Shown in pieces: positions 1-33,554 of a stretch of DNA of 33,554 nucleotides (position 1 is the first letter of the stretch; every line of letters starts with the position of its first letter). The stretch lies in the IMG/VR virus record IMGVR_UViG_3300034066_001606. One strand, written 5' to 3'. The notes beneath the pieces were generated by a model, which worked only from the letters and a program-made list of their open reading frames with translations, made no database searches and was not told the DNA's origin. The position numbers were made by a program, and so were the translations under genes. The DNA is from an uncultured virus (IMG/VR IMGVR_UViG_3300034066_001606). Lineage: Duplodnaviria; Heunggongvirae; Uroviricota; Caudoviricetes.

Positions 1-1
1 T

Positions 2-232
2 ATTGGCAATTCATCACCATTATACAAGGGGTTAAGAAATCACCAAAATGGAACTTTCATTAATGGGTACGAAAATTTTGCCGAAGAAGTTTGGGATTTA
101 CTTTATTATCCAATTATAGGTGATACCATAGTTCCACCTCCACCAATAGAAACATTTTTAATTAAAACTTCTGATAACGACTTATTAAATGCCAACCAAC
201 CAGACCCTATTCAAACACATGTACCTTATTAA
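2..232 (+). CDS. 3' end of a gene truncated by the window edge; putative baseplate/structural protein (possibly the N-terminal part of a split gene)
   Basis: Frame 2 is open from position 2 to TAA at 230-232: IGNSSPLYKGLRNHQNGTFINGYENFAEEVWDLLYYPIIGDTIVPPPP...HVPY*. It is absent from the ORF track because there is no start in the window. Function is inferred from context. Confidence 0.7.
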   Translation: MGNSSPLYKGLRNHQNGTFINGYENFAEEVWDLLYYPIIGDTIVPPPPIETFLIKTSDNDLLNANQPDPIQTHVPY

Positions 233-1752
233 AACACAAAAGAAATGGATAAAAAAGTAAACCAATTACCTGTCGCAACTACTCCACTTAGTTTAACTGA
301 CGACCTATTTATTGTCGCAAAATTGCCGAATCCAGGTGAAGCATACTATATTGATTTTGGAACACTTGTGACACAAATATTATTAGCTTCAACAAACAAT
401 GGTTCAAAACTATATTATGTTGATGCAAATTCAACCGTCGTTGGAGATGGTAGTGTACTTAAACCATTTCAAACATTAGATGAGGCTAGGTCAGCTATAA
501 TCGGAACTGGAACACAATCGGCTCCACAATTTACAAATGTGGGTGTTATGGTTGCTTCAGCTTCATACACAACAGCTTTGAATTTATGGATAACTAATAC
601 TAGTTGGATATTTGCCGATGGTGCTATTGTTGTATATACTGGAACTGGACATTTGTTTGATTCTTCAGTGTATCCAAATGAATTAAGTGGTAGATTCATT
701 GTTGCAGGAGGAGCCATATTTAGAACTAATACTGGGGGCATTGTCAGAAATGAAGGTGGCGTAACATCGACAAACTTTGTTGATAATAAAGTTTTTTTAA
801 TTGAAGCATACCAAATGATAAGCACTAAAATTAGTGCAAACCCAGATGATACACCGCTGATATTGCATAACAGAATTACTGGAACTGGATATTCACCAAT
901 ATCAACCTACATACAAATCAGAAGAAATGGCACTATTAGCAGTTACAATCAACATTGTGTGCATGTTATCAATGGTGGTACTTTTTCATTATCCAGTGAA
1001 GAGGGTGGTGAAAATTATTTAATATATGGTTTGAATTCTATAACTGGAGCATATACTGGAGGTGTCGTAGGTGGAAGATGTGTGCTGTACGAAAATACTG
1101 ATGCTACAACTAGAAAGTATTATGCAACTTGTAACATAGCCAACTTCAATGTTATTGGAATAAATTGTTTAAGTGAAATTCACATAGAGGGTAATTTCAA
1201 TAATATTGAACTTAGAAATTTAAGCTTCACCGATGCTGGACCGATACCCACTCACCCAACTTATTGCATAACGATTGGTGATATCACAGCGGTGTATAAT
1301 ATTAATGCTTATTTCATTTTCTTGATAAAAAATTGTAGAGTATTAAGAAACCCTTGTACAGATCCAAATTTGATATTCTTTGTTGGGGCAACAACTACAG
1401 ACCTAGTTGAAATTCAAAATTGCATATTTATGAATGGCTACTTTGTTGATCCAAATATTTTTATTGGTGCTAACAGCAATTTCAACCAACCAATTTCATG
1501 TGTAAATATTTTCAATGGGTTGCTAAATATGGCAAACATTCCAGTTTACAATGACAATGCTGATGCGGTTGCAAATGGCTTACTTCCAGGAGATATTTAC
1601 AACATTAGCGTTAGTGGTGCTAATCAATTAGCAATTGTTGTTTAGATATAGATGTATTTAATAAAAAACGTAAACACAAAAAATGCAACAATATTTTTTA
1701 AATTACCAACTTGAACAATATGTAAACCCAAATCCAACAATGGTAATAGGTG
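116..1752 (+). mobile_element. Candidate integrated/excisable 1630-nt cassette bounded by ATAGGTG direct repeats and 10-nt imperfect inverted repeats
   Basis: ATAGGTG at 116-122 and 1746-1752, both starting on an Ile-Gly codon boundary. TACCATAGTT (124-133) is the 9/10 reverse complement of AACAATGGTA (1736-1745). No recombinase or transposase in the window. Confidence 0.45.
245..1645 (+). CDS. Putative tail fibre/tailspike-like protein (beta-helix-like body)
   Basis: N-terminus MDKKVNQLPVATT..DDLFIV resembles fibre attachment segments. The body is G/N/T/I-rich beta-type sequence. The C-terminal IPVYNDNADAVANGLLPGDIY motif resembles ends of Bacteroidota fibre-like proteins. It lies in the tail module. 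Confidence 0.55.
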   Translation: MDKKVNQLPVATTPLSLTDDLFIVAKLPNPGEAYYIDFGTLVTQILLASTNNGSKLYYVDANSTVVGDGSVLKPFQTLDEARSAIIGTGTQSAPQFTNVGVMVASASYTTALNLWITNTSWIFADGAIVVYTGTGHLFDSSVYPNELSGRFIVAGGAIFRTNTGGIVRNEGGVTSTNFVDNKVFLIEAYQMISTKISANPDDTPLILHNRITGTGYSPISTYIQIRRNGTISSYNQHCVHVINGGTFSLSSEEGGENYLIYGLNSITGAYTGGVVGGRCVLYENTDATTRKYYATCNIANFNVIGINCLSEIHIEGNFNNIELRNLSFTDAGPIPTHPTYCITIGDITAVYNINAYFIFLIKNCRVLRNPCTDPNLIFFVGATTTDLVEIQNCIFMNGYFVDPNIFIGANSNFNQPISCVNIFNGLLNMANIPVYNDNADAVANGLLPGDIYNISVSGANQLAIVV

Positions 1753-2423
1753 GTGTTTCAATTGTTACACAAGATTTGCCAATGGGTTTAGGTCAAGGTA
1801 GGGTAATGCAAATTGAACCTGGAAGTGGGTTTGGATTTGAAAGTGTTGAAATTAGCAAGAAATGGTTTATGAAGGTTGACCCATTTATAGATTACGAAAT
1901 TAGTTTTTGGTTTAAACAAGACGTTGTGACACCTTGTTGGTTTTTAAGGGTTCATGCCTTTGATTGTGGCGATAACGAATTAGATACATACAATATTACC
2001 AATGGTGCTGTAGAAAATACTTTTGTTGGTTACGACCAAGTTATAGTTGAAGCTGAAAATTGGTATTTTGCTCGTTATATTTTGTATGGTGCAAACGAAA
2101 ACATACAATTCGGTCTACAGCCTTATACAAGTCTAAGTGTGGGTAAAAATTTGAAGATGAACAAAAAGACATCACAAATTTTAGTTGATTTAGCAACATT
2201 TTTAACCGATGAATTTAATACAAAAATTTTAATGTACAATTTTAAAGTAAAGCCGTTAAGGACTCCATTTAGTAGAGGTCATGTTCAGGGTAGCGACTTA
2301 CTTGTAAATTGGAGAAAAAACAATAGTGAGAAATTTACCGAAAAGCAAGTTGACGATTTAGCTACAGATTTCTTATTTCCGTACAATACAGCAAACAAAT
2401 CAATCAATTTAATTAAACAATAG
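1683..2423 (+). CDS. Putative baseplate/structural protein (possibly the C-terminal part of a split gene)
   Basis: 246-aa ORF with an A-rich leader and carbohydrate-binding-like beta-sandwich pattern (VDPFIDYEISFWFKQ, WYFARYIL, YNFKVKPL). It sits between tail genes. Confidence 0.55.
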   Translation: MQQYFLNYQLEQYVNPNPTMVIGGVSIVTQDLPMGLGQGRVMQIEPGSGFGFESVEISKKWFMKVDPFIDYEISFWFKQDVVTPCWFLRVHAFDCGDNELDTYNITNGAVENTFVGYDQVIVEAENWYFARYILYGANENIQFGLQPYTSLSVGKNLKMNKKTSQILVDLATFLTDEFNTKILMYNFKVKPLRTPFSRGHVQGSDLLVNWRKNNSEKFTEKQVDDLATDFLFPYNTANKSINLIKQ

Positions 2424-2426
2424 CAC

Positions 2427-4466
2427 ATGTCATATTTAAAAATAAATGAAGAAATTTTTCTAGAAAAAGCCGAGCTCAGCAGATTTGAGCAAGGTTTGCG
2501 TGATAATGGTTTTGTTTTCGATAAGAAAACAGATACGGCAATGTGGGGCATTATTAGAAATAAATTTTACGATCCAAACTTTGATTTTCTTAAAATAGTT
2601 GACACAGCCAATTCAAACAAATTCAGAATTCAAAACGGCTTCGCATTTGATATTGATAGGCTTGTTATAAAGTGGAATAATGGAGATAAGGATATTACCA
2701 TACCAACTTCAAGTCAAAAGTATTGGATAAAAATTTCACACGAATATTCAAACATAGAAGAAGGATATGTTAGCGTTGGTGGCGCAAATAAAAGTTTGAT
2801 AAATGGCGTTGGAACCAAGTTTACAGAAATACTTAGAGGTCAACCCAATTTTCCAAGTAGAATCAAATTCACAAACAGCCAATATTACACATTGGAGTAT
2901 GAAATACTTGAAGTAATTGACGACAACAATGTTTTAGTGCAAGGTATATTTGATACCCTTGAGGCAGATTTGCAATTCATTGTGGTTGGTTCTTTTACTC
3001 CAGGAGTTCAAGTTTTACCATTACATAAAAACATTTTCATGTACGATAGCTGTAAAATGGAAATGATACTTGATAACGGCTTCACTCCACCTACAATATT
3101 CGGTAAGGAATTTATACTAGGTAGCGTTTACTACGATACAAATGGTATATTAATTGAAGACTATAGGTGGAATTTTGTACATGAAGATTTTACACATCGT
3201 AAAGTCGATGATATAAGCGCAATTGATAAATTGGTTGGTATAGAATCTGTTAAGAAAATAGGTGTCCCAAATACAGATAGCTATGTTTATATTGTAAACT
3301 TTGATTTTAAATTCAATATCACAGGTGAGGTTCAAAACAATTTCAACAGCACTATACATATTAACAATGGATATGGTGGTGTTTGGACTGGAACTTCTGA
3401 GTTTGTTGATGGTGATTTTGACAATTGGAGATATTACTACCAAGATGGTAATTATAGCACAATTTTGAAAAGCTATATTAATCAGGGAACCATAGTTTTA
3501 ATTGTTGATAGTGTAAGGTTGGGGAGTGGTGTTGGCACTTGCATTACACCAAATTGTGAAGACATTAAAATATTGATGAAAATGGTAAACGACACTGAAA
3601 CATCCACGTTGTTTACTAGAACTGAATACTTTCCAATTAATTGTACCACTCCAACCATAATGATTAATAAGGATGAGGTAGTTTTTGAAAACCAAATTTT
3701 CCAATTGTATTTTGTTCTTAAAAATCATTTTAAGTATAATAATGAAACTAGGTTTTACGAAAACGAATACTACAATGAATTGGCTTATAGTTTGAGTGGT
3801 GTTTTAACAGACCCAACTAAAACGACAACTAGTTCAAATGTAATTTTGCAAAATACAATTTCAAGTAGTCAAAAATATTTTCCACTTAGATGTCCAATTA
3901 GTTGGTATCCAGAAACTACAGCACAAATTTCAACTTATTTTGATGCAACTGGATTAGGTGTTACAAACAACATATTTACTGGATGGGCAATTTGCAATGG
4001 TCAGAATACGACGCCTGATATGAGAGGTAGAATGATTATTGGTACTGTCAACAACATACAAGGTACAAGTCCGTTGGGTGTTGATGTTGACCCATTGACT
4101 CCTGGAGTTACAAACTTTAGCTTCGGTGATATTGGCGGTAAACAAAAAGTTGCATTGGCAATATCTGAAATGCCTAGCCATGACCATGGAGGTGCAACTG
4201 GAAACGATGGTGGTCATACCCACAACCTCACTGATCCAGGACATACGCATAATATGTTAGGTCAAAATGGTATAGGTGGTTTGGCTAGGGTTAGAACTGG
4301 AAATGGTAACACATCACCGAGCGTAACTACGGATAGTGCGACAACTGGAATTTCAATTGATTCTGTAGCTGACCATGCTCACTCCATAAACGGTCAGGGC
4401 GGTGGCGACAAACATGAAAATTTACCAACTTATATAAGTTTGGTTTGGATAATGAGAATAAACTAA
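2427..4466 (+). CDS. Baseplate/tail-fibre protein with C-terminal tail-collar domain and His-x-His metal-binding tip
   Basis: Collar motif GWAICNGQNTTPDMRGRMIIG, then GG..KVALAISEMPSHDH, HTH, HTH, HAH and HENLPTYISLVWIMR, as in T4 gp10/gp12/gp37-type C-termini. Confidence 0.8.
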   Translation: MSYLKINEEIFLEKAELSRFEQGLRDNGFVFDKKTDTAMWGIIRNKFYDPNFDFLKIVDTANSNKFRIQNGFAFDIDRLVIKWNNGDKDITIPTSSQKYWIKISHEYSNIEEGYVSVGGANKSLINGVGTKFTEILRGQPNFPSRIKFTNSQYYTLEYEILEVIDDNNVLVQGIFDTLEADLQFIVVGSFTPGVQVLPLHKNIFMYDSCKMEMILDNGFTPPTIFGKEFILGSVYYDTNGILIEDYRWNFVHEDFTHRKVDDISAIDKLVGIESVKKIGVPNTDSYVYIVNFDFKFNITGEVQNNFNSTIHINNGYGGVWTGTSEFVDGDFDNWRYYYQDGNYSTILKSYINQGTIVLIVDSVRLGSGVGTCITPNCEDIKILMKMVNDTETSTLFTRTEYFPINCTTPTIMINKDEVVFENQIFQLYFVLKNHFKYNNETRFYENEYYNELAYSLSGVLTDPTKTTTSSNVILQNTISSSQKYFPLRCPISWYPETTAQISTYFDATGLGVTNNIFTGWAICNGQNTTPDMRGRMIIGTVNNIQGTSPLGVDVDPLTPGVTNFSFGDIGGKQKVALAISEMPSHDHGGATGNDGGHTHNLTDPGHTHNMLGQNGIGGLARVRTGNGNTSPSVTTDSATTGISIDSVADHAHSINGQGGGDKHENLPTYISLVWIMRIN

Positions 4467-4478
4467 AAACAATGACAA

Positions 4479-5024
4479 ATGGCAATAGAAATTTATTATT
4501 CTGGTGCAGAAACACCGCTAGGGGTACAAACAGAGGCATTTAATAGCATAGGTGGCTACATTAGCAGTAGTAAAATTCCCAATGGTTCAAGTAAGAATTT
4601 ATTTGGTGACATCAGCTATCTGAACAGACTTAATAAGCAGTCGCAATACAGATTAATAGTTTTAAAGGTAGTTGGTGATACAACCAATATTAGAGTTGGT
4701 ATAATTAACAATGAGCCAATGAGCTACTCCATACAACTAGGTTTTATATCACCCAACAACCAATTAGCTTTTGAAAAGTTGGCTAACAATGCTTCTAAAC
4801 CATTGTATACAGAAATGGAAGGTGTATTGTATATGGATGACATAAACGATATTGTGAATTTGTTTACCATTGGCAACAAAGCAGATGGATCTTATATTGG
4901 GTTGTGGGTAAACAGAAATGTTTTCAAATCACCTACAATAGAAAACCCATGCGAACACTTTTCAGAAATAGAGGCTGACACAAATACAACTAGGGGTTTT
5001 AATATAATAATAAGGCACGACTAG
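4479..5024 (+). CDS. Hypothetical protein, probable virion structural protein
   Basis: 181-aa ORF, last gene of the tail operon before a terminator. Contains the motif NSIGGYISSSKIPN..NLFGDIS. Confidence 0.5.
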   Translation: MAIEIYYSGAETPLGVQTEAFNSIGGYISSSKIPNGSSKNLFGDISYLNRLNKQSQYRLIVLKVVGDTTNIRVGIINNEPMSYSIQLGFISPNNQLAFEKLANNASKPLYTEMEGVLYMDDINDIVNLFTIGNKADGSYIGLWVNRNVFKSPTIENPCEHFSEIEADTNTTRGFNIIIRHD

Positions 5025-5091
5025 TTTAATTTCAAGTCCTCATATTTTAATAATATACCATTTAACATACAAACTATAGCAAACTTAAATT

Positions 5092-5120
5092 TAGAGCCTT
5101 AAAATGGCTCTATTTTTTTT
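5092..5120 (+). terminator. Rho-independent terminator ending the structural module
   Basis: TAGAGCC-ttaaaat-GGCTCTA perfect 7-bp stem followed by T8. Confidence 0.85.
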
Positions 5121-5163
5121 CTTTAATTTTCATTTTTATAGTTGAATTATGTGAATTATTTTA

Positions 5164-5171
5164 GATAGTTA
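5164..5171 (+). promoter_or_regulatory. GAWWGTTA motif (candidate phage promoter)
   Basis: GATAGTTA in the gap upstream of the replication module. The same motif recurs in other intergenic gaps. Confidence 0.5.
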
Positions 5172-5255
5172 CAAGGGGGTAGGGGGATTAGTGCTTCATC
5201 TGCTTCATCAGTGAGAAGAAGTGAATAATAATAGAAGTAATTAAATGAATGTACA

Positions 5256-5495
5256 ATGTTAGATAAAATATTAGTTTGGTTTCCAGAAAAAGGGCTTTTA
5301 AAAGCTGATGGCTTTGATGAAGCAATTATTGGGATAGAAGAAAGTAGCATGAGGTTAATTTATTCTGTATCCAAATGTATTGAAATATTGGAAAAGCAAA
5401 TGAGCAAGGAAGAAGCGGTTGAACATTTTAATTTTAATGTAAGCGGTGCATACGTTGGTGAAAAGACACCAATATGGTGCATTGATAATCTATAA
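5256..5495 (+). CDS. Conserved phage hypothetical protein
   Basis: Pattern ADGFDEAIIG...IYSVSKCIEIL...EEAVEHFNFNVSGAYVGEKTP matches a widespread small phage protein family of unknown function. Confidence 0.7.
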   Translation: MLDKILVWFPEKGLLKADGFDEAIIGIEESSMRLIYSVSKCIEILEKQMSKEEAVEHFNFNVSGAYVGEKTPIWCIDNL

Positions 5496-5497
5496 TT

Positions 5498-5920
5498 ATG
5501 GTATATACAGCTTATTGTGATGGTGCAAGTTCAAAGAATGGTGATGGTGGCATAGGGTGTTTACTTTTTGATGCTGATAACCAAGTTAAAATATTTTCAA
5601 AGTATTACCCGAACACTACCAACAACAGAATGGAATTGACTTCAGCCATTGAAGTTTTAAAAATGGTAAAAAAATGCGACGAAGTTAATCTGTTTTCTGA
5701 CAGCCAATACATAGTTAAGCCATTTACAGAGGGGTGGATAATTGATTGGCTAAATAGAGACCTAGAAGACGTTAAGAATGCTGATTTGTGGGTTTTACTA
5801 CTTGAAGAATACACTAGGTTAAACAAGAAAGTTAATTTTAATTGGGTTAAGGGGCATAGTAATAATTTATTCAACAACATTGTTGACAAATTGGCATTTA
5901 AAGCAAAACAAAATGATTAA
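5498..5920 (+). CDS. rnhA: Ribonuclease HI
   Basis: YCDGA, TTNNRMELT, SDSQY, KNADLW, WVKGH and N..VDKLA give the complete DEDD RNase H motif set. Confidence 0.95.
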   Translation: MVYTAYCDGASSKNGDGGIGCLLFDADNQVKIFSKYYPNTTNNRMELTSAIEVLKMVKKCDEVNLFSDSQYIVKPFTEGWIIDWLNRDLEDVKNADLWVLLLEEYTRLNKKVNFNWVKGHSNNLFNNIVDKLAFKAKQND

Positions 5921-7466
5921 AATAACTAGGTTAAATATAAGAGAGTATGGCTATGAATACACATTTCTATCTGAAAAACTTGCAATAGAAAAAAGTTTAT
6001 CATTTGTGTTTAAGGGTAGTCATTATAGTCCATTAGTTAAGGAAGGTAAATGGGATGGGTATAATAGATATTTTAATAAAAACAATGAATCTTTTTCGGT
6101 AGGTATGTTAAACATAGTTATTGAAAATTTGCAAAATAAAAAAATTGATTTTGGAGTAAACGAAAAAAACTTTGCGGTATCAAATTTAGTTAAAGCCGAC
6201 ATAGGCGACAATATGATGGAGCACCAAAAAGAAGCATTGCTTAAAATATTCAAGGAAAGGTTTGGTATAGTTAAGTCTCCAGTTAGAAGTGGTAAGACTT
6301 ACATATTTAGCGAGTTTTGTAGAATAGCATTAAGTAAAAACAAGAATGAAAGAATATTGTTTATTACAGATGGTGCAAGTTTGTTTGAGCAAAGCCTGAA
6401 CGACATAAATAGTTTCCTATTTAAGCATGGAATTAATGTTGGTGGCATTAGGGGTAAAAGGTTTGAGCAATGTCATGTCGTGGTTGCCACAATACAGACG
6501 TTGGAAGTAATACTGAATGGGAAATCTAGGGGTATTGACAAAATTGAAGATGCTGAAATTAAGAAAATTACACTAAAAGAAAGGAATGCTAGAAAACGAA
6601 TATTGCTTAATTACTTTAGTGGTGTTACTAGTCTATTTGTGGACGAGTGCCACGAGCAAACGAGCACTAGTAGAATTTCAATAATAGAAAAACTACAAAA
6701 GAACCAACTAAACTACAACATATTTTTAAGTGCTACTCCCTTTAAAAGCGAGGATTTGAAGGGTAAATTGAACATGATGCAAATGGGTGGTGATGTAATT
6801 TTTGAAATGGAAGAAGAAGAACTAAAGGAGAGGGGGGTATTAAGTAGGGATGCGGTTTGCTTGATTTACATAAACCACGATTTAAACAAAAATATAGAAA
6901 TAGAAGAGGGCGAAATGTACCGAGCATACGAAAAGCAAGTATTGACACACAACATACACAGAAACATGCTAATTACGACGGTTGTAGAGATGTGTAATCG
7001 GTTTAATTTGAAGACGTTGGTGTTATTTGTAATAAAGCAACATGGTCAGTATTTGAGTAACATGACTGGCTATGAATTCCTAGATGGTAGCTTCAGCATT
7101 AAGCAAAGAATTGCAATTACAGCCAAGTTCCTAAAGAGCATTGGTGGGGTGCTACTTGCAAGTAACATATTTAAGAAAGGCATTACACTACCTGAAGTAG
7201 AAGTTATGATAAATGCTGGAGGTGGCTTAGAAAGGGCAAATGTAACACAGAAAAAAGGAAGAGTGTTAGGGGTTACAGCAACCAAAAACAAAGTGCTTAC
7301 AATAGATTTCTTTGACGACTTTAGGTACTTCAAAAAACATGGGGTTAATAGGGTTAAGGAATACGAGGAAAAAGTACCTAGTGAAAACATATTTGTATTT
7401 GATAGTGCAGATAAAGATTTTTTTGTTGACTTAAGAAACTTTATTGAGGATTGGTTTAATAAGTAA
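5913..7466 (+). CDS. Superfamily 2 DNA helicase (UvsW/XPB-like)
   Basis: Walker A SPVRSGKT, VATIQT, DECH, SAT, KGITLP, QKKGRVL. Start moved to ATG 5913, which overlaps the RNase H stop. Confidence 0.9.
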   Translation: MIKITRLNIREYGYEYTFLSEKLAIEKSLSFVFKGSHYSPLVKEGKWDGYNRYFNKNNESFSVGMLNIVIENLQNKKIDFGVNEKNFAVSNLVKADIGDNMMEHQKEALLKIFKERFGIVKSPVRSGKTYIFSEFCRIALSKNKNERILFITDGASLFEQSLNDINSFLFKHGINVGGIRGKRFEQCHVVVATIQTLEVILNGKSRGIDKIEDAEIKKITLKERNARKRILLNYFSGVTSLFVDECHEQTSTSRISIIEKLQKNQLNYNIFLSATPFKSEDLKGKLNMMQMGGDVIFEMEEEELKERGVLSRDAVCLIYINHDLNKNIEIEEGEMYRAYEKQVLTHNIHRNMLITTVVEMCNRFNLKTLVLFVIKQHGQYLSNMTGYEFLDGSFSIKQRIAITAKFLKSIGGVLLASNIFKKGITLPEVEVMINAGGGLERANVTQKKGRVLGVTATKNKVLTIDFFDDFRYFKKHGVNRVKEYEEKVPSENIFVFDSADKDFFVDLRNFIEDWFNK

Positions 7467-7471
7467 AAAAA

Positions 7472-8095
7472 ATGAAACAGCAAGAAATTTATGAAGCGGT
7501 TGTAAAGATATACGAGGAATTATTTAGACAAGTTACTTTGCACGAAAATTGGACTTACCGAGTTAAGGATAGTGATAAGCTTAAAATTGAAAAGTTTTGC
7601 AAGTGGTGTATTAGTTATGGTAAACATGGCGATATGATTAACATAGGTTGGCTAATAAGCTATTTTGAATATCAGTTCAGTAGGTATTCTGGGTTAATGA
7701 CAAAGCGTGGTAAAAACCAAGTATTGATACATTGGCTAATTGGTGAAAAGGCAATAGGTGAATACCTTAAAAGGGATGTTAGGCAAAGTTATGGGTTGAA
7801 AAAAGTTAGAATCAAAACAAGGCTTAACTTGTACAAAATATTTAAGAAGCAACAAGAAGCTGAACAAATTGAGTTGTATGAAGCAATGTCGTTGGATTTA
7901 AATAAAGACGACGAATTGCTAAAGCAAAAGTTTTACAACAAAATTGAGGGGTTAATTTTTTGTGTTGATAATACTACAATGTTTCACCAAAAAAGCAAAT
8001 GGTGTAATGGTTGCAATTTCAGCGACCGTTGCATAGGACAACAGCAAAAACATTTAAAGAGGGTTTATAATATAAGAAAAAAAGCGTATGGCTAA
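7472..8095 (+). CDS. Hypothetical basic protein with C-terminal Cys cluster, coupled to the replicative helicase
   Basis: 207 aa with C..H..WCNGCNFSDRC, a possible Zn site. Overlaps the start of the DnaB-like gene. Confidence 0.6.
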   Translation: MKQQEIYEAVVKIYEELFRQVTLHENWTYRVKDSDKLKIEKFCKWCISYGKHGDMINIGWLISYFEYQFSRYSGLMTKRGKNQVLIHWLIGEKAIGEYLKRDVRQSYGLKKVRIKTRLNLYKIFKKQQEAEQIELYEAMSLDLNKDDELLKQKFYNKIEGLIFCVDNTTMFHQKSKWCNGCNFSDRCIGQQQKHLKRVYNIRKKAYG

Positions 8096-9509
8096 AAACG
8101 ATGAATTACTTGATAAATTTAATGAAGATTTTGTTACAGAATTATTCTGGTCTGCATTAAAGTTTAAGAACATAATGTCTATATTATGTGAAACTATAGC
8201 TGAAGGCTTTTTTCCTGAAGAAAGCCAAAAAAAGTTTTTTACTGAAATAAAAACACAATTTAAAATTGAAGGCAAGATGCCAACAATAGGCGGTTTAAAA
8301 TTGGTGTTTAGGAAGGATAGGCAAATGATGTTTTACATTGATACCATTAGGGAATTTGATGGTGAGTTTGTTACTGAGGATAGCATTGTAAACAGCATAG
8401 AAAAATTTGTAAGGCAAAGTAAGTTCATGGCATTGTTTAACAATGTTAGTGATGAATATAGTAAGGGCAAAAAGAAACAAGCGTTTAATAATTTTATAAA
8501 GGGTGCTGAGGAATTGGCAAACTTTACACTTACAGAAGGAGTGTTTGAAAATGTGTTTGAAAACTTCTACAACAGACATGCAGTAAGGATAGTGGAAAGG
8601 GATAGCGGTAAGATGGACAAACTTAAATTTGGTATTGATGAGCTTGATTATAAAAGTGGTGGCATGGAACGTGGAGACCTTGTTTGTTTGTTAGCACAAG
8701 CCAAAGGCGGTAAGAGTTTTGCATTGACACATGTCGGTTTACATACTTCTCGTATGGGGGGTGGTGTACTACATTTTCAGCTAGAGGGAACCAAAAAGCA
8801 ATGCATGAATAGGTACGATAGTGCATGGACAGGAACAAAGTATTCTGAAATAAAAGAAGCAAACATTACCGAAGAAAAGTTTAACCAAATAAACAAATAC
8901 CTTAAGAACCACATGGGTGAAGTTAGCGTTTATGCTCCTGAGCAATTTAATGTGTTTACAATGGTAGAAGTGAAAAGGCAAGTTGCTGAAATTAAAAAGA
9001 AAAGGCAAATAGATTTAGTGATAATAGATTACCTAGATTTGCTTAATCCAGATAGCCATGTTTATTCACCAAAGGATGAAAGGTTTAGACAGCAGAAGAC
9101 AGCACAAATGATGAAGCAACTTGCAATGGAAGAAAATGTTGTGGTGTTAACAGCGACACAAGCAAGTAACATACCTTATGAATTAAGCAATAGTCCTGAA
9201 TTTGTTATTACTAGGGATTACCTAGCTGAGGACAAGGGTAAGGTACGTCCAGTAGATATGTTGATATCAATTAACAGAACTAAGTTTGAGGAAAAGAATG
9301 GTATATGTAGGTTGTATGCGGAAGCAATGAGGGAGAGTGGAAGTTGGGGCAATGAGCCAATTTACATAAGGCAAAGTTTAGCATATAGCAAATTTTACAA
9401 TAGGAAGAAAACAATGGACAATCCAGTTACTTTAGAAGAGTACGATATTGAAAACGACGAAGATAGGGAAAAGCCTAAAAACAAAAAGGTTAATCAAAAT
9501 GTAAAGTAA
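8088..9509 (+). CDS. dnaB: Replicative DNA helicase (DnaB/gp41-like)
   Basis: FGIDELD...GG..RGDL, Walker A AQAKGGKS, QLE, Walker B IIDYLDLL, LAME.NVVVLTATQ. Confidence 0.92.
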   Translation: MAKNDELLDKFNEDFVTELFWSALKFKNIMSILCETIAEGFFPEESQKKFFTEIKTQFKIEGKMPTIGGLKLVFRKDRQMMFYIDTIREFDGEFVTEDSIVNSIEKFVRQSKFMALFNNVSDEYSKGKKKQAFNNFIKGAEELANFTLTEGVFENVFENFYNRHAVRIVERDSGKMDKLKFGIDELDYKSGGMERGDLVCLLAQAKGGKSFALTHVGLHTSRMGGGVLHFQLEGTKKQCMNRYDSAWTGTKYSEIKEANITEEKFNQINKYLKNHMGEVSVYAPEQFNVFTMVEVKRQVAEIKKKRQIDLVIIDYLDLLNPDSHVYSPKDERFRQQKTAQMMKQLAMEENVVVLTATQASNIPYELSNSPEFVITRDYLAEDKGKVRPVDMLISINRTKFEEKNGICRLYAEAMRESGSWGNEPIYIRQSLAYSKFYNRKKTMDNPVTLEEYDIENDEDREKPKNKKVNQNVK

Positions 9510-10471
9510 TGTCAAAGATTCCTGAAGTTGCAATATTAAAATCTTTGCTAGTTAAGCCTAAAATGGCTACTAGAATGAACTTCAAAGCTGATTGTCCTTA
9601 TTGTGGTAAAGAGGGACATTTTTATATAAATTACACAAATGGCAAAAACGATTGTAAGAAATGTGGTACTGAAGGAAACATAATTACATTCCTAAATGCA
9701 GTTAGTAGGCTTGACCTAATTGACGATAACGATATAGATATAAGGGTTGATAAACTAGCTAGACTTACAGATGGTGAGGAAATGGTTGCTGATGAACTTA
9801 TTATGGAAATACCAACTATTAAAATGCCTATATGTAGCGAAGCGGTACATTATGGTGATAATAGTATTTTTGATAAATATTTAAGGAAAAGAAAATTTAA
9901 GCAAATAGATTACCAATTGTACGAACCAATGTTTAACAATGTAGTTGATAGGCTTAAAGATTACGTTATAATAAAAGTTTTGCGTGATTATCTATGCAAG
10001 GGTTATGTTGCTAGGTACGTTGCTGAAAACAAAGATGCAATGAGGTACATTAATAGTACTTCGGAATTTAGTAAGCTATTATTTGGTTACGATGAAATTA
10101 GCAATAAAACAGAAGTGTTGGTGTTAACAGAGGGAGTATTTGACAAAATAGGTGTTACTACCGAATTTGAGCTACATTTAGACGACCAAATGAAATGTTT
10201 GTGTACGTTTGGTAAAAAAGTAAGCGAAGCGCAAATTAGACTAATTAAAAAGACAAATGTAAAAAAGATAATACTATTACACGATGGTAGGGATGCTATA
10301 AATGAAATGAAGAAAAATTCATTTAAGCTAAAGGAGCATGGGTTTAAAGTTGAAGTTGGATACATGCCAGATAAAGACCCTGCAGATAGTACACAACAAG
10401 AATTAATAGATGTATTTAGTAATTTGCTTACTCCAGAGGAATTTTGGTTAAACAAATTGCAAATTAGATAA
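9509..10471 (+). CDS. dnaG: DNA primase (Zn-binding domain plus TOPRIM)
   Basis: CPYC..H..CKKC...GN zinc finger, YLRKR, TOPRIM TEGVFD and LLHDGRDA, KDPAD. Follows the helicase. Confidence 0.9.
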   Translation: MSKIPEVAILKSLLVKPKMATRMNFKADCPYCGKEGHFYINYTNGKNDCKKCGTEGNIITFLNAVSRLDLIDDNDIDIRVDKLARLTDGEEMVADELIMEIPTIKMPICSEAVHYGDNSIFDKYLRKRKFKQIDYQLYEPMFNNVVDRLKDYVIIKVLRDYLCKGYVARYVAENKDAMRYINSTSEFSKLLFGYDEISNKTEVLVLTEGVFDKIGVTTEFELHLDDQMKCLCTFGKKVSEAQIRLIKKTNVKKIILLHDGRDAINEMKKNSFKLKEHGFKVEVGYMPDKDPADSTQQELIDVFSNLLTPEEFWLNKLQIR

Positions 10472-10473
10472 AA

Positions 10474-10932
10474 ATGAAAAAACAGAATTTAAGCACATTG
10501 CAATATTTAGATAAGTTAAATATTGAATGGTGGGTTAACAACTTCCGAAAAAAAATTTACCCTAAGATTAAAGATAAGGAATACTACAAAAGGGTTTGTG
10601 AGTTAAAGAAGAACAGGATTATTGAAATAAGCCAAAGAAATAACATTGACTGCATATTTGACAATGAAGAAAAGATGAGATTGTTGAATAATAAGTTCAA
10701 AGTTGATGGAGGTATACCATTATTTGAGGGTTTAAACAACTTAGATTTGGTAAATTACTACTATCCAAATAGTGATTGTAGGGTGTTTTTAGGTAATAGT
10801 GAAGGGAAACCAATATTTTTATTGGGTAAAATTAAAAATTTCTTTAAAGATTTAAATTCCGTAGAAGTCTTACTAGAAGGAGATTCTGATCCAAAAACCT
10901 TTTTAATTAATAAGGTTGCAAGGATACTTTAA
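10474..10932 (+). CDS. Hypothetical protein
   Basis: 152-aa ORF packed directly after the primase. The C-terminal ~50 aa have an SH3-like beta pattern. Confidence 0.65.
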   Translation: MKKQNLSTLQYLDKLNIEWWVNNFRKKIYPKIKDKEYYKRVCELKKNRIIEISQRNNIDCIFDNEEKMRLLNNKFKVDGGIPLFEGLNNLDLVNYYYPNSDCRVFLGNSEGKPIFLLGKIKNFFKDLNSVEVLLEGDSDPKTFLINKVARIL

Positions 10933-10954
10933 CAATCCATTAACAAATAAACTC

Positions 10955-10985
10955 TTGGATAATCTACATTCGCGTTGTACATTTG
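10955..10985 (+). promoter_or_regulatory. Bacteroidota-type housekeeping sigma promoter (-33/-7)
   Basis: TTG at 10955-10957, 20-nt spacer, TACATTTG at 10978-10985 (TAnnTTTG). Intergenic and followed by an A-rich leader. Confidence 0.8.
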
Positions 10986-11035
10986 TATTGTAATTAACAA
11001 ACAAACAAAATTAAAAACTAATAAAAAAACGCAAA

Positions 11036-11338
11036 ATGAAAAACGCAACAAAAACACCAAGCATGACAGCAACTAAAAAAACAACTAAAGCGGTTGCACC
11101 AATTGTAAACAAACCATGGAGTGTAAACGGACGCACTGGATACCATGCAAAACTAAGAGGTTTTAAAGAGGGTGACATGGTTAACATTGAAGTTAATGGC
11201 AAAAAAGTTAAAGCCACATTTAAAACATTTAAAGTTTCACCAACTAGATACCCTGAGGGTAAAGTGGTTGTAATTTACAAAGGTAAAAACCTTAAAAGAA
11301 TTGCTAGTGGTGTTACCAAAATTGCAGTAACAGCGTAA
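11036..11338 (+). CDS. Small, highly basic hypothetical protein (likely early, nucleic-acid binding)
   Basis: 100 aa, very Lys-rich, with FKEGDMVNIEVNGKKVKATF SH3/KOW-like pattern. Has its own promoter and terminator. Confidence 0.7.
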   Translation: MKNATKTPSMTATKKTTKAVAPIVNKPWSVNGRTGYHAKLRGFKEGDMVNIEVNGKKVKATFKTFKVSPTRYPEGKVVVIYKGKNLKRIASGVTKIAVTA

Positions 11339-11341
11339 TAC

Positions 11342-11376
11342 TAAGGGGGGGTGTGAAAACCTCCCTTAACTTTTTT
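11342..11376 (+). terminator. Rho-independent terminator
   Basis: TAAGGGGGG...CCTCCCTTA stem followed by acTTTTTT. Confidence 0.7.
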
Positions 11377-11397
11377 AAAAACCGATAAAAAATTAAA

Positions 11398-12000
11398 ATG
11401 AAAGAAGTTACAAAACTTGAAAAGCTTTTCCTAAAGTACAGACCAATGTGCAAAAAGTATGCAATGAAGGTGTTCAATTATGAGAGGTATGGCTACGAGT
11501 TTCAGGATATAGTGCAAGAAATGGAGGAAAAGATTTACACAGCACTAATAACCTACGGAGAAACTTATGGTGAGTACCTTAAAACTGGAAAGTATAAGCC
11601 AATACAGCTTGAACCATACTTAAAGGCATGTATGGGTAATAAAGTAAAAGACTACATTAAAAAGTTTAACGAAGAAAGCGTTGAAAATGTGGACAAAATA
11701 AGCATATACACAAATACCTTTGATGTTGGTGAATATAATACAATGCTAAGTAATTTAGACTTTAGCAACAATACATACGTTATAAACGATGTTGACTTAT
11801 GTAGCGGTTTGGAAAGCAAAAGCAGAATGGCATTTATACTATTTTTAAAGGGGTTTAACAAGCGGGAGATAAAAAAAATATGCAAGGGGGTTGATGTTAC
11901 CAATGTAATTTCAAACCAAATAAATTTTATAAAAACAAAGAAAAAAGATATTTTAGATAGTTACAGAACTAAATTTATTTATCAAAACATTGAAGAATAA
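11398..12000 (+). CDS. RNA polymerase sigma factor-like protein (ECF-size)
   Basis: Region 2-like LFLKYRPMCKKYA..FQDIVQE..YLKACMGNKVKDYIKK and region 4-like SRMAFILFLKGFNKREI. Confidence 0.7.
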   Translation: MKEVTKLEKLFLKYRPMCKKYAMKVFNYERYGYEFQDIVQEMEEKIYTALITYGETYGEYLKTGKYKPIQLEPYLKACMGNKVKDYIKKFNEESVENVDKISIYTNTFDVGEYNTMLSNLDFSNNTYVINDVDLCSGLESKSRMAFILFLKGFNKREIKKICKGVDVTNVISNQINFIKTKKKDILDSYRTKFIYQNIEE

Positions 12001-12007
12001 AAATTTA

Positions 12008-12015
12008 GATTGTTA
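12008..12015 (+). promoter_or_regulatory. GAWWGTTA motif (candidate phage promoter)
   Basis: TTTAGATTGTTACAA differs by one base from TTTAGATAGTTACAA at 5160-5174. A further copy lies at 11956-11963. Confidence 0.5.
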
Positions 12016-12064
12016 CAATCATTATAAAGAACAATTTTATTAATTAAAAAACAAAATAAACAAC

Positions 12065-13120
12065 ATGGCAAAGAAAACGCCGATTGACGGCAAAACAGCA
12101 AAACGATTAGCTTCATTAGGCATTGAGGCTGAAACAATGGAGGGCGCAAAAACCGAAATTTTGCAAAAATTAAAGGATGCAGACTACGAGGGGTTTGATG
12201 ATGAACCACTTGATGCATTGATTGATATTTACGAGGCAACCTCAGAACCAGAAGAGGTAGCACCAAAAACGGCAACTAAGCCAAAAACGACAACCAAGTC
12301 TAAAGCACAGCCTGAACCAGAAGAAGAGGAAGAAGAAGAGGAAGAAGTAGTTGCACCAAAACCAAAGGCTACGACTAAACCTAAAGCAAAATCACAGCCA
12401 GAAGAAGAGGAAGAAGAAGTAGAGTTGGCTCAGGAAGTGGCTAGTAAAAAACCATTGAAAAGTGTACCGAAGGCTACTACCGAAAAGAAAGCCAAGAACA
12501 GCAATGCGTTTGACAAGGGCAATGCAGAACATGTAAGCATGGTAACAAAGCTTTTACAGAAAGTGTTCCCTAAAGCTGAGTACGCAATTAATGCGATTAC
12601 CTCAGGTGTGAGTGTACGTTTAATGGGTGACAATGTAAAGATTGTGCTTATTAAGTACAACAACATTACATTTGATGGTAAAAACTTCATTGGTGATGTA
12701 AACTTTAAAAAGATTACAAATGTTGAAGAACTGGAGGGTTTAATGCCTGACGACTTTAGCGAAAAAACCGTTGAAAAAGTTGAAGCCAGAGGTTATTGTA
12801 AGGTATGTGATGTAAGCGGTACTGAATTGGTTGAAATGTTTAGCGATGAAGCCTTGTTTGATGCAATTACCAAAAAGGGTAAAAGCATTGACACTAAAAT
12901 GGGTAAGAATCGTGAAAAGCTTTCTGAAAGTTTAGCTAGTACTACTAAGCCAAAGCCGAAACCTAAAGCACAGCCTGAACCAGAAGAAGAGGAAGAGGAA
13001 GAAGTTGAGGAAGTGGTTGCACCAAAGCCAAAGCCTAAAACTAAGCCAAAGCCACAGCCTGAACCAGAAGAAGAGGAAGAAGAAGTGGTTGCACCAAAGC
13101 CAAAAGCTAAGAAGAAGTAA
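12065..13120 (+). CDS. Hypothetical protein with repeated Lys/Pro-rich and poly-Glu blocks around a folded core
   Basis: Four (KP)n-QPE(PE)EEEEE-V(VAPK) units. The globular core spans about aa 145-285. Confidence 0.8.
   Translation: MAKKTPIDGKTAKRLASLGIEAETMEGAKTEILQKLKDADYEGFDDEPLDALIDIYEATSEPEEVAPKTATKPKTTTKSKAQPEPEEEEEEEEEVVAPKPKATTKPKAKSQPEEEEEEVELAQEVASKKPLKSVPKATTEKKAKNSNAFDKGNAEHVSMVTKLLQKVFPKAEYAINAITSGVSVRLMGDNVKIVLIKYNNITFDGKNFIGDVNFKKITNVEELEGLMPDDFSEKTVEKVEARGYCKVCDVSGTELVEMFSDEALFDAITKKGKSIDTKMGKNREKLSESLASTTKPKPKPKAQPEPEEEEEEEVEEVVAPKPKPKTKPKPQPEPEEEEEEVVAPKPKAKKK
12300..13100 (+). repeat. Intragenic direct repeats
   Basis: CTAAAGCACAGCCTGAACCAGAAGAAGAGGAAGA is identical at 12300-12333 and 12963-12996. 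Related copies lie near 12393 and 13053. Confidence 0.9.
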
Positions 13121-13140
13121 GCAATTACTTTAAAATGTAA

Positions 13141-13171
13141 AAAGCCATGCAATTATTGTGTGGCTTTTTTT
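13141..13171 (+). terminator. Rho-independent terminator
   Basis: AAGCCATGCAA-tta-TTGTGTGGCTT stem (two G-U pairs) ending in T7. Confidence 0.8.
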
Positions 13172-13184
13172 ATGAAAGTTAATA
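13165..13184 (+). promoter_or_regulatory. 20-nt element containing GAAAGTTA, identical to 20831-20850
   Basis: TTTTTTTATGAAAGTTAATA occurs in both places, 14-16 nt before the next ATG. Confidence 0.6.
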
Positions 13185-13198
13185 TTAAAAATAAAGCA

Positions 13199-14389
13199 AT
13201 GGGAAATATAATAGACATGCAGTTAGGCACATTACTAGCTGAAACAAATTTTAGCGAAAGCTATTTAGATTTGCACAACAACATTTCAAATTATGGTGAA
13301 GTGCAGGATAGTAGAAATGGTAGTACAATTGAAGTTTTGAATTTCAAAACGATTTTAAATAACCCAAATTACAGATGTGTTGGTGGTAACAATAGAAATG
13401 TTAACATTTTCTTTTTGATAGCTGAAGCAATTTGGATATGGTGTGGTAAAAGCGATGTAGCATTCCTAAATATTTTCAATAGCCAAATGAAGCAATTTAG
13501 CGACGATGGAGAAGTATTCCATGCACCTTATGGGTTTAGGTTGAGAAGTTATAATTTAACAAGCAATGACTACAGCAACGAATGTATAGACCAACTAAAG
13601 GAAAGCATTATAATGTTGGAAAACAATAGCATGGATAGAAGGGTTGTTTGTTCTATTTGGAACCCAAATTTGGATTTAAACAAAGTAAGTAAGGATTTAC
13701 CTTGTAACGACATGTTGATGTTCAAAATTAGGAAAGGTAAATTACATTCTACAATACAAAATAGAAGCAATGATTTACATTTAGGGTTGCCAACTAATAT
13801 TTTCCAATTTAGTTTTATTGGAAACATAATAGCAAACATACTAGGTGTTGAAGTGGGTACACAAGTACACAATAGTCAAAGCTTACATATATACAATGAT
13901 GGTGCTTTTAATTCAGTTGCCAATAAGTTGAATGACGATAGCAATTTGAATAAATGCAGATTGTATGAAATAGCAAAGCCTTTTGAAATTGATTTTGGTT
14001 TTGAACAAAACATGATGACAGCAACTGAAAAACTTGATTTGGTTGATTATTACTTTAATAATGTTATTCAGAAGATTAACCAATTGAATAATGGTGAAAG
14101 TCCTAAGCCTATTTTTATTAAAGAGGATATTAAATTTCTGTACGAATTGCTTTCAATTTATGTTTCATTCAAAAACGACAAGGATGAATACAGATATTTT
14201 GAAGCAATTGCCAGACTTTTGAAAATGGATTTTAGAAATGAAAAATACTTGCAAAGCGATTTGTATTTGTTGTCATTGAATTTTATATACAATTTAGCAA
14301 AATTGAAACCAAATTTTAATGAAGTGGTTTATGCAATTAACAATAGTAAATTACCAACTGAATTCAAAAATGCAATTGGAAAGTTATAG
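13199..14389 (+). CDS. Thymidylate synthase-family protein, probable dUMP hydroxymethylase
   Basis: FSDDG..APYGFRLR, DRRVVCSIWNP, KDLPCN (catalytic Cys), RSNDLHLGLPTN, SLHIY, long C-terminal extension. The track start at 13160 lies inside the terminator, so ATG 13199 is preferred. Confidence 0.8.
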   Translation: MGNIIDMQLGTLLAETNFSESYLDLHNNISNYGEVQDSRNGSTIEVLNFKTILNNPNYRCVGGNNRNVNIFFLIAEAIWIWCGKSDVAFLNIFNSQMKQFSDDGEVFHAPYGFRLRSYNLTSNDYSNECIDQLKESIIMLENNSMDRRVVCSIWNPNLDLNKVSKDLPCNDMLMFKIRKGKLHSTIQNRSNDLHLGLPTNIFQFSFIGNIIANILGVEVGTQVHNSQSLHIYNDGAFNSVANKLNDDSNLNKCRLYEIAKPFEIDFGFEQNMMTATEKLDLVDYYFNNVIQKINQLNNGESPKPIFIKEDIKFLYELLSIYVSFKNDKDEYRYFEAIARLLKMDFRNEKYLQSDLYLLSLNFIYNLAKLKPNFNEVVYAINNSKLPTEFKNAIGKL

Positions 14390-14394
14390 TACAC

Positions 14395-17300
14395 ATGCAA
14401 GTAAAACTAGAAAAATGGTGTGCTGATAATTTTTTGTCTTTAAACATTATAAAGGAAAACTTCTTATTTGATATTGGTAATATTGGTAAGAAGTTTTTAC
14501 TTTTATCTGAAAAGAAGAAATTGTTTATAGGTGATTTACAGCTAGTACTTGATGAAGATGAACTATTTGTAATAGAAGAAAACGAGCCAGACTTCTTTGC
14601 GTTTGAATTTGGTGGCTCATTTTACTACAGCAAGTTAGTTGAAAAAGAAAATGATTTTGGTGAAATATATTTCAAAATACAATTTAACGATTTAAAGTAT
14701 ATTGGTGTTTCCAACTTTACCAATTACAGCGAGTTTCCATACTTACATGTACATACTGAATATGAGCTTATGAATGGTAGCCATAAAGCGAAAGATTGGT
14801 GTAAGAAAGCTAAATTTATGCAGTATGCTTCAGTAGCATTGGCTGATAAAAATACGTTGGCTGGAACGCTGTCTATGCAAATGGCATGTAAGGATAACAA
14901 CATAAAATCTATATTGGGTGCTACATATACGATAGCAGTAGATTATGTTGAAGGTATGGCTGAATTACCACAAACTTACGAAATGACATTCTATGTTAAA
15001 AACGAACAAGGGTGGAATAATATATTGCTAATTAATAAGTTTGTGAATGTGGTGTACGATGGGTTTATTCCAGAAGAAATATTACTACAGCATGGTAATG
15101 GTTTGATTGGTGTTATTGCAACTAAACATAGGTTCAATTGGGTTAAGGATGTTGCAACTAGTATTTCTACCATAAACTTATTTGCCGAAGCGTTTGACTC
15201 CTTATTTTACCAAATAGATAGCAATGAGCAGTACGATGACAAGCTAGATATTAAAAATTTAGAAAACATTAAGTATTACCTACAAAATTGCTACAGCATT
15301 TTAGAACCATTGCTAGTAAATGACACATACTATTTGGATAGGGAAATGTACCCACTAAAGGAAATGCTGAATAATGTTAGTAAGAAAGCGCAAACCTACA
15401 GCGAAGACCAATTTTTAAAGTCAAATATTGAAATTGAACAGCAACTTAGACCAATGTTTAATAATTACAATTTTGACGAGTTTTATAGCAATTGTGTTAA
15501 CAATGCAATGTATATACATAGTGAATGTAATTTTAGTATTGCTACTGGAACTCACAAGTTACCAAAGTATAAGTTTTCAGAAAACTACGATAACAATGAA
15601 GATTTGTTTTTTGACTTAATACAAAAAGGTATTGACAAAAAATTGTACTATGTTAAGACAGATGCTGAAATGGAAGTTTATTTACAAAGGATAGAAAAGG
15701 AAGCCAAATTAATAGTTGGTGCTGGATTTACTGATTATTTTTTAATTCTATGGGATATACTAAAATGGTCTAGAGAAAATGGTATAATGGTAGGCACTGG
15801 AAGAGGTAGTATAGGCGGTTGTTTATTGGCTTATTTAATTGATATTATTGATGTTGACCCTGTGAAATATGATTTACTTTTTGAAAGGTTTTTAAATGAA
15901 ACTAGGGTAAGCGGTGAGAGGGCAAAACAAGCAGATAGTTTACCTGATATCGATGTGGATGTAGCTAGTAACAGAAGGGATGATGTAAAGAATTACATTA
16001 AGGAAAGGTTTGGTAAGTTCCACACATGTAGTATAGGTACTTTTGGTAGATTAAAACTGAAGGGTGCAATAAAGGATTTTGCTAGGGTTAAGGGTTTAAG
16101 CTTTGACAAAGTGAATGCAATTACTAAAAGCATTGACGATGAAATTGAATATACGTTTGAAGATTTTGTTGGGTATGCAACTAAGAGTAAGGAGTTGTAT
16201 AATTTTTTCCAAGAATACCCTGATGTTATTAAGCTTACTAAATATTGTTTGGGACAAGCTAAGACAGCTAGTATTCATGCTTCGGCGGTTGTTATTGTTC
16301 CAGAATTTGATGCCAATGGTAAACAGATGGACATATTTAATTGGATGCCTATTAGGAATGTTGGTGGGGTATTAATAAGCGAATGGGAAGGGAAGTACAT
16401 TGACAAAGCTGGGTTTCTAAAGGAAGACATACTAGGTTTGAGCCAACTAGATAAGTTTAAATTTTCATTGGATTTAATTAGGAAAAATTACAACAAAAAA
16501 ATAGATTTAAACAAAATAGACTTTGCTCAGAAAGGTGTATTTAAAATGTTTAAGGATGGTGAAACGGAAGATGTGTTTCAGTTTGGTAGCGTTGGCTTGA
16601 AAAAGTATTCACACATGGCAAAGCCTGATACTATAGAGGATTTAACAGCAATGACAAGCCTATACAGACCTGGACCGATGGATAGTAATGCTCATATAGA
16701 TTTTGCCAATATTAAAGCTGGAAAGAAAGAAGCACATTATGATTTTGGTTTAAGGGAAGTTACTGAAAACACATTTGGGTTGCTAGTTTACCAAGAACAG
16801 ATTATGAAAAGTGTGGTTGTATTAGGTGGGTTTAGTTTGGTTGAGTCAGACCTTATGAGAACGGTTATGAAGAAAAAGGATGTTGTAACATTGAATTCCT
16901 ATAAGGAAAAGTTTATAGATGGTGCAACTAGTAGAGGTTGTGAACCAAAGGAAGCTGAAAAGATATGGCTGAAGTTGTTAGCGTTTTCAGCTTATGGGTT
17001 TAACAGAAGCCATGCATTAGCTTATAGTTTAATAAGCTATCAAAGCCAATGGTTGAAATACAATTACCCACTTGAATTTTGGACAAGTAGTTTAAACTTT
17101 GCTGATGAAAAAACAATATCAAACAAGGTTGCTGAATTAAACAAATTAAAGCAAGGTATATCTCTTGTTCCGCCAGATATAAATTACAGCGATTTAAGTT
17201 TCACTTGCAATGTAGAATTTAAGGAAATATATTGGAGTTTAAGTCAAATAAAAAATTTAGGTGAAGCGGTTGTAAGAAACATAATTGATGAAAGGGATAA

Positions 17301-17925
17301 GAATGGGTTTTTTACAAGTTACCATGATTTTATAAGTAGGATGCCAAAGAAAAATTGCAATAAGAAACATGTTGCATGTTTAATTTTGGTTGGTGCTTTT
17401 GATAAAATAGAACACATAAACAATCCCGAAGAAAGGAAGTTTTTATTGGAGAAGCATTACAACATAACACAAACACAATTGCCAGAAGAATATGTCGGTT
17501 TGAACGACGATAAGAGGTACTTTTGGGTATTACTACAGAAGTCGTTGGTTGGTTATGGTGACATTAGTTATAAGGATGTGTTGATGCAAAATAAAAATGG
17601 GAAAAAGTATATTGAATACTATGTTTCATACCAAAGGTTTTTAAAGTGTGCCGATTATACAGAAGTGTTGGTAGCTGGAATAGTGATTAACATTTTTATT
17701 AAGACAACAAAAAAGGGTGATAAAATGGTGGTGTTAATATTACAGCACAACAATGTTGAAATTGAAATTGTTATATGGAATGATTTTTATGAAAGGAACA
17801 ATGAATTTCTAGATAATTGTAAGGGTATGATGATGGCATTTTTTGGTAAAATACGTTATGACAACAAATATAAAATGTGTAATAAAGTCAATAGTACGGA
17901 AGATAGTTTTATAATTAAATTGTAA
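14395..17925 (+). CDS. dnaE: DNA polymerase III alpha subunit (family C)
   Basis: PHP LHVHTEY, GTGRGS, LLFERFLN, catalytic PDIDVD, HASAVVI, KEDILGL, LYRPGPM, VYQEQIM, YGFNRSHA, C-terminal OB fold. Confidence 0.97.
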   Translation: MQVKLEKWCADNFLSLNIIKENFLFDIGNIGKKFLLLSEKKKLFIGDLQLVLDEDELFVIEENEPDFFAFEFGGSFYYSKLVEKENDFGEIYFKIQFNDLKYIGVSNFTNYSEFPYLHVHTEYELMNGSHKAKDWCKKAKFMQYASVALADKNTLAGTLSMQMACKDNNIKSILGATYTIAVDYVEGMAELPQTYEMTFYVKNEQGWNNILLINKFVNVVYDGFIPEEILLQHGNGLIGVIATKHRFNWVKDVATSISTINLFAEAFDSLFYQIDSNEQYDDKLDIKNLENIKYYLQNCYSILEPLLVNDTYYLDREMYPLKEMLNNVSKKAQTYSEDQFLKSNIEIEQQLRPMFNNYNFDEFYSNCVNNAMYIHSECNFSIATGTHKLPKYKFSENYDNNEDLFFDLIQKGIDKKLYYVKTDAEMEVYLQRIEKEAKLIVGAGFTDYFLILWDILKWSRENGIMVGTGRGSIGGCLLAYLIDIIDVDPVKYDLLFERFLNETRVSGERAKQADSLPDIDVDVASNRRDDVKNYIKERFGKFHTCSIGTFGRLKLKGAIKDFARVKGLSFDKVNAITKSIDDEIEYTFEDFVGYATKSKELYNFFQEYPDVIKLTKYCLGQAKTASIHASAVVIVPEFDANGKQMDIFNWMPIRNVGGVLISEWEGKYIDKAGFLKEDILGLSQLDKFKFSLDLIRKNYNKKIDLNKIDFAQKGVFKMFKDGETEDVFQFGSVGLKKYSHMAKPDTIEDLTAMTSLYRPGPMDSNAHIDFANIKAGKKEAHYDFGLREVTENTFGLLVYQEQIMKSVVVLGGFSLVESDLMRTVMKKKDVVTLNSYKEKFIDGATSRGCEPKEAEKIWLKLLAFSAYGFNRSHALAYSLISYQSQWLKYNYPLEFWTSSLNFADEKTISNKVAELNKLKQGISLVPPDINYSDLSFTCNVEFKEIYWSLSQIKNLGEAVVRNIIDERDKNGFFTSYHDFISRMPKKNCNKKHVACLILVGAFDKIEHINNPEERKFLLEKHYNITQTQLPEEYVGLNDDKRYFWVLLQKSLVGYGDISYKDVLMQNKNGKKYIEYYVSYQRFLKCADYTEVLVAGIVINIFIKTTKKGDKMVVLILQHNNVEIEIVIWNDFYERNNEFLDNCKGMMMAFFGKIRYDNKYKMCNKVNSTEDSFIIKL

Positions 17926-17929
17926 CAAA

Positions 17930-18571
17930 ATGAAAAATAGGACATTAAATTTCTTGGATGAAAAATATTCAAGAAATATGGATAACATTACTAGGTTTAG
18001 CCTAGAAAGGACTTTAAGAAAAGAAACATTGGCTGGACATAGTTGGTGGGTTTCATTTTTTACAATGTCAATGATTAATGACATTAAAAACATTGACAAA
18101 AGCTTAATTGTTGAACAATTTGAATTGGATTGCATTAAGTATGCAATTATACACGATTTTAAGGATGAAATTTTTACTGGAGACCTTGACCATAATTTGA
18201 AATATAATGAGTTTAATGGTAGAAAAATTAGAAAATGTGTTGAACTTTATGGTAAAAAGGCATTGGAAACCAATTATGGTGAAAAGAATGTTGTTGAATT
18301 TTCACAAACAGATATTGGTGTTATAAAGGACTTTGTTAAGGTGGCTGATTGGTTGGCATTAATTAAAGAAGTTGTTGCCGAAATTTCATTGGGCAATAAA
18401 AACAGCATAAAGATATTAGACTATGCTTTTTTAAAAATGAATTCACATTTAGATAATTATATTAGTTATTTGAAAATTGGCAATAAAGCTAATAAGATGG
18501 CTAATTACTTTAAGAAAATGAAAGTTGAACTGGAAGGATTTGAAACAATTAAAAAACTAAAATATGAGTAA
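17930..18571 (+). CDS. HD-domain phosphohydrolase (YfbR/DatZ-like 5'-deoxynucleotidase)
   Basis: R(F)..ETLAGHSW, IIHDF.DEIFTGD....LK and VKVADWL match the YfbR-type HD pattern. Confidence 0.85.
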   Translation: MKNRTLNFLDEKYSRNMDNITRFSLERTLRKETLAGHSWWVSFFTMSMINDIKNIDKSLIVEQFELDCIKYAIIHDFKDEIFTGDLDHNLKYNEFNGRKIRKCVELYGKKALETNYGEKNVVEFSQTDIGVIKDFVKVADWLALIKEVVAEISLGNKNSIKILDYAFLKMNSHLDNYISYLKIGNKANKMANYFKKMKVELEGFETIKKLKYE

Positions 18572-18935
18572 AAATGATTTGATTTTAAAGGCTGAAATGC
18601 TAAAGCCTATTGATAACTACAGCACTGAAGAGGTAGCCGATTTTATGGCAATGATGTACCCTAAGATGGTTACATTTTTTGCAAGTAAGGATATAAATTA
18701 CGGAGGTAGTTGGCAAAAGAGGGGGTTACTAGGTGTGGAAGCAAATTTCGAAAGGAAGATTGATAGAATTGAAGCACAATTTTACAATGGCACTATTACT
18801 AAAGAAACAAACGAAAACATTGCAGACACATTAATTGACAATGCAATATACAGCATGATGTACTTGTTTTTCTTAAGCAATAAGTTACCACATGTAAAGG
18901 AAGAGATTAATAAGTTTTTGACGCAAAAATTATAA
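18564..18935 (+). CDS. DUF1599 / nucleotide modification associated domain 1 (MazG-like all-alpha NTP pyrophosphatase fold)
   Basis: K...YGGSW..RG..G....ERKIDR......ENIADTLIDNAIYS. Confidence 0.8.
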   Translation: MSKNDLILKAEMLKPIDNYSTEEVADFMAMMYPKMVTFFASKDINYGGSWQKRGLLGVEANFERKIDRIEAQFYNGTITKETNENIADTLIDNAIYSMMYLFFLSNKLPHVKEEINKFLTQKL

Positions 18936-18938
18936 ATT

Positions 18939-19526
18939 ATGGATAATAATAGTAGGGCAATAATTGAATTAAAAAATGGTGAAAAGATTTCACTTAACAG
19001 CGTTCTTTTTGAAAACGACGAAGACATAAACTTGGATGAGTTGTTTAGGATTGACATAAAAAATCTAGTACATGAAATTGTTACATTCCCAATAGTGTTG
19101 AACCAATTGGGTTTATTACTAGCTGAAGCCAATTCACAACTATCAGAAAAGAAACTTGACTTGGAAATTTATGTTGCAAAGCGCAAAGAGTTTTTTAGAA
19201 AAAGGGCAATGAATGACGACGATACCGAGGATGAAGAGGGGTTAAATAAAAAGGCAAAGCCTAGTAGACCTAAGAAACTTTCGGTTGATGAAATTGATAG
19301 CCTTGTAACACTAGACCCTGGATATGCAGTAAAGAAAAGAAAGCTTATTGAAATACAGAAGCAAGTTGATTATGTTACTAGCATATTTTGGAGCGGTAAA
19401 AGTAAAGATGAAAAACTAAACAAAATGAGCCTTACATTAAAAGAGGGTGATATATACGATTCATTAGTGAACAATAATATTAATAGAATTAATTATGTTA
19501 CAATCAGAAATGTAAGAACCAAATAA
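18939..19526 (+). CDS. Putative recombination mediator (UvsY-like coiled coil)
   Basis: Helical coiled-coil protein (EIDSLVTLDPGY..K.KLIE.QKQVDYV...KSKDEKL) directly upstream of SSB and RecA. The call is from pattern plus synteny. Confidence 0.5.
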   Translation: MDNNSRAIIELKNGEKISLNSVLFENDEDINLDELFRIDIKNLVHEIVTFPIVLNQLGLLLAEANSQLSEKKLDLEIYVAKRKEFFRKRAMNDDDTEDEEGLNKKAKPSRPKKLSVDEIDSLVTLDPGYAVKKRKLIEIQKQVDYVTSIFWSGKSKDEKLNKMSLTLKEGDIYDSLVNNNINRINYVTIRNVRTK

Positions 19527-19527
19527 A

Positions 19528-19562
19528 GAATGTTATAAAACAAATAAAACAAATAAAACAAA
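19528..19562 (+). promoter_or_regulatory. GAATGTTA motif followed by an (TAAAACAAA)x3 leader
   Basis: GAATGTTA at 19528-19535, then three tandem 9-mers at 19536-19562 before ATG 19571. Confidence 0.5.
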
Positions 19563-19570
19563 ATATAAAC

Positions 19571-20782
19571 ATGGCAAACGAATTAAGAAAAAAGTATGCG
19601 TCAACTAGTGTTGACGAACTAAAAAAAGCACGAGATGCTGAAAATTCCGTAATCGGGAACTCTGGTGGTAGAAGTGAATTTTTAAAATTTGTGAATGGTG
19701 TAAACAAATTTAGAATTTACCCAAAGCATGAGGGTGAAAATTTATTTTACAAGATGCGTTCGGTGCATTGGATTACCATTGAAAAAGAGGGTAAGGAACG
19801 TAGAAGAAACGTATGTAATGGTAAAATACATGGTGGATTGAAAAAAGATGTAATTGAAGCCTATGTTGAATTTGTGCAAATGAAATTGGGTGCTAGTACC
19901 AATGCTGATAACCAAGAAAAAGTAAAGGCATTGACTGGCGAAAAAACTGGACTACAAATGAAAACCACATGGATTTGCTATGCCGACAAGCACATGCCTG
20001 ATGATAAGGAATTTGGATTACTTGAAATGAAGAAAACCGTTCGTGATGCAATTATGGATTTAAACATTATTGAAGACGAAGAGGAAGCGTTTACAAGCGA
20101 TGTGTTTACTGACATTGAGGAGGGTAGGTTGGCATTAATTACTTACGATTCAAATGCAAAGAAGGCAAGTGATTACTACAAAACAGCAGTAAGCAAAAAA
20201 GTAGTTCCACTAAGTGATGAAGACCTTGAAGCATTTGATGCAGTTACTCCGTTGTCAAAACTTGAAATGTTTAGCTACAGCAGAAAGGATTTCCAATTAG
20301 CACTTGAGGGTATTGAATATTTTGATAACTTACATGAAATTAACTTGTTTGACGATGAGGACTTCCAAGAAATTGTAGCAAGTATTTCTAAGGGTGTTGG
20401 TGGAAGCGTTGCAACAGATGCAAAGTCTGAAAAGGTTGCACCTAAAGCAAAGCCGAAACCAAAGCCAGAACCTGAGGAAGCCGAGGAAGAAGAGGAAGAA
20501 GAGGTTAAGCCTAAAGCAAAAAGCAAAAAAGCTACCGATAAGTTTGACGAAATGGATAGAAACGAATTAAAGGTTTTTAAAAATGAAAATGAAATAAATG
20601 ATTTTAAAGTTTTTCAAACAACAACGGATGACCAAATTCGTGATGGTTTAAGGGAATGGGAAATGACACAAAATGCTGAGGAAGAAGTTGAAGAAGTTGA
20701 GGAAGTTGAGGAAGAAGAAGAAACCGAAGTAAAGCCTAAAGCCAATTTAAGTGCATTGAGAAAAAAGATGGGTTTAAAGTAA
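19571..20782 (+). CDS. Single-stranded DNA-binding protein (gp32-like) with long charged C-terminal region
   Basis: FLKF..G.NKFRIYP....F.....HW N-terminal pattern of gp32-like SSBs, DVFTDIEEGR, acidic blocks, directly upstream of RecA. Confidence 0.7.
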   Translation: MANELRKKYASTSVDELKKARDAENSVIGNSGGRSEFLKFVNGVNKFRIYPKHEGENLFYKMRSVHWITIEKEGKERRRNVCNGKIHGGLKKDVIEAYVEFVQMKLGASTNADNQEKVKALTGEKTGLQMKTTWICYADKHMPDDKEFGLLEMKKTVRDAIMDLNIIEDEEEAFTSDVFTDIEEGRLALITYDSNAKKASDYYKTAVSKKVVPLSDEDLEAFDAVTPLSKLEMFSYSRKDFQLALEGIEYFDNLHEINLFDDEDFQEIVASISKGVGGSVATDAKSEKVAPKAKPKPKPEPEEAEEEEEEEVKPKAKSKKATDKFDEMDRNELKVFKNENEINDFKVFQTTTDDQIRDGLREWEMTQNAEEEVEEVEEVEEEEETEVKPKANLSALRKKMGLK

Positions 20783-20804
20783 AATAAAATTCACACTATA
20801 ATTC

Positions 20805-20837
20805 AAAGCCATGTAAGCAATTACATGGTTTTTTTTT
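20805..20837 (+). terminator. Rho-independent terminator
   Basis: AAAGCCATGTAA-GCAA-TTACATGGTTTT stem with GNRA loop and T9. Confidence 0.85.
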
Positions 20838-20866
20838 ATGAAAGTTAATAACAAAAAATAAACAAA

Positions 20867-21970
20867 ATGGGTAGCAATAGCATAATTAATAAATTGACAA
20901 AAATGTTCAATGAAACAGATGTTATAAAATTTGCAGACAAGGACAATTTTAATGATGTTGTTTCATGGATACCAAGTGGTGTTCCTTCATTGGATTTTAC
21001 AATGGGTACATTAGGGTATCCCCCTGGAGTTGTTGAGATAGCTGGAAAATCTAGAAGTGGTAAAACTACATTGGGTTTAACAGCTATTAAGTATTTCCAA
21101 AAGCAACATAGGGAAGATGGGGTTGCAATAATATTGAGTTCTGAAAATAGAGACAATAAGCAATATGCTAAAAAGATGGGTGTTGATGTTGACAATGTTA
21201 TTATAATAAAAAGCAAATATGTTGAGGATTTGTTTTTCAAACTACAGCTTAATATTAATTATGTTAAGAAAATATGGGCTGATGAAAAAAGGGAAGGTAA
21301 GCCTCCAATAGTTATAATGTGGGATAGTGTTGGTGCTACTTTGAGTAGGGCGGAATTTGAAACATTTACTGAGAATGTAAAGAAAATGGAAAAGAGCCTA
21401 GAGAAAGGTACTAAGTTTGAAATAGACCATGCTCAGGTAGCTAGTTTTGCTAAGAATGCTAAGATGATGGTAAAAGCCATACTAGGTAATTTATACGAAG
21501 ATAACATTACACTAATAGCAATTAACCATACTGGAGATAAGATTGGTAACATGCAAAAAGGTAGAAAATCTTATGGTGGTGAGTGGGTTGAATATTTACC
21601 AACAATAAGGTTGGAAACATTGCTAATTAAGCACATTAGTTTGGATGATGTTGAAGTAGCACAAATCACTAAAATAAAAATTGTAAAAAATGATTTTGGT
21701 ACTAGGGAACCTGCTGAAATTGAAATACTATTGGGAGTAGGTGTGGTGTTATCTGAATCCGATATAAATTTTGCGGTTGAAAATGGTATAATTACCAAGG
21801 AAGGAACTAAGTTTAGTTTTATGGGTGGCAAACTTACATGGAAGTCACCTAGAACCTTTTACCAATTGTACAATGATGGCAATAAGCTATTGGATATCTT
21901 GTACAGCAAAATACAAAAGATAAGACATGAAAGTGTTAGAAATTCTAAAAAGGTAATGAACGATGAGTAA
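20867..21970 (+). CDS. recA: RecA/UvsX-like recombinase
   Basis: IPSGVPSLD, VEIAGKSRSGKTT, YAKKMGVD, WDSVGA, LIAINH, YGGE, KIVKND. Confidence 0.92.
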   Translation: MGSNSIINKLTKMFNETDVIKFADKDNFNDVVSWIPSGVPSLDFTMGTLGYPPGVVEIAGKSRSGKTTLGLTAIKYFQKQHREDGVAIILSSENRDNKQYAKKMGVDVDNVIIIKSKYVEDLFFKLQLNINYVKKIWADEKREGKPPIVIMWDSVGATLSRAEFETFTENVKKMEKSLEKGTKFEIDHAQVASFAKNAKMMVKAILGNLYEDNITLIAINHTGDKIGNMQKGRKSYGGEWVEYLPTIRLETLLIKHISLDDVEVAQITKIKIVKNDFGTREPAEIEILLGVGVVLSESDINFAVENGIITKEGTKFSFMGGKLTWKSPRTFYQLYNDGNKLLDILYSKIQKIRHESVRNSKKVMNDE

Positions 21971-23027
21971 GAATACCAATAAGCCAATGTTTGTGTGCAT
22001 TACAGATACACATTTAAAGGTAACAAACTTAGATTTGGTGTACGATATATTTGTCCAATTGGTTGAGCATTGCTATGTCTTGAAATGCTATAGGGTTGTA
22101 CATTTAGGTGATTGGTTTAATAGTAGGGAGGAACAGCCTTTTGAATGCCTTTTAATGTGCCAAAAAATAAAGAACTATTTACAAGAAATGGGAATACAGC
22201 TAATTACAATAGTTGGAAACCACGATAAGGTTGATTTAAGTAAAAGTGAAAGCTATTTGGACATTTACAGCAACGATGACTTGTTTAAAGTTATTGGGGA
22301 ATTTGAAGTAATTACATTTGGTTCTGTAGCGGTTCATTTTTTAAGTTACTTCAAGGAAGGAAGTGTATATAAGGAAAAGTTACTTAAAGCGCAAAATGAG
22401 TCGGTAAAATACTCTAAAAACATACTTTGCACACATACAGCGATAAGCGGTGTTAGAAATAATGGTGGTGGCATTGTAGAAAACGAAAATCCTAGCAATG
22501 GTTACAATTGTTTTGATTTGGTATTGGTTGGTCATTACCACAATAAACAGAAAGTAGGTTCTAGGATAAATTACATTGGTAGCGCATACCAAGCAAATTT
22601 TGGTGAGGATGAAGAAAAGGGTATTACAATTGTTTACGACAATTTAGCCATTGAACAAGTGCAATTAAATTTTCCAAAATTCAAACAATTTAAAATTAAT
22701 GTTGATGATGATAAATTAATATCCAAGTCATTAGCAGAAATAAGTAATGAAGTTGATGGTGGGAGTGGCGATAATTATAGGGTTTTGTTTTGTGGTGATA
22801 AAAACAAAGTGGAACTCTTTAATGTAAGCGGTTTTTTAAGCATGGGGGTTGAATGCAAAAAGGAAGGAATAGTTAACGAGGTTGAATTTGATGAAATTGA
22901 AGATGCTGAATTGGTTGTGTTTGATAATAACATGTTGGGGTTGGAGTGGGTTAAGTATGCTACTGAAAACAAATTTAATAAAAAGCATTTAAGCGGTGGC
23001 TCAATTTTAATAAAAGAAACAAATTAG
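21963..23027 (+). CDS. sbcD: Mre11/SbcD-like nuclease
   Basis: Metallophosphoesterase motifs TDTH, LGDWF, GNHD, HT, GHYH and YIGS. Adjacent to an SMC ATPase. Confidence 0.9.
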   Translation: MSKNTNKPMFVCITDTHLKVTNLDLVYDIFVQLVEHCYVLKCYRVVHLGDWFNSREEQPFECLLMCQKIKNYLQEMGIQLITIVGNHDKVDLSKSESYLDIYSNDDLFKVIGEFEVITFGSVAVHFLSYFKEGSVYKEKLLKAQNESVKYSKNILCTHTAISGVRNNGGGIVENENPSNGYNCFDLVLVGHYHNKQKVGSRINYIGSAYQANFGEDEEKGITIVYDNLAIEQVQLNFPKFKQFKINVDDDKLISKSLAEISNEVDGGSGDNYRVLFCGDKNKVELFNVSGFLSMGVECKKEGIVNEVEFDEIEDAELVVFDNNMLGLEWVKYATENKFNKKHLSGGSILIKETN

Positions 23028-23028
23028 T

Positions 23029-24864
23029 ATGTGGAATCTTAAAACAATAAAAATAGTAAATTTACTAAGTCATGAAAAAACTTTGCACATATTTAATGCA
23101 AATGTGATGACATTGTTTGTTGGTAAGAATGGTAGCGGTAAGAGTGGTATAAATGAGGGTGTATCGTTAGCGATTACAGGAGATATTACTAGGGGTGTTG
23201 GTAAGGATGAATACATAAAGAAAGGTGAAGATTTTTGTAGTGTTGATTTACTTATGGTAAACAAGGTTTTGGATAAAAAGATGAGGATAGTAAGAAACAT
23301 ATTCCTTAAGAAAACCTCCACATTGGATATTTTTATTGATGGTGTAAAAAAGGAATTTGCTAGTATAAGCAATGGTGATGCGTTTATATTCAGCGAAATA
23401 GGGTTTAGCAAAGAAGATTTTTTAAACTATTTTCTGATTGCACAAAGCAATAATAACAGCTTCTTTTCTAGTTCTGATACAAAGCAAAAAGAAATTATAA
23501 GTAGGTTTAGTAATTACAAGCCAATAGATTTGATTTTAACTAAGTTAAAAAATGAGGAATTAAAAAAGCTTACTGAAATTGCACAAATTGAAAATAGTTT
23601 AAGTAACATAAATTCAAAAATTGAGGTTCACGAAGAAAGCATTGAATTGCTTAAACAAACATTTGATTCCAACAAAGCAGAAAAGTTGAACCAAATAAAA
23701 GAAGATAAAAAATATTACATAGGGTTGCTTACTGAATTGGTAAAGCGTTCTGAAACCCTACAAAGTGATTTAAAAACCAAAGCCTTAAAGCTGAAGGAAA
23801 TGGTTGTGCCAGATGGTGATGTTATTGAAAGAAATATTTCTAGGCTAAAATTGAAGTTAAAACAAAGCGTTGCAGAAAAAACTGAAGCCAATGAAATGGA
23901 GTCAGAACTTGAAGTAATTATGTTTGGTAAAATTACTTGTCCAAAATGTGAGCATAATTTCATTATTGGTGGTGAGCATAACATAAGTGATGTTGAGGAA
24001 AACCTAAAGCAAATTAAAAAACTAAGTAAGGATATTGCCAATAGCATAATAGAAATAGAAAGCAAAATAAGGGAGAAGCGTGACAAGCTATCTAAAATTG
24101 TTACAAAAATGGAGCTGAGTAATGATTTAAAGGATGGTATTGATAATATAAATAGGGCAATAGCAAAAATTGAAATAGATAATAAAAACTATACAGCAAG
24201 TGTTGAAAAATGTGATTTAAAAATAGCTGAAGAAGAAGCTAAAACAATGAATAACGAGATACAAGTAATTGCTGACAAAATAGAGCATTTAAGGGGTGAC
24301 AATTACAACAATAAGCTTAAAGAAATTGAAGCAATTAAGTTAAGCCTTGAAGATAACAAGTTTTATCAGTTGCACTTTAGTAATAAGGGGTTTAAGTCTT
24401 ACCTAGCAAGAAAGAGCATAAAAAACATACAAGATATTTGCAATTGGTATTTAATAAAATTTAATATAAATTTGCAAGTCAGTATAAGTGGGTACACTAC
24501 ATTGAAGAGCGGTGAAGTTAGGGATAAAATTGAGGTTACAATAATACGGAATGGATACGAAAGAGGGGCATTTAAAAAGCATAGTGGTGGTGAAAAGAAT
24601 AGGGTTGATTTGTGTGGTCTTCTAACATTAAACAAACTAGTAAACAATAGTGTTGAATATGGTAGGGGTTTAAACTTATTAATTGTTGATGAGTACGTTG
24701 GGTATTTGGATGCAGAAGGAAAACATGAGATAATTGATATATTATCTAATAGTGGTATTACAAGTATATTGGTGATGCACGAGGTTGGTAAAATACAATA
24801 TGAAAACAAATTGTATTTCAATAAAATAAATGGTGAAACTAAAATTAGTAAGAATGAAAAATAA
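23029..24864 (+). CDS. sbcC: Rad50/SbcC-like SMC ATPase
   Basis: Walker A GKNGSGKS, Q-loop, coiled coils with CPKC zinc hook, SGGEK signature, LLIVDE, YLD D-loop, VMH. Confidence 0.92.
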   Translation: MWNLKTIKIVNLLSHEKTLHIFNANVMTLFVGKNGSGKSGINEGVSLAITGDITRGVGKDEYIKKGEDFCSVDLLMVNKVLDKKMRIVRNIFLKKTSTLDIFIDGVKKEFASISNGDAFIFSEIGFSKEDFLNYFLIAQSNNNSFFSSSDTKQKEIISRFSNYKPIDLILTKLKNEELKKLTEIAQIENSLSNINSKIEVHEESIELLKQTFDSNKAEKLNQIKEDKKYYIGLLTELVKRSETLQSDLKTKALKLKEMVVPDGDVIERNISRLKLKLKQSVAEKTEANEMESELEVIMFGKITCPKCEHNFIIGGEHNISDVEENLKQIKKLSKDIANSIIEIESKIREKRDKLSKIVTKMELSNDLKDGIDNINRAIAKIEIDNKNYTASVEKCDLKIAEEEAKTMNNEIQVIADKIEHLRGDNYNNKLKEIEAIKLSLEDNKFYQLHFSNKGFKSYLARKSIKNIQDICNWYLIKFNINLQVSISGYTTLKSGEVRDKIEVTIIRNGYERGAFKKHSGGEKNRVDLCGLLTLNKLVNNSVEYGRGLNLLIVDEYVGYLDAEGKHEIIDILSNSGITSILVMHEVGKIQYENKLYFNKINGETKISKNEK

Positions 24865-25309
24865 TGTAAACATACTAGCTATTGACCCTGCGACTAAGAT
24901 GGGTTTTGCCACTAGTACAGGATTCCATGGGATGAGGGATTTTAAAACAAAGAAGGATGAAAGTAATGGCATTAAGTTGCTTCAGTTTAAGAAATTTTTA
25001 ATAGACACTATTACTACCGAAAACATTAATTTGGTGGCATTTGAGCGTCCAGCTGGAAGGTTTAAGAATGATATTGTTGCTCATGCTAAGTGGGTTGCAA
25101 TTATTGAATCTGTTTGTACCGAAAAGGATATTGAATACGTTGCATATTCACCTTCAGAAATAAAGTTACATGCTACAGGAAAAGGAAATGCTAGTAAAGC
25201 ATTGATGATAAAACATGCTATTTTAAAATACAAGATTTTAGTGAAGGATGACAATGAAGCAGATGCATTACACATACTTGATTTAGCAAAAACAAATTAC
25301 TATGTTTAA
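24854..25309 (+). CDS. ruvC: RuvC-like Holliday junction resolvase
   Basis: ILAIDP, VAFE, PSEIK..ATGKGNASK, DDNEADA. Start moved to ATG 24854. Confidence 0.9.
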   Translation: MKNNVNILAIDPATKMGFATSTGFHGMRDFKTKKDESNGIKLLQFKKFLIDTITTENINLVAFERPAGRFKNDIVAHAKWVAIIESVCTEKDIEYVAYSPSEIKLHATGKGNASKALMIKHAILKYKILVKDDNEADALHILDLAKTNYYV

Positions 25310-25637
25310 AGAATTTAACCAATTAGAAAATTTTAGCATATCGTCACAAAGTGATTTCAACGATAGTATATTTAGCGGTGTTGATAAAATGTTAGGTGTT
25401 CCTAAATATGATGACTTGCTTATAGCAATTAGTACAGATGATGTCAATAGTGAGCAAGTAATTGAAAAATTTTTATTCATACAATCTTATGGTGAAAATG
25501 AGTTAATTGACGATGACATTGAAATATTTATACTGGACGATTACAAATTTTGTTTAATTGATTTGTATGATGGGGTGTATGCAATTATAATTAAGAAAAA
25601 CAATTTGAAAAACATTGTGGATTTATTAAAAGATTAG
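25302..25637 (+). CDS. Hypothetical acidic protein
   Basis: 111-aa ORF overlapping the ruvC stop. Confidence 0.65.
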   Translation: MFKEFNQLENFSISSQSDFNDSIFSGVDKMLGVPKYDDLLIAISTDDVNSEQVIEKFLFIQSYGENELIDDDIEIFILDDYKFCLIDLYDGVYAIIIKKNNLKNIVDLLKD

Positions 25638-25639
25638 AA

Positions 25640-25936
25640 ATGGCAAAGCAGAATACAACCTCTTTTGATTTTATGTGCATAAACGACTCATGTAAGAAGC
25701 GTGATATGTTTTACGTTGAAATAGTTGACGGTGAACCAATTGAGGCAAAATGTCCCGATTGCAACGAGGTTGCTGGAAGTTGTGGTAAAACCATATATGT
25801 TAAAAGCAATTTTGGTTTGTTAAATTTAGAAGGTAAGAAAAAAGTATTGCAAAATAGAAGTAAACAGCACTTCAACAAAAAAATTAAGGGCTACAAAGAA
25901 CATTTAAACAATGAAATAAGAAAGAAAAATGGATAG
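25640..25936 (+). CDS. Zinc-ribbon protein (FmdB-like)
   Basis: FDFMCINDSC...CPDC followed by a basic helical tail. Confidence 0.7.
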   Translation: MAKQNTTSFDFMCINDSCKKRDMFYVEIVDGEPIEAKCPDCNEVAGSCGKTIYVKSNFGLLNLEGKKKVLQNRSKQHFNKKIKGYKEHLNNEIRKKNG

Positions 25937-26567
25937 CACTAATTTATTAAGGGAAATAAAAAAGAATGGTAATAAAGCTTACAAACAAGCGTTGCTATCC
26001 AAATATTTAATTGACATTAAAAATAATGTTGGGTTAAGTGAAAGGGAGATTGAGAGAATTAAAATATTGGCTTTTATACTAAGTAGTAAGATAATAATAA
26101 AGAGTATCAACAACTTTTTTAGCTTAATAAAAAATAGCGAATTTGAAAAGAACAACATAGTGCATGAGGAACAGGATATTATGATAGAGTGCTTTATTGT
26201 TTTTGAAAATTGTGTAAAAAATTTAAAAATAAGCAAGATAAAATATTTCCCATTTTATTTGAACAATGCGTTGAATAGGGCGATATTTAGAATTTACAAC
26301 AAATCGTACAACAAATATCAAGGCACTATACAGAATACCGATGATAACGAGAAATACCTACTAGATAGGATAAAGGGCGATGTAATTAAAATAAACACAT
26401 TTGATATTGATTTAATGTGTTTAAGCGACTTTGAATTACAAATAGTTGAAAGTAGGTATGTATGTGAAAAAGCTAAGGAGTTTTGCGATAGAACAAACAC
26501 TAGTATGGCATTGTACAAAGAGACATTAGAAATTATTAAAAAAAAATTAGAACATGAATATAAGTAA
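25929..26567 (+). CDS. Second sigma factor-like protein
   Basis: Region 2-like EEQDIMIECFIVFENCVKN...FPFYLNNALNRAI and region 4-like LSDFELQIVESRY. Confidence 0.6.
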   Translation: MDSTNLLREIKKNGNKAYKQALLSKYLIDIKNNVGLSEREIERIKILAFILSSKIIIKSINNFFSLIKNSEFEKNNIVHEEQDIMIECFIVFENCVKNLKISKIKYFPFYLNNALNRAIFRIYNKSYNKYQGTIQNTDDNEKYLLDRIKGDVIKINTFDIDLMCLSDFELQIVESRYVCEKAKEFCDRTNTSMALYKETLEIIKKKLEHEYK

Positions 26568-26877
26568 CGAACTTTTAGAGCAAATAGAGCTGATTACTAC
26601 AGTTAATCCAGTATTGGTAATTGACAATGGCGATGGTGAACTTATAGTGTATGTGTTTACACAAATAGAATATAGTACCAATAGCAGTACTTCTAGTATT
26701 GATTATGTTTCTTTAAGGGGGTACAACATTACAGCGTTCGTTAATGGTAACAAGATATCAAGCCAAGTTGATGGCATTAATTACTTGTCAAGATTTTCTA
26801 CATTTTTGGGCGGTAGAAGAATTATGAGTGTTAAGTTTAATAAGAACATTAAATACATGGCATTTACAAACACTTAA
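26554..26877 (+). CDS. Hypothetical protein
   Basis: 107-aa ORF in a packed operon. Confidence 0.6.
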   Translation: MNISNELLEQIELITTVNPVLVIDNGDGELIVYVFTQIEYSTNSSTSSIDYVSLRGYNITAFVNGNKISSQVDGINYLSRFSTFLGGRRIMSVKFNKNIKYMAFTNT

Positions 26878-26878
26878 T

Positions 26879-27154
26879 ATGGAATTGATAGAATTTATAC
26901 AAATAGTAGACAAACTTAGAAAAACATTCCCACATAAGGATGTAAGCGTTTACCACTACATTGATGGTAAAAGGGAGTTGAAGGAAATTATAAAGTCTAA
27001 TCCAAATTTTAAGGGTAAGTATGAGAAAATGGTAATTTATTTCTTTGACTATCACTTACATAAGGATAAGAAGTTTCTTTTACTTAAGAAAGTGTACGAA
27101 AAAATGGGTATTACCTTTAGTATGCAACATGTTTGCAGATACAATTCTTTGTAA
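26879..27154 (+). CDS. Hypothetical protein
   Basis: ATG 26879, just after the upstream stop, is preferred over the track start at 26828. Confidence 0.6.
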   Translation: MELIEFIQIVDKLRKTFPHKDVSVYHYIDGKRELKEIIKSNPNFKGKYEKMVIYFFDYHLHKDKKFLLLKKVYEKMGITFSMQHVCRYNSL

Positions 27155-27156
27155 GC

Positions 27157-27164
27157 GATAGTTA
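27157..27164 (+). promoter_or_regulatory. GAWWGTTA motif (candidate phage promoter)
   Basis: GATAGTTA 22 nt before the helicase ATG. Confidence 0.5.
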
Positions 27165-27186
27165 TATTGGTTATAATTTATAACTA

Positions 27187-28659
27187 ATGAAGAAACCTAG
27201 TAAATTTCAACAAGATATTTTTGATGCGGTACAATATTCTGAAAACAATATTGTTGTCAATGCGGTTGCAGGAAGTGGTAAGACAACTACAATGGTTGAA
27301 TCAACAAAGCTTATACCGAAAGATAATAAGATAATCTTTCTGGCATTTAATAAAAGCATTGTGGCTGATATTAAATTAAAAGTACCTAGTAATATAGATG
27401 TTAGCACATTACACAGCTTCGGTTGCAGAATGTTGATGATGCACAATGGCAAACTGAAAATTGATGAAAACAAGGTTTTTATTTTAGCATTGAAAAACTT
27501 TGAAAAGCTTACAGCAAATTTAATTGATGAAAACAAATACTCGTATTGCCATAGAGTTAGTAGGTTGGTTGATATGTTTAGAATGACATTGGCTGATTTA
27601 AACGATAACGAAGCATTAATTAAATTAGCTATTAGGTTTGATATTGAGTTGTTTGGTAACGAAATAGAACATGCAAAGTACATACTTGATTTAAGTACTA
27701 AAATATGTCATGAACGAATAGACTTTTGTGATATGATTTACATTCCAGTAATTAAGGATATGAAAGTAAGGAAATACGATTATGTGTATGTTGATGAAAT
27801 GCAAGATTTAAATAGAGCACAACAGGAATTGGTAAGAAAAATAAGGAAACCTATAAGTGGTAGGATGATAGCGGTTGGCGATAGTAGGCAATCCATATAT
27901 GGTTTTGCTGGAGCCGACTTGGAAAGTTTTAATAGAATGAAAAACATGTTTCCTTCTACAATAGAATTACCATTAAGTGTATGCTATAGGTGTGCTAAAA
28001 ACATAGTTACAAAGGCACAATCCATTGTAAGCCATATAGAGCCATTTGAGGGGCAAATAGACGGTGAGGAAAGGTTTGGTAGCTACAAGGAAATACAAGA
28101 CAAAGATTGGGTTCTGTGTCGTAATACAAAGCCATTGGTGTTATTGTTCACAATGCTAATAATGGATGGTAAGAAAGCATACATTAAAGGTAGGGAAATT
28201 GGGAAGGATATAATTAATTTTGCAACTAGAAGAAAGAAGTTGGTTAATATAGATAACCTATTGGAAAAGCTTAAAGAAGAAAGATTAGAACTTAAAATAA
28301 AGTTGGTAAAGAAAAGGGTGTACAAGCCAGAGGAAGACAAGCGTATTGTAAACTTTGATGAAAAAGTTGGTGTAATAAAAATACTAACTGAAACAAATGG
28401 TTTAAAAACAATTTCACAACTAGTAAAAGTTATAGAGAAAATATTTGTAAACGATAGTGAGGGTATATGTTTAAGCACAATACATAAAGCAAAGGGCGGT
28501 GAAGCTGATAGGGTTTTTGTTTTAATGGAAAACTTATTACCTAGTAAGTATGCAGTTACAGAAGATGAATTGCTACAGGAGGAGAACCTTAGATATGTTT
28601 TATATACAAGGGCAAAAAGTAGTTTAATTTTTATAAATGATTTTACAATTGAAAAATAA
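27187..28659 (+). CDS. Superfamily 1 (UvrD/Rep-like) helicase
   Basis: AVAGSGKT, LAFN, STLHS, VDEMQD, VGDSRQSIYGFAGA, YR, STIHKAKGGE, YVLYTRAK. Confidence 0.93.
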   Translation: MKKPSKFQQDIFDAVQYSENNIVVNAVAGSGKTTTMVESTKLIPKDNKIIFLAFNKSIVADIKLKVPSNIDVSTLHSFGCRMLMMHNGKLKIDENKVFILALKNFEKLTANLIDENKYSYCHRVSRLVDMFRMTLADLNDNEALIKLAIRFDIELFGNEIEHAKYILDLSTKICHERIDFCDMIYIPVIKDMKVRKYDYVYVDEMQDLNRAQQELVRKIRKPISGRMIAVGDSRQSIYGFAGADLESFNRMKNMFPSTIELPLSVCYRCAKNIVTKAQSIVSHIEPFEGQIDGEERFGSYKEIQDKDWVLCRNTKPLVLLFTMLIMDGKKAYIKGREIGKDIINFATRRKKLVNIDNLLEKLKEERLELKIKLVKKRVYKPEEDKRIVNFDEKVGVIKILTETNGLKTISQLVKVIEKIFVNDSEGICLSTIHKAKGGEADRVFVLMENLLPSKYAVTEDELLQEENLRYVLYTRAKSSLIFINDFTIEK

Positions 28660-28682
28660 AGAATTATTGAAAAGTATTAATT

Positions 28683-29138
28683 ATGGCAAACATAAATAAA
28701 ATAAATGCAGTTAAACAAGAACTAGATAGTTTATGGGAGAGGATTGTGTTTCTACAAGATGAGTTAGGTATTTCAGCACAATTGAATGTAAGGTTGTTCA
28801 ACAAGGGTGGCAATTGTAGTGATATGGATTTTAATTATGTTTCAGACAATGTTGATTTAGATTCGTTGACTAGTTTTGCAAACATGTCACATTCTAATTT
28901 TGCGAATTATGCTGAAACATTGAATGCTTCAAATTCACCTAGTATTGTTTCTTTAGTTAAAATAAATAATTTAGTTTGCGATAAATTAGAAGGCATTCAC
29001 AATGATTCAATATACGTTGTTGATGAAATAAAAATAATAAACAAGGTGAAAATGTATAAATTAAGGGGTATTGATAAAATATTTAGTTCAAAGCATTTCA
29101 TTTCTGTAAATAATCAATTTAAAGAAAAACTAAGTTAA
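28683..29138 (+). CDS. Hypothetical protein
   Basis: 151-aa ORF with an N-terminal coiled coil and an SH3-like C-terminal pattern. Confidence 0.6.
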   Translation: MANINKINAVKQELDSLWERIVFLQDELGISAQLNVRLFNKGGNCSDMDFNYVSDNVDLDSLTSFANMSHSNFANYAETLNASNSPSIVSLVKINNLVCDKLEGIHNDSIYVVDEIKIINKVKMYKLRGIDKIFSSKHFISVNNQFKEKLS

Positions 29139-29839
29139 TGTACGTTACAATACCAATAGATGCATATAACGATTACGAGATAAGGCTGAACACCGATAGA
29201 GTAAGGAGAATACAGAAGATTGTTACAACAGATTTTGTTTTAATATTTCATTTCCATGAACATGTTTTTGATTTTATAAACTATACCCTAGAGGAAGTTG
29301 ATGGGTTTATAAAGCGTGATAATTTTGTGGAATATTATTTTGCCGATGAATTTACATTAGATGCAATGTTGGCTACAATAATGGCTAACATGAATTGTAT
29401 TTACATAGACGATGCAAACAATTATGAAGTAAATTGTGTAAATTTGGATTTGGTTAATAAAATACATAGGGAAAGGGCTGATGATTTTATTTTAAGATTT
29501 CATTTCGGAGATAATCACTACGATACAATAAGGGATAATTTCAACAAAGATGGTTATACTAGGGAAGTAAATTACATAGACTATCTATTTCCAGATGCAA
29601 TTTCACTTAATGCGGTTTATGATGCAATAAGGGATAAGATATATAAAGCTTATGTATTGTCCACTACAGCCACTACAGCAACTAAAATAATAGATAGTAG
29701 GATAAATGGTGTTGTTGAAATAATATTTTGGAATGGTGGTAATGCAATTGAGGGTTGGACACAAACAGGAACTGAGGTTGAATTTACAGATGGAACAACA
29801 TTAATAATAGGGCAAACAATTAAATTAATAATAAGATGA
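29138..29839 (+). CDS. Hypothetical protein with a tandem ~80-aa internal duplication plus a C-terminal beta domain
   Basis: Two units share the pattern D..N.YE...N.D.V..I....DF.L.FHF...D.I...DG...N...Y.F.D...L.A. Confidence 0.7.
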   Translation: MYVTIPIDAYNDYEIRLNTDRVRRIQKIVTTDFVLIFHFHEHVFDFINYTLEEVDGFIKRDNFVEYYFADEFTLDAMLATIMANMNCIYIDDANNYEVNCVNLDLVNKIHRERADDFILRFHFGDNHYDTIRDNFNKDGYTREVNYIDYLFPDAISLNAVYDAIRDKIYKAYVLSTTATTATKIIDSRINGVVEIIFWNGGNAIEGWTQTGTEVEFTDGTTLIIGQTIKLIIR

Positions 29840-31083
29840 TAAGGAAAATTATTTTTATTGCAATAATGGTAATAATTTCATTTAGTGCAATTGGACAAGG
29901 TGTTCAGTTTCAAGGCAATTTTAAAACCACATTGGTAAATAGGGGTTGGCTAAAGAGCGATAGTGGTATTGTTTCATTTCCAGTTGGTGATACAATATTT
30001 CCTTCATGGTTGGGTGCGACTTACAAAAGTGGTTCTTCTGTTTTGAAGAGTGGGTTGCCATACTACTACGATGGTTCTATGTGGAAGCCTTTTGGTGGTG
30101 GTTCTGGAAGTAGTTTTGATACAACATATATTTATCAAGCGTTAACAGACACCGCTAATAATATTAGAAGCGATATAGGGGATAGTTTAGCCTTGAAGGT
30201 GTATCGTTCTGATAGCAATGTGGTTTATTCCACACCTACTCAATTGGCGACAAAGCAACCTCTTACAAATAGCCTTTCAACAACTTCAATAACATTGGAC
30301 GATACACAGCCATTTTATGAATTGACGGGTGCTACAAACAACAAGGTGGCATTTAAAACGATAGGCAAATTGCTCACAACAGATTTACAAGTAAAGGCAG
30401 GGTTTCAATACCATAACGATTTCATTAATCCAGTAACGACTACGACATCTGATGGTGCAGGAGTAATATTGGTTGCAAACGGAAGTGGTGCAACTTGTAC
30501 GACAGTCTCGACTCCAGCCACAAATAGAGTTGGTATAGCGCAAACAACTACTGGAACAACTTCAACTGGAAGGGTTGCAATTGCAACAGCAAACGCTCCA
30601 GTAAGGTTGTCGGGTGGTGCGTGGTTGTATACAGCAGATGTGAAAGTGGTTCAACTATCTACATCTACAGAACGATTTGCCTTACTTATCGGATTTTTGG
30701 GAAATTATACTACGGTGAATCAAACGAATGCCGTTTACTTTCTATACGATCAAAGTGGGGTATCGACAAGTAGTAGTGCGTCCGCAAATTGGCAATGTGC
30801 AACTGTCTCAAATTCGTCAAGGACAATAACTAACACTACTGGAGTAGCGGTTTCAGCTGGAACATTTGTTAGGCTTCAAATACTTGTAAATTCAGATGGA
30901 ACAAGTGTTGGATTTTACATAAATGGAACTTTAGTTAAAACAGAAACTAATACTATACCGACAGCTGCAAATAGGGAAGTTGGATTTGGTGCTTTGACTG
31001 TGAAATCAGCTCATGTATCTGTTCCTGCTCTTGTGCAATACGATTTTATAAACATAAATTGTGAATTTACAACCGAAAGATAA
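29836..31083 (+). CDS. Signal-peptide-bearing fibre/lectin-like protein (ConA/LamG-like C-terminal domain)
   Basis: MIRKIIFIAIMVIISFSAIG|Q signal peptide. T/S/G-rich. The C-terminal beta-sandwich pattern is FVRLQILVNSDGTSVGFYINGTLV...TNTIP...VQYDFI. Confidence 0.6.
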   Translation: MIRKIIFIAIMVIISFSAIGQGVQFQGNFKTTLVNRGWLKSDSGIVSFPVGDTIFPSWLGATYKSGSSVLKSGLPYYYDGSMWKPFGGGSGSSFDTTYIYQALTDTANNIRSDIGDSLALKVYRSDSNVVYSTPTQLATKQPLTNSLSTTSITLDDTQPFYELTGATNNKVAFKTIGKLLTTDLQVKAGFQYHNDFINPVTTTTSDGAGVILVANGSGATCTTVSTPATNRVGIAQTTTGTTSTGRVAIATANAPVRLSGGAWLYTADVKVVQLSTSTERFALLIGFLGNYTTVNQTNAVYFLYDQSGVSTSSSASANWQCATVSNSSRTITNTTGVAVSAGTFVRLQILVNSDGTSVGFYINGTLVKTETNTIPTAANREVGFGALTVKSAHVSVPALVQYDFININCEFTTER

Positions 31084-31292
31084 TGAATAAAATAAACGAT
31101 TTAATAGCTGAAATTTTAGACCCTAAAATTAGGCAAGAAATAGAATCAAGATTAGATATTTCTTACTACAATAACCAACCAGTTAATGACATTTTTGATG
31201 TTATTATGTTCGGTTGGGATTGGGGTTCTGAAAACGAATTATGGTCTATGGTTTATGAGACAAAGAATTTAGAACTTATTAAAGATATTTAG
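31083..31292 (+). CDS. Hypothetical protein
   Basis: 69-aa ORF coupled (TAATG) to the upstream gene, with a FGWDW...LW motif. Confidence 0.6.
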   Translation: MNKINDLIAEILDPKIRQEIESRLDISYYNNQPVNDIFDVIMFGWDWGSENELWSMVYETKNLELIKDI

Positions 31293-31318
31293 ATTATAAC
31301 AAGGAATTGAGGTAATTT

Positions 31319-31326
31319 GATTGTTA
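31319..31326 (+). promoter_or_regulatory. GAWWGTTA motif (candidate phage promoter)
   Basis: GATTGTTA 22 nt before the macro-domain ATG. Confidence 0.5.
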
Positions 31327-31348
31327 TTGTTTTATATAAATAATAGCA

Positions 31349-31834
31349 ATGAAGAAAGAAAAGCAATACGAAGAAATTAAGGGCGACCTTATAGTACTTG
31401 CGAAACAAGGTAGGTTTGATGTTATTGCACATGGATGCAATTGCTTCAGCACACAAGGAGCAGGAATAGCCTTGCAGATGGCAAGAAACTTCAGAACAGA
31501 TGAAATGAAAATGGAACATGATAAGCGTGTTACACCTGAAAACAAATTAGGCACTATAGATTTCAAACAGACCAATACTTTAATGAGGGGTAGGAAATTA
31601 ATAGTTGTGAATGCATATACGCAATTCCACCCTGGACCAGATTTGAGATACGATGCCATGCAAAAATGTTTTGAAGAAATAAACAAAGCGTTCGCAGTTA
31701 AAGAAGGTGAAGCAATGAAAGTAATTGGGATGCCAAAAATAGGATGCGGTATTGCAGGAGGTGACTGGAACAAGGTAAGCAAGATGATTAAAGATACCTT
31801 TAAGAATTGTAAGGTTGTTATTTGTAAATTATAA
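31349..31834 (+). CDS. Macro domain protein (ADP-ribose processing; Poa1p/T4 Tk.4-like)
   Basis: IKGDL, IAHGCNCF..GAGIA, VVNAYTQ, MPKIGCGIAGGDW. Confidence 0.92.
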   Translation: MKKEKQYEEIKGDLIVLAKQGRFDVIAHGCNCFSTQGAGIALQMARNFRTDEMKMEHDKRVTPENKLGTIDFKQTNTLMRGRKLIVVNAYTQFHPGPDLRYDAMQKCFEEINKAFAVKEGEAMKVIGMPKIGCGIAGGDWNKVSKMIKDTFKNCKVVICKL

Positions 31835-31845
31835 ACTATAAAAGA

Positions 31846-32265
31846 ATGCAAACTATTTTACTAACAGAAAGTCCTGAATGTATAAATAAACCAAATGCTG
31901 AAGAACATTTGCAAAGGTTGATTTTACTGGAAAAGGGCAATCACCTTATATTTGTAAATAACAATAGAAATAGGCACTATGTTGAAATAAACAATGGTAA
32001 GCCAATTAGGTACATATTGAAGGACAAGCAATTGTTCAATCGTTTACATAGTGGTTTGAATTACCAATGTTTACTAAGGGCAAATGACGAAGTATTTTTT
32101 GGAAAATACAGCAACTTGACTGGGAAGTACAGAGGGATGGATATAACATTTGGTGACTTACTAGGTAACGACATAGAATATATGCAATGGTTGGTATCGG
32201 AAGGTTATATGTTTGAACCGAGTTTGAAGGAGCAAATAGCCGATAAAGCACATTTAGCAAGGTAA
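31846..32265 (+). CDS. Hypothetical protein with an FGKY..G...D..Y..W motif (DUF3820/exonuclease X C-terminal-like)
   Basis: VFFGKYSNLTGKYRG...DIEYMQWL. Confidence 0.55.
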   Translation: MQTILLTESPECINKPNAEEHLQRLILLEKGNHLIFVNNNRNRHYVEINNGKPIRYILKDKQLFNRLHSGLNYQCLLRANDEVFFGKYSNLTGKYRGMDITFGDLLGNDIEYMQWLVSEGYMFEPSLKEQIADKAHLAR

Positions 32266-32315
32266 TTGTAACAAGTGTTTTAAAATGGACTTATTGAATA
32301 CTAAAATAAGTACAA

Positions 32316-32855
32316 ATGAAACAAGCAATTTTATCTTCTTTAATTGAAGAACAAAAGAAATACCCAAGTGATTACGATTACTTCATAAACAAATTATGGA
32401 AGCCATTAATGCAAGTTGAGGGCGGTGGCAAATTACACAATGTAGCTGGAGATTCTGGCGGTTGGACAAAATATGGTATAAGCTACAACAATAACAAACC
32501 TTACTTTTTTGATTTAAATGATTTTAAAAACTTGACTGAAGAACAAGCCAAGTTGATTGCATTTAACAAATACTATCTTACAGCAGGAACACAATATGCG
32601 AGCCAAGATGCTAAGGATGTTTATTTTGATATCAGTTTCAACATGGGGCAAACAAGAGCAATTAAGATGGCTCAGAAGTGTTTGGGTATTAACCAAGATG
32701 GTGTCATTGGTACAATTACCAAAAGTAAAATGGCAACACTTACTGAAAAGCAACTGACAGATGAAAGGGTTAAGTTTTACTATAGTTTGGTAAAACTAAA
32801 GAAATTCTTAAAGGGTTGGCTAAATAGAGTAAAAATTATATCTGAAATAGATTAG
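32316..32855 (+). CDS. Endolysin, glycoside hydrolase family 108 with peptidoglycan-binding C-terminus
   Basis: VEGG....GDSGGWTKYGIS, FD..FNMG, Q..LG...DGVIG..T, KFLKGWLNR. Confidence 0.92.
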   Translation: MKQAILSSLIEEQKKYPSDYDYFINKLWKPLMQVEGGGKLHNVAGDSGGWTKYGISYNNNKPYFFDLNDFKNLTEEQAKLIAFNKYYLTAGTQYASQDAKDVYFDISFNMGQTRAIKMAQKCLGINQDGVIGTITKSKMATLTEKQLTDERVKFYYSLVKLKKFLKGWLNRVKIISEID

Positions 32856-32892
32856 ATATTTAGATAGTTTGTACTAGTATAAAAATACTAAG

Positions 32893-33282
32893 ATGAACAC
32901 AAATTTATTAATCGCATACCTACTTAAAAACATGGTTGCGATAACAACTAGCATGGCTGAAAATTATGGTAAAAAGAAGATTGGATTTTATATTCCAATT
33001 AAAATACCATTGATTAACCAATTAGGTAAACCCTACTTTAAGGAGTTGGTATTGGTGACACCTGAATACTATGATTGCCAAAGCATGGAAGAATACAACA
33101 AATTATTATTTGAGGCACAAAACTACATGTCAAGAATGTTGGACATTGCCTTCAATACTGGAGCGTTGGAATTGGTAAGCGGTAAGAAGTATGATGTGGC
33201 AAAGGATGTACTAGAAAAGATGACATTTGAGCAAGTATTAAACAGCAAGGGGGTAGTAATTACAATAAACAAAATAGATTAA
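32893..33282 (+). CDS. Hypothetical protein
   Basis: 129-aa ORF preceded by a near-consensus motif, GATAGTTT at 32863-32870. Confidence 0.6.
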   Translation: MNTNLLIAYLLKNMVAITTSMAENYGKKKIGFYIPIKIPLINQLGKPYFKELVLVTPEYYDCQSMEEYNKLLFEAQNYMSRMLDIAFNTGALELVSGKKYDVAKDVLEKMTFEQVLNSKGVVITINKID

Positions 33283-33284
33283 AA

Positions 33285-33533
33285 ATGAATAACGAATTAA
33301 CTTCAGCAATAGCTGACACAATATTAGTAGGTAGAAAGATTGAGTTCTTTATGGACATGGGGCAAATGGTAATAGAAATAAAGCATAAAGAAACATGTAA
33401 GCAATTACATAGGCAATGTTTACCAATTGATAGTAGGCATGGTATGGATGACATTAGGGTTTCTGAATGTATTAAGTTTATGAATTTAGAAATTAACAAG
33501 AAAGATGCACCTGATGGATATGGGGGTTGCTAG
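33285..33533 (+). CDS. Hypothetical protein
   Basis: 82-aa ORF packed 2 nt after the upstream stop. Confidence 0.6.
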   Translation: MNNELTSAIADTILVGRKIEFFMDMGQMVIEIKHKETCKQLHRQCLPIDSRHGMDDIRVSECIKFMNLEINKKDAPDGYGGC

Positions 33534-33554
33534 AGAAAAACAATTTTGATTGTT

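Follow-up and report, generated by a model that had tools for sequence, protein, structure and literature searches.

The repeat and the reading frames that it joins

The locus described here raises the question of whether the DNA between two copies of a short direct repeat is a removable cassette, or whether it marks the place at which an essential structural gene was broken long ago. The window (the whole stretch analysed, 33,554 nucleotides of the uncultured lake-water virus IMGVR_UViG_3300034066_001606) carries ATAGGTG on the plus strand at 116..122 and 1746..1752, each copy being read as Ile-Gly in its own open reading frame (ORF). These positions and readings, and the coordinates of the ORFs at 2-232, 245-1645 and 1683-2423, agreed with an initial annotation of the sequence, as did two constructions made in silico: removal of 1630 nt gave an open, in-frame fusion of ORFs 2-232 and 1683-2423, and joining of the ends of the removed piece gave a frame of 59 amino acids. 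The annotation had proposed a two-gene receptor-binding cassette, integrated Campbell-style or removable at the DNA or RNA level, which could act as a host-range switch or as an unusual splicing system, with the caveat that the direct repeat alone was weak evidence.

The caveat was well founded. ATAGGTG occurs 10 times in the window against 4.2 expected, which is little above chance, and no similarity beyond the 7-nt core, and hence no arms, was found around the two copies. The piece does have a direct repeat at both ends and its excision in silico does restore the target; an in-frame repeat of at least 7 nt nevertheless arose in 36% of 2000 synonymous recodings of both zones with the protein sequences fixed, and in random coding zones at rates from 2.4% (24 by 24 nt) to 19% (48 by 78 nt). 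ATA accounts for 229 of 458 isoleucine codons and GGT for 208 of 345 glycine codons. The repeat is best read as an Ile-Gly pair retained on both halves of the gene and spelled in the commonest codons, its present identity being due to protein constraint and codon bias. An AG/GT-like boundary is visible in the sequence, and the GC content of the insert resembles that of its flanks.

Two halves of one baseplate gene

ORF 2..232 (plus strand) is the 3' end of a baseplate wedge-2-like gene with 54 homologues; its full ORF was recovered from the overlapping IMG/VR record L003, and it encodes 457 amino acids from a start upstream of the window (L004:8001-9374). The gene follows a Baseplate_J gene, with two accessory genes between them. 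ORF 1683..2423 (plus strand; 247 homologues at E<=0.001) encodes 246 amino acids comprising most of a jelly-roll domain like those of carbohydrate-binding modules (CBM) and the conserved C-terminus of the wedge protein. Among 199 proteins fetched, 154 matched both halves, 20 the N-half only, 24 the C-half only and 1 neither, some of the single-half matches probably being fragments. The claim of the initial annotation that related proteins run continuously across the junction is therefore true, and the homologues are not normally separate genes; the 555-amino acid protein XQU63073.1 of Chryseobacterium phage MA9V-3 likewise matches both halves (26% and 23%). A word-seeded search for longer proteins containing the C-half gave no match, which is to be read as a miss since another search gave many homologues.

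A profile of the junction was built from 99 continuous homologues. On it the in silico join aligned as a single domain, interrupted at Ile-Gly by a gap of two columns, and scored 66.3 bits; the separate halves scored 34.0 and 28.6 bits, and the 59-amino acid circle frame -1.0 bits. The breakpoint thus lies at, or within a few residues of, Ile-Gly: homology of the N-half to continuous relatives stops at the first copy of the repeat, and confident homology and confident folding of the C-half begin at the second. The join forms a loop of 10 residues, a length also found in 9 of the 99 continuous homologues, which makes the fused protein credible; the loop is of 12 residues in 71 of the 99 and of 15 in P0009, the closest continuous homologue, and by this comparison the join is not uniquely exact. 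Continuous homologues natively have a glycine at these places. On homology, ORFs 2-232 and 1683-2423 are the halves of one baseplate-wedge-like gene, each with its own start, stop and added terminal peptide, all of which are kept in relatives.

The predicted structure of the continuous protein P0009 (pLDDT 86.5) had as its top PDB match in Foldseek a 503-residue chain of 9b45, the baseplate of phage Pa193 (E 9.9e-6), taken from its length as gp46. Because the TM-score was only 0.17-0.20, the assignment to wedge 2 leans on gene order; the gene stands after Baseplate_J and before a tail fibre gene, the position of wedge 2 (gp7/gpI-like) proteins. The downstream context is conserved: the tail-fibre-like gene at 2427..4466 (plus strand; matched to PHROGs tail fibre at E 2e-25) comes after the wedge gene at most loci. 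The region is syntenic with that of MA9V-3 (PV245944), a cultured contractile-tailed phage (PMC13120357), and a Bacteroidota host is inferred from this synteny.

Residues 400-595 (approximately) of the P0009 model form the CBM-like jelly-roll (Z 11-12, rmsd about 3, about 145 residues aligned), matches to which took up the rows of the VIA comparison, and the break falls about 20-25 residues inside this domain. The model of the C-half (pLDDT 87, confident from residue 21 onwards) also gave matches to CBM-like folds (Z 9-10; about 130 residues aligned at an rmsd of about 3), which begin at its residues 5-8 against CBM N-termini.

Tail, spike, signal and leader

Four elements lie between the two copies of the repeat. 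The N-half continues past the repeat into a C-terminal tail of 36 residues and a stop (122..232, plus strand); homologous tails of 28-38 amino acids were found in 9 relatives and are absent from P0007, P0012 and L005. A 466-amino acid, beta-helix, tail-spike-like accessory protein is encoded at 245..1645 (plus strand) and is the cargo of the slot between the halves. Its structural look-alikes in the Atlas had TM-scores of 0.57-0.63, 9 of 10 lying in beta-helix-type clusters; it matches phrog_15051, of unknown function (E 6.7e-7), and has one homologue, at 69%. The insert had no Pfam match, and its beta-helix-like product does not resemble a mobile endonuclease. The spike would be a receptor-binding part of the virion. 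Its N-terminus had no useful match in phages, matches in the Atlas stayed below 0.9, and PDB sequences gave none.

An expression-signal-like element occupies 1650..1682 (plus strand), immediately before the ATG of the C-half. Some 14.6 kb upstream, a near-identical copy of about 30 nt (G002:C1:20213-20233, L070) recurs before the ATG of a 123-amino acid gene; the relative G003 was found to have no such element, and a promoter scan gave chance-level results only. The element is a candidate phage late promoter or initiation signal, and its position fits independent expression of the C-half; it would equally serve a circle. The C-half itself opens with a leader of 21 residues (1683..1745, plus strand), which is kept both with and without cargo (P0055, P0201, L005, L023). 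Residues 1-20 of the leader mostly had a pLDDT below 50 in the C-half model and are not confidently folded, and comparison of the leader with the N-terminal segment that the C-half has lost gave p values of 0.29-0.78 for continuous homologues and 0.03-0.22 within the clade.

Two roles were considered for the tail. It may dock the adjacent spike, a suggestion that is made tentatively on the grounds that L005 and L023 lack both tail and cargo and that wedge-2 proteins bear fibre attachment sites; gp46 of Pa193, for example, carries a fibre attachment loop (PMC11456595). Docking of the head fibres of crAss001 on peptides of this kind was not confirmed by the text consulted (PMC10172136), and the docking idea consequently rests on inference. 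A complex prediction for the end of the N-half with three copies of the spike N-terminus scored 0.02. Somewhat less probably, the tail aids assembly of the two halves, as in the NrdA protein of phage Aeh1; the tail is absent in L005 and L023 and is therefore not universally required for assembly.

Continuous wedge genes with short patterned tails (D/N-F repeats or F-L-L-Q-N-S repeats), directly followed by fibre-like genes, were seen at L013:8001-11992, L028:425-4814 and L040:7959-10462. These are possible docking pairs, although pairing of tails with fibre starts over 431 ORFs gave no statistical support: the window alone scored, and L040 had an E value of 4.2.

Age and spread of the split

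A tree was built from 38 of 41 intended N-halves, the outgroups P0072, P0074 and P0083 being left out as trimming by motif failed for them. The window falls in a clade of 14 rows (support 100/97), to which the continuous P0009 is sister. Ten rows are tailed (36-78% identical to the N-half of the window for the other tailed members), 3 are tail-less and end right after YPII, and 1 is continuous (P0056); 13 of the 14 are thus split, and none of the 14 is a precise rejoin. P0056 retains a leader-like segment, which outscored all 9016 background windows and every other non-leader match in the fetched proteins, and so it is not the product of a precise excision.

L005 and L023 have neither tail nor fibre cargo, and are split by 9 and 8 nt after the YPII stop; one such cargo-less relative has three in-frame stops at the gap. 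Both have the same C-half leader and carry the 7-mer on the C side only, the N-side repeat being absent. P0003 (60% identical, and sister of the window plus P0002) has the tail without Ile-Gly, which is otherwise present in the tail-bearing N-halves (9 of 10) and in all five aligned leader-bearing C-halves; on these counts a short duplication at the original insertion is possible. Among the ten tailed N-halves, the cargo, C-half and repeats were observed in DNA for the window alone. The longest contig is of length 14,942 both for P0200, a cluster mate of P0002, and for the spike homologue P0199, which hints that the two lie together.

A separate clade, made up of the six rows L006, L007 and P0018-21, has a split close to this site. 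Two unrelated genes lie within it in L006 and L007, and this second clade has no repeat motif at its split. Scans of GTDB gave no relatives, and no additional cargo-bearing split locus came out of further scans of viral sequences.

In many of 23 loci that were tabulated, accessory genes also flank the wedge gene on one side or the other. Upstream of the window (L004:6221-7988), the wedge gene is separated from Baseplate_J by a 107-amino acid gene and a 478-amino acid fibre-like gene; pairs of this kind, but with other long partners, are found in L006, L007, L009, L010, L015, L021 and L026 and are absent from L001, L005, L023 and L040, so that by gene content the gap between Baseplate_J and wedge is a second variable slot. 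The family varies in other ways. The N-halves of P0013, P0015, P0016 and P0017 run about 25 residues past the break and then carry a different C-terminal domain of about 130 amino acids. A common insert of about 65 residues near position 290 is shared by the N-halves of P0002, P0007, P0012, P0200, L005 and L023, and its occurrence on separate branches (P0002 as against P0007/P0012) suggests exchange of a sub-domain. At L011:7980-9615 a wedge homologue is broken near its C-terminus by a frameshift or stop, at a site that differs from the split in the window.

Gene order in assemblies, junction forms and recombination genes

The order of genes was confirmed. IMG/VR record L003 is 99.97% identical to positions 1-7255 of the window and has the same order, and contigs from four sequencing runs bridge both repeats: single contigs of runs X1 and X2 span the two, and X4 bridges each with separate contigs. 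Runs X1-X3 are possibly the source runs of the window; X4 was not flagged as such. Misassembly, which the initial annotation had left as an option, can be set aside on this evidence. Depth was flat across the region in the contigs of X1-X4. No joint of an excised or circular form was found at either repeat in these contigs, which represent 4 of 20 runs that carry the sequence and, as contigs, drop rare variants; junction 21-mers were likewise found in 0 of 65 loci, only one record of the phage of the window being among them.

No tyrosine (PF00589) or serine (PF00239) recombinase was detected in any of four records, including the upstream one and a 90%-complete relative, nor in the element or among the plus-strand ORFs of the window that were scanned, with about 40% of the genome lying outside the search; the recombinase that the initial annotation suggested looking for elsewhere in the genome was not found within this scope. 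No intron family was found in Rfam for positions 1-3000 of the window at E<=1, apart from one unrelated chance match.

RecA and RuvC-like genes are present, within a replication block at 5498-28659 that includes RNase H, helicases, a primase, a thymidylate-synthase-like gene, DNA polymerase III alpha, an HD-domain protein, RecA, a Rad50/Mre11-like pair, RuvC and a sigma-70-like gene. Base modification may be indicated by the presence of the thymidylate-synthase-like gene and the HD gene. Elsewhere in the window, 12065-13120 and 19571-20782 share Lys/Pro and Glu-run repeats that are alike in DNA and lie 7.4 kb apart, and at 29138-31083 a lone 415-amino acid gene whose C-terminal domain is SO2946-like (E 2.5e-18), together with a 233-amino acid partner, stands far from the structural module.

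Origin of the split

We favour, with a probability of about 0.8, an old insertional fission within the CBM-like domain, leaving a fixed split, two reassembling proteins and a variable accessory slot. In the distant past an insertion would have broken the essential wedge-2-like gene of a Bacteroidota-type myophage about 20-25 residues into this domain, and would have given the N-half a stop and a short added tail, and the C-half a start, a leader and an upstream signal. The two halves are presumably made separately and assemble non-covalently in the baseplate wedge. The gap would then have served as a slot for accessory virion genes, holding one beta-helix spike in the window, nothing in L005 and L023, and two unrelated genes in L006 and L007; such genes would come and go in the course of evolution and would not be switched from one infection to the next. 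The order of tail and stop, cargo, start and leader would follow because a viable insertion into an essential gene needs both a stop and a start.

How the insertion arose can be read in other ways. The element may have entered as a small circle by Campbell-type or microhomology-mediated integration at the Ile-Gly codons, and now be fixed and inert, a reading that differs from the favoured one in origin only and is compatible with it. The break at Ile-Gly on both halves, the distribution of that pair over tailed N-halves and leader-bearing C-halves, which suits a duplicated core, and the order of tail, cargo and leader speak for such an event; it is made unlikely by the ordinary origin of the 7-nt identity in protein constraint and codon bias, the native glycine of the continuous homologues, the failure of the circle frame on the junction profile, and the second clade, whose split lies close by and lacks a repeat motif. 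Among the proteins fetched, none had leader and tail joined, in searches that were not aimed at such a protein. A further possibility is that the start of the CBM-like domain was partially duplicated, the leader, a diverged copy of the aromatic-D-L-x-x-Y segment that stayed on the N-half, then completing the fold of the C-half. The leader motif Y-x-L-E-x-Y aligns with that segment on the N-half, the structural matches of the C-half begin before its confidently folded part, and P0013-type proteins retain some 59 columns of the junction profile counted from its start, which takes them beyond the break. The profile scores were not significant or marginal, however, the leader is poorly modelled, and fold alignment put continuous residues in those columns; we regard the duplication as possible at odds somewhat below even.

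Readings in which the piece still moves fare much worse, and the removable cassette of the initial annotation finds no support, since the piece is not a unit: in L005 and L023 the leader occurs without tail, fibre or N-side repeat, and P0003 has a tail without Ile-Gly. Active excision of the 1630-nt DNA, by a site-specific or RecA-independent reaction at the 7-nt core, would produce virions with either a spike or a fused wedge. The in-frame fusion does resemble natural homologues, the signal-like element, which lies at the piece's 3' end, would drive expression of the circle frame, and RecA and RuvC-like genes are at hand; against this stand the lack of precise rejoins in the clade, cargo-less relatives that are nevertheless split, a core without arms and without a detected tyrosine or serine recombinase in the sequences searched, and the ten copies of ATAGGTG in 33.5 kb, which make it a poor excision target. 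Such excision is highly improbable. Removal at the RNA level, by self-splicing or an unknown system, to give a fused wedge mRNA and a circular spike-coding RNA would agree with an in-frame join at a short direct repeat and with the AG/GT-like boundary, and is more improbable still: Rfam gave no intron family, the piece is almost wholly coding, with about 50 nt intergenic and hence little room for a ribozyme, and relatives without the piece are viable as split genes, one of them with three in-frame stops at the gap. A host-range switch or splicing system is accordingly not supported. That low-frequency excision of the piece made up of tail, spike and leader still occurs, in DNA or RNA, at the 7-nt core and by no recognisable recombinase or ribozyme, is very unlikely; if it were true, one phage would have both a split wedge with spike and a fused wedge without it, and a circle expressing the 59-amino acid frame as an adaptor together with the spike. 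An assembly artefact has a negligible probability given the bridging contigs, the agreement of L003 and the homologous tails and leaders of relatives.

Old insertional fission would give a natural series at one baseplate locus, in which the gene is uninterrupted, broken with a tail and a spike in place, broken with an empty gap, broken around other genes, or apparently re-fused. The series shows how an essential virion gene tolerates fission, and marks a site at which lake phages would exchange accessory adhesion genes, together with a candidate docking or assembly peptide. A viable old insertion is expected to look like a permuted insert flanked by a short repeat, and such an appearance does not by itself indicate excision.

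Comparison with known systems

No published account of a split wedge gene was found in the openly licensed literature. Within baseplates, the closest continuous counterpart is XQU63073.1 of MA9V-3, which lies in a syntenic region but is one gene, the accessory genes following it and not interrupting it. Pa193 gp46 (PDB 9b45; PMC11456595) shares the order Baseplate_J, wedge and tail fibre; the family of the window differs in having a CBM-like domain, here in two genes, and the structural match is distant (TM 0.17-0.20). The 'evolved Dit' proteins are, in the descriptions available, likewise core baseplate proteins with a CBM-like domain, but belong to siphophages and are single polypeptides, whereas the wedge of the window is that of a myophage and is split inside the module.

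Recombinase-driven tail-fibre switches such as Gin of Mu and Cin of P1 act by inversion between inverted repeats. With these and with elements bounded by attL and attR the window shares a short direct repeat flanking a fibre gene and a possible effect on host range; it differs in that no recombinase, arms, conserved repeat or precise empty site was found. Among the relatives, L005 and L023 are empty yet split, and P0003 lacks Ile-Gly.

The nearest likeness is to the 'genes in pieces' of Aeromonas phage Aeh1, in which the essential nrdA gene is broken by an inserted gene into NrdA-a and NrdA-b, with new tails, C- and N-terminal, borne by the halves, and function returns with no splicing of RNA or protein and no rearrangement of the DNA (PMC3045599). 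Both cases comprise an essential gene split by an insert, with added terminal peptides. In Aeh1, by that account, the insert is a homing endonuclease gene (mobE); here a structural baseplate gene carries a spike-like insert, the content of the slot varies, the N-half tail is dispensable in some relatives, and the role of the tails may differ. The locus fails the tests of a conserved core and a precise empty site that an excisable element should pass, and works like the Aeh1 'genes in pieces' without being a homing-endonuclease insertion.
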